A DNA stretch of 64,000 nt from a virus, in IMG/VR virus record IMGVR_UViG_3300021438_000010, positions 34,622-98,621 of that record; one strand, written 5' to 3'. The notes beneath the pieces are model-generated. The model was not told the origin of the DNA. It ran no database searches and was given only the letters and a program-made list of their open reading frames with translations. Shown piece by piece: positions 1 through 64,000 of the stretch; within the stretch, counting starts at the first letter, position 1; every line of letters begins with the position of its first letter. Position numbers and translations under genes: made by a program.

Positions 1-633
1 ACACAGTTTACCATATGTCTTTTCTTCGCCAGTTGCCCAATCTAATCTGCGTCCAGTTTTCCAATCAATGACTTCAATAATGCCTTCATCAGTTTCTGTA
101 ACTAGATCTATAGTACCTTTGATAGCTAACTGACCCTTGATCTTTTGGCCATCTACTTCGTATTCATAAAAAGCCCAATCTTCATCTATGGGTATATCAA
201 AGTGAGGCTCTGCCGCGACTATTTTTCTCAACCTAGGATCAAACTGACCGTCATTGTATTTTAATGTATCCCATACTAATTTTAAGCATAGGTCTTTGTC
301 GCTCTTTGTAAAGTTATGCTTAGAACTATTTGTGTAAAAGTCAAAACTTCTAGATAAGAGTTTATCGACTAGTGTGCTAGTTAACAATTCATTTTTTTTG
401 ATTGATACTGTCTTTAAGGCATCGTCTTCTATACTTAACGTAGCTTTTCTTGAGTTATCTTGTTGATACTTCTTTAAATTGGCTAATACTTCCATAACTT
501 TGTGGACGATAGTGCCTAACTCTGCCTTTTTACCACTATCTGGTTGATGACCCAAAACATAAGTTATAAAGTACTGCATTTGGCAGTAGGCATAATTATT
601 ATAACTAGATGACCTTATGTATGTTACTAGCAT
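1..633 (-). CDS. PD-(D/E)XK (Cas4/RecB-like) exonuclease, 3' end runs off window
   Basis: Manual translation from ATG at 633: MLVTYIRSSSYNNYAYCQMQY...GTIVHKVME...IKGTIDLV...EVIDWKTG. Start overlaps the stop of the kinase gene. Confidence 0.8.
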   Translation of the reverse strand, partial: MLVTYIRSSSYNNYAYCQMQYFITYVLGHQPDSGKKAELGTIVHKVMEVLANLKKYQQDNSRKATLSIEDDALKTVSIKKNELLTSTLVDKLLSRSFDFYTNSSKHNFTKSDKDLCLKLVWDTLKYNDGQFDPRLRKIVAAEPHFDIPIDEDWAFYEYEVDGQKIKGQLAIKGTIDLVTETDEGIIEVIDWKTGRRLDWATGEEKTYGKLC

Positions 634-1376
634 CAAATCCTCCAAAAAGTATTGTTTTTAAGTTCACCACATAAAGTTTCTAGTGTCATGTTATGATTAT
701 CAATGACCATATCAAAATTATGCCAATCAAACCTATCGCTATCTAGCGATGATTCAGACTCAGAATCACTGTTAAATACATTCCTTGTAAGTCTTATAAC
801 GATTCCACCATTGTCTTTTATAGATTTTACTTCATTTGGGAATCTTACATCTGGTATAATTGCCAGTTGTGAATCCTCACTTATTACCTTATTTATTGTA
901 GCATCTACCCATGCTGTTGACTTTATTTTTCTTATAATTTTTGTTCCAAAATGCTCCAAAAATTCTCTATGTGTCATATATCCCGATTTATTATTATCAT
1001 TATTTGGTACATCTTCCCACTTGATATTTGTAAGTTCATTCTTTTGGTCATCTGTACCATATACATTGGTGGGATCAAAGCCAAATAAATTTACGCACAT
1101 GTCTTTTAAGTAATCTGCGAAATGGTATACCTTGATATATGGCCATAATTCTCTTTGTGCATACTCAACAAATACATTGTCCTTTCTTGTAACATCAAAT
1201 ATGCCATACCCACTAGTTCCCGCTGAGTCTTTGGTTTGTATTCCAAGCTTACCGTCATCCTCAATGAAAAATTGTTCAATCATCATTTTGTTTTGTAAAA
1301 CATCGCCATTCATATAATTTGCGATTGTATTTTTACCAGATTGTTTTCTACCAGATATACCTATTATTTTAACCAT
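633..1376 (-). CDS. deoxynucleoside monophosphate kinase
   Basis: N-terminal P-loop GISGRKQSGKNT and IPDVRFPNE motif typical of phage dNMP kinases. Confidence 0.85.
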   Translation of the reverse strand: MVKIIGISGRKQSGKNTIANYMNGDVLQNKMMIEQFFIEDDGKLGIQTKDSAGTSGYGIFDVTRKDNVFVEYAQRELWPYIKVYHFADYLKDMCVNLFGFDPTNVYGTDDQKNELTNIKWEDVPNNDNNKSGYMTHREFLEHFGTKIIRKIKSTAWVDATINKVISEDSQLAIIPDVRFPNEVKSIKDNGGIVIRLTRNVFNSDSESESSLDSDRFDWHNFDMVIDNHNMTLETLCGELKNNTFWRI

Positions 1377-2403
1377 TAACTATTCCCCGGATTTGTGGTA
1401 TTACTATTTTGTTGATCTGCTCTACGCTCATTTCGCCAACATCCTTAGTTGGTATTCTTGGAAAAGAAAGCTTGTACATTCTACCTAGCTGTCTTTGCAG
1501 TTGAACCTTTGCTTCTCTTCCTGCTTGATCATTGTCCATCAGAACTACTATATGCGTGAGTGGCATTTTGTACAGTTTTGTTTCCTGCTCTTTGCTAAGA
1601 GTTCTTCCAAAAATACTCATACATTGAGTAATTCCAGCCTCATATAGCCTCCAAACATCGCCTTGCCCTTCAACTAAAACTAAGGATGAGGTTTTTTGAA
1701 CGCTACTTATAGCTCTGTGATAATTATAGAAAAAATATCTTTTATCAAAACCCTTGGGATCTAGTAGAAATTTAGGATGCTTATAATCTTTGATAGATCG
1801 TGCTATACATGCTATTATTTTTTCACCGGTATCATTATGAATTGGTATAATAGATCTATCATATAGTTTAGATGATTTGTTAGTACAGTCTCCCACCCCA
1901 AAATGCATTAATGTTTCTGGTTTAAATCCTCTAGAAATGAAATATTTTGACGGTAACTCTGAACATATTTCTTCTTTAATAGCTGGGTAATCTTGATCTA
2001 GAGTGATGCTAGAATTTATGGTATTAACAAGTTTAGAGAAATCATCTTCCTCAAACTTGGGTTTAGAAACTATTTTTGATTTGCTTTGTTTATTTATTCC
2101 TAGAAAGTTACAAGACCATTTTAAGGCTTCTGAAAAACCGGCATCAATTCCGCTATCCTTCGATATTGATCCTCTGATAACCCCAAAGATATCATTCCTA
2201 TATTGCTCTTGACAGTCTCTGGTCCAGCATTTCCAGATCCCTTTATCTTTTGAAAAGGAAAAAGCTCTTGGATTATCACTGCCATCATGTACCGGACAAT
2301 TACAGTATATATTATCTCCTAACACCTCGTATTTCATACCAAGGCTTGAAAATACTTCTTCTGCCCGATTATTTAGATCACTCTTGATCTTCTGCAAGTC
2401 CAT
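1369..2403 (-). CDS. dnaG: DNA primase (zinc finger + TOPRIM)
   Basis: CPVH...WKCWTRDC zinc finger; VEGQGD and DNDQAG TOPRIM motifs. Confidence 0.9.
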   Translation of the reverse strand: MDLQKIKSDLNNRAEEVFSSLGMKYEVLGDNIYCNCPVHDGSDNPRAFSFSKDKGIWKCWTRDCQEQYRNDIFGVIRGSISKDSGIDAGFSEALKWSCNFLGINKQSKSKIVSKPKFEEDDFSKLVNTINSSITLDQDYPAIKEEICSELPSKYFISRGFKPETLMHFGVGDCTNKSSKLYDRSIIPIHNDTGEKIIACIARSIKDYKHPKFLLDPKGFDKRYFFYNYHRAISSVQKTSSLVLVEGQGDVWRLYEAGITQCMSIFGRTLSKEQETKLYKMPLTHIVVLMDNDQAGREAKVQLQRQLGRMYKLSFPRIPTKDVGEMSVEQINKIVIPQIRGIVNG

Positions 2404-3844
2404 TTATTTTTAACTTATCTAATGTGTCTTGATTTACCATGCCAGTATCTCCTACTGGCTGGTTCTTAAATTCATTTCTAGTCTTGAGTTCTCTTAGTTT
2501 GGCGTGTGATCCTTGCATGACCATATTTATATAGTCACCATCATCTAATCCTCCACCATGTCTTGACACAATAGGAACTAGTTTTCTATTACCAGCATTT
2601 GGACCGTCTTCTGCTAATTCTTCTGGCGATTTAGCCTTGAAGATACTAAATGAAGTACACAGCCAAATTAGTCTATCTGAGCCGCTAACAGCGTCTGTGC
2701 TTTCTTTGGTTATGCCATCACGGTTAAGCTGAACGAATGAAAGGCATGGTATGTCAAGTTTAACGCAAAGATTATGAAGAGAAGTAATTTGAAAGCCAAG
2801 TGCTTGGTATTCTTGTATGTTATTGGTTATAGAACTAGAAGACATTAGCTTAAGATAATCATATATAATAAGACAGTTATTTGTTTTACCATTGTCATCC
2901 ATTCTAACGTCTTGCATTACCCATCGTCTAATTAAGTTAAGTATTTGTTCAAACGGCTTTCCTGCAACGCTAACGTAACTATACGGTATGGATTCAATCT
3001 TTTCAATAGCGTCTAATACCTTTTGTCGTTTTTCATCATCCTCTGTGAATCTTCCAGTAGCGATTTCATTAATTGGAACGCCACTGATATTCGCTAATAG
3101 CCTATTCAAATGATCTTCTTTGCTCATTTCGGTATCTAACATTAATACCGGAATTTCTTTAGAAGATACATTTAAAGCTACATTATCGGCAAATACGCTT
3201 TTGCCAACCTTTGGTCGTGCGGATATAAGATCAACGCATTTCCTTCTTAGTCCTCCACCAATGGCTTCGTCATACTTATTAAAGCCTGTTGGTATTCCTA
3301 TAATGTCACATTTGTTCTCTTCTAGGAATTCTAAATACTGTTTGGCATCCTTGCCAATCTTCTCTGGAAGATCGCCGCTATCGTCTTCTCGTAAAAAGTC
3401 TGTAACGGGATTTTCTAGAATTTGTATAATTTCATTTATAGACTCTGACCCAGTAACATCATCTATATCCTTGTGGATTTTTGCTGTAAGACCTTTTATC
3501 TTACGTGCAAATTCAAATTTCTTAATCTGTATTGCAAAGCTAAACACATTATCTTTGTTGATCGGGAAGTCCATTAAGGACTTTATGTATTTCAACTCTT
3601 GATCTGTATTTATGCTCTCAGAAAGACTCAACTGTTCTGATGCAGATAAAATAGATGGTATATCTACTTTCTGGTCATTCAATATAACCTTTTCAATACA
3701 CTTAAACAATACTTGATTGTTAAAGTGACCGAAGCTATCTTGATTAATGACATCAGATATAGATACATAGGCATCTATGCCGTGCTGCAAAAGCCCAGCT
3801 AAAACCGCTCTCTCTGATCCAATATCAGTTAATTTAGTTTCCAT
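2378..3844 (-). CDS. dnaB: replicative DNA helicase
   Basis: ARPKVGKS Walker A, DTEM, IYDYLKL, VQLNR. Start placed at METKL (ATG 3844). Confidence 0.92.
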   Translation of the reverse strand: METKLTDIGSERAVLAGLLQHGIDAYVSISDVINQDSFGHFNNQVLFKCIEKVILNDQKVDIPSILSASEQLSLSESINTDQELKYIKSLMDFPINKDNVFSFAIQIKKFEFARKIKGLTAKIHKDIDDVTGSESINEIIQILENPVTDFLREDDSGDLPEKIGKDAKQYLEFLEENKCDIIGIPTGFNKYDEAIGGGLRRKCVDLISARPKVGKSVFADNVALNVSSKEIPVLMLDTEMSKEDHLNRLLANISGVPINEIATGRFTEDDEKRQKVLDAIEKIESIPYSYVSVAGKPFEQILNLIRRWVMQDVRMDDNGKTNNCLIIYDYLKLMSSSSITNNIQEYQALGFQITSLHNLCVKLDIPCLSFVQLNRDGITKESTDAVSGSDRLIWLCTSFSIFKAKSPEELAEDGPNAGNRKLVPIVSRHGGGLDDGDYINMVMQGSHAKLRELKTRNEFKNQPVGDTGMVNQDTLDKLKINGLAEDQE

Positions 3845-3845
3845 A

Positions 3846-4265
3846 CTACTTTCCGGTGCATCGATTACAGCGATAATAATCACCGTGAACGAATCGTGCG
3901 TCTTCTTTAAATGTTTTACCGCAAACGTGACATTCTACCTCAACCTTTTTATGTGGCTGGCGACGGCGTGGAGTTTTTTCAAACTGAGGTGTTTCTACAT
4001 CTCTGAATTCGCCTGTATCCTTCCACTCATTCTTTCTGGCTCTCACGGGTTCTTTTCTCCTAGTATTAGAAGTACTGTCCTGCTTAAACATTGTAAAATC
4101 TTCATTCACACTTGCAGGCGGTGTGGAAGATTGTATCTTTTTTATGCTTTCCTTTTTTACTTCTTCTGGAACGTTTGACACCGTTGGGCTATCTCCAACT
4201 AGTGCCTTTAATAATGCTTGCTTTTGCTCATCGTTGAGCATGTTTATAAAATCGTTCATACTCAT
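3846..4265 (-). CDS. hypothetical protein with C-terminal zinc ribbon
   Basis: CHVC...CNRC; tight operon spacing. Confidence 0.65.
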   Translation of the reverse strand: MSMNDFINMLNDEQKQALLKALVGDSPTVSNVPEEVKKESIKKIQSSTPPASVNEDFTMFKQDSTSNTRRKEPVRARKNEWKDTGEFRDVETPQFEKTPRRRQPHKKVEVECHVCGKTFKEDARFVHGDYYRCNRCTGK

Positions 4266-4744
4266 GATCGTTTACCTTTCTCAAGTAATATATCAGCTTT
4301 TCTCTTTAGTTCAAACACTTTGCCGTCTAGTGATTGCAATCTAGCCTCTGCTACTTCTCTCATATTTTCTAGAGATGCGGCATACGAGTTACTGTTAGCA
4401 AGAATATGTTTTTTAGATTCATGTTTTGTATATTGCCCAAATTCATGTTGATTTTTTACTATCATTTTTTCCATCTGATCGTTGCACCAATTTAAAGCAA
4501 CCTTATTTTTATTTACTTCATCTTGAATATATGTGGCATATCCATAAAGTAAATATGCAGCATCAAACAATTCCTGCTGTGAAGTTTTTCTTAGTTGATC
4601 TAATGATAAATCAGCAACCATCAAATATTCTTCTCTAAAAGAAGAAAATTTAGTATTGCTACTGTTTATGTAATCATTTATTAGTGTTATATGTTCTGCT
4701 AACTTATCAGATGCCTTTGATTCTTTTTCTCCACTCATCGTCAC
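4262..4744 (-). CDS. hypothetical helical protein (possible UvsY-like recombination mediator)
   Basis: Coiled-coil character; position between RecA and DnaB. Function is inference only. Confidence 0.5.
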   Translation of the reverse strand: MTMSGEKESKASDKLAEHITLINDYINSSNTKFSSFREEYLMVADLSLDQLRKTSQQELFDAAYLLYGYATYIQDEVNKNKVALNWCNDQMEKMIVKNQHEFGQYTKHESKKHILANSNSYAASLENMREVAEARLQSLDGKVFELKRKADILLEKGKRS

Positions 4745-5138
4745 TTTCTGAATATTTTAGGGTTATTAGTTCAATTCCATTCAACTCGCACCAATTTATT
4801 TTATCATCGTCACGAACTTGACCTTTTATGAAGTCTGCTTTGCTCTTATGAAAGAATGGGTTGTATTCATAATGCTGTTCTCCGTGGACTTCAACTCCAA
4901 GTTTAATAGAAGGAATGTAAAAGTCAAGATACAGTACAGATTTTCTATGTAAGGCTGTGCTTCCCGGTAATTTTACTTCTTCTAATATTCTATAACTATT
5001 GTAGATTTCTTTTAGTAGGTTTCTAGCACGAATATGATATTTAGATCTCTTACGTTTATCATCATTAAAAACATCATACCCAGTTAGGTTCCATGTATAC
5101 TCTTTGCCATTTATTCCTTTTACTTTCATAACTACCAA
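4707..5138 (-). CDS. DUF559/Vsr-like endonuclease
   Basis: YLDFYIP...GVEVHGEQHY...DDDKINWC pattern. Confidence 0.75.
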   Translation of the reverse strand: MVVMKVKGINGKEYTWNLTGYDVFNDDKRKRSKYHIRARNLLKEIYNSYRILEEVKLPGSTALHRKSVLYLDFYIPSIKLGVEVHGEQHYEYNPFFHKSKADFIKGQVRDDDKINWCELNGIELITLKYSESDDEWRKRIKGI

Positions 5139-5893
5139 TATAATACTAGATTATTATGTAATGTTTCTGGGGTTTCTTTAATAATATTAGAATTTTTTAT
5201 TATGTCTTGTATATCATGTGCATGATATGTCATTCTACTATCAGTAGAACTATTATTAAATGTTATATATCCATGCTTAGAATTTTGTAAAATATACATA
5301 TAATTATCTTGTACGTGTTTTGGTAGCTCAGAAAATGCGTAATTACTTATAACTAAATCATATTTATCATTGTCTTGAATAGGGTATGTTAGATGCTTGA
5401 TCTTTGTGCTTAATCCTATGCGTTCCAAGTAAAGTTTGGATAATCTGTTTACATCATATAAATCAACTAATGTATAGGATTTGATATTAAAAAATATATC
5501 TATTATTTTACATTGACCGCCATATCCACCACCTATTTCGCATATGTTATAATTACTTAGACTACCAAATAAATTACGTAAATCGCATAGTACTTTTATA
5601 TATCTAAGAGTCGATGGAGAAATATATCCAATGTGTTCATTTCTATAATCTTGTATATTTGATCCACCTAAGATATCATTTTCTTTGAACATTTCTATTT
5701 TAGACATTATCTCTCTATCTTTTTTTATTTCTTTAATATAAGACAGTCCTTGATTATAATCTAGATGTTCTAAGACAATATTATACGCCGGATTGGATTT
5801 AAATGTATGAAAATATTTGTCATCTGATACAGCTGATCTACATGCATCAATATATCCATGATACCACGAATCATTTATATTCCAAACATCCAT
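5132..5893 (-). CDS. putative sugar O-methyltransferase (SAM-dependent)
   Basis: ICEIGGGYGGQC SAM motif, YTLVDL, DLVISNYAFSEL. Confidence 0.8.
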   Translation of the reverse strand: MDVWNINDSWYHGYIDACRSAVSDDKYFHTFKSNPAYNIVLEHLDYNQGLSYIKEIKKDREIMSKIEMFKENDILGGSNIQDYRNEHIGYISPSTLRYIKVLCDLRNLFGSLSNYNICEIGGGYGGQCKIIDIFFNIKSYTLVDLYDVNRLSKLYLERIGLSTKIKHLTYPIQDNDKYDLVISNYAFSELPKHVQDNYMYILQNSKHGYITFNNSSTDSRMTYHAHDIQDIIKNSNIIKETPETLHNNLVLYW

Positions 5894-5894
5894 A

Positions 5895-7001
5895 TTAGTG
5901 TAATTCCTTTATCTTATCGTAAAGAAATGATGAGATTGCCGTATTACTATTCAAGAACTCAGCCACGTTATTTACTCCTTGAAACTTAAAAAATCTTTCT
6001 ATCTCATCTAGAGTTTTACCTATCTGATTTTCTTCTAATACTTTTGCAACTATTGGATTATTTGGTTCATCTACAGCACACTGTATAGTATACCAAGCTC
6101 CAGCCGCCTTTATAAGTCTGAACTCACAGGCAATTTGAATTATTTCCTGCACTTCATCAACTCCGACTCCGTACTTAATCCAACTTTCTGCTGTGCTATT
6201 TGGTCTACCGCCAGCTGTAGATGTTTTTATTACCCAGTTTGCTATTTGACCAACGTGAACACCTGTGTCTTTTGGCACTTGCCACTTTCCACGATGAGTA
6301 ATTACCATGTTTGTACCAGCTTGATATTGTAACATGTTTCCACAATCTGCCATCTTTTGCGGTGCATAAGGAGATCCGCCAGTATTAGCAATATTATGAG
6401 TAATGCAAATTAGTATGGTCTTATTCTTCATTAAAGTACCACTAATACGCTTGAAGAACATAGACAACAATCTAGGTAAAGCATTTCTTACACCAGTTCT
6501 GACTTCTCCCTCTAATTCACATGCTGGAACCATATTAGACAATGAGTCCGTAATGATAACACAGCCGGGATCATTGTTAATATAAAACTCAATAATATTT
6601 AGAAAATCTTCTGCCGATAGAACTCTTTCGTCAGTTGATTCTATAATGATAATATTGTCTGGCTCTAGACCCCTAATACCATCAAAATTTTGCTTAGATA
6701 GTCTACCTTCTGTATTAATGTAGATAATTCTTTTATTAAGTTTTTGACACTTGGCGGCAAAATGAAGGGCTGTTGTCGTTTTCCCGCTTTTTGGATCTCC
6801 TGTCATTACAACAACGGACCCTTCTCTGAGTCCACCACCCAAAGCGATATCCAATGCTGGTGATATACCGATGACGCTAAGATTATTTATGTTTTGAAGA
6901 ACTTCTGTTCCACTTCTAACAACATCTCCATATTTACTTACTATTGAATTGCTAACTGCATCCTCTGAAAACTTACCCGATGTCTTTTTAGTTTTGCTCA
7001 T
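5895..7001 (-). CDS. recA: RecA/UvsX recombinase
   Basis: LDIALGGG, GDPKSGKTT, YINTEG, IITDSL. Confidence 0.9.
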   Translation of the reverse strand: MSKTKKTSGKFSEDAVSNSIVSKYGDVVRSGTEVLQNINNLSVIGISPALDIALGGGLREGSVVVMTGDPKSGKTTTALHFAAKCQKLNKRIIYINTEGRLSKQNFDGIRGLEPDNIIIIESTDERVLSAEDFLNIIEFYINNDPGCVIITDSLSNMVPACELEGEVRTGVRNALPRLLSMFFKRISGTLMKNKTILICITHNIANTGGSPYAPQKMADCGNMLQYQAGTNMVITHRGKWQVPKDTGVHVGQIANWVIKTSTAGGRPNSTAESWIKYGVGVDEVQEIIQIACEFRLIKAAGAWYTIQCAVDEPNNPIVAKVLEENQIGKTLDEIERFFKFQGVNNVAEFLNSNTAISSFLYDKIKELH

Positions 7002-7513
7002 AAATTCCTCAATTTGTTCAACGTTGTCCTTTTTGTATTATAGCTACCAGAAGCTCTGGTTTCAAGTGTTGTATTTTCTTGTTTGACTTCAAAATTTACT
7101 TGAGGCTTATTTTTTTCTTCTTCAAGTTTTTTATGATACTTGGCTATAACTTTTTCGGCTTCTGGATTTATTTTGTATCCTCTTCCATTTTGAACTCCAA
7201 GTACAAGCAATTTATCGAAGTCTTTAGATTGTATAGCTTGCAATATAGCTTCTTCACTATATTTTTTCTTGAGTTGAACAGCAGCACCATGCTGCTTTTT
7301 CCATAGCCAATGCAAAGGATCTCCCTTAGTCCAGAATTTATATGCTGGTTTACCAAGATTCAACTTTTCTGATCTTCTTATAACTATATATTCAGCAACA
7401 TAAGATTCAAATGTACAATATTCACCGGTGTGAATGTGCTTGTATTTGTGAGTCTCTGACCATTGCTTTTGATAATCTTGATTAAAAAGCTCAGGTTTTT
7501 CTTTCTTCGTCAT
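6998..7513 (-). CDS. hypothetical protein
   Basis: 171-aa ORF overlapping its neighbours in operon fashion. Confidence 0.65.
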   Translation of the reverse strand: MTKKEKPELFNQDYQKQWSETHKYKHIHTGEYCTFESYVAEYIVIRRSEKLNLGKPAYKFWTKGDPLHWLWKKQHGAAVQLKKKYSEEAILQAIQSKDFDKLLVLGVQNGRGYKINPEAEKVIAKYHKKLEEEKNKPQVNFEVKQENTTLETRASGSYNTKRTTLNKLRNL

Positions 7514-7925
7514 AATTATATATCAATGCTTCTTCAAAACAATTTTCAACTTTGTCTTCATCTTCAAGTTCTTGTATAAGTTCTGGAATTATCCAGATAG
7601 TTTTTCTAACTGTGTCTCCAACTAACTTCCCAATTGTAAAAGTTTGTCTAGTTGTCTTATCAAATGATCCTATTATAGATCTTGTTAGATATACACCGTG
7701 ACAATCTGACGTATCAATTTCTATTGAGTGAGATCTATATTGTAAGCCAATCTTTTTAACAGAAAGTTTTTTTTCTTTACAATACGATTTGAGATCTAAC
7801 CACTCTGAATAGTCTAATAAATATATTTCAACTCCATTTGACAGAATAGCTCTTATCCAAGTTTTATTCTTGTCGTTTCTATATTCTTCAAGCCAATCTT
7901 TGTATGATGTGATAAAATTTTTCAT
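7491..7925 (-). CDS. hypothetical protein
   Basis: Start at ATG 7925, ATGA overlap with the upstream stop. Confidence 0.65.
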   Translation of the reverse strand: MKNFITSYKDWLEEYRNDKNKTWIRAILSNGVEIYLLDYSEWLDLKSYCKEKKLSVKKIGLQYRSHSIEIDTSDCHGVYLTRSIIGSFDKTTRQTFTIGKLVGDTVRKTIWIIPELIQELEDEDKVENCFEEALIYNYDEERKT

Positions 7926-8209
7926 CGTATTTTGGTGATGCAATTAGATTTGGTATTATTGATTGGTCTACGATTACTGTCGATCATAGATGAGGCATTT
8001 TCTGTCATTATCGTTGCACCGCCCTGACGAACAAATTGCTGTTCAACTATTGTTTTTGGTGCTTCAATCTTATTTTTTTTGATATGTTTTTCTATTGCAC
8101 TTACAGCACGATCCAAATCTTTAGCGATTTGTTCTACCGTTTCACCTATTTTAAATTTTTCTTCTGTGTAAAAAGATTCTGCCTTTCCTAGCGGCCCAGT
8201 TTTAGCCAT
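7922..8209 (-). CDS. hypothetical protein, possible HTH
   Basis: TVEQIAKDLDRAVSAIEKHI is HTH-like. Confidence 0.55.
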   Translation of the reverse strand: MAKTGPLGKAESFYTEEKFKIGETVEQIAKDLDRAVSAIEKHIKKNKIEAPKTIVEQQFVRQGGATIMTENASSMIDSNRRPINNTKSNCITKIR

Positions 8210-8549
8210 TTATAAAGCTCCTTTGCGATCTGGTCATATATAATGAGTTTTTAGTCTTTAAGTATGAGATATAATAATTGTATGTTTGTTGACTTACAGA
8301 TTTTAATTCTAATTTTAGATTAGATTCTCTATGACTATCAGCACCATACGGATCATAAGGTTGATTCTTATAAATTAAGATAAAATATTTAGTTTGATTT
8401 TGATTATTTCCAATGTCAACACTAATAGTTTTGGCAAAGACTAGTTCATTGTTTCCATCGGTTGGGCGACCAACTTTGTTAAACAAGATTTCTACATTTT
8501 GTTTCTTGTCAATATTTTCAATATTGTCTGATGAGCTAATAAACTTCAT
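8202..8549 (-). CDS. hypothetical protein
   Basis: ORF with operon-style overlaps. Confidence 0.6.
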   Translation of the reverse strand: MKFISSSDNIENIDKKQNVEILFNKVGRPTDGNNELVFAKTISVDIGNNQNQTKYFILIYKNQPYDPYGADSHRESNLKLELKSVSQQTYNYYISYLKTKNSLYMTRSQRSFING

Positions 8550-8896
8550 TTTTCACCTGTCATTATGTATTTACTTTTTTGAGCCTCTGTCATTTTACTT
8601 ATTTCTTTTTTGGATGCAGAGCCAAATGAAGAAAAATACGAAGCGTCCTCCGTACTTTTCTTCGATTTAGCTTCTATTTCAGACTTTTCGTAATGACCTT
8701 TTTTAGACCAATTACTATCCGCAAGACTTCCAATGGTCTTTGGTTCCTTCATAAATGAAGCTATCCCACCATATATTACCCTTCTGAGGCTATCTTTTCC
8801 ACAGCTTGGGCAAGTAACCAGTGCTTCGTCTTTTATAGACTGATAAACATCCTTCATTTCATGTGAACATTCATCACAAATATAGTCATATAACAT
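8546..8896 (-). CDS. FmdB-family zinc-ribbon protein
   Basis: YDYICDECSH...CPSCG...LRRVI. Confidence 0.8.
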   Translation of the reverse strand: MLYDYICDECSHEMKDVYQSIKDEALVTCPSCGKDSLRRVIYGGIASFMKEPKTIGSLADSNWSKKGHYEKSEIEAKSKKSTEDASYFSSFGSASKKEISKMTEAQKSKYIMTGEK

Positions 8897-8903
8897 TTTT
8901 TCC

Positions 8904-9590
8904 TCAAGATTCTAGAGCGTGTAAGACCGCTCCTAATATTCCATTTCTTTGTATATCTTGATAACCTAGACTGCAAATACCAATACCATTGATATTACTT
9001 AATTTATCTATACATTCTAATAGCCCATTTCCGCGATATAAATCTGTTTGTTTTGTATCGCCATTTATCATGACTTTAGAATTTTCACCCATTCTTGTGA
9101 TAAACATTTTAATCTGTTCAAGGGTACAATTTTGTGCTTCATCTAAAATCATATAAGCATTATGAAATGTTGATCCTCTCATTGTTTCTAACGGCTCAAA
9201 TCTAATTCTTCTAGTATTATAATACAATCCAAACTTATCTCTACCTAGAAAATACTTAAGATTTTCTTCCATTGGCTGTAGATATGGTTTAATTTTTTCT
9301 CCCAGTTCTCCCGGTAACGAACCAATATCTTTACCAGTACAAACTAATGGTCTTGTTACTATAATAGATTCTATCTTATCCTTCATAAGATGTTCAGCAG
9401 CTATACCGGCAGCAATAAAAGATTTGCCAGTACCAGATGGTCCAGTGCAAAAGATAATATCATTTTCAACAATAGATAAGATATATTCTTTTTGATTGTC
9501 CGTTTTAGCTATTAAAACATTTTCTTTAGGAGTTTGCTTTTTATTTTTTTTATTATTCTTTCTCGGGTTGTTATTTGCCGCTGCTGCCAA
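8904..9590 (-). CDS. phoH: PhoH-family ATPase
   Basis: GPSGTGKS, IGSLPG, MRGSTF, ILDEAQN, GDTKQTD. Confidence 0.93.
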   Translation of the reverse strand: MAAAANNNPRKNNKKNKKQTPKENVLIAKTDNQKEYILSIVENDIIFCTGPSGTGKSFIAAGIAAEHLMKDKIESIIVTRPLVCTGKDIGSLPGELGEKIKPYLQPMEENLKYFLGRDKFGLYYNTRRIRFEPLETMRGSTFHNAYMILDEAQNCTLEQIKMFITRMGENSKVMINGDTKQTDLYRGNGLLECIDKLSNINGIGICSLGYQDIQRNGILGAVLHALES

Positions 9591-9990
9591 AGCCGTTGTC
9601 TCCTCGTTGCGAGGAACCTAACGTTTCATGGACCTCCATACTTACGCGAGGAACCTCTTGGAATATAATCTGAGCGATTCTATCCCCGGTATTTATACCA
9701 ACAACCTCATCAGAGGTATTATATAAACATACCATTATTTCTCCTCTATATCCGCTATCCACTACTCCAGCCAAAACATCAATTCCCTGTTTAACTGATA
9801 AGCCCGATCTGGGCCAAATTAAACCGGCTAGATGGTCTGGCATTTGCAATGCTATCCCCGTTCTGACAGTCTTACGTTGTTTTGGTGGTATGACAGTATC
9901 AAGTATTGAATATAAATCAAATCCTGCGTCATTTTGATTAGCTTTGGTTGGAACTTTCGCTTTGCCATCAAGTAATTGTACAGAAATCAT
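9571..9990 (-). CDS. dut: dUTPase
   Basis: AGFDL, PRSGL, GVVDSGYRGE, RIAQ, RGDNGFGSSG. Confidence 0.96.
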   Translation of the reverse strand: MISVQLLDGKAKVPTKANQNDAGFDLYSILDTVIPPKQRKTVRTGIALQMPDHLAGLIWPRSGLSVKQGIDVLAGVVDSGYRGEIMVCLYNTSDEVVGINTGDRIAQIIFQEVPRVSMEVHETLGSSQRGDNGFGSSGK

Positions 9991-11066
9991 AGATCAAATC
10001 CTCCTAGGTCAACATCCTCTAAATCATTTTTACTAGCACCAATTTTATACGAAGTAATTTCATGTTCTTGTGGTGCAACTTGTACTGATTCACTATTCAT
10101 CCAAGGGTCAGTCCATCCAGATATTGGATTTCTAGTACCTTTATCATATGGCAAACCTATGTTTTTTCTTCTAGTCATGCATAGCCAATCTATATACTCT
10201 GCCATGACTTTTTCATTTAGACCAATAATTGATCCATCTTTAAATAGATACTCTGACCATGCTTTTTCTTCATTCGCTGCTGATTCAAACATAGCAACTG
10301 CTTCTTCTTGGCACTCTTCTGCTATCTTTACGAAACCTTCTTCTGGAACGCTATGAAGAATTTTAATAATTTCTTGAGTATTATAAAGATGTAATGCTTC
10401 ATCGCGTTTGATGAGTTTGATAATATCCGCATTCCCAATCATTTTCTTATTTTCTGCAAATGCGAATGCACAAATAAATGATACATAAAATCGAACCGCC
10501 TCAAGGATGTTAACGCTAATGAGAGTTAGGTAAATCTGCTTTTTTATATCTTTGACTTTGCCGGAATGACCTATTTCTCGTAAAGCGTTATATTCTTTGA
10601 TTGCTACGTTAGCTCTTTTAAGAATTTCTTTGTCTGTTAAGCAGCTATCTAATATTTCGCTAGGATTATTATATACATTCTTAATAATATATGTATAGCT
10701 GTAACTATGAATTTGTTCGAAAAATTGCCAAACATTCATACACGCTTCTAATTCTGGATTAGAAACATATTCTGTGAGAGTTGGCACACCACGACAGATA
10801 ACACTATCCATCATGGTTTGATACTTAAGATTAGAAGTAAAGATAAAACGCTCATTCTCTGACATTATATCGTCATTCTTGAAATCGTTTCTATCTTTCT
10901 TCAATTCTATTTCTTCTGGCCTCCAGAAGAACTCAATCTGTTTCTTGTATAGATCAAAAAATACAGGATATTTAAACTTGTCATATCTCTGTAGAGAAAG
11001 ATCTTCGCCTAGAAAAAGCGGTTGAGCAAGATAATCAACGTTATGTTTATTTAGTATTGTTTTCAT
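9987..11066 (-). CDS. nrdB: class Ia ribonucleotide reductase beta subunit
   Basis: FFWRPEE, EQIHSYSY, LEAVRFYVSF, RDEALH, VAPQE; ATGA overlap with nrdA. Confidence 0.95.
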   Translation of the reverse strand: MKTILNKHNVDYLAQPLFLGEDLSLQRYDKFKYPVFFDLYKKQIEFFWRPEEIELKKDRNDFKNDDIMSENERFIFTSNLKYQTMMDSVICRGVPTLTEYVSNPELEACMNVWQFFEQIHSYSYTYIIKNVYNNPSEILDSCLTDKEILKRANVAIKEYNALREIGHSGKVKDIKKQIYLTLISVNILEAVRFYVSFICAFAFAENKKMIGNADIIKLIKRDEALHLYNTQEIIKILHSVPEEGFVKIAEECQEEAVAMFESAANEEKAWSEYLFKDGSIIGLNEKVMAEYIDWLCMTRRKNIGLPYDKGTRNPISGWTDPWMNSESVQVAPQEHEITSYKIGASKNDLEDVDLGGFDL

Positions 11067-13291
11067 ATTGAGCAAGACCCCGATTCACATCCAGATGATT
11101 TTTCAGTATTTCCGTCACCATCCGGCGTGTTGCAATAGTAAAAGTTCTTTACACCATATTTATACCCCTGTATTTGATCTTTTATCAAAACGCTCAAGGG
11201 AATATTGCCGTCAGGGTAATGAGAATAATTATAATATAAATTAACACTTATGCTCATATCTACGAATTTCTGTAAAATAGCACAAATATTTAAAATAGCT
11301 TTATTATTTTCCATTTCCCACGCTAAAGTATAATAATTCTTACGAGAGGCATAATTAGGCACCAACTGCTTTAGAATGCCGTTTTTAGCCTTCTTGTAGG
11401 ACATTAGACTCCTAACGGGTTCAATGCCATTTGTGCTATTCTGGATGACGCTAGAGGACTCACAGGGCATTATGGCAGTTAGGGTAGAGTGTCTTAGTCC
11501 ATACTGCTTAATTCTGGAACGAAGACCTTCCCAATCCATAGTATACTCTGGCTTAACTAGTTCGTCAACTGTTTTTTTGTACCAATCAATAGGAAGCAAT
11601 CCGCGAGAATATTTAGTCTCATTAAATTTACTACATGGTCCCTTAAGTCTAGCAAGTTTGCAAGATTCATTAAGCAAATACCACTGAATCTTTTCCATAG
11701 TTTCATGGACTAATTTTAGTGCTTCTGGATCATCATACTTAAGCTTGTGCTTTGCCAAAAATGCTGCGAAGTTGGTTATTCCTACTCCTAAAGATCTACG
11801 ATTTTTAGTGAAATTCTCTCCAGCCTTAACTGGATAATCTTGATAATCAATTATTGATTCTAATGATCTTACTACAATTGAACATGCTTTTTCTATATCT
11901 TTTTCATTTTCTAATTCAAGTAAGTTTAGTGCTGAAAGAATACAAATACCGATTTCGCCCTCTTCGTCATCAATAGATGATATTGGAACTGTGGGGTGAA
12001 GAATTTCTTGGCACAAATTACTCATATAAACTGGAGCGTCCCATGACCCATGTTCATTGGCGTTATCAATATTCATTACATAGATGCGACCAGTTTCTAG
12101 TCTTTCTTTAGTAAAAATCTCAGCTAGCTTTCTAGCGTTAATTTTCTTCTTCATTTTTACATGGCGAGAGTTCTCATACTTCTCATATAGTTTTTTAAAG
12201 TCTTCATTGTTATTCATAGAACTATAAAGACCGCCAGTTTCATGTGGACTCATCAAAGTGATATCTTCATTCTTAATTAAGCGTTCATAGAAAAGCTTGT
12301 TGAACTGAACAGAGTAATCCAACTTCCTTACTCTATTATCGTCAGTTCCAGCGTTATTCTTGAGAGTCATTACATCTTCAATCTCATAATGCCAAAATGG
12401 AATATGAACAGTCGCAGAACCGCCGCGAATACCATTTTGGCTTGTGGCCTTGACTGTAGATTCAAATATCTTTAAGTATGGGATAAGACCGGTGTGAATA
12501 ACTTCTCCACCTCTTATACTTGAATTGATAGGTCTAATTCGCCCAATATTTAAACCAATGCCAGCCCTTCTTGCTGTATACTTTCCCACCGCGTGTACAC
12601 TTGAGAATATAGAACTTAAATCATCTTCAACGTCTACCAATACGCAACTAGCAAACTGCTTGATTTTAGTTCTCACGCCAGCCATGATTGGGGTTGGAAG
12701 ATTAATTTTAAATGTGGAGAAACATTCATATGCTTCTTCTACATCCTCTGCTGTCTCAAATAGAGACATAGCAATGCATACATAAGCAAACTGTGGTGTT
12801 TCATATATCTTACCAGTTGATCTATTTTTGATAAGATACTTATCTATCATTTGCTGTAACCCCGCATAGGTAAATAGATAATCTCTATCGTGGTCGATAA
12901 ACTTTTCTATCTTATTGATTTGATCTTCACTCCATTTGTGAAGTATAGCCTCATCATATACTCCAGCTTCTACATTGCTTTTTATATGAGATAAAAGACT
13001 TGGTGGAGAATCATACTTTTCCCATAAATCTTTCCTAAGAGACATATTCAGTAATCGTGATGCAACATACTGATAATTGGGTTTGCTTGGAGATGTTAGA
13101 TCATTGGCAGATTTGATTAAGATTTGATGGATTTCTTCTGTTGTTATTCCATCTTTTAAAGAGAGCTTGGCATTCATCTCTATGTCTGACCAAGAAACGT
13201 TAGCGATGTCTTTAATCGCCCATTCTACAACCTTATGAATTTTTTCAACTGTATAGACTTCGAAACTACCGTTCCTCTTCTGAACGCGCAT
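11063..13291 (-). CDS. nrdA: class Ia ribonucleotide reductase alpha subunit with ATP cone
   Basis: VQKRNG ATP cone, PTPIMAG, ASCVL, SNLCQEI, C-terminal CESGSC; no intron or intein evident. Confidence 0.96.
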   Translation of the reverse strand: MRVQKRNGSFEVYTVEKIHKVVEWAIKDIANVSWSDIEMNAKLSLKDGITTEEIHQILIKSANDLTSPSKPNYQYVASRLLNMSLRKDLWEKYDSPPSLLSHIKSNVEAGVYDEAILHKWSEDQINKIEKFIDHDRDYLFTYAGLQQMIDKYLIKNRSTGKIYETPQFAYVCIAMSLFETAEDVEEAYECFSTFKINLPTPIMAGVRTKIKQFASCVLVDVEDDLSSIFSSVHAVGKYTARRAGIGLNIGRIRPINSSIRGGEVIHTGLIPYLKIFESTVKATSQNGIRGGSATVHIPFWHYEIEDVMTLKNNAGTDDNRVRKLDYSVQFNKLFYERLIKNEDITLMSPHETGGLYSSMNNNEDFKKLYEKYENSRHVKMKKKINARKLAEIFTKERLETGRIYVMNIDNANEHGSWDAPVYMSNLCQEILHPTVPISSIDDEEGEIGICILSALNLLELENEKDIEKACSIVVRSLESIIDYQDYPVKAGENFTKNRRSLGVGITNFAAFLAKHKLKYDDPEALKLVHETMEKIQWYLLNESCKLARLKGPCSKFNETKYSRGLLPIDWYKKTVDELVKPEYTMDWEGLRSRIKQYGLRHSTLTAIMPCESSSVIQNSTNGIEPVRSLMSYKKAKNGILKQLVPNYASRKNYYTLAWEMENNKAILNICAILQKFVDMSISVNLYYNYSHYPDGNIPLSVLIKDQIQGYKYGVKNFYYCNTPDGDGNTEKSSGCESGSCSI

Positions 13292-13317
13292 AATTCCCTC
13301 TTTCTTTTAATCAACTA

Positions 13318-13956
13318 TCAATATTCGTTAAAAAGTTTTCTGAACAATCTTTCAAGTATAAACTTTAATATAACGGGCAATACAACATAGATTAGCAAGA
13401 ATGTTAGTACAACAGATCCATACATTACTTCTGGATCTTGTTTTACATTAGACATTACAAAATCTTTGCAGTCTCTTTTTAATTGCCTCTTGCTATATGA
13501 GTCGCACTCCGCAAAGTTTGTTCCACCTTGGCTAGCTATTGTAGCCCATTCGTTGCCATACTGCAAACATTTTTTGGCTAAAAAGTTTCTCTCTTCATCT
13601 TGATATTCAGCATCAATTTGAGCCTCTATGTCGCTAGTGTCGAAAGAGCTACCAAATAAAGCTTCTGAGTTTTCATCATACGAAAACTTTATATCTGGTA
13701 GATACTTTAGCTTTAGTGTACCACCCTCTTTGCCTAAAGTCAAGCCTTGAACATAGGCACTTAGTTTTATGATTTTTTTCCAAGTTACTTTTGGAAGAGA
13801 CTCTGTAAAAGATAATATGATATTTTCAGAGGTATCTTTGATTATCTTTATATCTAATGGCTGTGGAAAACTTATATTTAGATTTTTAATGTCATAGCCA
13901 TTTTTTGAAAATATAAAGTCAACAATTTGTTTGATTTGCGAAATTGGTATTGCCAT
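13318..13956 (-). CDS. hypothetical protein with C-terminal TM helix
   Basis: Hydrophobic VVLTFLLIYVVLPVILKF. Confidence 0.65.
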   Translation of the reverse strand: MAIPISQIKQIVDFIFSKNGYDIKNLNISFPQPLDIKIIKDTSENIILSFTESLPKVTWKKIIKLSAYVQGLTLGKEGGTLKLKYLPDIKFSYDENSEALFGSSFDTSDIEAQIDAEYQDEERNFLAKKCLQYGNEWATIASQGGTNFAECDSYSKRQLKRDCKDFVMSNVKQDPEVMYGSVVLTFLLIYVVLPVILKFILERLFRKLFNEY

Positions 13957-13957
13957 A

Positions 13958-14434
13958 TTAATTCTTCTGTATTAGTGACCAAGCCAAACCCATAAACCTA
14001 TCTGATAACTTGTTTTTTTCTTCATCTGATAATTTGTGATTATCATCGCCAGTGACCCCAGTGATAAGACCCAATACGCCATCATCAAACGATTCGTACT
14101 TGTCTTTTATAGAGCCTTGGAAAAAATCGGTTGCCGCTAAAACCAAGAGATCATTTAATTGTTGCAAATCAGTATCATACTTTTTAATACGATTGGCAAA
14201 TTCTTGACTATAAATAGCAACTTTAGCCCTATCAGTTGGATCAGTGATCAATGATGATACTGGCTTGACTAGTTCAACTATTTCATCACTTGGTTTGTCA
14301 ATATTTAGAATAGCAACTTCTGGTTTTGGTGATATTGGAATTACACTTAATATTGGTTGATATAAAGCTATTCCTATCAAAACAAGTGCTAATAAATTTC
14401 TGACCTTAAGAAACTTTTCCATCGTTGTCCTCAA
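13958..14434 (-). CDS. membrane-anchored/secreted hypothetical protein
   Basis: N-terminal hydrophobic segment. Confidence 0.65.
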   Translation of the reverse strand: MRTTMEKFLKVRNLLALVLIGIALYQPILSVIPISPKPEVAILNIDKPSDEIVELVKPVSSLITDPTDRAKVAIYSQEFANRIKKYDTDLQQLNDLLVLAATDFFQGSIKDKYESFDDGVLGLITGVTGDDNHKLSDEEKNKLSDRFMGLAWSLIQKN

Positions 14435-14681
14435 TTACTTTGTTTAATAGTGGAAATACTTCGTCTAATTTCTCAGACGCTACTGTTAAATGGTATTCAT
14501 CGCATTTGTTTTTTAGCTGATACCATAAACTAACTATTTCCAAGAATCCCTCTTCTTTATTTTCTAAAATTTTGGCATTAGACTTAGCAAATAGTCTAGA
14601 CACCCAGTATGGAATATCTACAAAATTAGTTGCTAATATAAGCAGAGCAATTACAATTAACCAAACATTCCACGATTCCAT
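14406..14681 (-). CDS. small membrane protein
   Basis: N-terminal TM helix. Confidence 0.6.
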   Translation of the reverse strand: MESWNVWLIVIALLILATNFVDIPYWVSRLFAKSNAKILENKEEGFLEIVSLWYQLKNKCDEYHLTVASEKLDEVFPLLNKVIEDNDGKVS

Positions 14682-14685
14682 CTTA

Positions 14686-15018
14686 TTACCTCTTTAAATT
14701 AGTGGTCTTTGCATGAAATGGGCATACTGTTTTATGACCATCTCCTTGAACAATTATTCCTGTACCTTTGCAAACGCATTTTGCGGGATCTGGATCAGTA
14801 TCCACAACTGGCTGTGGTTTTGGATCTACTTTGAAAACCTCTTTCTCTGCGTTGTCAAAAGCTGTCTTACACTTTTCTTGCCACTCCGTTACGTAAGAAG
14901 AGTACATATTTGTTATATCTTCTGGATTAACAGAAAACATATTATTTGAGCATCCAGCAAAAATAACTAGAAATAAAATTAATAATATTTTTGTTTTCAT
15001 AACTAACACTTTATTCAT
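14686..15018 (-). CDS. putative lipoprotein with CxCxGxG...CPFH zinc finger
   Basis: Lipobox-like FAGC; KCVCKGTG...GDGH..VCPFH. Confidence 0.65.
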   Translation of the reverse strand: MNKVLVMKTKILLILFLVIFAGCSNNMFSVNPEDITNMYSSYVTEWQEKCKTAFDNAEKEVFKVDPKPQPVVDTDPDPAKCVCKGTGIIVQGDGHKTVCPFHAKTTNLKR

Positions 15019-15343
15019 TAGATTGTAAAATTGTTACACTACCATCTTCATTTAAATTATATGAACCAATTAGTTTATTGATTTCTACAATGTCTTCTGG
15101 ACTTATTGAATTAATAAATTGACCAAGAGAATAATAAAATTCAAACACTTTTTTCGCATCTGTTCCTAATTGTTCTGATATTTTTGTCGCATTTACGCCA
15201 TTAGGATTATTCCAAATATTTTGTATTCCATTTCTATAAACAGTTGTTATATGCTCAAAAGTCTGAGATGTTGTTTTTTTGAGAACTCTTGTTACTAATT
15301 CTGGCATATTATTGTATGTAATACTCATATATATATTCTCCAA
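15011..15343 (-). CDS. hypothetical protein
   Basis: ORF directly downstream of the beta-helix gene. Confidence 0.6.
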   Translation of the reverse strand: MENIYMSITYNNMPELVTRVLKKTTSQTFEHITTVYRNGIQNIWNNPNGVNATKISEQLGTDAKKVFEFYYSLGQFINSISPEDIVEINKLIGSYNLNEDGSVTILQSNE

Positions 15344-15349
15344 TTTGTC

Positions 15350-16648
15350 TTAGGGTCCATACTCACTAAACAATCCACCAACTTGATTTAAACCTGTTCC
15401 ACTCCACCCTTGATTTTCTTCAAATCCATTGCCTAGAGTAAGGGTATAATAATTGTATATAGTTATTGGTGTACCTTGTCTAATGTTATTAAGGTGTACC
15501 TCATTTGGGTATGGTTCTATCATATAGATTTCATTTTGCCCAGTAACGTGCCAACCGTCAATAGAAAATAATCCCGCATCAAAGCTACCAAACCATTGCA
15601 TAGGAAGATTAGTTATACGTCCATATATATTTTTTAAAAAAATATGATCTATTTTAGGATTTATCCCATTTCCATTTAGACCCCTTTTATTAGCATAACC
15701 TATTACTCTTATACCGTTTGTTGAATTTAGATAACAACCATCAACGGTGACGTTGTAAATATCTCCACCCATACCTGTCCATCTAGGGTCAATTAAATTA
15801 CCTAATCCAACTCCTATCCCAAGATCCATGTTTTCATCAGTATTAAAAGCTATAGAATCATCATCACCATTAATACATGAATAGTTTTTAATTAACATAT
15901 TTTTGATGGTTCCATATAAATGAATGCCATCTTTGTTAGTTCCATATACTAAATTTTCATCTCCATCATCCCAAATTGACTGTAAATTTTCTATTACAGT
16001 ATTTTCTAATTCCATAAGAGCTAAAGAATAAGTTTTTGAATTTTTGATAATGACATCTCGCATTATAAAATTTTTACCCCAACCAATCCAAAATCCTAAA
16101 TTCCAAATACGACCATTATTTATGGTAGTGCTACTACCATTATATGGATTAGGTTGATTTAACTCCCATTTTGATTGATGTGCCGCATTGCAGTTCCAAG
16201 TCCCGCCAATTATTGAAATATTATCATGACTTGGTTCTGTTGGCAATACATATCCAGTTGTTAATAAATGCCAATTTGAACCCCCAGTTTGAAAAACTCC
16301 AGCACCAGAAAGACATCTTATTGTAGTGTTTCTCCATACTCTTAATGTTGATACCCTAGCTACACCGTCTATAATTACTTCAAGGGGCTTTCCATCTTGA
16401 GCTAAATCAAGTATAGCTTGCAGGGCGGCAGTATCATCTGTACCACCTCCAGTATTTATATTACTATTTAATGCACACCCATGCTTAGAAGCATAAATAA
16501 CACGGGATGATTGGGGCAAACCATTTTTTATATTCTCAAAAGTTATTTTTTTAGTAACAGGTGGACTTGAATTGTCTACTGTAACTAATAAATCATCATT
16601 TGTTATAGATGTTGCTGATGGTAGTTCTGTTATTTTTATATTAGCCAT
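15350..16648 (-). CDS. pectin-lyase-fold beta-helix protein (tail spike/depolymerase-like)
   Basis: KITELP..TKKITF virion-attachment-like N-terminus; TDDTAALQAILD; NKDGIH and GDDDSIA GH28-like motifs. Confidence 0.8.
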   Translation of the reverse strand: MANIKITELPSATSITNDDLLVTVDNSSPPVTKKITFENIKNGLPQSSRVIYASKHGCALNSNINTGGGTDDTAALQAILDLAQDGKPLEVIIDGVARVSTLRVWRNTTIRCLSGAGVFQTGGSNWHLLTTGYVLPTEPSHDNISIIGGTWNCNAAHQSKWELNQPNPYNGSSTTINNGRIWNLGFWIGWGKNFIMRDVIIKNSKTYSLALMELENTVIENLQSIWDDGDENLVYGTNKDGIHLYGTIKNMLIKNYSCINGDDDSIAFNTDENMDLGIGVGLGNLIDPRWTGMGGDIYNVTVDGCYLNSTNGIRVIGYANKRGLNGNGINPKIDHIFLKNIYGRITNLPMQWFGSFDAGLFSIDGWHVTGQNEIYMIEPYPNEVHLNNIRQGTPITIYNYYTLTLGNGFEENQGWSGTGLNQVGGLFSEYGP

Positions 16649-16656
16649 GTTAATTT

Positions 16657-16902
16657 TTAGTTATTTGGATGACCACTACCAGTAAAGAAGTAAGCCACAT
16701 CATCAAACCTATTCTTTAGTCTAGTTTCATTAGCAGTATATGAGTAAGACTTTTCGTATTCAAAAGGGCTTACAAGAGCTTGATAATTTCCACTGCCACT
16801 GATTGGCACTCCAAAAAAACAATATACAACGGCTGAACCGTTCTGAATAGTTTCTCTACCAGATACTACGTTGGTAATAACGTCTGTTGTTGTTATGGCC
16901 AT
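16657..16902 (-). CDS. small putative virion protein
   Basis: Late cluster; S/G/T-rich. Confidence 0.5.
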   Translation of the reverse strand: MAITTTDVITNVVSGRETIQNGSAVVYCFFGVPISGSGNYQALVSPFEYEKSYSYTANETRLKNRFDDVAYFFTGSGHPNN

Positions 16903-16914
16903 TTTAACCCCTTA

Positions 16915-17832
16915 TTAAAATATGTCTTTTAAGGTCCAAGCTACTTTTCTTGGAGGAAAACCGTTTACATCACTATATACCCAAGAGCCATTTTGTGCAA
17001 GCATTTCTGCCGCATCTCTTTCTCTAATCCAGAAACTGCCATCGGGTTGATCTAAACGTTTTTCACCATTGTTCCAAACTCCCCAAGAGTTTTGGACTAA
17101 GAATAGTGTTTCATCATATATTTCATGGGTATCATCCATCGCTATCCAAGCCATAGCGTGGCCCCACGAACCAGATCGTGCTGCTATTCCATACTTATCT
17201 CTTCTAGAACTAAATCCAGAATTACTGCATACGCTAATGGAATAACCATTAAATAGTGCATCACGCGCTTGATCTATAGTATTGATCAAACTTATGGTTT
17301 TGACTTGATTTTTCTGAGCATACTTAATTAGTTCCTCTGGAACCCCAGAGCGTCCCCATTTACCACCAATTGCACTATATTCTGAAAGATCATATTCACC
17401 ATACTTCTTACGAAGTAGAATTCCACCCGTTTCATGAACGAATCGTGCAGCACCAGCACAAGTCATACCTTCGCCACCGTGTCCGCGTGAGCCATAGATG
17501 CCTTCCGTGGCACCACGGGCTACGAATTCTTCTCGTTCGCCATTTATAATCTCACAGCTACGTGTAATATCTACGCTATTTCGCGTAGCATGTGACACAC
17601 AGTCACCTTGAACCTGCCTTTCTGACGGTCCAAATGCTGGGTCAAACTTTAATAAGGATTTAAATGGAAGTGCTAATTTTCCTTTACCGCTTCCAGAAAG
17701 ATCATGTGCTGCCACACCGAATAGTGGATGTGGCAGTTCTCCTAAGAGTTTATCTAACTCTTTTGGATCACAGTATGATCCTACAAAGCCTTCTTTATAG
17801 GCTTTTAATAAATCTTTAGGTGTTTTAAACAT
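16915..17832 (-). CDS. papain-like cysteine peptidase (C1 family)
   Basis: QVQGDCVSH (Cys), GHAM (His), QNSWG (Asn). Confidence 0.88.
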   Translation of the reverse strand: MFKTPKDLLKAYKEGFVGSYCDPKELDKLLGELPHPLFGVAAHDLSGSGKGKLALPFKSLLKFDPAFGPSERQVQGDCVSHATRNSVDITRSCEIINGEREEFVARGATEGIYGSRGHGGEGMTCAGAARFVHETGGILLRKKYGEYDLSEYSAIGGKWGRSGVPEELIKYAQKNQVKTISLINTIDQARDALFNGYSISVCSNSGFSSRRDKYGIAARSGSWGHAMAWIAMDDTHEIYDETLFLVQNSWGVWNNGEKRLDQPDGSFWIRERDAAEMLAQNGSWVYSDVNGFPPRKVAWTLKDIF

Positions 17833-17837
17833 TGTAA

Positions 17838-18062
17838 TTACTTTGTTGTGTTATCTTTAGCCCATTTAACAACAGTATTAATAACGACCACGGTAACTGG
17901 AACAACTAATGCTGTCATGCTGCCAAGGTCTAATTTTGTTAGATTTTCACCAACATATGTTAATAAGGCTGCTAAACCAACTAAAGCTGCATTCTTGCCA
18001 ACTGCAATTAAATCAGTTGTATTTAATGAAAATGCACCAGAACCACATTTGACTTCTGACAT
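17838..18062 (-). CDS. holin-like two-TM protein
   Basis: 74 aa, two hydrophobic helices, charged C-terminus, adjacent to the peptidase. Confidence 0.5.
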   Translation of the reverse strand: MSEVKCGSGAFSLNTTDLIAVGKNAALVGLAALLTYVGENLTKLDLGSMTALVVPVTVVVINTVVKWAKDNTTK

Positions 18063-18063
18063 T

Positions 18064-18657
18064 TTATGTCTCCTTGAGTTGAGAAATGCTTACTAAAAAT
18101 CCTCCATGCTCTTTATCGCTTATCCTATACGGAAATCCCATCATCTTGACTATCTTATCATCTACTGTTTTTACTATTTTGACTAGCTTTCTATTCATTT
18201 TTAAGCAAGATTTCAATTCATCAAAAAGATCTTCTCTATCTTCTTCTTTTATATAATTTAACCAATCATATCCTTCTACGCTGTTAACAACATCTTGTGT
18301 TAATTCATAAAAGTTATTATTTGTCCAAGTTAGTCTACCGTGATCGTCTGTTTCAAATAAAGCCACATCATTATAATGTAAGGCAGCTTTCGTTCGTTGT
18401 TCTATTACCTTTTGTCTTTTTTCCATTCTATTAATGGTAGATCTTAAGTCTACAATAGCGTCTTTTAAGCTATTTCCACCATTAGTTGTGAGTTCTTTTT
18501 TGATTGTTTCTAATGATTTACCAAGTTCTTCTTGTCCTTTTACGAAGTTTAATGTAGGTTTAATTGCTTTGACCCACATTATGCTAAAAAATGTTCCTAA
18601 ACCACCAACAATACTAAAAATAAAGGTGATATGTTCTGGATTTTTTATATCTAGCAT
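18064..18657 (-). CDS. membrane-anchored coiled-coil + PAS-domain protein
   Basis: N-terminal TM; ALFETDDHGRLTWTNNNFYELT...GYDWLNYIKEEDRE PAS signature. Confidence 0.75.
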   Translation of the reverse strand: MLDIKNPEHITFIFSIVGGLGTFFSIMWVKAIKPTLNFVKGQEELGKSLETIKKELTTNGGNSLKDAIVDLRSTINRMEKRQKVIEQRTKAALHYNDVALFETDDHGRLTWTNNNFYELTQDVVNSVEGYDWLNYIKEEDREDLFDELKSCLKMNRKLVKIVKTVDDKIVKMMGFPYRISDKEHGGFLVSISQLKET

Positions 18658-18671
18658 ATGTGCCTCCGTAG

Positions 18672-18719
18672 AAAAAAGAAGGATAAAGTGCCTTAAGATT
18701 TCTCAAAAGGCACTTATCC
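18672..18719 (-). terminator. intrinsic terminator
   Basis: GGATAA(A)GTGCCTT...AAGGCACTTATCC stem followed by a U-tract on the minus strand. Confidence 0.7.
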
Positions 18720-18730
18720 AAAATAACGAC

Positions 18731-19345
18731 TTATTCGTTACTATCTTTAGCCTTGTAGGCAACATTACGTGTTGGTAAGTAAGCTCCAAACATGTAAGTA
18801 AGTTCGCCGGGAACTGTTCTACTTAAAGTTGCAGCGTCATCAACTGCTGGATAATTACCGCTTGTTGATTGATAAGTAACTGCTGTGCCAGCACCAGTGC
18901 CTCTAGTTAAGCCTGGGAAAACACCACTAGATGGAGTTGCAAGTAGATTAAACTTGGTTGTTGCATATGAACCAACCTGAGTTGTCTTTAGATTCTTGTT
19001 GACAACATATTCTGTTGCACCGCCGGGGATTAATAGTGCAGTACTTGCTGAACCATTGATGTTAGTAGCATTGTCGCCAGCATTTCTTAATAAGAAATCT
19101 GTGCCGGGGGCTGGTGTATAGGCAAAAGTACCAGCACTTTTTACCTTTGTAACACCGTGAGGGTCGGTATAATCAAGTGGAGCAGACGGTGTATCTTGTA
19201 CAACGGCTGTGCCATATGATTTTACCAATGCTAAATTTGTTCTAATTGATAGATCAGTTAAATTTTCTGATACTGCACCGGCTTGGATGACAACGCCGCC
19301 GTCATTGTTGTACACATTTGCAGAAACTACTTTTTGGGATGCCAT
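18731..19345 (-). CDS. putative virion structural protein
   Basis: A/T/G/S-rich beta-type composition, strong RBS, own terminator. Confidence 0.55.
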   Translation of the reverse strand: MASQKVVSANVYNNDGGVVIQAGAVSENLTDLSIRTNLALVKSYGTAVVQDTPSAPLDYTDPHGVTKVKSAGTFAYTPAPGTDFLLRNAGDNATNINGSASTALLIPGGATEYVVNKNLKTTQVGSYATTKFNLLATPSSGVFPGLTRGTGAGTAVTYQSTSGNYPAVDDAATLSRTVPGELTYMFGAYLPTRNVAYKAKDSNE

Positions 19346-19426
19346 AATATTCTCCTTTTAAATTAAAATTTGCAAAATAATATGTCCGCATCCTTTAAAG
19401 TCCAGTTCCTAAAATTATATACACAT

Positions 19427-19906
19427 TTAGCAGAATTTGTCCTTTATGTTATTAGCTAATTTATGTATTTTACGCCTGACGCTTTCTCTATTTTTACCAT
19501 GTTTTTCAGATATTTCTGATATAGTCATATTACTAATTCTGTCCTCAATCAATTTTTTGTCTTCTTCGTTTTTAAACTCATCCATCAAATCTATCATCAA
19601 AAAATGATCTCTATCTGATGCAATATTACTATGTAATTTTCCTCCAAATTTATTTTTTTGATCAAACTTAATTTCTTTCATGCATTCAATAAAAACACCT
19701 TTATATAAATACGTTGTAAACTTTGCACCCTTTGTTTCATCGTAGTTTACAAAAGTTTTCCACAGTGCATTCATCTGACAAGTCCTAATTGAATCTGAAT
19801 CTAATTGATTTCTAAATCGTCTAGAAGCCTTATTCATTATTTTTAATATATTGTCATCTTTCAATGCGTTTTCAATCTTTACGTTAATACAATCATTCAT
19901 TTTCAA
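19427..19906 (-). CDS. phage sigma70-family RNA polymerase sigma factor
   Basis: Region 2 ALWKTFVNYDETKGAKFTTYLY; region 4 HTH MTISEISEKHGKNRESVRRKI. Confidence 0.8.
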   Translation of the reverse strand: MKMNDCINVKIENALKDDNILKIMNKASRRFRNQLDSDSIRTCQMNALWKTFVNYDETKGAKFTTYLYKGVFIECMKEIKFDQKNKFGGKLHSNIASDRDHFLMIDLMDEFKNEEDKKLIEDRISNMTISEISEKHGKNRESVRRKIHKLANNIKDKFC

Positions 19907-20351
19907 ATTCTCCTTTTATTAATTTTTGCTCAATATCAAATCTAACATCTTGAAAATCAAACATTTCACCTATTCCAACAAAAAATCTATATCTGCTAAA
20001 TATTTTTAAAATCTCAACGCCGGGAGTTTTATTTAATTTTTCTTTTATTTTTGGTGTTATGTCAAAATTTGTGTGTCCTATCCAACAGTCAAAATTAGAT
20101 AACATTGAAACATCTTCTATTATTTGAGGCGTAAGTGGCATCATTTGGCTTATAGCCATCGATGGCATGTTTTTTTTGATTGGCTCTTCATATGAGTCAT
20201 CGTCATCTTCTTCTTCTTCACCATCTATAGCATCTTCTAGGTTTTGTGCCAACATATTTTGAATTATATTTTGCAATATGGGACAAGACAATTGTTTTTC
20301 AATATAATCTTCATATTTTTGCCACCCAATCTTTTTTTCAAACTTTGCCAT
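19893..20351 (-). CDS. hypothetical protein
   Basis: ORF with acidic tract and RBS. Confidence 0.65.
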   Translation of the reverse strand: MAKFEKKIGWQKYEDYIEKQLSCPILQNIIQNMLAQNLEDAIDGEEEEDDDDSYEEPIKKNMPSMAISQMMPLTPQIIEDVSMLSNFDCWIGHTNFDITPKIKEKLNKTPGVEILKIFSRYRFFVGIGEMFDFQDVRFDIEQKLIKGEFENE

Positions 20352-20365
20352 ATTTATCTCCTATG

Positions 20366-20737
20366 TTAGCGTAAAACGTCGGATGGTTTTATACATGGTT
20401 CCCCATCTTTAAGAGCTTTAGATGATCTGAACTTATTCTTTTGTCCGATATGAGTAATTATTTTAATTAAATATTCTTCTTGACCATCTGCTATCATGCC
20501 ATCTTTTACTATTCCCATAGTTTCAATAAATGATCCCTCTTCTGATAAAACATCTAATATATTACATAAGGCATCTATACATTTGTCGTTGTATTCTTCT
20601 ATTTCAACGTCTACTATAGGGGTTTTTGCTCCTTCGATCATACAGTAACTAAGCTTTACTATAGTTTTATTAGATTGACTTTGCTGCTGTTCATAAGTTT
20701 CATCTGAGTTTTTTTTAAAAAAATTAAATAACATCAA
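20366..20737 (-). CDS. hypothetical protein
   Basis: ORF in operon. Confidence 0.6.
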   Translation of the reverse strand: MMLFNFFKKNSDETYEQQQSQSNKTIVKLSYCMIEGAKTPIVDVEIEEYNDKCIDALCNILDVLSEEGSFIETMGIVKDGMIADGQEEYLIKIITHIGQKNKFRSSKALKDGEPCIKPSDVLR

Positions 20738-21791
20738 TTATTTTCCTTCCGGTATTTGACCAGCTAAATTGTTTGGCTGTTTTTACTCCTTCATCATTTT
20801 CATTTAACTTTTTGTTCATATTAAGATAATGTATATGCCTCATATGTCTGATGGCGTGTCCAATAGCATTATCATCTAATCTAGCCCAATTTCCTTGACC
20901 ATGAAACCATTTACCATCATATGCTGTTTCAGTGTCTTTGATTGGTATTAGCAATGAATTATTAGAATTACAAAACTCGGTGTGGGCAGAATAATCGGTT
21001 GCAATGACTTGCTTTCCGCAAGACATCATTTCTAATAGTTCTAAGTTCCATCCTTCTGCTCTTGCTGGAAATATGCCACAATGCATTTGTCGCATAATAT
21101 TATACACTTCCTGTTGAGTGCTTTGTCTTGGAATTATATGTATTTTAGATCCTAGCTTTGAATTTTTATATAAATTTATCCATTCTCTTTGTTCTTCTTC
21201 TGTGCAAAATGGGTTTTCGCACATCATAAAAAGTTCAACATTATCATCTTCATTGAACGCTGAGTTAAAGATATCAATTAATTTATCGTGGCCTTTGCGT
21301 ATTTCCCATTTACCGCAGTTAAAAAATCTAGTTGGGGTGTCAACTGGCATCTCGCAGGGTTGGAATATAGATGAATCAACTCCAAGTGGTATCACTTTTA
21401 CTTTGCTGCTAGATATTTTAATATTATTAAGAATTACTTTTTTAGCCCAGTTAGAACAAACAAAAATAATATCCAGAGATTGCAGCTGATGTTTTTCTAT
21501 ATCACTAAATTTATCTAATTCAAATATTGGAAATCCAATCCTTTTTCCTCTACCGGCAAATTGAGCCATATCATGTTGATGCCATATTTTTATACATGGA
21601 GCATTTGAATCAAAAAAGTGTGCATTTTGTATGCATTTTGATATTATATCTATATCTTCTTGGTTTGTAACCTGTGGATGACCAATCATAAATAAAGACA
21701 CATCATTATCTTTACTGAGGGTCTTAACTATGTTCAATCCTGTTATTCCATATCCCAACTGGTTTATGGGGCATGTTATATTAATGTTCAT
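20724..21791 (-). CDS. GT4 (GT-B) glycosyltransferase
   Basis: IPLGVD, RKGHD, EGWNLELLEMMSCG (E-X7-E). Confidence 0.88.
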   Translation of the reverse strand: MNINITCPINQLGYGITGLNIVKTLSKDNDVSLFMIGHPQVTNQEDIDIISKCIQNAHFFDSNAPCIKIWHQHDMAQFAGRGKRIGFPIFELDKFSDIEKHQLQSLDIIFVCSNWAKKVILNNIKISSSKVKVIPLGVDSSIFQPCEMPVDTPTRFFNCGKWEIRKGHDKLIDIFNSAFNEDDNVELFMMCENPFCTEEEQREWINLYKNSKLGSKIHIIPRQSTQQEVYNIMRQMHCGIFPARAEGWNLELLEMMSCGKQVIATDYSAHTEFCNSNNSLLIPIKDTETAYDGKWFHGQGNWARLDDNAIGHAIRHMRHIHYLNMNKKLNENDEGVKTAKQFSWSNTGRKIIDVI

Positions 21792-22348
21792 GTATTATAT
21801 CCTATATTGTTATATTTAAAAAAGAACCATCTTTTTAGTTTCTTAACATCTGCTTCTTTGTTAATTTCGTCAAGATAATTTAATATTTCACTCAAAGAAT
21901 TAAATATATGTTCGTGGGGTAACATAAAAAATAACCAATTTGGTGCATTCTTTTTCCCTTGTTCGCACCATACTAAAACAGGCTTTTTTTGCCTGTTGGC
22001 TGTTACTATTTCTTCGTATGTTCCACATGCGTGAATATCTAGATCAATATATGCAATTATAAAATCTGATACATCTACGCATCTTAAGTCTGCACTTCTT
22101 ATAATACCAAATTTATCTTTGATTTTGTCATATTGTTCAGTTTCTTTATAATAATCTATCCAGTGTCTTGTTTCTTCATCTTCTATTACGCCGTTTATTG
22201 GTTTACGACACGGATCAATAACAACAATTCCCATTTTTTGTAATATTCCAGTAATTCTTTGTCTCCAACCAATACCGCCATCTGGAACTCTATCCATAGC
22301 ACCAACCAAATAAGTTCTCATCCCAATAAGATTATTTATTGAATCCAT
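21788..22348 (-). CDS. nucleoside 2-deoxyribosyltransferase-like protein
   Basis: YLVGAM, DLRCVDVSD, GTYEEI...KKPV. Confidence 0.75.
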   Translation of the reverse strand: MDSINNLIGMRTYLVGAMDRVPDGGIGWRQRITGILQKMGIVVIDPCRKPINGVIEDEETRHWIDYYKETEQYDKIKDKFGIIRSADLRCVDVSDFIIAYIDLDIHACGTYEEIVTANRQKKPVLVWCEQGKKNAPNWLFFMLPHEHIFNSLSEILNYLDEINKEADVKKLKRWFFFKYNNIGYNT

Positions 22349-22739
22349 TATCTATACTCCACCAAACTTTGTGTATTCCAAGAGATTGTATTATTCTGTC
22401 GCATCGTTCACACGGTTGACTGCACCTTAGTTCTCCTCTTTTATTTAGTCTTATTATAACCATTTTTAAACTGCCATCTATATAATGTTTGCCCCATAAT
22501 CTTGATATCAAGTCTGTCTCAGCATGAAAATATGGATATTCTAAATCAGTATTAAAACGTTTTGCAAGCATTAATGCCTGAGTATGTGTTTTCTCTGGAT
22601 TGTTTTGACCTATGGCAAGAAGCTTATTTTTTTTATATCCAAATGCAAAATGAAAAAATTTGTTTTTAGTATTTCGTTCTTCTTTTGCTCTAGGAAGTAA
22701 ACTCATCGCTATGTCTAGAGATTGATCTAATATGTTCAT
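22332..22739 (-). CDS. cytidine-deaminase-superfamily zinc deaminase
   Basis: HAE and SQPCERC motifs. Confidence 0.75.
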   Translation of the reverse strand: MNILDQSLDIAMSLLPRAKEERNTKNKFFHFAFGYKKNKLLAIGQNNPEKTHTQALMLAKRFNTDLEYPYFHAETDLISRLWGKHYIDGSLKMVIIRLNKRGELRCSQPCERCDRIIQSLGIHKVWWSIDNGFNK

Positions 22740-23188
22740 GTAAAATCTATAGTATTAATAGTGACTAGTTTAATAAAATCTTGAATACTTGTTACATTGT
22801 GCCTATCAAAAACATGCTTTGTTTGATTTTTGGCTTCTGTCTTTTTATATCCAAGTGCTATAAGCGAATTTATACAATCATTATAAAGTTGCTCATCACG
22901 TTTAGGGGGAGAAGGTGGCAAAGTAGTTGTGGTTGTACTTGTAGTTGCTTCTACCTCTACAATAACTGGCTTAGTTTTCTTTTGTGGTTTTTTATTTTGA
23001 GTTATAGCTTTTGATCTTATTGGTTTTGGCTTTTCGATATATTTGTAATCTTCTATGTATCCAATTACAAATTTGTCACAATCGAAAGTTTGGCAATCTA
23101 AATAAGCTTTATATGAATAAATGATAACAGCGATTATAAAAATAAAGGCAAAGATGTTACCAATCATTGGATCTGGTTGTGGATTCAT
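22736..23188 (-). CDS. membrane protein with RuvA C-terminal-like domain
   Basis: N-terminal TM, T/P-rich linker, DCINSLIALGYKKTEA. Confidence 0.55.
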   Translation of the reverse strand: MNPQPDPMIGNIFAFIFIIAVIIYSYKAYLDCQTFDCDKFVIGYIEDYKYIEKPKPIRSKAITQNKKPQKKTKPVIVEVEATTSTTTTTLPPSPPKRDEQLYNDCINSLIALGYKKTEAKNQTKHVFDRHNVTSIQDFIKLVTINTIDFT

Positions 23189-23206
23189 AGCATTTCTCCT
23201 AGCCCG

Positions 23207-23234
23207 ATTATACCTTAACCATCGTCATAGTCAA
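23207..23234 (-). promoter_or_regulatory. sigma70-like promoter
   Basis: TTGACT-16-TATAAT. Confidence 0.7.
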
Positions 23235-23245
23235 GAGGAGAATTT

Positions 23246-23284
23246 AAAAAAAATGGCCCGAAGCACAAGGCAACGGGCCATTTA
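23246..23284. terminator. bidirectional-type intrinsic terminator after ssb
   Basis: AAAATGGCCCG...CGGGCCATTTT. Confidence 0.75.
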
Positions 23285-23306
23285 CTAGACAGATTGACTA
23301 TCCAAT

Positions 23307-23639
23307 TCACTCTTTAGAATCTTGCCCTACAATTCCAGACGGGCCTAAAGAAATTTCATCTGCCATTACGCATATAGAATTCTTTTGATTCCCATCCTTA
23401 TCTTGATAATCATCAATTTTTAACTTTCCTTGAACGCCAACCAATCTGCCCTTTTTTAAGTGATCCTTTAATGCTTCAGCCATCTTTCCAAAGCAAAGGA
23501 TATTTAAAAATAGAGTATCTTCATTACGACGATCATTAACTGCCATACGGAACTTTGCCATAGCAGTACCCTTTTGAGTAGTACTTAGTTCTGCATCTTT
23601 TGTTAATCGTCCACAACCAAGCCACGTATTAATATTCAT
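23307..23639 (-). CDS. ssb: single-stranded DNA-binding protein
   Basis: GRLTKDAEL, FGKMAE..LKKG.LVGVQGKL. Confidence 0.92.
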   Translation of the reverse strand: MNINTWLGCGRLTKDAELSTTQKGTAMAKFRMAVNDRRNEDTLFLNILCFGKMAEALKDHLKKGRLVGVQGKLKIDDYQDKDGNQKNSICVMADEISLGPSGIVGQDSKE

Positions 23640-23643
23640 GCTA

Positions 23644-23961
23644 TCATACCTCCAGTGCTGAACGGATTCTTCCTCTTACTACCTGTGTATTGCCACGGTT
23701 ATATGTGCCTAGGGTGGCACTATATACATTTCTAGCAATTGATCGTGGAATACCTAAAAGCCTAGCAGCAAATTCTGTATCTTCACGATTATTATTAAAA
23801 AAACCAAATCCAGACTTATGAGCAAGTGCTGTAATTGGATTCAAGGTAAAACCTTTGTAATAGCCACTCTGAATTGTGGCAGTTACACGGTTCTTATTAA
23901 TATCCCAGTGATATGCATCAGCTAGGTTGGATAGTCTATTAAAAAGTTCACTATAATTCAT
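23644..23961 (-). CDS. hypothetical protein
   Basis: Start at MNYSEL after AAGGAG RBS. Confidence 0.6.
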   Translation of the reverse strand: MNYSELFNRLSNLADAYHWDINKNRVTATIQSGYYKGFTLNPITALAHKSGFGFFNNNREDTEFAARLLGIPRSIARNVYSATLGTYNRGNTQVVRGRIRSALEV

Positions 23962-23962
23962 A

Positions 23963-24142
23963 TCAATCTCCTTCTTCGTTACTACTTGATTCTTCGAAAA
24001 CTTGAATATCTTTAACACCACTTTGCACATAAGCTTTTAACTGCTCAATTTCTTTTTGAATTAATGCTTGTTGTTTTGTTAACTCTTCAATCCTTTGAGC
24101 AACATTTTGCAAATGTGCTTTTGCCATATCAATAACTGTCAT
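23963..24142 (-). CDS. 59-aa coiled-coil protein (not in ORF track)
   Basis: MTVIDMAKAHLQNVAQRIEELTKQ... with AAGGAG RBS. Confidence 0.65.
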   Translation of the reverse strand: MTVIDMAKAHLQNVAQRIEELTKQQALIQKEIEQLKAYVQSGVKDIQVFEESSSNEEGD

Positions 24143-24196
24143 ATTTTTCTCCTTTTTTGTTTACCTTGTTATACTCTGTTGTAACATTAAAAACAC

Positions 24197-24406
24197 TTAT
24201 GGTTTTTGTTCGTATGTCATATAATCTAATACTTGAGTATGGGTCCATCCCAATTGATAGTTGTCATCAGTAGCAATTCTAGCAATATCAATATATTCCA
24301 TTTCTAATCTAACTATTAATTCTGCTAAAAATTCAAGCTTATTTGAATAAACGCATTCTTCTATTAAGTCTAGGGTTTCTTTTACCGTTCTCTTATTTTT
24401 ACTCAT
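24197..24406 (-). CDS. hypothetical protein
   Basis: ATGA overlap with the dCMP deaminase gene. Confidence 0.55.
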   Translation of the reverse strand: MSKNKRTVKETLDLIEECVYSNKLEFLAELIVRLEMEYIDIARIATDDNYQLGWTHTQVLDYMTYEQKP

Positions 24407-24840
24407 TTGGGATAATACTCTATTAATTCTGTTTTTGCTTGCTCAAAAAGCCAACGAGATAATATAAAATTTTTTTCCCACCTATCTATTGAATTTTTGT
24501 ATGATACCACTCTAGTAATTCCAGATTGTATTATCATACTAGCACATCTTGGGCATGGGATAAAAGGGTAAGTATATAAAGTACAACCTATAAGAGATTT
24601 GTTTGCAAATAATATAGCATTCATTTCTCCATGTACTATAATATTATACTTAGTTTCTCTATTATTTAGCATCTCTGTACAATCATGAATATTTTTTGGA
24701 AACCCATTGTAACCAACGGATATTATCCTATTATCACGATCTGTTATTACGGCACCAACTTTAGTAGATGGATCTTTAGACCAGCTAGAAATGAATTCCG
24801 CCAAGTCAAGAAATCTATAATCCCATTTTAGCAAATTCAT
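24403..24840 (-). CDS. dCMP deaminase
   Basis: SKDPSTKVGA, GYNG, HGEMNA, PCPRC. Confidence 0.92.
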   Translation of the reverse strand: MNLLKWDYRFLDLAEFISSWSKDPSTKVGAVITDRDNRIISVGYNGFPKNIHDCTEMLNNRETKYNIIVHGEMNAILFANKSLIGCTLYTYPFIPCPRCASMIIQSGITRVVSYKNSIDRWEKNFILSRWLFEQAKTELIEYYPK

Positions 24841-24843
24841 AAA

Positions 24844-25413
24844 TTAATAATTAGATTTTAATTGAAAGACATAATCTTCGCCAATTGGCTGTACTTGTGG
24901 ATTCCATACATTTTCTATAAGTTCATAATTGTTATCGTTCATCCATTCTATGATTTCATCAAAATGTGGATTTTTGTATTCAACCCCAAAGCTATACATT
25001 TCTACAGAGATTTGTTTTGGTCTACTTATAAGATTTTTAATAATATCAAATTCGCTTCCCTCTGTATCTAATAGTAAAACATCTATATCTCCATTATCAA
25101 TTTCCTTGATAGACTTCATATTTATAGATGCTTTTCTCAACTCAGATTCTGCTTCTGGCTGAATTCCTTTTTGTGGGGATGCAATTCCTTCTAAGAATGA
25201 AGATGGTCCAGCTAAAAAAAGATTGCATATTTTATTTTCTGATCCAACAGCATAATTAAATAATTTAAAATTAGGAAAATAAGACAGGCTAGATTTCAAT
25301 TCCTCAAAACATATTGGATTAGGTTCAAATAAATAGCATTCAATATCTGTATTAACAAATTGCTTTGTTCTACAGTGATATAAATGACCAACGCCTATTT
25401 CAAATATTTTCAT
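24844..25413 (-). CDS. FkbM-family methyltransferase
   Basis: FEPNP, NYAVG, LLLDTEGSE. Confidence 0.8.
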   Translation of the reverse strand: MKIFEIGVGHLYHCRTKQFVNTDIECYLFEPNPICFEELKSSLSYFPNFKLFNYAVGSENKICNLFLAGPSSFLEGIASPQKGIQPEAESELRKASINMKSIKEIDNGDIDVLLLDTEGSEFDIIKNLISRPKQISVEMYSFGVEYKNPHFDEIIEWMNDNNYELIENVWNPQVQPIGEDYVFQLKSNY

Positions 25414-25422
25414 TTTATTCCT

Positions 25423-26466
25423 CTATGTAGTTTTATCAAAATGAACTCTGTTTACTCTAATGAATTCTGCACACTTTGGCAAATCTTTTAAACTATCAGA
25501 ACCGACATAAGCACACGCACTCCTTATACCACCTAGTATATCATCAACAATATTTAATACATTACCTTTATAGTCAACTATTTTAATACGACCTTCACTA
25601 GCCCTGTAGTTTTTGACTCCACCATATTTTTCTTGTGCTGCATGAGAACTCATTCCGTAGAACGTCAGAACTCGTTTGTCTCCAATGTAAGACCATTCAC
25701 CATCGCACTGTTCTGATCCAGCTATCATTCCTCCAAGCATAACAAAATCTGCACCGGCAGCAAATGCCTTGACAACATCTGCTGGCGTTCTACATCCACC
25801 ATCAGCACAAATCAATCCTAGATGTTTGTTTTTAGCTTTTAGTCCATGAGCGGCATGAGAACATTCGTCAATCGCAGATAACTGTGGATATCCTATGCCA
25901 GTTTTTAATCTAGTTGTACATGCTGACCCCGGCCCAATACCAACCTTAACGATATCTACTCCACCGTGCAAAATCAACTCATGCACCATTTCTGGAGTAC
26001 ATACATTTCCAGCCATTATGATAGGTCTTGTGCCAAACTTATTTCTTATTTTAGCACAATGCTCTACAAATTGATCTGTATACCCATTGGCAACATCAAT
26101 ACATATGTTGGGTATGTCTTCTATCCTGTCAACTATTTTTCTTAGTTTATCAATCTCATGATCACTAATTCCCATACTATACCAAAATGTATTTAGGTTT
26201 TGAATATTTTCAACATAATCTTCTACTTCGTAGTGCTTGTGTAGGCATGTGATACAATTTCTCTCTGATAAAGATTCCGCCATCTTAAATGTGCCGGTAG
26301 TATCCATATTTGCTGCCATTATAGGAACTCCACTCCACTCCATTGAAGAGTGAAAGAATTTAAATGTTCTATTGACATCAACCAAGGACCGTGAAGCGGC
26401 TCGGGATCGCTGTGGAACGAGTAAGACATCATCAAAATCCAGTTTTTCATCGCTACGAATATTCAT
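25423..26466 (-). CDS. guaC: GMP reductase
   Basis: KLDFDDVLL, AANMDTTG, DVANGY, KVGIGPGSACTTR, FYGMSS, YRASEG; start at MNIRS. Confidence 0.93.
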   Translation of the reverse strand: MNIRSDEKLDFDDVLLVPQRSRAASRSLVDVNRTFKFFHSSMEWSGVPIMAANMDTTGTFKMAESLSERNCITCLHKHYEVEDYVENIQNLNTFWYSMGISDHEIDKLRKIVDRIEDIPNICIDVANGYTDQFVEHCAKIRNKFGTRPIIMAGNVCTPEMVHELILHGGVDIVKVGIGPGSACTTRLKTGIGYPQLSAIDECSHAAHGLKAKNKHLGLICADGGCRTPADVVKAFAAGADFVMLGGMIAGSEQCDGEWSYIGDKRVLTFYGMSSHAAQEKYGGVKNYRASEGRIKIVDYKGNVLNIVDDILGGIRSACAYVGSDSLKDLPKCAEFIRVNRVHFDKTT

Positions 26467-26490
26467 TTTTGCCCCTATTTTATTTATACA

Positions 26491-26530
26491 TAAAAACAAA
26501 CCGGAAGGGAATTGCTTCCCCTCCGGTCTG
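26491..26530 (-). terminator. intrinsic terminator after rIIB
   Basis: ACCGGA(A)GGGAA...TTCCCTCCGGT stem plus U-tract on the minus strand. Confidence 0.7.
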
Positions 26531-26542
26531 CCCACAACACAC

Positions 26543-27409
26543 TCAAACACTAACTGTTTGGAGTCTCTTTGAAAGAACCTTATTAAGTCTTTCCATTTTT
26601 GCTGTAACTTCAACAACCCACTCGCGGTTACGCTTCTTACGATTGAAGTGATTAACATCGTCACTGGTGAGATGAACGACCTTATCAAAAATTGTATTAA
26701 ATTCAGATACAACTTCATATCGACAAGTGCGAAGCTTTTGAAACTTATGATCAGATGGAACGCTAACAACATCGCGTGGATTAACCTTGCAAATCATTAG
26801 ACGGTTTCCACCATCATTGTCGCTATCAAAATCAATTCCACCATAACTCTTAGCATAGTCAATAGCACCAACATGTAGACCCTTGCCGCAACCATTATCA
26901 CGATTATTATCTACTGTATTGCGAGGAACTTGGCAAATAGAACCAACCTTGTTGTCAAAATTACCAGAGTAAATATCCTTATAATCTTCACGAACAGCCT
27001 TGTATGCCAAGAAACATCCATCACCAGTAATTGGCATATTCTTGTTTTCCATAAAATCAAACAGTTCAATTACTGCATGGTCGGATGGATTTTGACTAAG
27101 ATTATCAAGGAAGTTAAGCATAGGCTCAAAGGGAAATCCCTGCTTAATCATATCAAGGATAGTACCAGTAAACATATCTGGCATCTTAATCCCATCCCAT
27201 GTGAGCGATCCATCATTACAGTTAACATATCCTTCACAGAATGCGTTAACATGAGAAATGATATCGTAACATGCTTCAAAATACTCGACGTTATTATTCT
27301 TAAGGTGAGTAATAAGCTTATCATAATTTGGATGTGACTTATTAAATGTATAAGTCTGCTCACCCACAATCGCCGTTACTCCACCATCATTAGCAATAAT
27401 GTACTTCAT
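26543..27409 (-). CDS. rIIB: rIIB-like protein
   Basis: ITGDGCFLAYK, CGKGLH, KVNPRDVVSVP..D..KLRTCRYEV. Confidence 0.85.
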   Translation of the reverse strand: MKYIIANDGGVTAIVGEQTYTFNKSHPNYDKLITHLKNNNVEYFEACYDIISHVNAFCEGYVNCNDGSLTWDGIKMPDMFTGTILDMIKQGFPFEPMLNFLDNLSQNPSDHAVIELFDFMENKNMPITGDGCFLAYKAVREDYKDIYSGNFDNKVGSICQVPRNTVDNNRDNGCGKGLHVGAIDYAKSYGGIDFDSDNDGGNRLMICKVNPRDVVSVPSDHKFQKLRTCRYEVVSEFNTIFDKVVHLTSDDVNHFNRKKRNREWVVEVTAKMERLNKVLSKRLQTVSV

Positions 27410-27436
27410 TGTTATCTCCTTTATCTTATTATATCT

Positions 27437-29554
27437 TTACATGAGGTTAAGAACATTCTGAGCGTGGAGTCCACGTTCAACAGAATCAATATAATCTGCA
27501 ACAACTTTCCTATCAGTCTCGCTCCAAACGTGACCAAGAAGCCTGAGAACAGGATACTTGTTCATTTCAGAATCAAACTGCTTGCTGAAACGATGGTCAG
27601 GCTTGTTTTCGCTAAGATCAACACTATCAACTCCGGGGAAAATCTTAGAGAATTCATGAATGATTCTCATATCATTAGACATAGCTTCAATCTTGGATGA
27701 ATATTCCTTATGTTCAAAGTAAACCTTCTTAGCAAGATTATCAGTCTGAGTCATCTTGAGGGTATCAATCCACTTAATGTTATGAAGAGATAGTGGGACA
27801 GATCGGAAAACATCTTTGATATTATCCTTGTTAGCTTCCACCGCAGTGTTAAATACTTTGGTAAGAATAGTCTCTCCACCGAACCAGTTATCACGCTCAT
27901 CAAGCTTCCTATTCTTAATGACAGAAGGCTTAACAAGATAAAAGGTAGCATCACCAATCATTTCTGGATACTTCTCATATGCAAAGGCGATAGCATTAGA
28001 AAGATAACTTTCATCAACAGACCTATATCCGATGCTAACGTCACCCTTTGATTCTGAGAAATAGTGTGCATTTTCGTATTTGACACTCATGTTGCAAATT
28101 TCAAACTTACCAGTTTCCACATTGAATACCTTGGCTTGAATAGCAGGACCACCACCAACGCCACTAGAGGTACGATTATACTCAACTTTATCAAGCATAG
28201 AAGTTGGGATAATGTCACTGACTGTGGCATCACCCATTATACTGAGCAAACGGCAGTTGTCAAGAGTCTCACCATCGCGGAGCTTATAGATGTAATGAAC
28301 TTGATGACCACTCTGATCTTTCATATACTGACGAATACGACTAATGCCACCACGCGGAAGATTATCTACAAAGAATTTGGTATTCTCTTGAAAAACCATA
28401 CGCTCTACGCTCTGCTTAACGTCAACCTTTGAACGGTAGGCAGACTTTTCGGCAGAGTTGATTTCGATCAAATTCTTGACATTGATATATTCGCCAGCAA
28501 CGCTATCAAAGATCTTGTGATCATTCCAAGAGATAGACTTCTGGAGCGATTCAACTGCGGATCGAATAGACGAACACTGATTGCTAATCTGCACATACTT
28601 CATACGAGCCTTGAACAGCGACGGTTGATTAGCGATCTGCTCTTCAATCTTAGCGGCAATATCATCAGCGATTTGATTAACAATGCCAATGATGTTCTTG
28701 CGAGTATCCTTGCTATAAGAAAGAGATTCTCGACTAGGAGTAACATCAACATCGCCAATATTGACGAAAATACGCAGACCGCTGGAGTATTCAATAAACT
28801 TATGCTCCTTGTCAACATACTGACACAACTGATTTGCAGTCAGAGGATATGCAATCTGACCCATAACGATCAAATTCTCATCAGCATCAGCATCATAATA
28901 CCAGTTATCTCCAGCAAGAACTTTATTAACCTTCTTAAAAGAAATAGATTGACCGATAAAGTTAGGCTTCGTATTAAAAAATTCGTAGACCTTAACCGCT
29001 TCGTGATAGAAACGATGAATATCATACTCGTTAACGTTAATAGAAACCTTAATACCATTAGCTTCGTTGGTATCAAAAGTATCCATCAAGGAGAAAACAG
29101 GACTGCCATTCTCATCTTTGAAAGCATTATAAACACGACGCTTGCCATCAAGAAATGCTTCAACAGTAAAACTATCCGCATAAGCAAACGGGGCTTTGCT
29201 ACCGAGGCCAAGACAACCAACAGCATCATTGCTATTGTTTCGGGTACTACGAAAATACGTAGTATAAAGCTGCATACAATCTTCGTGATTCATACTAGTG
29301 CCATAATCACGAATAAAAAAGGTAGGCTCAAGCCGAGTAGGAATATGTACATCAAATGGTACATTCTTTTTGCCAGCCTCTACGTGGGAATCGTAAGCAT
29401 TAGTAGAAAGCTCACGAACAACTGCAAGAATCTTATTGGAATAAAGACCGTCAGAAAGAATAAAGAAAGCCTTGGAAGAAGCCTCAATGCTAAACTTGGA
29501 CTCTTCAAATTGACCAGACTTCTCAATAGTGTGCGTACCGGCGTGAAGTTTCAT
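27437..29554 (-). CDS. rIIA: rIIA-like protein (N-terminal GHKL ATPase)
   Basis: LYSNKILAVVRELSTNAYDSH, IRDYG, GCLGLGSK, TPSRESL; start at MKLHAG. Confidence 0.88.
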   Translation of the reverse strand: MKLHAGTHTIEKSGQFEESKFSIEASSKAFFILSDGLYSNKILAVVRELSTNAYDSHVEAGKKNVPFDVHIPTRLEPTFFIRDYGTSMNHEDCMQLYTTYFRSTRNNSNDAVGCLGLGSKAPFAYADSFTVEAFLDGKRRVYNAFKDENGSPVFSLMDTFDTNEANGIKVSINVNEYDIHRFYHEAVKVYEFFNTKPNFIGQSISFKKVNKVLAGDNWYYDADADENLIVMGQIAYPLTANQLCQYVDKEHKFIEYSSGLRIFVNIGDVDVTPSRESLSYSKDTRKNIIGIVNQIADDIAAKIEEQIANQPSLFKARMKYVQISNQCSSIRSAVESLQKSISWNDHKIFDSVAGEYINVKNLIEINSAEKSAYRSKVDVKQSVERMVFQENTKFFVDNLPRGGISRIRQYMKDQSGHQVHYIYKLRDGETLDNCRLLSIMGDATVSDIIPTSMLDKVEYNRTSSGVGGGPAIQAKVFNVETGKFEICNMSVKYENAHYFSESKGDVSIGYRSVDESYLSNAIAFAYEKYPEMIGDATFYLVKPSVIKNRKLDERDNWFGGETILTKVFNTAVEANKDNIKDVFRSVPLSLHNIKWIDTLKMTQTDNLAKKVYFEHKEYSSKIEAMSNDMRIIHEFSKIFPGVDSVDLSENKPDHRFSKQFDSEMNKYPVLRLLGHVWSETDRKVVADYIDSVERGLHAQNVLNLM

Positions 29555-29600
29555 AATTGCTAATCTCCTAAAAAAGTGCTTAAGTGCTGTGTGTGCTTTG

Positions 29601-29628
29601 AGTATACCAGAGTTATCGGCACTGTCAA
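29601..29628 (-). promoter_or_regulatory. sigma70-like early promoter of rIIA
   Basis: TTGACA-16-TATACT with GCCGATA in the spacer. Confidence 0.8.
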
Positions 29629-29648
29629 GCGTCGGTCTTAATTTTTTT

Positions 29649-29951
29649 TTAACGGTTGTGTTCAACGCAGAAAGATATTGGTTCTAATGCAAAGTCAACT
29701 AAATAACCATCGGTATATTCTGCCCATTCATCAATAAAGGATACAATCGTATCTATATCCTCAGTGCAATATCTATAGCAATCATAATCATTTATAGAAT
29801 CATTCCACAATATAATAGAGTCATTCGTGACTTCTATGTTTTTGATATCTTCATTGAAGTGATGTGCGGCTAATAATTGTAGTGGTGAGTATTTAGTGTT
29901 TTTCATCGCACGTACAATATCACTCTCTTTCATTACTAATTGAATTTTCAT
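29649..29951 (-). CDS. hypothetical protein
   Basis: ATG overlaps the TGA of the orphan thyX 3' end. Confidence 0.65.
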
Positions 29952-30043
29952 TTCCAGCCTAAAGCCTCACTAATTGTAGGAAACTGTTCTGTAAAAATTT
30001 GTTTACATTCATTCGCTATGTCCATATGTTCTTTTTGGGTTCC
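29948..30043 (-). pseudogene. thyX: orphaned duplicate 3' end of thyX
   Basis: Translates [31 protein letters not shown], matching the ThyX C-terminus [29 protein letters not shown]. Confidence 0.9.
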
Positions 30044-30620
30044 AATGTTTATCAAAAATTTTTTTAACTAAGTTTAGAAAATCTGTATGAGATAAAGTTC
30101 TTTTAGCATTGTTACAATCAAAACAACAAGGAACAACATTATCATTTAAATAACCCTTAGAGTTATCTATTCTATCTATGCCTGTAAACACATAATCTCC
30201 ACTAGTTTTCCCTTGCCCTTTAATAATTTTATGCGGTTCTCTATCACAATAATAACATTTTGATTTTGTTAAATCTCTAAACTGTTTTTTTGTTAAGTTG
30301 AATTTCAACTTTCTTCTTTTTGCCGATATTTTGTATTGTATTAATAGATTATTAAATGCTGCTTCCCCTTCTTTTAATTGCCAAGGTATATTTTTTGGGC
30401 CTCGTTGCTGCCATAGTTCTGGTTTTTCTTTAAGACATCCACAACTTTTTGTTCGATCTCTTTTTATTATATTATTTCTCATCCATTTTATATTATCACA
30501 TAAATTGCAATGAACTTTAGACCAACCCCTTTTTGTTCCATTTTCATTCTCTGTTTTAGAATCTAGTATCTGTAGATTGTTTATAGTTTCTCCAATTTGT
30601 AATGATTTTTGTCTACCCAT
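30009..30620 (-). CDS. HNH-type homing endonuclease
   Basis: TKSCGC; CYYC...[24 protein letters not shown]. Confidence 0.85.
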
Positions 30621-30661
30621 AATAGTGTCTCCTAGTATATATTACTGATTTCTATACATAG

Positions 30662-31318
30662 TTATATACACCATTCTTTATCTAAACCTCCTAATGCTTC
30701 AGAAATATATGGAAATTGGTCATTAAAGATTTGTTTACACTCTTTGGCTATATCCATATGCTCCTTCTGAGTACCGCTTTTTTCTCTTAGTGCTATATAC
30801 GTAATCCATGATCTAACACTTCCAGAAACATAAAGTCTAGTAGGGGTTGCTAGTGGTAATATAAACCTAGCACATTCTTTAGCTACACCATCTTTAATCA
30901 TACCATCATATATTGACTTTGCTTTAGCAAAATGTTCGCGGATTTTTGTGTTCCACTTAACTATTATTTCATGATCTATATCGTCAATACTATTTTGTCT
31001 ATTTTTAGTATCTTGTCGCCTTAATTCAAATGTGGGTATATCTTCTGTCAATAAAGTTGTGTCAGCGTAACGTTGACTAAACTCTTGAAATGTAAAACTT
31101 CTATGACGCAGGATTTGAGCGGCAAGACCTCTGGTGGTATTAATCTCTACGGTCATAAAACCATGCTCAAATATACTCCAATGTTGATGATCTATACAAT
31201 ATTTCAGTAATTTAGCGTAGTTTTCGTTATTTTGGTTGTTAGGGTTGCTGACTCTAGCACAATAAGCCATTAATTTTTCTGCATCTGGAGTGGTGCTAAC
31301 TAGTTTAACTTGACGCAT
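30662..31318 (-). CDS. thyX: flavin-dependent thymidylate synthase
   Basis: HWSIFE, QILRHRSFTFQEFSQRY, ECARFILP. Confidence 0.96.
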   Translation of the reverse strand: MRQVKLVSTTPDAEKLMAYCARVSNPNNQNNENYAKLLKYCIDHQHWSIFEHGFMTVEINTTRGLAAQILRHRSFTFQEFSQRYADTTLLTEDIPTFELRRQDTKNRQNSIDDIDHEIIVKWNTKIREHFAKAKSIYDGMIKDGVAKECARFILPLATPTRLYVSGSVRSWITYIALREKSGTQKEHMDIAKECKQIFNDQFPYISEALGGLDKEWCI

Positions 31319-31535
31319 TTAGTCTTTCCTTATATTGTTCTTGATGTTCTAGCCACCGATCATTCGTATGATGGTTAAATATCGCTCTAGCCAATTTGCT
31401 AACGCTTGGAGCAACGCCGCTACCGCCAATAGTACTATCACTAGATTTTGCCCAATAATACTGATTATCAGTCTTATCTTTGATAGTTTCATAACCAAGA
31501 TTTTTAGCCCAAGATCTTATTTCTGTCCAAGTCAT
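31305..31535 (-). CDS. hypothetical protein
   Basis: Operon-style overlap. Confidence 0.55.
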   Translation of the reverse strand: MTWTEIRSWAKNLGYETIKDKTDNQYYWAKSSDSTIGGSGVAPSVSKLARAIFNHHTNDRWLEHQEQYKERLNASS

Positions 31536-31885
31536 TTTTGTAGTTGGTCCTCAGACCTTGATCTTTGTTTATGTGAGTATCCATAAGAAAAACCTGCCAT
31601 AAATGCAGATTTCAGAATTGGTATATCATCTGAATTTATTTGATTGTTGTCATACCATTCTATGAACATCTTATCTTCATCACAAAGCTCTGGGCCACAC
31701 AGTTCATTATATCTATAATCTTTTACATTGAACATACTGTCAACGCAACTAAAATATAAATCGTCTTTTACACAAGGATTTTCAAAACTATGACGCCAAC
31801 CGTTTATAACAAGTGGTTCGCCAGTATGAGTATATACAATACTTCCAATATTATATATTAATCTTGAGGCTTCTTTAAAAGTCAT
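31532..31885 (-). CDS. hypothetical protein
   Basis: Operon-style overlap. Confidence 0.55.
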   Translation of the reverse strand: MTFKEASRLIYNIGSIVYTHTGEPLVINGWRHSFENPCVKDDLYFSCVDSMFNVKDYRYNELCGPELCDEDKMFIEWYDNNQINSDDIPILKSAFMAGFSYGYSHKQRSRSEDQLQK

Positions 31886-32517
31886 AAATTTTCCTGTTTT
31901 ATGATGCTATAATATTCTGGAGTAAAAGATCCCTTCCTCATAGCTTCATTATACCAAGCAGGATTCTGTTTGTCAAACAAAATATTATGCGGCCTAACAT
32001 TTAGCCTTTCAGTTCCATTTAATTCAAATTCCCAAGGATTTTCTGACCCATCTTCTATAAGACATGATTTAAAAAAATCTACATTCCATATAGAAGCCTG
32101 CATAGATATGGTATACAAGCTATTTTGATGTAATCTGTATATATTATTAATGATATGCGATTTACTGTAAAATTCGCTGTCTTCATGTATTCCAAATCTG
32201 TCAACTCCAGTATTCATAAGTGACATGTAAAAGTCAAACTGAGACTTATCAATGGTTTTTCTTAGAAAATAATCATCTTGCATCCACAATACATATTTAG
32301 TATCGACTCTATCAAGAGCATACTTTAAACAATCCGAATATGAAATTTTGCCCGGTAATATAGATTTAAATCCATAATCATTAAATTCTTCTGTTTCTGA
32401 CAAGAAATATCGCGGTATATTTATAGTATTATCCCAATATTTATCAAATAATATACTAAATGTGTTCCATAAATGAGAATATTTGTCGCAAGTGCCAACT
32501 AGTAATGTGATATTCAT
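31882..32517 (-). CDS. putative glycosyltransferase (GT-A-like)
   Basis: TCDKYSHLW, YVLWMQDDYF, QASIW, PWEFE. Confidence 0.65.
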   Translation of the reverse strand: MNITLLVGTCDKYSHLWNTFSILFDKYWDNTINIPRYFLSETEEFNDYGFKSILPGKISYSDCLKYALDRVDTKYVLWMQDDYFLRKTIDKSQFDFYMSLMNTGVDRFGIHEDSEFYSKSHIINNIYRLHQNSLYTISMQASIWNVDFFKSCLIEDGSENPWEFELNGTERLNVRPHNILFDKQNPAWYNEAMRKGSFTPEYYSIIKQENL

Positions 32518-32578
32518 GATAATTTTTTGTGTATAATGTATTGAGTACTCAACCTCAGAATCTTATAAGGAGAAATTT

Positions 32579-32947
32579 ATGGCTTGGTCACCAACACAAT
32601 CTGGTAATATGTTCCCCGGTAGAAGTGTATTTTTCCCCGGTATTGTAGCCGGTTCTTCTACTGTAACTGGAACGAGCGGCGTATTCATTCCATTCGCTGC
32701 CTTAGAAAGTTATAACATAGGTAATAGCGGTGAAATTGGCGAATTAGTATATTCAATAGTAGATAAGTTTACCACAGGGTTAAATAATTTATCTGGTGTT
32801 GCTACTGCTACAGATGATTTGCCAACTAAATTTTCTGCCACTAGACAAACATCTTTAACTTCGGATTCAACTGCAACAAAAACTTTCAACCTTACTTTCG
32901 GTTTGAATGTTTCAAGTGCTAAGTACGATCTACAAAGCGAACCATGA
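32579..32947 (+). CDS. putative virion protein on the opposite strand
   Basis: AAGGAG RBS, upstream GTGTATA motif, S/T/G-rich. Confidence 0.65.
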   Translation: MAWSPTQSGNMFPGRSVFFPGIVAGSSTVTGTSGVFIPFAALESYNIGNSGEIGELVYSIVDKFTTGLNNLSGVATATDDLPTKFSATRQTSLTSDSTATKTFNLTFGLNVSSAKYDLQSEP

Positions 32948-33001
32948 TGGACAGAGTTTGATAGAAAAATATACGTATGTTTGGTGAAGAGGGCAGGCTT
33001 T

Positions 33002-33769
33002 TTAGTCTGCTCTCTTTTTTTTCATATTTTCTCTTATCCATTCTACAAACTTGCTTACTCTAGTATGACCGCCATCATCATTATACGTTGAATTTGGCTT
33101 CTTGTCAATTGCGGTTACGCAAGAATTTATGCCAGCCAATCTGCTATCAATAAACAAACCCCCACCGCTATCGCCACTTCCAATTAAAAACTCTAATTCT
33201 GTCTTATCGGAAACTGATGGTGTGCATATCAACAAGTCATTTTCTATCCTATCTATTCTATTTAATCCAGCCCTTCGTTTTCCATCGCCACCTTTTATTC
33301 CACTTATAAATGTTCCTGTTTGACCATATCCAGAAATAGAGCATATTTTATTCAATTCTTGATTTTCGTTATATAATTCTGGATATTTTTCAAGCCCTAT
33401 GTCAGATTTTATGTAGCATAATGCTATATCTGAGAATCCAAAACGTTTTTCTTCAAAATCTTCATGACGAATTATTTCTTCAATTAATATAGCTTTTTTC
33501 TTTTTTTCGTCATATAAAAATGCAAATCTTGCACCGTCAACGACATGTGCAGCAGTTAATGCCCAATGTGGGTCTATAGCTACCGCAGAAGCTGAAAATG
33601 TTTGTTTTGTTTTTTCGTATGATCCCATTATTTCTAAGACACAATCAAATTTCTTACCATATTCAACATATTTTTCGTCTGGAGTGTTGGGGTCTATTGT
33701 TCCAGATATTACATTATTCCCCAAAAATAAAAGAAAAGAAAGAAACAGGTTTTTGAGTAAAGTTTTCAT
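33002..33769 (-). CDS. secreted trypsin-like serine protease
   Basis: Signal peptide; LTAAHV, DIAL, GDSGGG catalytic triad. Confidence 0.9.
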   Translation of the reverse strand: MKTLLKNLFLSFLLFLGNNVISGTIDPNTPDEKYVEYGKKFDCVLEIMGSYEKTKQTFSASAVAIDPHWALTAAHVVDGARFAFLYDEKKKKAILIEEIIRHEDFEEKRFGFSDIALCYIKSDIGLEKYPELYNENQELNKICSISGYGQTGTFISGIKGGDGKRRAGLNRIDRIENDLLICTPSVSDKTELEFLIGSGDSGGGLFIDSRLAGINSCVTAIDKKPNSTYNDDGGHTRVSKFVEWIRENMKKKRAD

Positions 33770-34085
33770 TGTATGGCCTATTTTTGATTTTGGATGAAAG
33801 GAATTTAGAATCTTCCACAACGTTTTCATTCCAGCTTTTATAGTCCATCAAATGACCAATTAATAAATGACAGTTCTTAGAGCATAAAGTAATTAAATTA
33901 TTTGGATCAAGTTCTTTTTCTGGTTCTTTGTGATAAGGTATTATATGATGAACTTCCAAATCGTCTTTTCTACCACAAGCTTGACAAACTGGCTGATATT
34001 TTAAATGTTCTTTTCTTACAGTAGGCCACCGTGGTGATCTAGAGTAGTCAGTTATTTTTCTTTTTAGCCAGTTTAACATAATCAT
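33714..34085 (-). CDS. small HNH endonuclease
   Basis: CQACG, LEVHH, NLITLC..CH. Confidence 0.85.
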   Translation of the reverse strand: MIMLNWLKRKITDYSRSPRWPTVRKEHLKYQPVCQACGRKDDLEVHHIIPYHKEPEKELDPNNLITLCSKNCHLLIGHLMDYKSWNENVVEDSKFLSSKIKNRPYNENFTQKPVSFFSFIFGE

Positions 34086-34117
34086 CTCCTAAAAGCCCGA
34101 TATAGTATACACTAAAT

Positions 34118-34146
34118 AAAAAAGGGGCAGCTTTCGCCACCCCTTA
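34118..34146 (-). terminator. intrinsic terminator
   Basis: AAGGGG...CCCCTT stem plus U-tract on the minus strand. Confidence 0.6.
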
Positions 34147-34173
34147 ATCTTGATCAATTTAGTTAACTATTGT

Positions 34174-34467
34174 TCACTCTTCACGAACAAAGGCTACACC
34201 AAATTCCCCCGGCTGTGCTGGAGGAACACTGTCAACCGCAGTAAACTCGACTGTGGCTGGAGAACTTACATTGCCAGCATCATCAACGTCTACTAGGGTT
34301 AGAACAACCTTATCATTATCTGAGAACGATAGTTCACCAAAACTTGTGGTATTTGCTGGATATGGTGATGTTGAACGAACTTCACCATTAACAGTAACTG
34401 AAAGTCTACGCTCTGCAACGTCACTATCAACAACTGGACCAGCGGTTACATTATAAACTAGTGCCAT
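34174..34467 (-). CDS. Ig/FN3-like beta protein
   Basis: DVDDAGNVS...DSVPPAQP; GAGGA RBS before MALVY. Confidence 0.6.
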   Translation of the reverse strand: MALVYNVTAGPVVDSDVAERRLSVTVNGEVRSTSPYPANTTSFGELSFSDNDKVVLTLVDVDDAGNVSSPATVEFTAVDSVPPAQPGEFGVAFVREE

Positions 34468-34993
34468 AAAAAATTCCTCTCTGTATAAAAAATCACACTT
34501 AAATGCTGTAGGATAGATACTACGCATATCTATCTTTCGCAAAACTTTTAAATATCTATTAAATAGTCTATCATTTAGCCATAAAAACATTATTCTACTA
34601 TATCCCTTATTTCTAAAATCTCTTTATGTATTATACCAATTTTTTTATCTTTTATACTGTCAATTTCATTAATTTTATTTAGCATATCAATATATAGTAT
34701 ATTTACCGATAAAGACGAAACTAGTAGAGAAAATAAAAGGGCTACTATAGAATATTTCATATTAAAACTCCTTAAGGTGGGATTTAGTTGGTAGGCTACC
34801 AATCTATACACACACCGGGAGGTTTATCGTTATCCAAAATAGCCCTTCTTTCTTCTCTTAATCCAGCTATTTCTTTACGTTGAGTTTTGATTTCTTGTTT
34901 TAATGACTCTATTGTGATTTTTAAAGATTCTATTTCTTTGTGAAGACTGTTTATATAGTCATCTATATCTGTAGAAATTTTCATATTTAATTA

Positions 34994-35080
34994 CGGAGCA
35001 AATAGGATTCGAACCTATGGACCAAATTAATGATCGTCGGTTTAGTAAACCGGTGCATTAGACCGCTCTGCCATTGCTCC
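34994..35080 (-). tRNA. tRNA-Ser(ACT)
   Basis: GGAGCAA/TTGCTCC acceptor, G73, long variable arm, GTTCGAATC T-loop, anticodon loop TTACTAA; CCA not encoded. Confidence 0.85.
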
Positions 35081-35478
35081 TATACATTATCAAAATTTAT
35101 TAATTGAGTTTCAAGTTCTTCTATTGAAATTTTATTTTGTAAGTTTTCAGATGTTCTACTATTAGAAGAGTGGGTATGTTCCATATGACAATTAGAACAC
35201 ATTACTCTGCATTTTTTAATTTCATCTATCAATTCTTGTGGGCTATGCCTTTTAGAATATAACCTATACATTCCACCAGCACAGGTTCTTTTTGAACATC
35301 CATTCTTAGTAATTTCTGATTTTTCGTATTCCGGTAAATGATCAAAACATAGTGCTGATGGGTGCTTGTTATATCCACAAATACAACACCCAACCGATAC
35401 TTTATAGGCATCGACTAATTCGTGTCTTCTTTTTATTGTATCACTACTAGTTGCCATTGTCAAGTCTGTCGCATACAT
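35080..35478 (-). CDS. HNH-like endonuclease
   Basis: CCICGY...LCFDH...KCRVMCSNCH. Confidence 0.75.
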   Translation of the reverse strand: MYATDLTMATSSDTIKRRHELVDAYKVSVGCCICGYNKHPSALCFDHLPEYEKSEITKNGCSKRTCAGGMYRLYSKRHSPQELIDEIKKCRVMCSNCHMEHTHSSNSRTSENLQNKISIEELETQLINFDNV

Positions 35479-35998
35479 TCTTACAAAAATTTATTACATC
35501 ATCGTCAGAAAATGTATTCTTAGCATAGTTGTATATTAAAGCAACAAATCTTACATTACTTTCAATATATCCTATAGAGCTATCTATTCTATCTAATGAT
35601 GCTTGATATGGATATTTTTTGATATCATTGTTTGAATGAGTTCTTAAAGTCAATTTTTGGTTTGTAAATGGACATATTCCATTTTGTTCATTCCAGAGTC
35701 TTTTTAAGTATTCACAATCAACATTATATTCATGATTTCTTTTTTTTGAATTCCTAATTACAACTTTCATATACCATCGAAAATTTGAGTATTCATCTGG
35801 CTGTCTGGTATATTTAGCTAGTTTAAAATTATTATGAAATTGGGATACACGTTGTATATTATCTTTATTTTTGCCAGCACATTTTAGATCGCAATAAAAT
35901 TTGTTTTTTCCTTTTTTCGTTTGTCTTTTGATTTCTGATGCTAATTTTGATACTTCTTTGCCGCATGAAGCACAAGTTATTGTAATTGTAGTTTTCAT
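35447..35998 (-). CDS. HNH-like endonuclease with N-terminal zinc finger
   Basis: CASCGK...YCDLKC; QNGICPFT...SLDRIDSSIGY..NV...YNYAK. Confidence 0.8.
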   Translation of the reverse strand: MKTTITITCASCGKEVSKLASEIKRQTKKGKNKFYCDLKCAGKNKDNIQRVSQFHNNFKLAKYTRQPDEYSNFRWYMKVVIRNSKKRNHEYNVDCEYLKRLWNEQNGICPFTNQKLTLRTHSNNDIKKYPYQASLDRIDSSIGYIESNVRFVALIYNYAKNTFSDDDVINFCKNVCDRLDNGN

Positions 35999-36050
35999 AT
36001 ATTTCTCCTTCAATGTGTTATACACAAAAATGGAGACGGGTTGTTTTTAG

Positions 36051-36402
36051 TGGAGGCGGGCAGAGTCGAACTGCCGTCCAGAATAATTTCAATATAAACC
36101 TCTACATCCTTAGTTAATTGTTATCGCACAACTAACAAAACTAACAGAGTTATCTGTGTCAGATTGAGTACAATCATCATTCCTATTTATGTTTGGTAGG
36201 ACTACCATATCCGATTATCGGAGTCAGCATGATTGGGCAATACGGTTCATGCTACCGCACTCTTACCTAACTAGGTCAGGCAGCGAGAGCGAGAGTCGAA
36301 ACTTCGCCAATTAACATTTCAATCGACTTTTATACTGGCCGGTCGATTAACCAGTGGATGCCATCTATATCTACGTTTACCTGTCGAAACCTTTACGCCC
36401 CC
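36051..36402 (-). ncRNA. ssrA: tmRNA
   Basis: 5' GGGGGCG pairs with 3' CGCCTCC-A (G3:U70 Ala determinant); GTTCGACT T-loop; PK1 stems ACTGG/CCAGT and AATCGAC/GTCGATT; tag ORF 36308-36276 GEVSTLALAA*. Confidence 0.93.
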
Positions 36403-36744
36403 TTATTTTAGGAAGTTTGTTAAATCATTCGGTCCTTGATAACCAATCTTTCTTCGTAACTCTTTTCCGCCCTCGTAAATCACAAAAGCGGGGATCGTCT
36501 TTATATTGTACCCCTCAACGATGTCTTTGTCAACATCAAAATCTACATCTACGATGGTATAATTTTTTACAATCTCTGATAATTGTGGATCATTTTGTAT
36601 ATTGTTTTTAGCTATTTGACAGTATTTACACCAATCGGCTGAAAATATGATTAGTACTTTTTCGTTAGTATTGTCAAAAGCAAAAACTGACGCGATAGAT
36701 ATCAAACACGAAATCAAAAGGACAGAAACTAGTGTATTTCTCAT
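36403..36744 (-). CDS. secreted thioredoxin-like protein
   Basis: Signal peptide, WCKYC, cis-Pro TIPA. Confidence 0.85.
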   Translation of the reverse strand: MRNTLVSVLLISCLISIASVFAFDNTNEKVLIIFSADWCKYCQIAKNNIQNDPQLSEIVKNYTIVDVDFDVDKDIVEGYNIKTIPAFVIYEGGKELRRKIGYQGPNDLTNFLK

Positions 36745-37156
36745 GCTAAAACCCTCCAAATGGCTAATAATATATTCTACCTTGAATATATATACACTTT
36801 TATTATATTACATATCTTTCTCAATAAGTTGTTTATTCTGTAAATTGAATAGTTTAGCCATCAAATAGAATCGTTCATCATCTAAGATGTTGATTTCTTG
36901 ATTTATTGATTCAATTCTACCTTTTATAGCATCTAAATCATTGTCATTTAGATAATCTATGAGTTGACTTTCTCTTTTAGTCATTTGTTTTCTCTAATAC
37001 ATATTAAAACAGTACATATACCGCAAAAAGTGTAAACTAATCCTAGTATTACCCAAGCGTAAAATTCATTCATACTAAATTTCCTATTATATGTGAATGT
37101 TGATCTTTTTCAAAAGATATATTACTGTTCGTGCCAGCATAATACCAAAACTAACC

Positions 37157-37315
37157 TCAAGTATTTTGGAAAGACTTAGGTATAACATTGTATTTCACTT
37201 CCTGTTGACGGTGCCTTGGCCTTTTGTAGCCCATAAATACTTGGCTAGTAAGAACCCCCATACCAGTTATGAGGGTTACTACTATGCCTACGATAAATAT
37301 GGTAAAGTTACTCAT
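37157..37315 (-). CDS. small membrane peptide
   Basis: MSNFTIFIVGIVVTLITGMG; ATGA overlap with the upstream peptide. Confidence 0.55.
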   Translation of the reverse strand: MSNFTIFIVGIVVTLITGMGVLTSQVFMGYKRPRHRQQEVKYNVIPKSFQNT

Positions 37316-37470
37316 TTGAATAAATTCCCTAGAGAGAGTATACTTGGAACCCACAATCCTACGAATAGTGCCTGCTGTCTATTAAGGTCACTATCTCCTG
37401 CAAACCATAGCGTAACACTAAAAACAAAACTAGCAAATGCGGCTACAATAAAATAATTTCGACTGTTCAT
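37312..37470 (-). CDS. 52-aa membrane peptide (not in ORF track)
   Basis: MNSRNYFIVAAFASFVFSVTLWF...LFVGLWVPSILSLG with AAGGA RBS. Confidence 0.6.
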   Translation of the reverse strand: MNSRNYFIVAAFASFVFSVTLWFAGDSDLNRQQALFVGLWVPSILSLGNLFK

Positions 37471-37854
37471 AATACTTTCCTTTTATTAAATTTGAAACTC
37501 TTTTAGTATTTCTAATATTCGTCGGACTAACGCAGCACCGCCTACAATTCTTCCATCAGTATAATCTTCGCCATAACCAGCATTGCATTCATGCTGTTTC
37601 TGACTTTCTATTTTTTCATTACATAACTTGATAACTTCAAGTATTCTATCTTTTTGTTTTTGATTCATTGTCTTCAAAGCCTTGATTGTATGCTGCTTCT
37701 AGCCAGCTTTTTATTTGCAACCAATTATCTATAGGATCTTTGGGGCGTTTTACAAGATCGTCGTATATTCTCTCCATTCGTAAAGAGAATCCCTCAGATT
37801 CGTTGAGCCATTCATTAAAAGTCATAAATCTACCTTTTCAATCTGTACAAACTA

Positions 37855-38472
37855 TTATACCGCAATTGAGTCTTTTGTCAACTGGTAAGTTTCCAATTCA
37901 TCTAAACATCTAAATTTAGTATTACCGTATTGTATATTTTTAGATCTATGCCAGTGACCAAAAAACCAAAATTTTGGTTGATGAATATTAAGTAACTCTT
38001 GCAAAGCCCAAGTAGTATTGTTCTCAATTATTCTTTGATCCATATGCAACATTTGAGTAGCAATATCAAATGGACAATCATGAGAGATTACTACATCCGG
38101 CTTTACTGAACGATATAGTTCTCTGGCTTTCATAAATTGATCAATTGTTACTTGCTCATCTTGCCACCAATCTATTCCTATAGTTCTATGCTGTATATCA
38201 ATACTATAAGCTCCACGGTAATAGAAAAAATCTATTCCATTTAACCTTGTATAGCCATAATCTCCCAAAAAGTGAGGATAATTATAGCAGATATCATAGT
38301 TATCATGATTACCACCTAAAATAAGATGTCTCGTTGAATCAACATTCGACAAAGTATCATATTTAAAACCGAAATCACCAATTTGGATCGTATACGGGTG
38401 ACGTTTAGTTTGTCGTATAATTTCATGGTAATGTTTGTATTTACCGTGAACATCACCGATTAGAGTTATCAT
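37855..38472 (-). CDS. calcineurin-like metallophosphoesterase
   Basis: GDVHG, IGDFG, GNHD, SHD, FGHWH. Confidence 0.9.
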   Translation of the reverse strand: MITLIGDVHGKYKHYHEIIRQTKRHPYTIQIGDFGFKYDTLSNVDSTRHLILGGNHDNYDICYNYPHFLGDYGYTRLNGIDFFYYRGAYSIDIQHRTIGIDWWQDEQVTIDQFMKARELYRSVKPDVVISHDCPFDIATQMLHMDQRIIENNTTWALQELLNIHQPKFWFFGHWHRSKNIQYGNTKFRCLDELETYQLTKDSIAV

Positions 38473-38674
38473 TTAAATCCACCGTTATTTCTGCTCCATC
38501 AAATATCCAGCGATCCATATTATCTCTTGTATTAAGGCCAATAGGTTTGTTTACAACCTTAAATTTTACATCAAAAATACCACTAAGTCCTTGGTTATGA
38601 TAAAGGTACTTTATGATAGCATCCTTAACATCTTCATCGCTCATACTAATATGAGTCTTATTATTAATTTTCAT
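38453..38674 (-). CDS. hypothetical protein, paralog of 42547..42750
   Basis: Shared MKI.NKT.I..S..DV and KF.VVNKPI...D.MD...FD. Confidence 0.6.
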   Translation of the reverse strand: MKINNKTHISMSDEDVKDAIIKYLYHNQGLSGIFDVKFKVVNKPIGLNTRDNMDRWIFDGAEITVDLNDNSNR

Positions 38675-39829
38675 TTACGAAATCCTTTAGTTTTTTAATA
38701 GCACTGTCGATTGTTTTAACAACAGCCCCACTTAATGCGTAGTCTTTTTTATAAGAGGCTAGTGCATCTAGTATTTTCCACGCTTCATTTTTGTTAATAT
38801 CAATAGGCATCTGGATTCTCCAAGTATCCTTTCGTTTGAGGTTCACCGTATTCATCATAGGATGCTGCCATTTCGTTTCTGTGCCACTTTTTTACTTCTG
38901 CTAGTGCTTCCGTAAGACTATCAAAATAGTGGCCTCTGGATGGCCCTAGAACGTAGGAGTATATTTCAACTCCGGTAATTTTACATTCGCAATCTTTGTC
39001 ACTCCAGTAGTCTCCAAAACTTAAACTAATATGTCCTTCACTCATTTTACAGTGTCCGTCGCTGAACTCAAAATAATGGTCATATGATTCTTTAAGGAGT
39101 TTACGAATAGTAATTAGTTTTTCAAAGTCTTTTGCGTTCATATTATTTCTTTCCTTTCAAAACTCCAATAACAATATTCTTCTTCTCCATCCCATTCCTC
39201 ATCATAGTTTAATCTTAGTGGAATTTTACAATGTGGACAATATAACTGTTTTGAACTATTATATTGGCCTGTAAGATTTTCCCAACTAACTAGATCATCT
39301 ATTGGTTCTTCGCAATTTGGACAAGGATAGTAACTCATACAAACAATCTGTCTTTTATTAAATCTGCAATAGTTTTATTAATATTGATTCCGTTTACAAC
39401 TATCTCCTTGTCAGAATCATATTCATCAATTTCCATATATTTCATGGCATTATTGAAACACCAAAAGATAGCAAATTTTTGTTCAGTTGTTAAGTTCATC
39501 ACTTAAACCCTTTTCTTTCATCATATCACTTACGAAAGATATTAGATTGAATAAGTCCACTGTTTTGACTTTTTCTCCATCAGATACTTGAAAGAAACTT
39601 CTACCATCAGCATTAACACCAAGAGATATATTGTGTGCTTTTGGGTTTTTACTATTATGTCGTATGCCAATAGCAGCATAGTCTGATGATGGACTAATTT
39701 CTAGTCCGATAGTATATTTATCTGTTTTTAGCCAAACACATTTCTTATTTTCTCCTTTTGTCCAGGTTTGAAATATATTTCCAAAATTTGTATGAAAGTT
39801 ATGATCATCGCTATTAAAAGTTTTTGTTG

Positions 39830-40774
39830 TCATTTTTGTTCTCCTTGTTTTTTGCTTTCTTCATATTCTTCCTGTGTAATATATCTTTGTTTTTTAGTAT
39901 CAAACGATGAAAATTGACCCATTCCCATACATTCGCTACAACTTGTTTTCTCTATTTTTGGACCCAATTTTTCGTATTCCTTAGAATAAATCTCGTATTG
40001 TTTATTTACTTCATCACAATATTTATACTTATTATCATCTGATTTAATACAATTTGTACACTTATCACTCATTAAATGTTTATTTAACCATAGTGCCATT
40101 TTAGCGTCACGCCAAATTAGGTTAGTATCTTCTTTTCTTTCTCCAGTACCTCTACAAAATGAACAAACTATTAATGGAGCATTATTTTTTTGCACATTTT
40201 TTGGGACAGGAGCGGGAACATCTGGATTAACTATTGCTTTCCATGACGCTATAATATTCCAAGTATGATCTGATAATAATCTATAATGGGTATAATGAAT
40301 ATCAATAATTTTTCCTTCTTTTACTCTAATATATGCTACTCTAAAATCCTCAAAAGTTTCTGGGTTTTCTATTGGGCCATTTTCATATTTCTCATGTGCA
40401 ACCCATGTTTGGATAAGGTCTTTAACATTAAGATTAAGATTACCCCTCATTACCGGCATGAAATAACCTTTGCGACCAACTGGTTGAACAACATCTCCAT
40501 ACATAACCCATTCTTCGCAATATTCAAAATATTCTAACTCTATGCTTTTCATGGGAACAACTTCTGTGCGTCCCCAAGGATGAATACTTTCCGCAGTCCC
40601 AGTAATTTCTGTTGATGTTATTGTTTGTCTATCAACTGGTTTGGGTTTGATAAATTTTTTTGTATTTTGTAAATTTTTTTGATGAATAGGATCCAAAACA
40701 AACCAACACAATATAGAAGCAAGAGATGCAACTATTGCTGTCCAATAATATAGTTTATCATTCATAATCATCAT
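39830..40774 (-). CDS. membrane-anchored protein with DnaJ-like CxxCxGxG zinc motifs
   Basis: N-terminal TM; CSFCRGTG, CSECMGMG. Confidence 0.6.
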   Translation of the reverse strand: MMIMNDKLYYWTAIVASLASILCWFVLDPIHQKNLQNTKKFIKPKPVDRQTITSTEITGTAESIHPWGRTEVVPMKSIELEYFEYCEEWVMYGDVVQPVGRKGYFMPVMRGNLNLNVKDLIQTWVAHEKYENGPIENPETFEDFRVAYIRVKEGKIIDIHYTHYRLLSDHTWNIIASWKAIVNPDVPAPVPKNVQKNNAPLIVCSFCRGTGERKEDTNLIWRDAKMALWLNKHLMSDKCTNCIKSDDNKYKYCDEVNKQYEIYSKEYEKLGPKIEKTSCSECMGMGQFSSFDTKKQRYITQEEYEESKKQGEQK

Positions 40775-42546
40775 TACCAGCCTTTTTTATTAAAATAAGG
40801 TTTCCAATAGCAGCATCTAGATAATCCTGCCAAGAATCTCCTTGTTTAAGTGTAAAATATCCCATATTATTGTAAACCCTTTTCAATAGCATCCCACTGA
40901 CGAGTATCATTATCATTCCACATTATATCTTTGTATTTAAATGGTGGCTCAGTGTTAGGCCAGTATTTCTTTGGATCTATTTCAACATCCTTAAAACGAG
41001 ACTGACTGTATTTTAATTGTTCAATTTGAGCAACTAATTCTTTGACTACTCTTTCAAGATTAAGTAATGAATCTAATACAACATCAATCTTTTGCTGTCG
41101 TTTAGGCTTAGTTGTTTTCTTTTTCTTCTTCATTTTTTAAGAATCCTTCGTTTATTTTAACTCTTATACCATCAGTATGAAATATGCTAAAGTCGCTTTG
41201 GTATAAAGGAAGATGAACTCCAATAACCTTATTGCTTTTGTGACATCTTAGTAAACTAATATCAGCCCCTTCTCCCGATATCCACTCATTATAAGTGGCA
41301 GCAGCACTATCTAACAATAACTCTATTCTTTCATTTTCTTTATCTATCCATATACTAGCACATGCTTTATATTTTTTGCTTTCTTCTACGAAAGCGTCCC
41401 AATCAAAATTATCCATAGTGTTTGCCTTTTTTGTATTGAAAACATCCCAATTATCTGACGTTGAATCTCTAAATACGAGAAACAGAGGTCAAGGATGTTA
41501 CCTAACGGAGATCAACCCGTTGGTGACTGTTAATTCAGTTCTTCTCCAGTATTATAGTCAAGTACAGGCTTTTTACAAGCCTCCAACATTCTCTCAAGAT
41601 TCCATTGTAGTCCCTCAACAGTATCAGATAGTGGGAGAGATATTCTGCCTATGCTTGGATCTTCCAAGTTTTTATCATAGTATACATCATGAATTTCATA
41701 AGTAATATCCGTTTCCCCAAGAGGAATCTTGGTTACTTTTTTAACGACGCGATAATTCCAAGCCATTATTCTATCTCCGTAATACTTAAATATAATTCGG
41801 TTGTAAGAATCTCAATAGACAATACTTCTTCTATAGAAAAGTCATCTTTTAGATATTGTGAAAACTCTGTAATATCTCCAACATGAGTTGGTGAACCTAT
41901 ATCGTTAGTATTTTTCCAGAACTTTAGTTGTTGTTCAAGAAATTCTATAACTTTAATTTGCTTAGGTGAGGGTTTCATTTTTAGAATCCTTGGATTGTTG
42001 AGAAAAAAAGACTATATAAAGATTTGCGAGATCATCAAGAGAATAATTCTTATTATGTGGTATTCCCGAATTTCTCTTATCTATCATGGTTTTGTGCATA
42101 AGTAATATGGAGTCAAGAATCATTTCATAAAAATATTTCTTCAAATTTTCTTGATCTACATCAATCGCTTTGAGTGCTGACTGAATTTTATCGTGGTTTA
42201 TAGTCATTTATTTTTCCTTTTTAAATTTTTAGATACCATCTATCCAACAATAAGACAATAATAATAAATATAATAATATATATCATATTATCTTTCTTTT
42301 TTCTTAATTGAACTATTATGCAGATTCACCACATATTCCGCTGTCTCTTTATCTATACTACCATCTGGAATAATATACTCAAACTCATCCACTCTTTCAG
42401 TTTCGCCCACCTTATTTTTATAGAGTATTTTTTCAGTTGGAAGAATAATTCTACACCAACAACTTTCGCCAGTATTACAGAGTTCTATTTTCCAAGGAAT
42501 AGTTAAACTATACCTATGGGCTTCTTCATAACTATTGAATATATTT

Positions 42547-42750
42547 TCAGACATTGGTAATTGTTATTTGTATGCTATCAAACACATGATTATCCATACT
42601 ATCATACATACCGCTTCGTATAGGTTTATTTACTACTCTAAATTTAAAGTAGTATTCTCCATCGCCATATTCTTTACAAAGATATTGGTATAAAATATTT
42701 CTAACATCATCTTCTGATAGATCAATCTCTGTTTTATTTTGTATTTTCAT
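42547..42750 (-). CDS. hypothetical protein, paralog of 38453..38674
   Basis: Shared motifs listed for the paralog. Confidence 0.6.
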   Translation of the reverse strand: MKIQNKTEIDLSEDDVRNILYQYLCKEYGDGEYYFKFRVVNKPIRSGMYDSMDNHVFDSIQITITNV

Positions 42751-43281
42751 ATCATTCTTTCTACCTTTCCAGTAGGCCCATTAATGATTTCCAATATTGC
42801 TCTCATGCTCATATCAATATGATAGCATAACTCAGCAAATTCACTATTGTGATAATCTGCCTTGGAAGCAATTTCTTGTACATCTATAACGATAGTTTTA
42901 ATATTGTTTATATCTTGTTGTGTCAAATTCATTTCCACTCATTCCTATAGATACCGGGATTTAATCTTGGTTCATAAGGTTTAACAATCCATCCCATCAT
43001 CATTAAATCTAATTTAATCTCGTCTGTAACAATTCCCTCGTTTCCAGAGCAATACCAATCCATGTAGTTGCCACTTTTTATTATATCAGCAACTATACCG
43101 CCAGCCATTCTCCAAGAACAAGTCCACTCTTTATCTCCATAAAAGAATCTGTTATTGCATAATGCCCCGTATAAATCTTTACAATATACTGGACTGTTAA
43201 CACATTTAGCCACCATACGTTCATTGTTAAAAAGATCGTATTCTAAATCTGGTTTGTCAAAAGTTTCTTTTATTACATCCT

Positions 43282-44013
43282 CTAGGACCATAAACAATCT
43301 CTTATTTTAATTAGTTCAATGAGTTTTTCTGTGTCTTCTTTATCGTACTTGTCTTCCATCTCGGCAATCTTTCGATAATAATACTTACCATCTTTTTCTT
43401 TAGTAAATAGATTGTAAGGATTTTGCCTGTAACTTCTATCTAGCCACCAATTATAAAGTTCTAGAATTTTCTGAGAGGATATAGCATGAGGCATCGGTTT
43501 GCCGTAATCTTCATCATCTGGATTAAATCCGCAGTTCTCGTCTAATTTCAATTGAACCGCCCAGTTTAGGTAATCCAACCCAGCCTGCTTGCATCTTCCT
43601 TTAACAAACTTATAGTTTCTATCTTCATAACACTTATTTAGGTGTGCTAATTCTTTTTCAACATAAAGAACAAGTTCATTAAAAATTCCATGAAGAATTC
43701 TATAATCAAGATCGTAATATTTTCCCGGTTTCAGTCCAGTTTGAAGATAATGAAGTTTGTCAACAAATCTATTTCGAATATAAATCTTAATTGTATACCA
43801 AATGTCAAATGGTAAATTAACAATATCTTGCAATCTGTCTAACAATTCTTCTGCAATCCAGTATCGAAACTTATTACTATTCTTTGTTGTTTGATTCCAC
43901 TCTTCCCACTCATCCAGAGCTAATACATATGGTTTATCAACTCCTCTGAGCCAATTAGCAAAAGACGAACAACTCCAGCGATTGAATCGGGTCTGTTTCA
44001 TGATTTTAAACAT
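43282..44013 (-). CDS. hypothetical phage protein
   Basis: 243-aa ORF ending L.ELYNWW...LIELIKIRDCLWS. Confidence 0.6.
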   Translation of the reverse strand: MFKIMKQTRFNRWSCSSFANWLRGVDKPYVLALDEWEEWNQTTKNSNKFRYWIAEELLDRLQDIVNLPFDIWYTIKIYIRNRFVDKLHYLQTGLKPGKYYDLDYRILHGIFNELVLYVEKELAHLNKCYEDRNYKFVKGRCKQAGLDYLNWAVQLKLDENCGFNPDDEDYGKPMPHAISSQKILELYNWWLDRSYRQNPYNLFTKEKDGKYYYRKIAEMEDKYDKEDTEKLIELIKIRDCLWS

Positions 44014-44709
44014 TGTTATTCCTTAAACTTAACCATAAGATATGTTCCGGTAAATGCTCCAGACGCTAGTGGGATCAAATAGTAGATGTTCTTACTGTAT
44101 GATACCACACCAAAGGCTAGCAGACTGTAAATTATAGCAGTCAGAACTGCTGCTGTAAAGGCCCGCTTTTTGTTTACGCTCATAATATACCAAGCATATA
44201 ACATATCTATAATAACGTAAGTAGCAAAGATTGTTGCCGCTGTTATGTATGAAAATTCATCCATTATAAATACTCCGTTCCATTAAGAGGGTCATGGTCA
44301 TAGGGGTAATTAAATGGCCCCAAAACTTTTCGTCGCTTCTCTTTGAGAAAAGTTAATACTTCACTGAAACAATTTTCACAAAGTTCAATACTATATTTAG
44401 TTCCATCTTGCTCAGAAAAATATCCCCATGTCGCTTCAATTGTAGCATATTCATGATCGAATGATGGTTCAATAGTAGGAACTTCTTTGGTGCATGATTG
44501 TCCACAACAATCGCATAAAACTTGGTCAACAACTTTAATTGTTTTCTTCTTGAAGGTTCTCATTATAATTTAGTATATTGTATAAGTCTTTGAATTCAAC
44601 TTCATCAAGCCTTAGTTCGCGGGGATAATGATTATTGTAACTAAATACTCTAATCAAATAAGGTTTCTTTTTAAGATGGGGGTTGTGATGAATGTCAATA
44701 ACTTGATGC

Positions 44710-45177
44710 TCAAACATTATTGTTTGTAGTTTGGTCATAGGTTTTATTTCTGCACTTATCGCACAGCGTAACTATCCAACCTTTATCGTTAGCTTTTCCT
44801 CGTTCTCCGCAAGCCTCGCAAATCTTATAACTCATGGCATTAGCCATACCAACCAAACCACTAATGTAACTATCTCCACCAGAATAGTAAACCCTAAGTC
44901 CACCAAACTTTTCTTTAACTTGGTCAAATTTGAAAGGAACATAGTTGCTCTTGTATTCTGGATCACTTTTCTGTTTGTATTCTGTATTCCAAACTATATT
45001 TTCCTCATGCTGACTAATCATCCAACAAAGAGAGGATAAAATATCATACCAACCAAGACTGCACTCGCACCCCCAACTCATGCACGATTCCATTGGGGAT
45101 TTGTGTCGATTACTAAACATATATGGATACTGCTCATAAAGAGTATCCCAAGACTTTACTTCTTCTTTGTCGCTCAT
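44710..45177 (-). CDS. conserved phage hypothetical protein
   Basis: QVKEKFGGLRVY...ICEACG...GWIVTLCDKC. Confidence 0.65.
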   Translation of the reverse strand: MSDKEEVKSWDTLYEQYPYMFSNRHKSPMESCMSWGCECSLGWYDILSSLCWMISQHEENIVWNTEYKQKSDPEYKSNYVPFKFDQVKEKFGGLRVYYSGGDSYISGLVGMANAMSYKICEACGERGKANDKGWIVTLCDKCRNKTYDQTTNNNV

Positions 45178-46694
45178 TATAGATTCTCTATGTTCTTTTC
45201 AATAGTATTTGAAATAGTCTTAAATGTTTTACCAAAATCATTCATATCAGCAAGAGAGTTATAAAACAAATGATTATCAAGTTTTCCATCCTTACTTTTC
45301 ATGCCTGCCCATTTTCTCACAGATATTGGAAGAAAATCTTCTTTTCCACCAAATTTCACACATCCATTACTAAACAAACCATCATCAAAAGTTTTAGTTG
45401 TTATAGTTTTCTTGTGATTCTTCTTCATTGAATCATTGTACAATTCACAAAGAACACCCAAGCAACAATGTCTTGGCTGATTTTTGGTATCATATTGTTT
45501 TAGGAAATTCTGGCCTTGTTTATATTTTCCACTTCTAAGAGCGTTAATCCATTTTTTAGCAATTTCTTTTTTCACGTTCAGACCTTTACCTTATAATACT
45601 TTTCACAACGCTGAATAAATCGTGGCAGCATCTTACGAAGATGGTGCGGAATACCCTTAAGACAATGAAAAGTCTCAGTATATGCACGACCAATAGCGAT
45701 CTTCAATCCAAGCTTCTTATTAAACCTGTCGCCCTTGCGACACTGAGCATATCCAATATTAAACTCACCATTGTCGCCCGTCTTAATAGCAACTAGAACT
45801 CCACGGGGAGTATTATCCTTATCACGACTATAAGTAATCAACGTATACTGCGGAACATCAACTTCGTTCATTTATAGTTCTCCTTGTTTAGTTATGACTC
45901 ACAACATTGTTATACAACTGTCATCGGCACTTGTCAAGAGCAACCTTTAGAAATTTCATCTTCATCCAGAATTCCCTCAATAATATCTAATACTCTTTCA
46001 ATCTGATCTACCGAAAAAGGAAATCCATAATAGTTTGTTTTGTCATCCTAAACTTCAAATTGATAAACAACTAATGCTTCACTAATAAGAAGCAAATCAT
46101 TTCGTTCAATATCAAGTTTCATTTTATCCATATTTCTTTTTTAATCTTTCGTACTCTTTAAGTTCTCTGTCTTTTGCCGAGTTTTTTAATTGTTCCTTAA
46201 CAATTTTTTCTTTTTGTATTTTTTTGATTCTCTTATCATATTCTTTATCATTTTCGTATCTTTTAAGAATAACATCCAAACTGCCTTCATCGTAACAAGA
46301 ATGATAATCTACATAAATTTCTTCATTTTCTCGCAAAGGATACTTGGAATGATAAAAATCTTTACACGCCTTTAGGCTTTTTATAACTTCATCAAAAGAT
46401 CCAGATAGATCAGACCAAAAATCAAGTTCACCAATTTTTTCTGTAATCATCAATTTTTTAGGTTTCATCGTTTTTCTCCCCAACTATTTACCCACCTTGT
46501 TCCATCAAAATACTTGGCGTGTTTCCAACTCTCGCCCTCATTAGGGTCAAATCCTGTTAGTTGATAATAAAACTTAAACAATCGTTCAATACTCTCACCA
46601 ATTTTATGCCACAATTCACTATCAATATTTAGAGTATCTCTATAATCTTGCATACAAGAAATAGCGATCATAATATCTTCAGCAAGAGTTGGTT

Positions 46695-46844
46695 TCATTT
46701 CTTTTCCCCAATAGTTTCCTCTAATAGACTAATGGCCGTTTCCAAAAACAAATCATAATCGGCCATTGTCATAAACTCATCATCAACTGTATTATCCCAA
46801 CTAACAATAAAGTTTCGGATTCTGTCCTTGAGTTCGTTAGTCAT
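46695..46844 (-). CDS. 49-aa protein (not in ORF track), paralog of 59964..60110
   Basis: MTNELKDRIRNFIVSWDNTVDDEFMTMADYDLFLETAISLLEETIGEKK. Confidence 0.7.
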   Translation of the reverse strand: MTNELKDRIRNFIVSWDNTVDDEFMTMADYDLFLETAISLLEETIGEKK

Positions 46845-47146
46845 TAGTTATTCTCCAATTTTTTAAGACATTCACTATCCTCAATCATTACTAATTTTGC
46901 AATATCTAGTTGGTGATATTTATTCAAAACCCAATTAGCACCAGCAATAAAAGAAGCAAAATTATCTCCTGCTTCATTAGTATTATTTGAAAATTTATGT
47001 CCGTTTTCTTCAAACACATATTCTGTTGCCGCATTAACTAATTCAGATTTAAATATATTAGTGAGTTCGTTAGTCATTTCTTTTCCCCAATAGTCTTATA
47101 GGAAATCCGGCCAACCAGTAATGATTGGCCAGACTCCTAAAAGTTA

Positions 47147-47341
47147 TCAACGACACTTACGGTTACTGCGAACAGTCTTTACCGCACGGGCCGGTGCGGT
47201 CACAATACGCTTGGTTACGCTTACGACTGCTGCTCCAGCCTTCCTAACTGGACCAACGCTACATGAGCCGCCAACGCAATCAGCACTGGCTAGTGTAGCA
47301 GAAAAAACCGCGATTGCAACTGCACAAATTACATTCTTCAT
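47147..47341 (-). CDS. small secreted Cys/basic peptide
   Basis: Signal peptide ending ASA, then DCVGGSCSVGPVRK; AAGGAG RBS. Confidence 0.65.
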   Translation of the reverse strand: MKNVICAVAIAVFSATLASADCVGGSCSVGPVRKAGAAVVSVTKRIVTAPARAVKTVRSNRKCR

Positions 47342-48488
47342 AAATTCTCCTTAATTATAGAAATTAAAATCAATCATAACTTAACGAAAAGATCACCTTT
47401 GGGTTTGATCCAAGGGCTAATTTTCGACAACTTTACCATTTTATTGATTCGCCCTCTATGATCTTTGTGGCGACCAATGATATGGATTTCTCCCTCAATA
47501 TCCTTTTGAGTCCAATTATAGTTATTGATGATGCTTTCTGGATCTACATGATCATCACCATAGATTTCACCTTGAACATGAAACTTTAACACTTTGTCAA
47601 ATATCTTAGCCATGATACACCTCTCTTTGTGAATAATTAAACAACTGATTTAGCTTTGCGGGAAAATTCTGCTCCTTTTCCCACTACAGATTCTACAATA
47701 TGATCTTCTAAAACTTCTGGACAGTATTTATTGATTTCTGCTTGTAGAGTATCAATTGGATAATTGATTTTCTCCTTAAAGAAGTAATCTTTAAATTCTT
47801 CCAAAACTTCTAGAGTATCCATTCTGCTGGTAATATAATCTGTATACCTTCTAACTACATAAGCCTTATTATCTTCGGTAATTGTCATTATCCGTTTCAT
47901 AATTAGTGCCTCCCCTTAGTTAGAGTTGCTGGACTTTTCATGTCCTCCCAATTATCCACAAGTACATCCGGTGCTTCGTGTTTGATTTCTGCTTCTAATG
48001 CTGCATCTGATTCTTTATCTTTCTCAGTCTCTAGATAGTCTCTAAGCCTATCTTTAATCTCCATGAAATCCAAAGAACCTAAGATATGGTCGATATACTT
48101 ACGTTGTATTTCGACTCTGTTCTTCTCTGTTAAAACACGATTTCTCATAAATCACCTCATAGAAAAAGTTATTGAACATCTTTCTATGATTCCTTTGTTC
48201 TCCGTAGTTCCACCACGGCTAACTCTGGCTTCGTAGCAGATCAGCAGTTTCCTGCCGCATCTAAACTATTATAGCCCATTGTCCTAACAGCACACACTGA
48301 TTTTTTCTATTCTAGTTGACCCTTATATTCTAATTTAGGGATCATATAGTCATCATCTTGTGTTATTTTTACAATCTCAATTTTCATTATGCAATCTGTA
48401 ATATCGCCATATTTTGACAGCATATTTTGTATACTGTTTAACAATTTATTAGGATCAATATTTTTATTTAGTCTAACGTAAATCATAG

Positions 48489-48560
48489 TAGCCCCAAGAG
48501 GAATCGAACCTCTAACTAGACTTTAGAAGAGTCCTGTTATCTCCATTTAACTATGGGGCC
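48489..48560 (-). tRNA. tRNA-Arg(TCT)
   Basis: GGCCCCA/TGGGGCT acceptor; GGACT-CTTCTAA-AGTCT anticodon arm; GTTCGATTC; promoter TTGACA-17-TATAAT at 48593-48621. Confidence 0.92.
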
Positions 48561-48631
48561 AAATTAAAACTTAAAACGTTTTGGTGTATTGTATTATAGC
48601 GTCTACCTTATGGAATGTCAAGGAGTTAATC

Positions 48632-49090
48632 GTGAATCTCAAACATCATTATACAAAAGAAGTATTATCAAAAATTTGTGCGGAATCTTATAGTTATAGA
48701 CAATGTTTAGAAAAAATGAATATAGTCCCAGCAGGGGGTAACTATGCTTGTCTTAAAAAACATATTGAATTGCATAATATTGACATCTCTCATTTTACAT
48801 TACAAGGATGGAATAAAGGAAAAAAATTTGGTCCAAAACGCCCAATAAAAGATTATCTTTCTAATAAAGCTGGAATACAGAGTTGGAAACTGAAACGTAG
48901 GCTCATAAAAGAAAATATTCTTGAACATAAATGCAATAATTGTAAACAAAAAACTTGGTTTAATCAACTTATTCCAATTGAATTACATCATAAAGATGGT
49001 AATCATTTGAATAATGAACTGTCAAATTTAGAGTTATTGTGTCCTAATTGTCATGCTTTAACTGATAACTATCGTGCTAAAAATAAATAG
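48632..49090 (+). CDS. free-standing HNH endonuclease
   Basis: CNNC, IELHHKDGNHLNN.LSNLELLCPNCH; GTG start after AGGAG. Confidence 0.88.
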   Translation: MNLKHHYTKEVLSKICAESYSYRQCLEKMNIVPAGGNYACLKKHIELHNIDISHFTLQGWNKGKKFGPKRPIKDYLSNKAGIQSWKLKRRLIKENILEHKCNNCKQKTWFNQLIPIELHHKDGNHLNNELSNLELLCPNCHALTDNYRAKNK

Positions 49091-49356
49091 GAGTAGTCGG
49101 ATTCGAACCGACACTTTAAGGATTTTCTTACTACTATAGTTTTCACTACCATTTCTGTTTGTAGTCTGGACTTTATCTTAACCATAACTTTCGTTTTAGG
49201 TTCCTGCCATCAAGTCTCTACACCTTCCTATTTCTAGGCTTGGCTCGGTATTAGCAGTTAAGCCTTCACCGAATTTGACAGGTTCTACATTAAAAGTTTC
49301 CTTTTATGCACTCAAATTGTATAAGTCCTTTGCCTCTGCCGTTGGGCTATACTCCC
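49088..49356 (-). tRNA. tRNA-Leu(TAA), split by a group I intron (exons 49356-49323 and 49126-49088)
   Basis: Spliced 73-nt cloverleaf: GGGAGTA/TACTCCT acceptor, AAGGA-CTT^AAAA-TCCTT anticodon arm; promoter TTGACA-17-TATGAT at 49371-49399. Confidence 0.9.
49127..49322 (-). mobile_element. group I intron (IC3-like), 196 nt, no ORF
   Basis: Inserted after U34; ends in G; P AAATTCGGTGAA, Q AATACCGAGCCAAGC, R GTAGAGACTTGATGG, S AAGATAAAGTCC; P1 ACTT/GAGT with U:G pair. Confidence 0.9.
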
Positions 49357-51541
49357 GTGTTCACTTCTTCATCATACCACTATCATCGTCCTCTGTCAAG
49401 CAACTTCTTTAGCTCTTCTTTATTTGTGTAAAGTGGTACGGATTGTGTCTCAAAGGGATTAAAATGAAGAGTCATGTTATAATAATCACCTCTACTATTA
49501 ACTTTAACCCATCCCATAGATTGGTATTGAGATAATTTATTTTCAAGGTCTTCGATCTTCTTATGCAAAGAGCGAAGTTCATGTCTTGCATTATTTAATA
49601 CAGTTGGATTATGTTGAACGAAGTATTCATCTCCGTCAATGTGTTCCAAAATATATTCTATGGGATGTGAAAAAGCTTTACTCATTACTGGCAATTCCTC
49701 TTGCAGCAAGATTTAATTCCATTGAAATCCAAGTCAATAGATGGATTGGTATCCTCAGAGTGTGAATACTTAGCCCATGTATTATTAAACTCTTCCTTAT
49801 CAATATCAGCATACTGATCAAGCTTAAATACTTGAATAAATGTATCAAACAATTCTGCAATTCTTCCTTCGTGCAATGTTCTAATACCAAAAAGGGTACT
49901 AGCAATATCATCACGATCCAAACCATTAAGCACCATAGTTGACAGAGTGTTTATTTCTTCAACAGTTGACTGTAGTGCGGTAATCTTATCCTCAAGGTCA
50001 AAACGGTCCATTATGATATCCTCTTTCTATTTCTTGTATTAAAGTCTCATAAAGTAAATCTGTCAAATCGTCTTTTTTTATTAACTGCGGGTAATGCATT
50101 CTAATAGTCTCAGAATAATCATTGTCAAGCACATATTTAGTTGGTGGACTGTAATCAACAGTCGGTATTGTGGAACTAATGATTATTAGTGAGCCTAGTT
50201 TGATCATGTATAACGCCTAGAATACTCGCCCTGTATGTCGCTAATAAAGTCAGGATTGTCAGTAGCATCTGGCCCAAGAATATATTCACTTGGAACATGC
50301 TTATAAACTCCCTTTTGCTTTGCTTCCTCCCAATCAAGGCAACCATATCTACTCCAATAGAGATACTTGAAACCCTCATAACTCTTAGTTTCCATAAGCA
50401 TCTTCTCTACAAGTATGCAAAGCTTTTGCTTTGTTGACTGAGGAATTCTTGTAGAAAGCATATCATTAACAGTGTTCTTAATATGCTCAAGAAACTCTAC
50501 AGATACTTGCTTCCTTTTCTTGTTTGCAATTTTCATTTTATTCCTCCAAATGAGATGAATTAATCGTTATACTGGGAAACCATTCGCCTTCATTGACCTT
50601 AAATTCATCAATATCCGCCTCGTATTCTGTTCCATCTACGAAATCGTAAACATAAGCAACATCCCCATGAATGTTAGGGTGCTTATCAATATATTCTTTC
50701 AATTCGCCCCAAGTCATGATATTATTCCTCTGTGTTGTTGATTGCTAAATACGGAATCCAACCATCTTGCAGTAATTCTGTTATTTCTGCTTCGTGTTCT
50801 TTTCCATCTTCGTAATCATATATTTTAACTTCTTCGTCTAACGTTTCGGTATCTTGATCTGCTATAAACTTCATTAGTTCTCGCCAAGTCATCGTAACTC
50901 CTTTGCGATTGAACGTATTGTACAGTATCGTCTTATCCTTGTCAAGAACTTGAACTTTCTAATTCTTCAAGCTCAACCCTAGATTTAATACTATTATGCC
51001 TATTAGGATCGGCTAGTCCACTGTTAATACGGTTCTGCTTTGTGATATAAAATCCACGATCATCCTTGCAAACTACTTCGTCTGCACCTACTGAAATAGG
51101 TTTATATTTTGACATGTCAACGATCATACTAGAATCGCTGCCATATGGTGTTTTGGTTGTAACGATAGTGCCAGATTCGTGCTGGCGTGGTTTAAATAAT
51201 TTTCTTGCCATGTTCTTGGTCATCCTTTTTTGAAAATGTCATACAATTTAATTCACTATCCCAATATGTATCAATTATGTCATTAGATGCCATTTTTGAC
51301 AAACTAACGCCCAATACCCAATCATGAACTTCAGTAAATATTCTTTGAAGTAGTTTTGTATTTATTAGGTATCTTTCTTCTTTTTCAATAGCAAATTGTT
51401 TAATAATAGAGACTATCTCTTTTGGTTTTATATAATTACTCAAGTCCTCAATTGGAATGCCTCTGTTTTTAGCAACATCTTTGCCTATATACTTTGCTGT
51501 TCTTTTTAAATTCTTAATAGCAACTAATGGATCTTTTTTCA

Positions 51542-52456
51542 TCATACACCTATTAAGTTGTTAGAGTAGCGGGATATAGCGTGATCTTTCATCTTAAGCT
51601 CAAAGTCAAGGTCAAAATCTAGACCGTAAGTATTAAATGTATTATTTGCATAGTCAGAATGCGCCCTAGGATTGTTGCCGGGGCGACTCTCACTGTAGTG
51701 GAAGAGTGGTCTATAACCTCCCCACGTTGCATGGCAAGCCCGTATAGCCTCTTCCTCAGTCAGACCGTCTGGATGACAGGCATGGTGCAAATAGTCGAAA
51801 GTGATTGGTATATTGGTGGCTGGATGGAATATCTCAGTAAGCTCTTTGACACTCCAACAATTTACTTTATCGTCGTTTTCGATAACCAATCTGCTACGAC
51901 AATTGGGATCAAGAAGATTGAAACTGTTAACAAATCTAGCAATAATAGATTCATGATTACCATCTTTATTATGTATGTGTAAATTCATTGGAGATCGGTA
52001 GTCGGCTGGACAACCAATACGGTCCATGAATGAAGAGTAGAAATTAAGTTCTGTGATTGTCTTTTCGACTGCTTTAGTATTGGTTGAAGCGAGGACATTA
52101 AACTCGCTAGGATGACAAGAAATACGAACATTTGTAGAGGCAATAGTTTCCTCTAGAATATCAAAACTGTCTTCAATGTCATCATAATTAGGCAAATCTT
52201 CTAACTCAATGTTAGCTTCATCATATGTTATAAGAGGAAAAAGATCACTACTAATACGGTAAGTAAAGTCATGTCTATGGCAATGCTTAATAATCTCATT
52301 GGTCGCCCACATATTATTAAGTATACGTTCGCCCAGTATTGACAGTGCTTCGTCCCTAGGCAGGCTAGAGAATCGCTTAAACGTCATGGTTTGGAACTTA
52401 ACTGGTTCGTCAAGTTCTTGTAATTGTAGTGATATACAGCAAAGGCCAAACTTCAT
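51542..52456 (-). CDS. uvsE: UV-damage endonuclease
   Basis: YRISSDLFP, RISCHP, LVIENDD, FDYLHH, FHYSES, AHSD, ELKMKD; promoter at 52491-52518. Confidence 0.9.
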   Translation of the reverse strand: MKFGLCCISLQLQELDEPVKFQTMTFKRFSSLPRDEALSILGERILNNMWATNEIIKHCHRHDFTYRISSDLFPLITYDEANIELEDLPNYDDIEDSFDILEETIASTNVRISCHPSEFNVLASTNTKAVEKTITELNFYSSFMDRIGCPADYRSPMNLHIHNKDGNHESIIARFVNSFNLLDPNCRSRLVIENDDKVNCWSVKELTEIFHPATNIPITFDYLHHACHPDGLTEEEAIRACHATWGGYRPLFHYSESRPGNNPRAHSDYANNTFNTYGLDFDLDFELKMKDHAISRYSNNLIGV

Positions 52457-52514
52457 ATTATATACTCATAGGGTGTGATGTGTCTACCCTATTATACTTC
52501 GACCAGAGGCATTG

Positions 52515-53165
52515 TCAACCTTGAGTTTTTCCTTTTGATAAATTGTCAAAAGACCATAATGGTTGTAAATTAGTATAATGCCAAGCTATTTTTAGCTCTG
52601 TTTCAATATCGGCATCATTGAAATTAAAACTACATAACGGTTTTATATGATCTATATGCCATTGTCCATAATTTTCAAATGACATACCTTCTTGAAATTT
52701 AGATTGTAAATGTTCTTTAAATTTTTCTATTGAACAACCAATATACTCAATGGATGATGATTTTTTTTGTTTTCCTTTTAAGCATCCCCATATCCCTCTT
52801 CTTATATTAGATATTATTTTGTGTTTATTTCTATATTCTTTTTTATATTTATTATACCAATCCTTATGTGATTTTCTATAACTTGATGTTCTTATTAAGA
52901 TATTTTCTTTATTTTTGATATAATATTCTTGTGTTTTTAATTTTATGATATTTTTGTTTTTTTGGGAATAATTTTTGTGGTATTCTTGTATGGAGTTTTT
53001 ATTTTTTTCTCTGTATGATTTTTGTTGTTCTTTATATTTTCCTGTATATTTTTTAGATTTTTGTCTGCAACAATTCTTGCAATTGGATCTAGTGTATTTA
53101 CCATTTTTATTGAACATAGAAATATCTAATTCATAATTACAACATTTACATATTTTAGTTTGCAT
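52515..53165 (-). CDS. HNH endonuclease
   Basis: CKCC zinc finger, K/Y-rich linker, WHIDHIKP...HYTNLQPLW..DNLSKG. Confidence 0.85.
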   Translation of the reverse strand: MQTKICKCCNYELDISMFNKNGKYTRSNCKNCCRQKSKKYTGKYKEQQKSYREKNKNSIQEYHKNYSQKNKNIIKLKTQEYYIKNKENILIRTSSYRKSHKDWYNKYKKEYRNKHKIISNIRRGIWGCLKGKQKKSSSIEYIGCSIEKFKEHLQSKFQEGMSFENYGQWHIDHIKPLCSFNFNDADIETELKIAWHYTNLQPLWSFDNLSKGKTQG

Positions 53166-53230
53166 GATTCCTCCTTATAGTATATATACTTTTATACACT
53201 TTTTAGGAACTCAAATACATTAAACCAAAA

Positions 53231-53479
53231 CTATGATTTGTTGTTATTTTTGTGCCAACTGAATAGACTATTTAACCAAGCTTTCCTTTTGCTACAATTG
53301 CATTCTTGTAAATTGAAAAATTCCTTAAATCGCTCTTCAGTAATTCCTACTGATTTTAATGCCCCTTCAACAACATCGCCCAAACCTACTACATCATTAT
53401 TTACGTGGCTATTAGGATTGACTCCTTGGCTTTCTAATTGTTGTATTACTTGATCCATTTCTTGTTTGATGTCGCTCAT
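53231..53479 (-). CDS. hypothetical protein
   Basis: GLGDVV...CNCSKRKAWLN; GGAG RBS. Confidence 0.6.
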   Translation of the reverse strand: MSDIKQEMDQVIQQLESQGVNPNSHVNNDVVGLGDVVEGALKSVGITEERFKEFFNLQECNCSKRKAWLNSLFSWHKNNNKS

Positions 53480-54247
53480 TTTTTTCTCCCAATTGTGGGT
53501 TTTAATCCCTTTTAGTATTTTTTTCGATGGTTTTCTGTGGGACGTTTTCCATCTTCTATTAGGTTTATACACCCAAAAATAGAGAGAATTAGGGATGTTG
53601 GAGCATATACCTAGAGATGCATTTAATACCATAAAAACATATATATAATATACATACTACAACCCATATACATAAGAGTAATAATAGACTACATACTCCT
53701 ACCCATATTTTTGATTTGAACGTGGATAATTCACATAAATAATAAATTTTCATATATGCCTATTTTTCTAGAGTCTATGGGTACTAGGGTAGAGTATGAG
53801 TAGTGTAGTAGGTAAATAAGAAGACCCGTTAGAGGGTTAGTCCAACGGGCCTTGGGATATATATAGTATGTATATGTATATAGTATATACTACTCTGCTC
53901 TACTGTCTAGAGCATACTCTATGACTGATAAGTATTGATCTAGTTGCCTAGGTGTTAATTCCTTGCCATTAGCAGCAAGGGCGTGCCTATATGCTAGTCT
54001 ATGTTTCTTATCCATCTCTGTGAGTTCTCTCATTTCCCTTAATTGGGTCTTATTTCTTAAAGCTAGTATTTCTTTGAATGTTCTATATCCTTCAGAGTCT
54101 TGGTACTCTTCTTCATATAGTTCACTCATGTGTGTAAAGAATTCTTTCTTAGTGATCATGGGATTTTCTCCATATTAAATTTGGGGCGATTTGCCCCATA
54201 TATCTATAAATAAGTGCGTATATAGGTAAATATTAGAAGAATTTGAT

Positions 54248-54685
54248 CTATTTTGACCTAACGGGTATATTGGCCTTTACTATCTTATGTGGACTGCGAT
54301 ACATATTAGGAATGGTTTCAGACTTTGTTTCTGGTCCCATATATATATACCCAAAGCCGCCATCATTAGCGTGTACGATCAAACCATTAGCGTCGTGATT
54401 CTTAACAGTATATATACCAGCATCAGTCATATACTGCTTATCACCACTTTCTCCTACATAATAATTACCAGATCGTCCAATGACCTTAATGCGATCACCA
54501 TTAGTTAAAGACTTCCAATCTTCAATCTCTTCAAACTTCTTTAGTTTCTTAATCTTTGGGGGCTTCTTACTTTTAGAGTTAGCCCCAATATTAAATTCAG
54601 TGTTACAATGCTTACAGGTATGTGACCTAGCACCATTAATACCATTACAGTTCTTACAAAGTTTTTGTCCACGCTTAACTTTCAT
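54248..54685 (-). CDS. zinc-finger hypothetical protein
   Basis: RGQKLCKNC...CKHC. Confidence 0.6.
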   Translation of the reverse strand: MKVKRGQKLCKNCNGINGARSHTCKHCNTEFNIGANSKSKKPPKIKKLKKFEEIEDWKSLTNGDRIKVIGRSGNYYVGESGDKQYMTDAGIYTVKNHDANGLIVHANDGGFGYIYMGPETKSETIPNMYRSPHKIVKANIPVRSK

Positions 54686-54696
54686 TTTTGTCTCCT

Positions 54697-54865
54697 TCAC
54701 TGACTATAGCTACTTTGGCGATCTTAAAGAATTGAGTGATACACGCTAGTATACATCGTCTGTCAGCGGTTGTCAACTTTAAAAATGTTTCTAGGAATAT
54801 ACTCATGGTATATTTATAAGCATCAAAGTAAAGTCTCACTGACTATGGCTACTCTGGCGATCTTA
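54697..54865. repeat. 30-bp direct repeat pair (54697-54726, 54836-54865) flanking a promoter
   Basis: TCACTGACTAT(A/G)GCTACT(T/C)TGGCGATCTTA, 28/30 identical; TTGACA-17-TATACT at 54748-54776 between them. Confidence 0.85.
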
Positions 54866-55303
54866 TTAATTAAGGTGATACAATGGTCAGGTTGCCGGTG
54901 TCGCCATTAAAGTGTGTGAAATAACTCTGGCTAATATACTTACCTTCAATACCATCTACCATTCGCTTGCTATATACATTGACACGCCAGCGATTATCGT
55001 ATACATTCATACTCTTACAGAAGATATAGTCTGAGGGCTTCTCTACATGATTAAAAATAACATCGCAAGGCGTAATGCCATAATGATCAACCTTCTTCAC
55101 TGGAACATCATCAATCATCTTATTAACCTTTGCCATAAATGCCTCCTAAAAGTAAATGTCGCTGACTGTATTGCAATATGTTGAACCGTTTATATGGGGA
55201 AGTACAACCCCATTTGTGCAACTTATATAAACGCTATATATTATTCATTTTGTGCATCTTACCAAAGACACACTACCCCATTGTACCATATCGACACACT
55301 CGA

Positions 55304-55435
55304 CGCAAGTACTTGAGGAATAAGGACTTACGTTCACTCACCATTAGACTTGACGTAAGTACTTGAAAATAAAAGACTTATAGATTGCGGCCCCGGCCCC
55401 GCCCATCGTAAACCCTTGCTGCTAAAGGACTTACG
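55304..55435. repeat. double-dyad element A (three 29-bp dyads at 55304, 55354, 55407)
   Basis: Consensus CGTAAGTCCTT-N7-AAGGACTTACG; GCGGCCCCGGCCCCG linker. Confidence 0.85.
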
Positions 55436-55778
55436 ACGAGTCAGGAATTTTTAGAGAGAATCGAAATAGGCTTTCGCCTTCTTCATCTCACCTTGAATAC
55501 CTTGGTGAACAGGCGTATCTCTATTTACCTTTTCATATTCTTCAATGATAGGTGGCTCGTAGTCGCACGTTCTAAATCCTGCATTTTCTTCTAGGTAGTC
55601 CATATCGACTTCACCCAAAAGTTCGTGGAGTTCGTCAGGGTCTTTTGCCTCAACTACAAAAGAGGCTTTCTTTGCCTCGACATAGTTCATCGTTACTTTA
55701 TACTTTGGCATAATATTACCTTTCTATTTAGCGAGAGCGGGGAAGGGGGTTTCCCCCCAACCCCAACCCTCCCACTAA

Positions 55779-56984
55779 CTAAGCGGTCAGAGCGAAAACC
55801 TTTTCGTAATCCTTATCTGTAAAGGTATCAGCACGACGCAGGATCGTAGCCCAGCGGTCTGCGGAAGTGTTCAGCAGACTGCCAGCGATCTCGTCAAACT
55901 TCACCCAAGTCTTATTATCAAACACCTGTCCCGCACGGGTCAGACCGTTGATAATACCGAACAGGTTACGCTCACCAGATTCCAAAGTAACATATTGATC
56001 AAGAAACTCGCTAGCCTCACGCTTGGTCAGTTTATAATCCGACGATACCGCAGCCACGATACCCTTGATGCTAGCCTTGCCAGTATCCATCGCACGGGTA
56101 GCGAGGAAAGTCTTGATACCGGGAGCAAGCAAAGGAATCTGATGCTGGATATTCTTGGCGATTTCCAGTTTCAGAACGTCAAGGTCGATATTGCCACGGT
56201 GAACGCGACGAATCTTCTCACCAGCAGTCTGACCCCAGATGCACCCGTTCATGCAGATGGCACGAAACAGGCTAGGAGTCTGGCTAATCCGGCGAGTACC
56301 AATCTCGCAGTTACCAACGCTAATCATTCCACCGTAGTCGCTATCATCAGCACCGTAGTCCATGATAGTATCGGGGATAAGGATATTACCATAGATAGTA
56401 TCCTCATCGCCACGCCAGTGACTGAAACGACCACCGGGAACAAACTCCGCGAGGGTTTCCAGATACCAACGATTATCAACAGGAGCATACTTGTCGGTCA
56501 CGAACGCACGGCAAGTACCATCAGTGTAGGTACGAAGTCGGAACGTCTTATCACCGTCGATTCGACGCAGAGCATTGTTACCAACGATAGCCATAGTGTT
56601 AGCATCGTGAGTATCAAAGCCTTCAATATTACGCATCTCACGCAGGAACGACGAGGAAGTAACTTCCGTTCGCACACTGAACTGCTCAATAGCATGATCG
56701 GTAGGACGAAACTTGCGACCGTCGCCCAACTTGATAAAGAAATCGTTGTCCTCGCTCACGCAAGAAATGTTCTTAGCCTCAACGAGAATATCCTCACGAT
56801 TCTGAACAGCGATCTGAGCATCTTCCATGACCTGTTCGTAGGTCTTGGTCTTAGCCCACCAATCCTTATGAACGTGCGTACCCTTCTCAAAACCAGTGCC
56901 AGTAGCACCCTCAAGGGTGCGAACAAAGTCACCTTCGCTCTTGTTACTCTTGATCGTCAACTTGTTATAGTCAGTCATTATCAT
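55779..56984 (-). CDS. DUF932-like protein
   Basis: RAFVTDKYAPVDN, ISVGNCEIG, FRAICMNG, RRVHRG; promoter at 57016-57043. Confidence 0.7.
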   Translation of the reverse strand: MIMTDYNKLTIKSNKSEGDFVRTLEGATGTGFEKGTHVHKDWWAKTKTYEQVMEDAQIAVQNREDILVEAKNISCVSEDNDFFIKLGDGRKFRPTDHAIEQFSVRTEVTSSSFLREMRNIEGFDTHDANTMAIVGNNALRRIDGDKTFRLRTYTDGTCRAFVTDKYAPVDNRWYLETLAEFVPGGRFSHWRGDEDTIYGNILIPDTIMDYGADDSDYGGMISVGNCEIGTRRISQTPSLFRAICMNGCIWGQTAGEKIRRVHRGNIDLDVLKLEIAKNIQHQIPLLAPGIKTFLATRAMDTGKASIKGIVAAVSSDYKLTKREASEFLDQYVTLESGERNLFGIINGLTRAGQVFDNKTWVKFDEIAGSLLNTSADRWATILRRADTFTDKDYEKVFALTA

Positions 56985-57276
56985 TCTCCTAAGTAGTGGG
57001 TTATCAACTCTTCGTATTATACAGGATCACTCGTCGTTGTCAAGGTCTGGCGGAAACATTTCATCGAAACATTCCCCACAAGTGCCTGACAATAGAAGTT
57101 CACGTTCGTTTGCGGAAAGGTAGGGCAATGCGCTCTGAATAGGGAGCGAACCACTCAACCAATCGTACATATCACTCTTATTGAGCGTCAAAACAAACTG
57201 ACGCCCACAGTGCTTGCAGAAAGCATCGCACAAAGTATCGTAAACCGCAGCAACCATAACTGTCTCCTTTTCAACC

Positions 57277-57304
57277 ATCATACCCTATATATCGGGCATG
57301 TCAA
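57277..57304 (-). promoter_or_regulatory. sigma70-like promoter downstream of element B
   Basis: TTGACA-16-TATGAT. Confidence 0.8.
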
Positions 57305-57332
57305 GGGGTCAGCATTAGTTTTTTCTTTTTGT

Positions 57333-57414
57333 TCTAAATCCTTGTGGCGTAAGGACTTATGGCAAGCGGCCCCGGCCCCGTTCGTCCTAAACCCTTATGG
57401 GGCAAGGACTTGCG
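57333..57414. repeat. double-dyad element B (dyads at 57333, 57386)
   Basis: TCTAAATCCTT-GTGGCGT-AAGGACTTATG / 24-bp GC linker / CCTAAACCCTT-ATGGGGC-AAGGACTTGCG. Confidence 0.88.
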
Positions 57415-57965
57415 GCTTGGCCTCTCTTACCTCTACAATCTCCCACGATTCCATATGCTCAGTATTTTCATCTGGGTAGTATGGCAAATATGGTAAGAGT
57501 CTAGCACATTTTGCTTCAGCGTCTTTTTTATCTTTACAGTTACGCATAACAATATGTACTGTAATATAGTGATACATATTATGCCCTCTGGTAGTAGTTA
57601 TCGAACACTTCTTGCCACGTTGGAAAATCGTAGTGAGCATCGCCTTCGTTTACACACTCTCCCGTGAGATTATTGTAAACATCATAGAAAGCAACATTCC
57701 TAGTATCCATGTCACGCACAGAATCATAACACGCATACACATCATACTGTACATCGTCCATAACATAGGTGGCTACTCTTTCGTTCATATCATTTCTCCT
57801 TATAAGTTGTATACTTTGCCTCTGAAATGTCGGGGGAATATTCATTACGACATAACGTCTAGAATGATTCCTGTTTACTGATCTTGACTAAGCATACTCC
57901 AAACAAATATTAGTATCATGATTTCTATCAAGCGATCTCCCTATAGTGATGAAACAATATCACAG

Positions 57966-58041
57966 TAGGGCGTGTAGGAGTCGAACCTACCTATGAATAC
58001 CTTATAAGAGTATCGGATGCTACCGGCTTACCTTACGCCCC
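57966..58041 (-). tRNA. tRNA-Ile(TAT)
   Basis: GGGGCGT/ACGCCCT acceptor, ATACT-CTTATAA-GGTAT anticodon arm, GTTCGACTC; atypical D-arm; promoter at 58063-58091. Confidence 0.8.
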
Positions 58042-58481
58042 ATGAAGCGAGTGATGCACAGCATTGTACCATGCACCACTCGCATCGTCAAGGGAGAATC
58101 ACCGATAGCACTTCGTTTCCAACATCTTATCGCAGAGCAGCGTTCGCACAGTGTTATCCATAGCACGAACAACGGCGTACTTGCCATTCGGACCAGTACC
58201 AACACGCTCAATACGTCCAGTGTGGAACTTCAGCACGTTCTTAGTACCGTGCAGAGGATACTTACACTTGATATGACGATCCTTACGAAGACTAGCAAAG
58301 TTATTCATTATCATCTCCCTTAGTTAGAAAAAACCATCGACTCAACATCAGCGAGGGTCAACACAACCTTCGCACCATTCTTTTCAAACGTCACACCATC
58401 ACGACTAATACGCACAACCTTGCCCGCATCAGTCTCATCGCCCAATCCAAGAATCTTCATTGTTACCTCGTTGTTAGAACA

Positions 58482-58841
58482 TCACCACCAACTATCATAC
58501 ACCACGGTCAGACCACTGTCAAGTGCCTCTCGGGCTTTTTGGATAAACTCCAAATCTTGCCGACCATATTCAATATCGCTGTTACTACCAAAAAAGAATC
58601 CAACCGTATCTGGCAACGTACCATTAGTAACAGCCGCTTCCAGATTGTTCAGATCCTCATGGGTAAGTTCCACCGGAATACAGTTGAACTCATGCGGATG
58701 ATCTTCGTGAGCATCGGGCCTTCCCTTACTAACCCACAAATCTTCCATCCAACCTTGAAGATTAGGATGCTTACGCCAGTAGGCAAGTTCTTCCTTCTCT
58801 CCATTGTTGTCGATAGCAAATGCGAACTGATCCAAACCCAT
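58482..58841 (-). CDS. conserved phage hypothetical protein
   Basis: MGLDQ...YWRKH...GFFFG...YDSWW. Confidence 0.65.
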   Translation of the reverse strand: MGLDQFAFAIDNNGEKEELAYWRKHPNLQGWMEDLWVSKGRPDAHEDHPHEFNCIPVELTHEDLNNLEAAVTNGTLPDTVGFFFGSNSDIEYGRQDLEFIQKAREALDSGLTVVYDSWW

Positions 58842-59275
58842 TGTAATCTCCTAGTTAGTGGAAAATGATATACCTATACTGGTCTAACGTCCAGTTGCGT
58901 TTTTGACTTCCACCGCCTATAAGGTATATCGGTATTCTACACGACGTTCTTTAGAAAATCAAGCCGTCGCCGTTGCGACTTCGGCCTCGACCTTCTTGGC
59001 CTTGGGAGGCTTGGGAGCCTTCACTTTGGCCGGTTCCTTGATACCAGCAACCCTAGCCCGCCAGACCTTGAAACCCTGCTCCTTGAGCGTTTCGCTCTTG
59101 ACAGGATGAACAGCGGCGATATTGCCGATGCCATCAACAGACGCGAGGAGCGTATCACGAACAGCCTGCGGCTCAATACCAACCGGCGAATCCGTCACAA
59201 TATCAACAACAAACGTAAACTTCTGCATAATAATCTCCATTTTCAAGTTAGTGTTATCAACCCGTTACTCTAATC

Positions 59276-59303
59276 ATTATACATGTATTATCGGCCCTGT
59301 CAA
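59276..59303 (-). promoter_or_regulatory. sigma70-like promoter downstream of element C
   Basis: TTGACA-16-TATAAT with GCCGATA in the spacer. Confidence 0.85.
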
Positions 59304-59332
59304 GCGGATTCTTGAAAAAAATTTTTATTGGT

Positions 59333-59414
59333 CATAAGTCGTTGTGGGGTAAGGACTTACGACGAGCGGGGCCAGCCCCGTTGGTCCTAAATCCTTGTGG
59401 GATAAGGACTTAGA
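59333..59414. repeat. double-dyad element C (dyads at 59333, 59386)
   Basis: CATAAGTCGTT-GTGGGGT-AAGGACTTACG / GCGGGGCCAGCCCCG linker / CCTAAATCCTT-GTGGGAT-AAGGACTTAGA. Confidence 0.88.
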
Positions 59415-59415
59415 T

Positions 59416-59787
59416 TCAACAGAGATATCCTTCACACCCCAGTTCAGTAAGATCATGGAGAAGCCTTTTGGCAGACTCGTTGTCTCCCATCTTGAGAGTG
59501 TTCTTACAACCACCCTTGAGCCAACGTCCAGAATCGTCGTATTGACCAACGAGAACGTCAGTCCAATTCTTCGCATCCCTCAAATCCATACCAGTAGCCG
59601 CACGTATGACCTTAATACATTTAATACGATTATTCGTGTCCATACCATGAGTAATGGTAACAGAACAACGATTGTCCACACCAAGAGCCTTCTCAAAGGC
59701 AACAGCGATCTTCTCATACATATTAAGATCACAACCATTGCTCACCAGATTGAGAGCCTCGCGGACAGTGAAATCAACCTTAATCAT
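59416..59787 (-). CDS. protein with ribosomal L7/L12 C-terminal-like domain
   Basis: NRIKCIKVIRAATGMDLRDAKNWTD resembles KI.VIK.VR..TGLGLKEAK..V. Confidence 0.65.
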   Translation of the reverse strand: MIKVDFTVREALNLVSNGCDLNMYEKIAVAFEKALGVDNRCSVTITHGMDTNNRIKCIKVIRAATGMDLRDAKNWTDVLVGQYDDSGRWLKGGCKNTLKMGDNESAKRLLHDLTELGCEGYLC

Positions 59788-59963
59788 TTTATTTCCTTTA
59801 AGAGTTTTTGTAGACCAGTTCAACGTATTTATTAATCAGTTCACTTACTGATATTTCATGCAATCCAATCAACTCTTTAGCCTTATCTACGTTATGCTTA
59901 TTTACAGCGGCCATTCTATTCTTGAAAAAACTAAGAAGATAAATTATAGCCTTTTCACGTTCT

Positions 59964-60110
59964 TCAGTCATCCCTAATACTTTCTTCTAAAAGAGAAATA
60001 GCCGTTTCTAAAAACAAATCATAATCGGCCAAGCCAATAAACTCATCATCAATAGTATTGTCCCAACTAATAATAAAGTCACGGATTCTATTTTTTAGTT
60101 CGTCAGTCAT
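59964..60110 (-). CDS. 48-aa protein, paralog of 46695..46844
   Basis: MTDELKNRIRDFIISWDNTIDDEFIGLADYDLFLETAISLLEES. Confidence 0.65.
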   Translation of the reverse strand: MTDELKNRIRDFIISWDNTIDDEFIGLADYDLFLETAISLLEESIRDD

Positions 60111-60407
60111 ACTTAGGATAATCCTTTGGGTAATCACTTTCTGGTCGTTGCGGTTTAGGTTGTCCCTCATATGGCATCCACCACGGGGCATCCATACGAT
60201 CTACTATACCGGGACTTTCTTCACAAATCAAGATATGTTCGCTCACCGGATCATCACGATGAATCTCATACCGCCCTTGCCACACGCCAATGTATTCGCC
60301 AAAGTAATAAACCTTTTGACCATTGATAGGGCGACGAGGACCGAAGAAACTAATCCATTCCATGTTCTCATTATACCTTATAATATTATCAAGTCAAGTA
60401 TTAAAAA

Positions 60408-60715
60408 CCAGCGGAATCTTTTACGCCCCGATTCCTATAACCCATACGATTGTCCCTTGTCAGGATCGGATGGAAACCGCCCACGGAAACCTCCCTAGAA
60501 TCGGCATTGCTAGCACATAGACCGATTCATCTGGCTCTTAGTGACGGTTACTGGTTGTATGGCTCATGGTGAGGATGCAATCCCCCATAGATTGGTATCA
60601 CTATACAGCATATAACCTTGCTGTCAACCCCGGCGATGATGTACGTCTTCGCTGAACGGGAGGTTTATCGTGATAGGTTATCCAATCTAGTCCCTCTGCA
60701 TGGACCCACGGATGT
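60408..60715 (-). ncRNA. candidate structured non-coding RNA
   Basis: No credible ORF, elevated GC, several complementary segments, directly downstream of promoter 60736-60763. Confidence 0.45.
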
Positions 60716-60791
60716 TTGTTTTGTATTACTCCCTTATTGTACACTCTATTATCGTCCTGTCAACCCCTAATCCTTAAAAAATATTTTTCTT

Positions 60792-60873
60792 CGTAAGTTG
60801 TTTGGTGGTAAGGGTTTAGAGCTAGCGGGGCGGGGGATATCCTCCCTAAGTTGTTATTTTCAAAGGATTTAGG
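60792..60873. repeat. double-dyad element D (dyads at 60792, 60845; linker inverted)
   Basis: CGTAAGTTGTT-TGGTGGT-AAGGGTTTAGA / GCGGGGCGGGGG linker / CCTAAGTTGTT-ATTTTCA-AAGGATTTAGG. Confidence 0.82.
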
Positions 60874-61252
60874 ATACCTTGCCTACATTCATCATAGAAT
60901 ACCCCCTTGGGAGTAAGGTATAGAGTATCAAATGCAAAACCGTCTATATTTCTTCCTGTATTAGTATGCCAGTAAGGGAGTTTCCTAGGGTCATATATTA
61001 GGTGGGTACACCAAGAGGGAATCTCTCCCTTGAAGTTATGAATCACACCCTTGCACTTTACCCACGAACAAACATCCTTATTAGCTCCCATATAAATCTT
61101 GTCTGCCACATTACGGTTATTGTGGAGAACACAGTTGTGGAGACTAAAAATACCCTCACTAGGATGAACGTACCACACTTCCTTGGTTTTAGTATCTTTG
61201 AACTGCCAGTGTTTGTAGTGCTTACCTTCTTGAAGATGATAGCGTACCTTGA

Positions 61253-61744
61253 TCATGCTTCTTCCTCCATCATCTCAAAGAACTCGTCCATACCATACTC
61301 ATTCCACAATGCTACAGGAATGATATCACGCTTATCGTCAATACTACCATATTCAATATAGTTGTCAATACCATTATCCCAAATACCACAATAGGCCATT
61401 CCCGGCTCAAAGTATGTAGCACGTACATTATAATCCAACTCTACCAGTTTTTCGTATAACTGAATAGGAGGCGACCATGCGGTATTGAATGATACCACAA
61501 CCTTACCATCTTCAATCTTAGCAGGATCGCAGTATTCGTCCCTGCCAAAGTCCCACTTGGTTCCCCAGTTATTGCAACACCAGTTATACCAACGCGGATT
61601 TGGTCCATCGTCTTCATAATATCCTTCTGGAACTGGCAAGTAATGCTCACACGTATTACCTGAGTTATATGCGTCAACAAACTCTTGCAACTTAGCAGGA
61701 TCGCTATGGGAAATATACAGATTATTCATGCACCAGTTAGGCAT
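61253..61744 (-). CDS. DUF1281/Api92-like ferredoxin-fold protein
   Basis: MPNWC.N, WYNW..NWGTKWD, FNTAWSPP, YFEPG. Confidence 0.75.
   Translation of the reverse strand: MPNWCMNNLYISHSDPAKLQEFVDAYNSGNTCEHYLPVPEGYYEDDGPNPRWYNWCCNNWGTKWDFGRDEYCDPAKIEDGKVVVSFNTAWSPPIQLYEKLVELDYNVRATYFEPGMAYCGIWDNGIDNYIEYGSIDDKRDIIPVALWNEYGMDEFFEMMEEEA

Positions 61745-64000: not shown

Follow-up and report, generated by a model that had tools for sequence, protein, structure and literature searches.

A putative free-standing homing endonuclease gene that probably replaced the end of a phage thyX gene and left the resident end as an orphan

The mORF gene hybrids of fungal mitochondria have been described in atp6 of Allomyces macrogynus and in atp6, atp9, cox2 and nad3 of Glomus (PMC3630166). 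In these hybrids, a foreign C-terminal portion and an endonuclease ORF are inserted into the gene and its native C-terminal part is duplicated downstream; the native copy is almost identical to its counterpart in a relative that lacks the element, and the inserted copy is divergent (PMC3630166). The thyX locus analyzed here is alike on both counts, and the likeness to fungal mitochondrial endonuclease elements, pointed out in an earlier sequence-only reading of this DNA, is apt. It also resembles the loci of free-standing endonucleases in T4-like phages (SegF, SegG, SegB and MobE; PMC2988022) in having the nuclease gene beside a conserved nucleotide-metabolism gene. As in T4 intronless homing (PMC2988022), there is presence/absence polymorphism, and a segment of the adjacent gene is co-converted. 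The overall design is known from fungal mitochondria; in open-access papers and preprints we found no published phage example, that is, no description of gene-end replacement by a homing gene in a phage or of a thyX-associated homing endonuclease.

The window (the whole 64-kb stretch of DNA that was analyzed) is part of a virus contig of a T4-like phage, whose rIIA matches PHROG 612 at 1.5e-125. The features of the locus, with the evidence for each, are as follows.

30662..31318, minus strand: complete thyX, 218 aa (Pfam Thy1, 2.7e-45; TIGR02170, 1.4e-49)
~30044..30838, minus strand: proposed mobile block, running from the last 58 thyX codons through the 41-nt spacer and the nuclease ORF to where the latter meets the orphan (comparison with L092)
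30662..30838, minus strand: putatively imported 3' end of thyX, belonging to the long-tail class, RLYVSGSVRSWITYIALREKSGTQKEH...EALGGLDKEWCI and stop (near-identity to L092)
30621..30661, minus strand: 41-nt spacer with ribosome-binding site (RBS) (spacers compared among relatives, folds)
30009..30620, minus strand: gene of a putative PacI-like HNH-fold (beta-beta-alpha-metal) free-standing homing endonuclease, 203 aa (PHROG, AlphaFold, Foldseek)
29948..30043, minus strand: orphan, the probable resident (ancestral) last 31 thyX codons and TGA (tblastn; co-linear with the thyX end of L083, L088 and L089)
29649..29951, minus strand: next gene, g100, 100 aa, function not assigned (its ATG overlaps the orphan TGA)

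The thyX product matches both family profiles over their full length and far above the cut-offs (Thy1, 155 bits against 24.8; TIGR02170, 168.5 bits against 87.9). The gene is one uninterrupted ORF down to 30662, and the nuclease ORF begins 41 nt further on with its own AGGAG and ATG. It adjoins the conserved thyX gene and lies outside any intron or intein. At its other end the nuclease ORF has no stop of its own, the last 11 codons and the stop being read out of frame from the orphan. Since the ORF ends 11 codons inside the orphan and has lost its own stop, the right-hand junction appears to be illegitimate rather than that of a clean cassette. The orphan TGA and the g100 ATG form an ATGA overlap at 29951, as seen in both the ORF list and the sequence, and this overlap fixes the probable ancestral gene order as thyX-g100-rIIA. 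The positions that the sequence-only reading had given for the whole arrangement, the orphan (30043-29948) and the overlap are all correct.

Apart from thyX itself, nothing in the 64-kb window but the orphan matches the ThyX tail (tblastn E 4e-14, blastn E 6e-11; the next best match has E 0.67). The homologous stretch of the functional gene begins at 30775, and codon comparison bears out the earlier observation that each of its first five codons differs synonymously from the orphan. Over 29 aligned codons the two copies show 15 synonymous and 4 non-synonymous differences (69% nucleotide identity over 96 nt), and with a pS of 0.96 their synonymous sites are saturated. The orphan is co-linear with the thyX ends of L083, L088 and L089 at 88-92% nucleotide identity. 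Compared with L083, it shows 92% nucleotide identity, a dN of 0.014 and 1 non-synonymous versus 9 synonymous differences, whereas the functional end in the same comparison is only 52-60% identical; positions 2908-2973 of L083 align to both thyX-end copies of the window. The functional tail, in turn, is nearly identical to that of L092, its left half also to that of the L084 group, and it is divergent from the syntenic L083, L088 and L089. Best matches shift segment by segment along the window thyX. Judged by these comparisons, the gene is a hybrid, with a mosaic of resident type-A-lineage sequence in its first ~160 codons and an imported stretch in its last 58.

The relatives are all metagenome contigs of uncultured phages. 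In L083, the closest nuclease-less one (rIIA 96% identical at the amino acid level), thyX ends in ...EALGWK-stop with the same ATGA overlap onto the next gene. An intact thyX with the identical overlap onto g100 is present in L083-L089, L004/5, L013, L022 and L023. All nine of the nine nuclease-less loci with g100-rIIA synteny (six distinct contigs) have short ...EALGW-type tails that abut the homolog of 29649..29951, as the sequence-only reading had anticipated for HNH-less alleles. The comparison with L083 confirms, at the level of sequence, that the orphan represents the ancestral thyX end, as that reading had also proposed. The thyX locus is polymorphic for the nuclease gene, which is present in the window and absent from L083, L088 and L089.

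The same block is found in a second genomic background, L092. Here the block is 93-100% identical to that of the window at the nucleotide level, the upstream thyX body is 70-85% identical and the downstream DNA is unrelated. The dS against L092 is 0.16-0.31 for the thyX tail and 0.23 for the nuclease gene, compared with 2.9 for the rest of thyX. Mismatch density falls at ~30838 and climbs again at 30044, marking the block borders. Adjacent thyX sequence travels with the nuclease gene as a co-conversion tract with sharp borders; the imported part comprises ~58 codons (to ~30838) and takes in ITYIALREKS, which lies upstream of the repeat. In L092 the gene downstream is a different one, and this contig carries an orphan of its own, which is frameshifted and decayed (GTQKKHMII/EQFPTIGEALGWKNETF and stop). 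The junction is identical in the window and L092, which could mean either a single origin or a precise cut. As the block is ~95.6% rather than 100% identical across the two backgrounds, the transfers were probably not very recent. These comparisons support a moving unit made of the new thyX end, the spacer and the nuclease gene. The unit proposed earlier, namely a new thyX 3' end, a late promoter and the HNH gene, holds insofar as L092 shares the end, spacer and nuclease; its tract is ~58 codons rather than 31, and the late promoter is degenerate here.

One might argue that the thyX 3' end was duplicated in tandem, that the copies drifted apart and that the nuclease gene landed between them by chance. 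The copies are indeed direct repeats on the same strand, 732 nt apart. However, their synonymous sites are saturated and each copy has a closer partner elsewhere (orphan and L083, 92% nucleotide identity; functional end and L092, dS 0.16), which led us to reject this explanation. The foreign tract moreover reaches ~60 nt upstream of the repeat, and the same block recurs in the background of L092. We consider a tandem duplication extremely improbable.

Nuclease genes related to that of the window keep to the same place. At 30 of the 30 loci with a nuclease at least 41% identical, the gene lies directly behind thyX, in alleles that are 43-88% identical to the window thyX. The long-tail class (...LREKxGTQ...EALGG..W.I-stop) accounts for 14 of the 16 distinct nuclease-bearing alleles, and the nuclease-bearing L101 and L103 lack the REK signature. 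Long-tailed thyX genes also occur without a nuclease gene (L003, L009, L020, L028 and others), which means that this end does not belong to the element exclusively. What had been taken for a specially recoded new end is the usual end in a different class of natural thyX alleles. Nor do the five synonymous codons mark immunity in general: other nuclease-bearing alleles read GGA ACT CAA AAA GAA, like the nuclease-less ones. The five changes at GTQKE were rejected as a signature of every carrier allele because other carriers lack them. Differences that do consistently separate carrier from nuclease-less alleles are REK(S/N) as opposed to RS(A/G)(N/H) immediately upstream and, at codon 198, K as opposed to N.

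Orphans occur in at least five lineages. Every one of them starts at or 3' of the conserved GTQKEH codons, and their junctions cluster at thyX codons 188-208. Besides those of the window and L092, they comprise 21-27 codons in L093 and a 39-nt relic in L094-96; in-frame fusions are seen in L103 (a 27-codon orphan) and in L100, L102 and L121 (the last 13 codons). No orphan was found in the long-tailed nuclease-bearing loci that were examined (L025, L030/31, L035, L099, L106 and L120), and therefore it is not an obligatory part of the element. L030 and L028 differ by clean intergenic presence/absence of the nuclease gene; thus, the family also behaves classically. The nuclease-less L084-87 and L004/5 have hybrid thyX ends, with a crossover between +14 and +29 of the repeat. 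Such hybrids of imported and resident ends in some nuclease-less alleles are, as far as their sequences indicate, the footprint of deletion or conversion. With the locus and its surroundings (12 kb) as the query, megablast returned no match in 50,697 records of cultured phages, and a search with the nuclease protein in cultured phages returned none above 33% identity and none adjoining thyX.

An assembly chimera, in which reads of two co-occurring phage strains were joined across the conserved GTQKEH region, might come to mind, given that the virus record is metagenome-derived and the junction falls in a conserved stretch. Yet the order thyX, nuclease, orphan, next gene recurs in independent assemblies from other samples (L092, L093, L094-96, L100/102/121 and L103), where the orphans differ and are partly decayed. 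For this reason the chimera was rejected as well, and we assign it hardly any probability.

The nuclease itself has no match among the curated Pfam and NCBIfam profiles, HNH models included, even at E 10. It does match PHROG 1035, 3322 and 3118 (endonuclease VII/HNH families) at 5e-16 to 1e-13. With an AlphaFold model (mean pLDDT 85.4) as the query, the top Foldseek matches are PacI (3ldy, E 2e-4, probability 1.00) and the Gme HNH nicking endonuclease (4h9d). The PHROG matches and the predicted fold uphold the earlier assignment of the inserted gene to HNH nucleases. Cysteines C122, C125, C165/C166 and C169 are invariant in 33 homologs, the Cys4 zinc sites framing the catalytic core. A second set (C38, C41, C60 and C62) is also invariant, as are Asp, Asn and Tyr residues, Y124 and Y157 among them. 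The first His of the H-N-H motif, the general base, is missing; D149-R150 stand there in 33 of 33, as in PacI (GVDRSD). The general base of PacI is a tyrosine (PMC4081073). Based on the model, the nuclease is a predicted PacI-like HNH-fold enzyme. PacI (PDB 3LDY) is its best match in both sequence (phmmer E 0.012) and fold, and the two share the G(I/V)DR.D...GY...N...C.xCN..K motif, the Cys4 zinc sites and an Arg in place of the canonical HNH histidine. Unlike PacI, to which it is ~20% identical, the window nuclease has an additional N-terminal domain (residues 1-70), no methylase partner and a homing rather than restriction context. The extra domain, a zinc-ribbon/beta domain, presumably serves DNA recognition.

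The dN/dS of the nuclease gene against L092 is 0.037, indicating that it is under purifying selection. Such strong selection, together with the tight linkage to thyX across very divergent phages, would also suit a gene domesticated as a thyX partner (as a regulator or a factor in repair, for instance) that is inherited vertically and owes its patchy occurrence to repeated loss rather than to homing. T4 I-TevI illustrates that such enzymes can double as repressors (PMC2988022). Several observations speak against domestication: the sharp tenfold drop in dS is confined to the block, the DNA downstream of the block is unrelated in its two backgrounds, each site has an orphan of the resident allele, and there are clean presence/absence differences. 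In addition, pure short-tailed alleles with the RSAN flank, such as that of L083, would not be restored by loss alone. We regard domestication as improbable.

The spacer contains the AGGAG RBS 9 nt ahead of the nuclease ATG and a degenerate late-promoter-like AATATATAC. The exact late-promoter consensus TATAAATA is present in the spacers of 9 of the 16 relatives compared, with one-mismatch variants in several others. In the window spacer there is no exact copy, and TATAAATA is not enriched in the 64-kb window (13 found, 12.7 expected); the case for a late promoter therefore comes from the relatives only. The last thyX codons can pair with the stretch between RBS and ATG to form a hairpin, which is weak in the window (z -1.2) and stronger in L093, L094 and L099 (z -2.7 to -2.8), where a TATAAATA-type box lies in the loop; L093 and L099 have it in exact form and L094 in a degenerate one. 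A late promoter inside an RBS-proximal hairpin is also known from T4 intronless homing genes (PMC2988022), and a predicted T4-style layout of this kind is present in the relatives.

Taken together, the data make it very probable that the window contains a free-standing homing endonuclease gene specialized on phage thyX, and that one-sided homing replaced the gene end and left the orphan. That the nuclease cleaves thyX, where it cuts, how the break is repaired and which differences give carriers immunity are what we infer from sequence comparison. In the home state, the nuclease gene would lie ~45 nt behind a long-tailed thyX (...LREKxGTQKEH...EALGG..W.I-stop). During mixed infection the nuclease may cut a short-tailed thyX (...LRSxxGTQKEH...EALGWK-stop) near the invariant GTQKEH codons. 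The left broken end would then invade the donor thyX, and copying would run from the last ~58 codons across the spacer through the nuclease gene. Because the downstream genes of donor and recipient are non-homologous, the copied strand would be joined illegitimately to the right broken end, making homing "one-sided". The outcome would be a complete thyX with a foreign end, the old 31 codons persisting as an orphan detached from thyX, their end still overlapping the next gene's start. Once formed, the orphan could act as a right-hand homology arm, so that the block may home into any short-tailed thyX regardless of what lies downstream (cf. L092). Afterwards, orphans would decay, and recombination between the two repeat copies could delete the nuclease gene, leaving hybrid alleles.

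A variant of this scenario accepts homing and holds that the orphan is kept for a function, either that of a translation-initiation region for the next gene or that of encoding, from the TTG at 30055, a 35-aa peptide that preserves translational coupling. In its favor, the orphan is intact here, with the excess of synonymous differences from L083 given above; a TTG-started ORF is present at 29948-30055; and even the most eroded relics (L094-96) retain the last four codons and the AGGTGA box before the next ATG. Against this, the orphans of L092 and L094-96 carry frameshifts and deletions, so the coding frame is not conserved, and a recent insertion explains the low dN equally well. We consider a functional orphan unlikely, though it deserves more weight than any of the other alternatives.

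Under one-sided homing, the thyX loci together would span a clean intergenic home state, a fresh invasion whose orphan is still intact, decaying orphans, in-frame capture of the orphan by the nuclease ORF, and loss yielding hybrids. They indicate how selfish nucleases may enter essential genes without introns or inteins and spread between phages that have one gene in common. The predicted cut site is at thyX codons ~185-190, which encode the invariant GTQKEH motif, and an uncharacterized PacI-like group of rare-cutting nucleases is indicated. For annotation, short orphan gene ends are easy to miscall, as are read-through nuclease ORFs, and hybrid thyX alleles can mislead phylogenies in which thyX serves as a marker. 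Further, gene-end replacement may serve phage homing endonuclease genes as a general route between phages sharing only the target gene. One-sided illegitimate repair would build a foreign gene end, nuclease and orphan, the orphan would serve as a portable right-hand arm making the cassette independent of downstream synteny, and repeat-mediated loss would leave hybrid, possibly immune alleles. To us this generalization seems equally likely to be right or wrong. If true, the gene-end replacement cycle would be an important force behind the mosaicism of conserved phage enzymes, and target sites would be predictable from orphan junctions alone.

Among known systems, T4 intronless homing (PMC2988022) differs in having both flanks homologous and no gene-end duplicate, whereas the window has an illegitimate right junction and an orphan; moreover, the window nuclease falls into a different HNH subgroup than the Mob proteins. 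Aeh1 mobE in nrdA (Friedrich et al. 2007, as summarized in PMC8351571 and PMC2988022) is likewise an HNH homing gene inside an essential nucleotide-metabolism gene of a T4-like phage, with function kept. According to these summaries, nrdA is in two pieces that assemble as proteins, in contrast to the window thyX, which is one piece with its end replaced. The laboratory construct based on the td intron is alike in its one-sided homology, the other junction forming by microhomology at or near the break, and it provides a route into ectopic or heterologous sites such as appears to have been taken in the window. Unlike this construct, the window case is deduced from natural sequences, and its product would itself be a spreading cassette. 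The mitochondrial mORFs reside in an organelle and encode LAGLIDADG or GIY-YIG enzymes, and several are fused in phase with the host gene; the window nuclease has an HNH fold, belongs to a phage genome and is a separate ORF with its own RBS after the thyX stop. Its family, unlike mORFs, exists as a plain intergenic insert too. The thyX element is therefore best viewed as an analogue of the mORFs, not as a member of their group.

The window belongs to a 98.6-kb IMG/VR virus record of an uncultured T4-like phage. Its thyX locus encodes a full-length flavin-dependent thymidylate synthase (Pfam Thy1, 2.7e-45; TIGR02170, 1.4e-49) and lies upstream of rIIA (PHROG 612, 1.5e-125):

31318-30662, minus strand: thyX, 218 aa
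41 nt, minus strand: spacer between thyX and the nuclease ORF
30620-30009, minus strand: nuclease ORF, 203 aa
30043-29948, minus strand: orphan, a second copy of the last 31 thyX codons (31 aa), ending in TGA
29951-29649, minus strand: g100, 100 aa, its ATG overlapping the TGA of the orphan
29665-27437, minus strand: rIIA

Functional thyX is homologous to the orphan from 30775 onward; each of the first five codons shows a synonymous difference, and 29 compared codons show 15 synonymous and 4 non-synonymous differences (69% nucleotide identity). Besides its own locus, the ThyX tail has a significant match in the window only at the orphan (tblastn E 4e-14; next best 0.67). Layout, codon comparison and search thus bear out, as written, what the sequence-only reading had observed here (coordinates, orphan and five synonymous codons).

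That reading took the orphan for the ancestral thyX end and proposed a check on nuclease-less relatives. Using ThyX and g100 protein as queries, we took 89 loci from IMG/VR; the relatives' thyX loci, all on metagenome contigs of uncultured phages, carry L numbers. All nine nuclease-less loci with thyX-g100-rIIA order (L083-L091, six distinct contigs) have a short-tailed thyX that directly abuts g100, ending in EALGWK, EALDWK or EALGWQ with an ATGA overlap, or in EALGW or GWNEDQT. The closest relative, L083, lacks the insert (rIIA 96% and g100 93% identical at the amino acid level), and its bases 2908-2973 align to both copies of the thyX end in the window. Since the orphan is close to L083 (92% identity, dN 0.014) while the functional end has diverged from it (pS 0.94, dN 0.11), the downstream copy is the resident one and the upstream copy foreign. 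Judged by these comparisons, the orphan is the ancestral thyX end, as proposed.

A nuclease-based search revealed where the foreign tract begins. It found L092, whose nuclease is 96% identical to that of the window in a different background: other DNA separates the upstream gene from thyX, and the downstream gene (MKHFNITAQVY...) is unrelated to g100. The thyX bodies are 70-85% identical, identity rises to 93-100% from ~30838 to 30044, and the sequences beyond are unrelated. Correspondingly, dS is 2.9 over the first 160 thyX codons, 0.16 over the last 58 and 0.23 over the nuclease gene. These borders define a block of 58 thyX codons (RLYVSG...ITYIALREKSGTQKEH...GLDKEWCI), spacer and nuclease ORF. 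The mobile unit suggested earlier (thyX 3' end, promoter spacer and HNH gene) is therefore shared with L092, except that its thyX tract comprises 58 codons, not 31. The block is ~95.6% identical between the two backgrounds, so the transfer events were not very recent. L092 has its own orphan right after the same junction (...AAACAYTGGAAC...); it is of the local allele type, is broken by a deletion and a frameshift (GTQKKHMII / EQFPTIGEALGWKNETF, then stop) and still overlaps the start of the downstream gene. The remaining thyX body of the window (31318-30839) is a mosaic whose best relative switches every 100-200 nt (L088, L083, L006, L084 group), and its dS to L083 (1.35) exceeds that of the flanks (g100 dS 0.82; upstream gene 92-96% nucleotide identity), which suggests repeated conversion around a hotspot.

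All 30 loci with a nuclease at least 41% identical place it ~45 nt behind thyX; identity of their thyX to the window copy is just 43-88%. Among phages with long-tailed thyX alleles (LREKxGTQKEH type), the nuclease gene is simply inserted between genes; L030, compared with L028, has a ~600-nt insertion 10 nt past the thyX stop, with no orphan. Long tails form a natural allele class that also exists nuclease-free (L003, L009, L020, L028 and others). Orphans are present in five lineages.

Orphans behind thyX-linked nucleases (lineages, not a count of independent invasions)
Window and L092: 31 codons, decayed in L092; junction at thyX codon 188
L103: 27 codons, joined in frame to the C-terminus of the nuclease; junction at codon 191
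L093: KCKQIFNQQFPLISEALGWNETQT, then stop; junction at codon about 196-198
L094-96: 39-nt relic with the last four codons and ATGA; junction at codon about 196-198
L100/L102/L121: last 13 codons, likewise joined in frame; junction at codon about 208

In L103 (1580-2230), L100 (3001-3612), L102 (2162-2773) and L121 (3001-3612) the nuclease ORF uses the former stop codon of thyX, and the fused proteins end in KEHRDVALACAKAIEPVFPLITEFTNE or C.EC.DAPSITIE. L045, L067 and L069 represent a third class of thyX tail, lengthened at the C-terminus by an extension (...EALGWTREDCPECIDPPSITIE) that carries a CxxC pair; the final 13 codons of this class reappear as the orphan of L100, L102 and L121.

No junction falls 5' of the GTQKEH codons, a stretch that hardly varies across about 100 thyX alleles. 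Such a spread would be expected from a cut near codons 185-188 and variable right-end resection, followed by illegitimate joining. One-sided homing is the best-supported account of these sequence patterns. The nuclease would cut a short-tailed allele (LRSxxGTQKEH type); repair of the left end from a long-tailed donor would copy tail, spacer and nuclease gene; and, since donor and recipient lack homology in their downstream genes, the copied strand would be connected to the right end by an illegitimate join. One-sided events were established by T4 intron experiments (Parker et al. 1999, as described in PMC2988022). Later, the orphan could supply right-hand homology, which would explain the same junction in two backgrounds. 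The five synonymous changes, earlier read as target-destroying recoding, are not general: other carriers have GGA ACT CAA AAA GAA, like non-carriers. Carriers and non-carriers differ consistently in REK(S/N) versus RS(A/G)(N/H) immediately upstream and in K versus N at codon 198, which makes these positions better candidates for immunity. Counted from the GTQ codon, nuclease-less L084-87 and L004/5 are element-like between about -120 and +14 and resident-type from +29 onward; in L084 (2790-3004), for example, thyX is block-like to GGT ACT CAG AAG GA and resident from GCG AAT. Such hybrids would fit either deletion via recombination between the repeat copies or conversion without nuclease acquisition.

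The nuclease has no match in Pfam and NCBIfam, and matches PHROG endonuclease VII/HNH families at 5e-16 to 1e-13. Invariant in 33 homologues are C38, C41, C60, C62, C122, Y124, C125, D149, R150, Y157, N161, C165, C166, C169, N170 and K173. Its confident AlphaFold model (pLDDT 85.4) has the HNH restriction enzyme PacI as best structural match (Foldseek E 2e-4, probability 1.00; phmmer E 0.012 by sequence). The nuclease family shares with PacI an Arg at the position of the general-base histidine of HNH enzymes; as general base PacI employs a tyrosine (PMC4081073). A dN/dS of 0.037 between window and L092 indicates selection on the encoded protein. The junction with the orphan cost the ORF its native stop, and residues 197-203, predicted to be disordered, are read from the orphan. 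A second ORF of this type (35447-36025, minus strand, 192 aa, ...ASLDRIDSSIGY...; E 2.7e-5 against the thyX-linked nuclease) is probably inactive, since the C-terminal CxxC is lost (VALIYNYAK). It overlaps a 132-aa HNH/endonuclease VII-like ORF (35080-35478, minus strand; CCICG...FDHL...CSNCH).

The T4 late-promoter box TATAAATA occurs in the spacer of 9 of the 16 relatives shown. In the folded relatives the box region lies in a hairpin loop (z-scores -2.7 to -2.8), with the exact box in L093 and L099. In L093 and L094 (both 2955-3003) the hairpin has two tiers, the outer stem joining the thyX end to the RBS-ATG stretch; in L099 (2950-3003) a single long hairpin forms within the spacer, between sequence just past the thyX stop and sequence ahead of the ATG. 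Stem sequences differ wholly between lineages, while the layout is retained. This predicted layout matches T4-style translational control, the hairpin and late-promoter arrangement being known for I-TevI, segB and Aeh1 mobE (PMC2988022). The window spacer has a degenerate box (AATATATAC) and a weak hairpin (30621-30675, z -1.2), and TATAAATA is not enriched across the window; the late promoter assigned to the unit is thus only weakly supported for the window copy.

Among known systems, T4-type free-standing endonucleases provide the model of intronless homing that the thyX case fits, but they leave no duplicated gene end. The open-access papers and preprints searched contain no phage description of a gene-end-replacement layout and no thyX-associated homing endonuclease. 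Mobile endonuclease ORFs of mitochondria form gene hybrids in Allomyces atp6 and in Glomus atp6, atp9, cox2 and nad3 (PMC3630166). Their layout equals that of the phage thyX case, in agreement with the parallel to fungal mitochondria drawn from the sequence; the thyX element differs from them in its phage host, its HNH fold and its nuclease, which is a separate ORF.

What the first reader, a model, noticed from the sequence alone, without database searches (positions are those of the whole stretch)
48632..49356. ORF-less group I intron in tRNA-Leu(UAA) abutting a convergent free-standing HNH gene (possible collaborative homing)
Seen in sequence: a 196-nt intron with P/Q/R/S cores sits at U^AA of the anticodon, the same position as the cyanobacterial/plastid trnL(UAA) intron. 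The HNH gene is on the opposite strand and its stop codon overlaps the tRNA 3' end (49088-49090). Established knowledge: free-standing endonucleases can mobilise adjacent ORF-less introns (collaborative homing, e.g. cyanophage S-PM2 psbA). Inference: this HNH targets intron-less tRNA-Leu alleles. The intron could also hide the anticodon loop in the precursor RNA.
Basis: partly seen in the sequence, partly recalled or inferred. Interest (0 to 1): 0.7.

Follow-up and report, generated by a model that had tools for sequence, protein, structure and literature searches.

The report
Phage tRNA-Leu intron with homing nuclease
A lake phage's leucine-tRNA gene is split by a self-splicing-type intron and backed by a selfish DNA-cutting (HNH) gene. 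Related phages have the same site empty, so the block is a recently moved mobile cassette, of a kind I did not find described for phage tRNA genes in the papers I could search, although this scan has met it many times.

Summary
A 196-nt group I intron (49127-49322, minus strand; Rfam 67.5 bits) splits a tRNA(UAA) gene (49088-49356) after U34. A 152-aa HNH gene (48632-49090, plus strand) converges on it, and its TAG stop overlaps tRNA positions 71-73.

New here:
- Syntenic relatives carry an uninterrupted tRNA-Leu(UAA) directly followed by tRNA-Arg. They lack exactly the intron and a 527-bp HNH block.
- Against one relative the HNH has dS 0.14, while flanking genes have dS 0.65 to saturated. 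The cassette was therefore transferred recently.
- The HNH is under purifying selection (dN/dS about 0.1).
- The intron fold shows 32 compensatory pairs.
- The HNH family is tied to tRNA-Leu(UAA) in phages and bacteria. Members are free-standing on either side of the gene or encoded inside the intron in several different loops.
- The cassette also carries a conserved outward promoter.
- The spliced tRNA lacks the long variable arm.

Intron and HNH are associated (p 0.001-0.025) but only loosely. Each often occurs without the other.

The cleavage site is untested, so strict "collaborative homing" is only partly supported.

This scan found the same kind of element before on other DNA. I found no published description for phage tRNA genes.

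The parts
49088..49356 (-). Split tRNA(UAA) gene. It is 73 nt once spliced, with a 5-nt variable loop, a 3-bp D stem with a Leu-type D loop, G1.U72 and A73.
   Evidence: ARAGORN -i. Intron-less alleles of the same shape occur in relatives.
49323..49356 (-). 5' exon (34 nt), ending in U34.
   Evidence: P1 pairing in the Rfam alignment
49127..49322 (-). ORF-less group I intron (196 nt), of the tRNA-Leu 'Leu.3Ug' / IC3-like kind.
   Evidence: Rfam 67.5 bits. 32 of 50 consensus pairs have compensatory changes across 38 relatives. Empty alleles lack exactly these bases.
49088..49126 (-). 3' exon (39 nt). It begins AAAAUCC.
49371..49399 (-). Sigma-70-like promoter TTGACA-17-TATGAT with an upstream TG. 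It ends 15 nt upstream of the tRNA and is conserved in syntenic relatives.
48632..49090 (+). Free-standing HNH endonuclease gene (152 aa; GTG start; Shine-Dalgarno AAGGAG at 48621-48626). It converges on the tRNA, and its stop codon overlaps the tRNA 3' end.
   Evidence: phrog_10822 E 1.2e-38; invariant residues; dN/dS 0.07-0.17; single copy in the record
48593..48621 (-). Outward-facing perfect promoter TTGACA-17-TATAAT, abutting the HNH start and pointing at tRNA-Arg. It is part of the inserted block.
   Evidence: Conserved in 20 of 24 distinct convergent-clade loci and absent from HNH-less alleles.
48567..49364 (.). The whole cassette, about 800 bp. It replaces an 83-nt uninterrupted tRNA-Leu plus a 4-nt spacer of relative L208.
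   Evidence: Homology with L208 stops at 49365 and resumes at 48566.
48488..48560 (-). tRNA-Arg(UCU). This is the downstream flank and the right-hand homology for cassette exchange.
   Evidence: 98.8% identical in L208

Best explanation
This is a composite selfish cassette in the early region of a roughly 150-kb freshwater phage. It has three parts: (1) a tRNA-Leu(UAA)-type gene with its own promoter, split after U34 by a small group I ribozyme; (2) a convergent free-standing HNH homing-endonuclease gene backed onto the tRNA 3' end; and (3) an outward promoter that restarts transcription of the next gene, tRNA-Arg.

Proposed mechanism. In a mixed infection the HNH nicks or cuts the tRNA-Leu(UAA) locus of a phage that lacks it. 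Repair copies from the cassette-bearing genome, using the conserved promoter on one side and tRNA-Arg on the other as homology. The whole block, including the tRNA body and the intron, then replaces the resident gene. The intron splices itself out of the precursor, so the phage keeps a tRNA for its commonest leucine codon.

The intron travels by co-conversion. It probably also shields its allele by splitting the anticodon stem-loop DNA, the only sequence shared by all alleles that this HNH family accompanies.

Shown: the anatomy, the empty sites, the recent transfer, selection on both the HNH and the ribozyme fold, and the family-wide tie to tRNA-Leu(UAA). Inferred: cleavage, where it occurs, protection by the intron, and splicing in vivo.
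For: - Anatomy.
- Empty sites: 19 syntenic relatives have an intron-less, HNH-less tRNA-Leu(taa) behind the same promoter. In four of them tRNA-Arg follows 3-26 nt downstream. The alignment shows exact absence of the 196-nt intron and of the 527-bp HNH block.
- Recent transfer: against L220 the cassette is 95.2% identical and the flank 79.2%. HNH dS is 0.14, against 0.65 to saturated for six flanking genes.
- Function retained: HNH dN/dS is 0.07-0.17. In the intron, 32 of 50 pairs have compensatory changes.
- Target clue: at least 101 HNH relatives occur in phage contigs, almost all beside tRNA-Leu(taa). They are convergent or co-oriented, and some lie inside its intron in different loops (P1, P5, P6). 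Ten more are in bacteria, mostly inside tRNA-Leu introns. The convergent free-standing and antisense intron-encoded forms share one clade (SH-aLRT 91).
- Association of intron and HNH: p 0.0012 by locus, 0.025 by distinct allele.
- HNH life cycle: remnants, frameshifts and truncations occur next to intact introns.
- Need for the tRNA: TTA makes up 38.6% of Leu codons, and this is the only Leu tRNA in the record.
Against: - Cleavage specificity is unknown.
- The intron is not needed for the HNH to persist. Five of 24 distinct convergent HNH genes abut intron-less alleles, and at least one of those (L036), like several co-oriented ones, keeps the GACTTAAAATC core.
- The tendency of HNH-adjacent intron-less alleles to have an altered anticodon stem is not significant (p 0.11-0.15).
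- About two thirds of ORF-less tRNA-Leu introns sampled independently lack an intact HNH.
- Intron, exons and HNH are mosaic. Against L011 the identities are 58% (5' exon), 95% (intron), 64% (3' exon) and 78% (HNH). The parts have therefore also moved separately.
- No good + strand promoter for the HNH was found.
Confidence: 0.7

Rival explanations
1. Two independent parasites share one address. The HNH recognises and cuts the junction between the tRNA 3' end and its trailer, which its own insertion splits. It therefore needs no intron for immunity. The intron is a separate element of tRNA-Leu(UAA) that spreads by co-conversion or reverse splicing, and it is merely often nearby.
For: - Each element is common without the other.
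- The HNH stop codon lies within 0-2 nt of the tRNA 3' end, whether the tRNA body is class I or class II.
- In some HNH-less alleles the leader ATACACCAAAAC(G/C)TTTTAAG follows the tRNA directly. In HNH-bearing alleles it lies beyond the HNH and the promoter.
- The exon/intron/HNH identities are mosaic.
Against: - The family is specific to tRNA-Leu(UAA), whose only sequence shared across its very different bodies is the anticodon stem-loop.
- Relatives of 41-58% identity are encoded inside the intron at this site, where homing enzymes normally cut the exon junction.
- Intron and HNH co-occur more often than chance in a sample chosen by a neighbouring gene.
Confidence: 0.2
2. The HNH is kept mainly as a weapon in competition between phages. 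It damages or excludes markers of co-infecting relatives, as reported for T4 SegB and for an intron endonuclease of phage PhiPA3. Spread of the cassette would then be a by-product.
For: - The HNH is under strong purifying selection.
- Precedents: PMC2330249, PMC11620839 (abstract) and PMC13096335.
- The cassette brings a tRNA body, a promoter and a leader, so it changes more than the nuclease gene.
Against: Nothing here tests it. The repeated decay and deletion of the HNH beside surviving introns fits a selfish life cycle better than a maintained weapon. This reading does not exclude the main explanation.
Confidence: 0.07
3. The arrangement is a fossil. Intron and HNH were inherited vertically and no longer move, and the HNH is inactive.
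For: [quoted passage not shown]
Against: - HNH dS is 0.14, against 0.65 or more for the flanks.
- The closest relatives have empty sites.
- dN/dS is about 0.1 and the motif residues are intact.
Confidence: 0.03

Closest known systems
[quoted passage not shown]
   Same: The insertion site is identical (CUU/a...g/AAAA, between U34 and A35). The intron is small and ORF-less, with U-1 and omega-G. The same core pattern occurs in at least 120 bacterial contigs, mostly in tRNA-Leu(taa). From memory, it resembles the Azoarcus/Anabaena IC3 core. That resemblance was not tested with a subgroup model.
   Different: It sits in a phage rather than a cell. The host tRNA lacks the long variable arm. It is paired with a homing-endonuclease gene. 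The best bacterial intron found is only 77.5% identical, against 91-98% for the closest phage relatives (80-95% for the others compared).
Collaborative (trans) homing: cyanophage S-PM2 psbA intron with free-standing F-CphI (Zeng et al. 2009), and T4 mobE with the nrdB intron (PMC2790892); defined in PMC3984707
   Same: [quoted passage not shown] Relatives of the endonuclease have invaded the intron, which is the outcome that model predicts.
   Different: The host gene is a tRNA, not a protein gene. The nuclease is HNH and convergent, overlapping the gene's 3' end. The defining point, cleavage at the intron insertion site, is untested. The linkage is loose.
Free-standing homing endonucleases in phage tRNA gene clusters: T4 SegB (GIY-YIG; PMC2330249, PMC13096335) and T5 F-TflI/II/IV
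   Same: A nuclease gene is lodged between phage tRNA genes, and the tRNA region is inherited preferentially or exchanged. At the DNA level the HNH motif region matches HNH genes of phages of about 103-117 kb of Salmonella and other enterobacteria, and of larger phages.
   Different: Those tRNA genes have no intron. SegB belongs to another nuclease family. Here the nuclease is tied to a single tRNA species.
'Enigmatic' tRNA introns of Lak megaphages (10.1101/356790)
   Same: Introns occur in phage tRNA genes and are highly conserved between genomes, with intron-plus and intron-minus variants.
   Different: Those introns were not classed as group I and were not linked to an endonuclease.

Membership tests
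Group I intron (Rfam RF00028) | Covariance-model score above the curated threshold | tested here: met
   67.5 bits against a gathering score of 50, with the full model matched (1-253)
Group I intron (Rfam RF00028) | U at -1 forming a U.G wobble in P1, and G as the last intron base | tested here: met
   U34.G in the Rfam alignment. The intron ends ...GTAAG. Both bases are invariant in 38 relatives.
Group I intron (Rfam RF00028) | Conserved secondary structure maintained by selection | tested here: met
   RNAalifold: 50 pairs, 32 of them with changes on both sides
Group I intron (Rfam RF00028) | Self-splicing | not testable with these tools
   Only a hint. One 58-nt contig in a lake metatranscriptome joins the exons and skips exactly 196 nt. 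It could equally come from an intron-less allele.
tRNA-Leu(UAA) intron class 'Leu.3Ug' | Insertion between anticodon positions 34 and 35 in the loop CUU/AAAA | tested here: met
   definition in 10.1101/2020.01.27.920355
Subgroup IC3 | Subgroup-specific core and peripheral helices | not tested
   No subgroup model was available. The resemblance to Azoarcus/Anabaena motifs is from memory only.
HNH (beta-beta-alpha-Me) endonuclease | HNH catalytic motif with two CxxC zinc ligand pairs | tested here: met
   C101, C104, H120, N132, C137, C140 and H141 are invariant in 28 relatives. phrog_10822 E 1.2e-38.
HNH (beta-beta-alpha-Me) endonuclease | Pfam HNH model above its gathering score | tested here: not met
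   HNH_3 scores 17.9 bits against a cut-off of 24.8. Foldseek gives only weak HNH hits (EcoKMcrA, E 0.067).
Free-standing homing endonuclease gene | Presence/absence polymorphism at one site among related genomes, with a younger age than the flanks | tested here: met
Free-standing homing endonuclease gene | Site-specific cleavage of the allele that lacks the gene | not testable with these tools
   Needs the purified protein and DNA substrates.
Collaborative homing | [quoted passage not shown] | not testable with these tools
   Indirect only: members of the family are encoded inside the intron at the same site. The test on the anticodon-stem core is not significant.
Collaborative homing | Co-occurrence of intron and endonuclease | tested here: inconclusive
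   Significant in the syntenic sample (p 0.0012 by locus, 0.025 by allele). Yet about 30 of 47 introns lack an intact HNH, and 5 of 24 HNH genes lack the intron.
Canonical bacterial tRNA-Leu (class II) | Long variable arm | tested here: not met
   The variable loop is 5 nt and the tRNA 73 nt. Related cassettes carry class II bodies of 83-86 nt.
Canonical bacterial tRNA-Leu (class II) | Leu-type D arm (3-bp stem, loop ..GGYAGA), A73 and A15-U48 | tested here: met
   Read from the sequence and compared with class II tRNA-Leu(taa) of relatives. Charging by LeuRS was not tested.

The most novel reading that the evidence does not exclude
The cassette is more than a selfish pair. It acts as an HNH-driven gene-replacement unit that swaps a phage's ordinary tRNA-Leu(UAA) for a version without the variable arm, and it brings its own promoters. 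The intron serves as the immunity mark against its own and related HNH enzymes. The stripped-down tRNA body may itself be adaptive, for example by escaping host nucleases that cut tRNA variable loops, as Septu does with tRNA-Tyr (PMC13096335).
Probability: 0.15. Interest if true: 0.75.

Novelty: new variant of a known kind. Interest (0 to 1): 0.55.

Why it matters
A 2014 review stated that every phage group I intron then known sat in a protein gene, despite the many phage tRNA genes (PMC3984707). I found no later description of group I introns with partner nucleases in phage tRNA genes. Only "enigmatic" tRNA introns of Lak phages have been reported (10.1101/356790).

This locus and its relatives show, in natural variants, every stage proposed for the birth of mobile introns:
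- the nuclease alone beside the target gene;
- the nuclease beside an ORF-less intron;
- the nuclease inside the intron, in several loops and in both orientations;
- a decayed nuclease beside a surviving intron.

That makes the collaborative-homing model directly testable with a 152-aa enzyme and short DNA substrates. The locus also shows that homing can swap whole tRNA bodies between phages.

The scan has met this kind of element many times, so this single window adds detail rather than a new class.

Tried and rejected
- The 108-aa ORF just upstream of the tRNA (49383-49709) found no relatives in viral contigs and no Pfam or PHROG family. It was useless for synteny, so the 304-aa endonuclease gene was used instead.
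- A PDB sequence search with the HNH found nothing. Foldseek on a good model (pLDDT 87.7) gave only weak HNH hits, so the N-terminal domain stays unassigned.
- Test of whether HNH-adjacent intron-less alleles have altered anticodon stems: there is a trend but it is not significant. The sequences are also related, so I draw no conclusion.
- RNA evidence: four metatranscriptome runs hold only contigs. Most of the HNH gene had no cover. That says nothing about expression, because the contigs come from relatives and a filter drops records.
- The exon-exon contig in that run and the contig ends at the splice sites are hints only.
- 'The intron hides the anticodon loop': rejected as unsupported, because the spliced tRNA is the exposed, working form.
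- G1.U72 as a consequence of the overlapping HNH stop codon: rejected. HNH-less class I alleles have it too.
- Two alignment calls failed because HNH relatives L068 and L075 contain in-frame stops. I left them out.

Full report
**What is there**

The window is the right-hand 64 kb of a 98.6-kb linear IMG/VR virus record. CheckV estimates the record at about 65% complete, and its G+C is 34.6%.

Rfam's group I intron model matches 49146-49332 on the minus strand at 67.5 bits, against a gathering score of 50. The parts are:
- 5' exon: 49323-49356
- intron: 49127-49322
- 3' exon: 49088-49126

The exon ends in U34, which pairs with G in P1. The intron ends in G. The site CUU/a...g/AAAA is the classical tRNA-Leu site, 'Leu.3Ug' (10.1101/2020.01.27.920355).

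On the plus strand, a 152-aa ORF starts with GTG at 48632, preceded by AAGGAG at 48621-48626. It ends with TAG at 49088-49090, the complement of tRNA positions 71-73. It is an HNH nuclease:
- phrog_10822 matches at E 1.2e-38.
- CxxC..HH..N..CxxCH residues are invariant in 28 relatives.
- Pfam HNH_3 is below threshold.
- Structural matches are weak.

**The tRNA**

Spliced, it is 73 nt with a 5-nt variable loop, so it lacks the long arm of bacterial tRNA-Leu. It keeps:
- a 3-bp D stem with a ..GGCAGA loop, like the class II tRNA-Leu(taa) genes of related phages;
- A73;
- an A15-U48 pair;
- G1.U72.

Many phage relatives, with and without intron or HNH, share this shape. The phage record has only four tRNAs: Leu-UAA, Arg-UCU, Ile-UAU and Ser-ACU. 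TTA makes up 38.6% of its leucine codons, so the tRNA is probably needed. A promoter, TTGACA-17-TATGAT with an upstream TG, ends 15 nt before the gene.

**The intron is a maintained ribozyme**

Thirty-eight distinct ORF-less relatives from phage tRNA-Leu genes align over the whole length. Of 50 consensus base pairs, 32 show changes on both sides that keep the pair.

The same core pattern occurs in at least 119 viral stretches and at least 120 bacterial stretches. The hosts are mostly tRNA-Leu(taa), but also other tRNAs. DNA matches to this intron family also lie in split capsid genes of marine podoviruses, one of which holds two Rfam-confirmed group I introns. The best bacterial intron found is 77.5% identical to this one. 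Phage relatives are 80-98% identical.

**Empty sites**

I used the 304-aa endonuclease gene 3 kb upstream (51542-52456) as a neutral anchor and fetched 73 related loci.
- Nineteen have an intron-less, HNH-less tRNA-Leu(taa) behind the same promoter.
- In L208, L210, L228 and L277, tRNA-Arg follows after 3-26 nt.

L208 lies on a 149.5-kb contig whose flanks are 81-90% identical to the window. Homology with it stops at 49365 and resumes at 48566. The alignment shows that the empty alleles lack exactly the 196-nt intron and a 527-bp block holding the HNH gene and a spacer. Several empty class I alleles (L213, L215-L217, L219, L272) carry the same anticodon stem-loop as the window's spliced tRNA. 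Natural intron-minus, HNH-minus targets therefore exist.

**Recent movement**

Against L220 the cassette (49424-48485) is 95.2% identical, but the adjoining genes are only 79.2% identical. Synonymous divergence is 0.14 for the HNH, against 0.65 to saturated for six flanking genes. The cassette was exchanged long after these phages diverged.

The HNH is under purifying selection, with dN/dS of 0.07-0.17 against eight relatives.

**The HNH family and its address**

At least 101 relatives occur in viral contigs. With long introns allowed, almost all lie at a tRNA-Leu(taa) gene. The distinct proteins fall into these arrangements:

| Arrangement | Distinct proteins |
|---|---|
| Convergent on the 3' end of an intron-bearing gene | 19 |
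| Convergent on the 3' end of an intron-less gene | 5 |
| Co-oriented, just upstream of an intron-less gene | 9 |
| Co-oriented, just downstream of an intron-less gene | 4 |
| Inside the intron, sense | 7 |
| Inside the intron, antisense | 4 |

- The intronic copies sit in different loops: near P1, in P5 and in P6. That implies several separate invasions.
- On the protein tree, all convergent free-standing genes and three of the four antisense intronic genes form one clade (SH-aLRT 91). Intron-less cases are nested among intron-bearing ones.
- Ten bacterial loci hold relatives of 45-55% identity, at least eight of them inside tRNA-Leu introns.
- This is the series that the collaborative-homing model predicts (PMC3984707).

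**How tight is the link?**

In the anchor-gene sample, intron and HNH co-occur: 4 loci have both, 0 have the intron only, 2 have the HNH only, and 19 have neither. Fisher's p is 0.0012, or 0.025 on distinct alleles.

In a sample drawn by the intron core alone, about 16 of 47 ORF-less tRNA-Leu introns have an adjacent HNH. Many of the rest keep a 20-30-nt remnant of the HNH 3' end, or a frameshifted or truncated gene. This is the expected decay of a homing gene after fixation, while the intron survives.

Identities are mosaic. Against L011 they are 58% for the 5' exon, 95% for the intron, 64% for the 3' exon and 78% for the HNH. The parts have therefore also moved separately between class I and class II tRNA bodies.

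**An extra part: the outward promoter**

A perfect TTGACA-17-TATAAT promoter on the minus strand (48621-48593) abuts the HNH start and points at tRNA-Arg. The same outward promoter and a leader, ATACACCAAAAC(C/G)TTT(T/G)AAG, follow the HNH in 20 of 24 distinct convergent-clade loci, whatever gene lies downstream. HNH-less alleles lack the promoter. It appears to travel with the HNH and would offset the polar effect of an antisense insertion.

**Expression**

The window's DNA is found in freshwater and lake metagenomes. In four metatranscriptome runs, which are available only as contigs, one 58-nt contig joins the exons and skips exactly 196 nt. It has depth 2.5 and three mismatches to the window. 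Several other contigs end at the splice sites.

Intron-less alleles exist as DNA in relatives, and contigs cannot separate RNA from carried-over DNA. This is a hint, not proof of splicing.

**Interpretation**

The best reading is a mobile cassette driven by the HNH. The intron is a passenger by co-conversion and probably also a shield. I give the general model 0.7.

The strict claim is that the enzyme cuts at the intron insertion site and that the intron gives immunity. It rests on indirect evidence only. It also has to accommodate HNH genes that abut intron-less alleles with the same loop core. The test for altered anticodon stems in such alleles is not significant.

The main rival, at 0.2, is that the HNH cuts at the tRNA 3' end/trailer junction, which its own insertion splits, and that the intron is independent.

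**Novelty**

- The intron class is known in bacteria and plastids.
- Free-standing nucleases in phage tRNA clusters are known.
- Collaborative homing is known for protein genes.
- A 2014 review said that no phage intron was known in a tRNA gene.
- A 2018 preprint reported unclassified tRNA introns in Lak phages.
- My searches found nothing on group I introns with HNH partners in phage tRNA genes.
- This scan has already reported the same kind of element on many other genomes, including a near-identical cassette.

I class it as a new variant of a known kind, of moderate interest.

Noticed in passing
window 36048-36402 (-): A complete tmRNA gene (Rfam 109.6 bits) is encoded by the phage.
   Followed up: no
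window 34994-35080 (-) and 57965-58041 (-): The phage carries tRNA-Ser with anticodon ACU and tRNA-Ile with anticodon UAU. Together with Leu-UAA and Arg-UCU, the four phage tRNAs match its A/T-rich codon use (ATA 45.6% of Ile codons, AGA 57.7% of Arg codons).
   Followed up: partly
window 49088-49356 (-); L207, L213, L215-L219, L225, L226, L228, L250, L272: A whole lineage of phage tRNA(UAA) genes has no long variable arm (73-77 nt). They share G1.U72, A73 and a Leu-type D arm. At one syntenic site, close relatives carry either this form or a normal class II tRNA-Leu. Whether LeuRS charges the short form is unknown.
   Followed up: partly
window 51542-52456 (-) and 52515-53165 (-): Two further nuclease genes lie just upstream: a 304-aa endonuclease (phrog_8420, with an HNKDGNHE motif) and an endonuclease VII-like protein (phrog_1035). 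The first has 73 relatives in large phage contigs.
   Followed up: partly
L068-L072, L075: HNH relatives in these loci contain 3-4 in-frame stop codons. L075 has a tRNA with anticodon CUA nearby. These are probably phages with a reassigned stop codon.
   Followed up: no
L004 (Pelagibacter phage HTVC120P), L006 (uncultured phage Deep1-GF2-KM23-C739): DNA similar to this intron lies between the two annotated halves of split capsid genes of marine podoviruses. L006 holds two Rfam-confirmed group I introns (78 and 76.9 bits), while L004 gave no Rfam match at the gathering score. The records annotate the capsid gene as separate pieces.
   Followed up: partly
L087, L091, L108, L110, L125, L155, L159, L166, L082: The same intron core also splits other phage tRNA genes: Arg(UCU), Met(CAU), and tRNAs that ARAGORN calls Pro, 'SeC(tca)' and 'Stop(tta)'. 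The last two may be suppressor tRNAs. Exact splice sites were not checked.
   Followed up: no
L283, L287, L295, L317, L320, L324, L341, L352 (bacterial MAG contigs): Bacterial tRNA-Leu(UAA) introns of 674-742 nt encode HNH proteins 45-55% identical to the phage one. The classical tRNA-Leu intron is usually described as ORF-less.
   Followed up: partly
window 48561-48592 (-); L206, L209, L214, L226, L276: A conserved leader, ATACACCAAAACGTTTTAAG, contains the palindrome AAAACGTTTT. In some HNH-less phages it follows tRNA-Leu directly, and in HNH-bearing ones it follows the outward promoter. Its role is unknown. It could be a processing site, a 5' UTR or part of a nuclease target.
   Followed up: partly
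L225:13063-13137: This intron-less allele has acceptor and T arms identical to the window's tRNA but different D and anticodon stems. The pattern could be a co-conversion patch around the intron site.
   Followed up: no
L003 (LR756501, 735-kb phage) and L005 (Agrobacterium phage Atu_ph07): Two deposited jumbo-phage genomes contain tRNA-Leu(UAA) genes split by 205-nt and 278-nt intervening sequences at this same site. The first matches this window's intron at 80.8% identity, though neither locus reached Rfam's gathering score. The genes are not annotated, and no HNH of this family lies within the 1.5-2 kb fetched on either side.
   Followed up: partly
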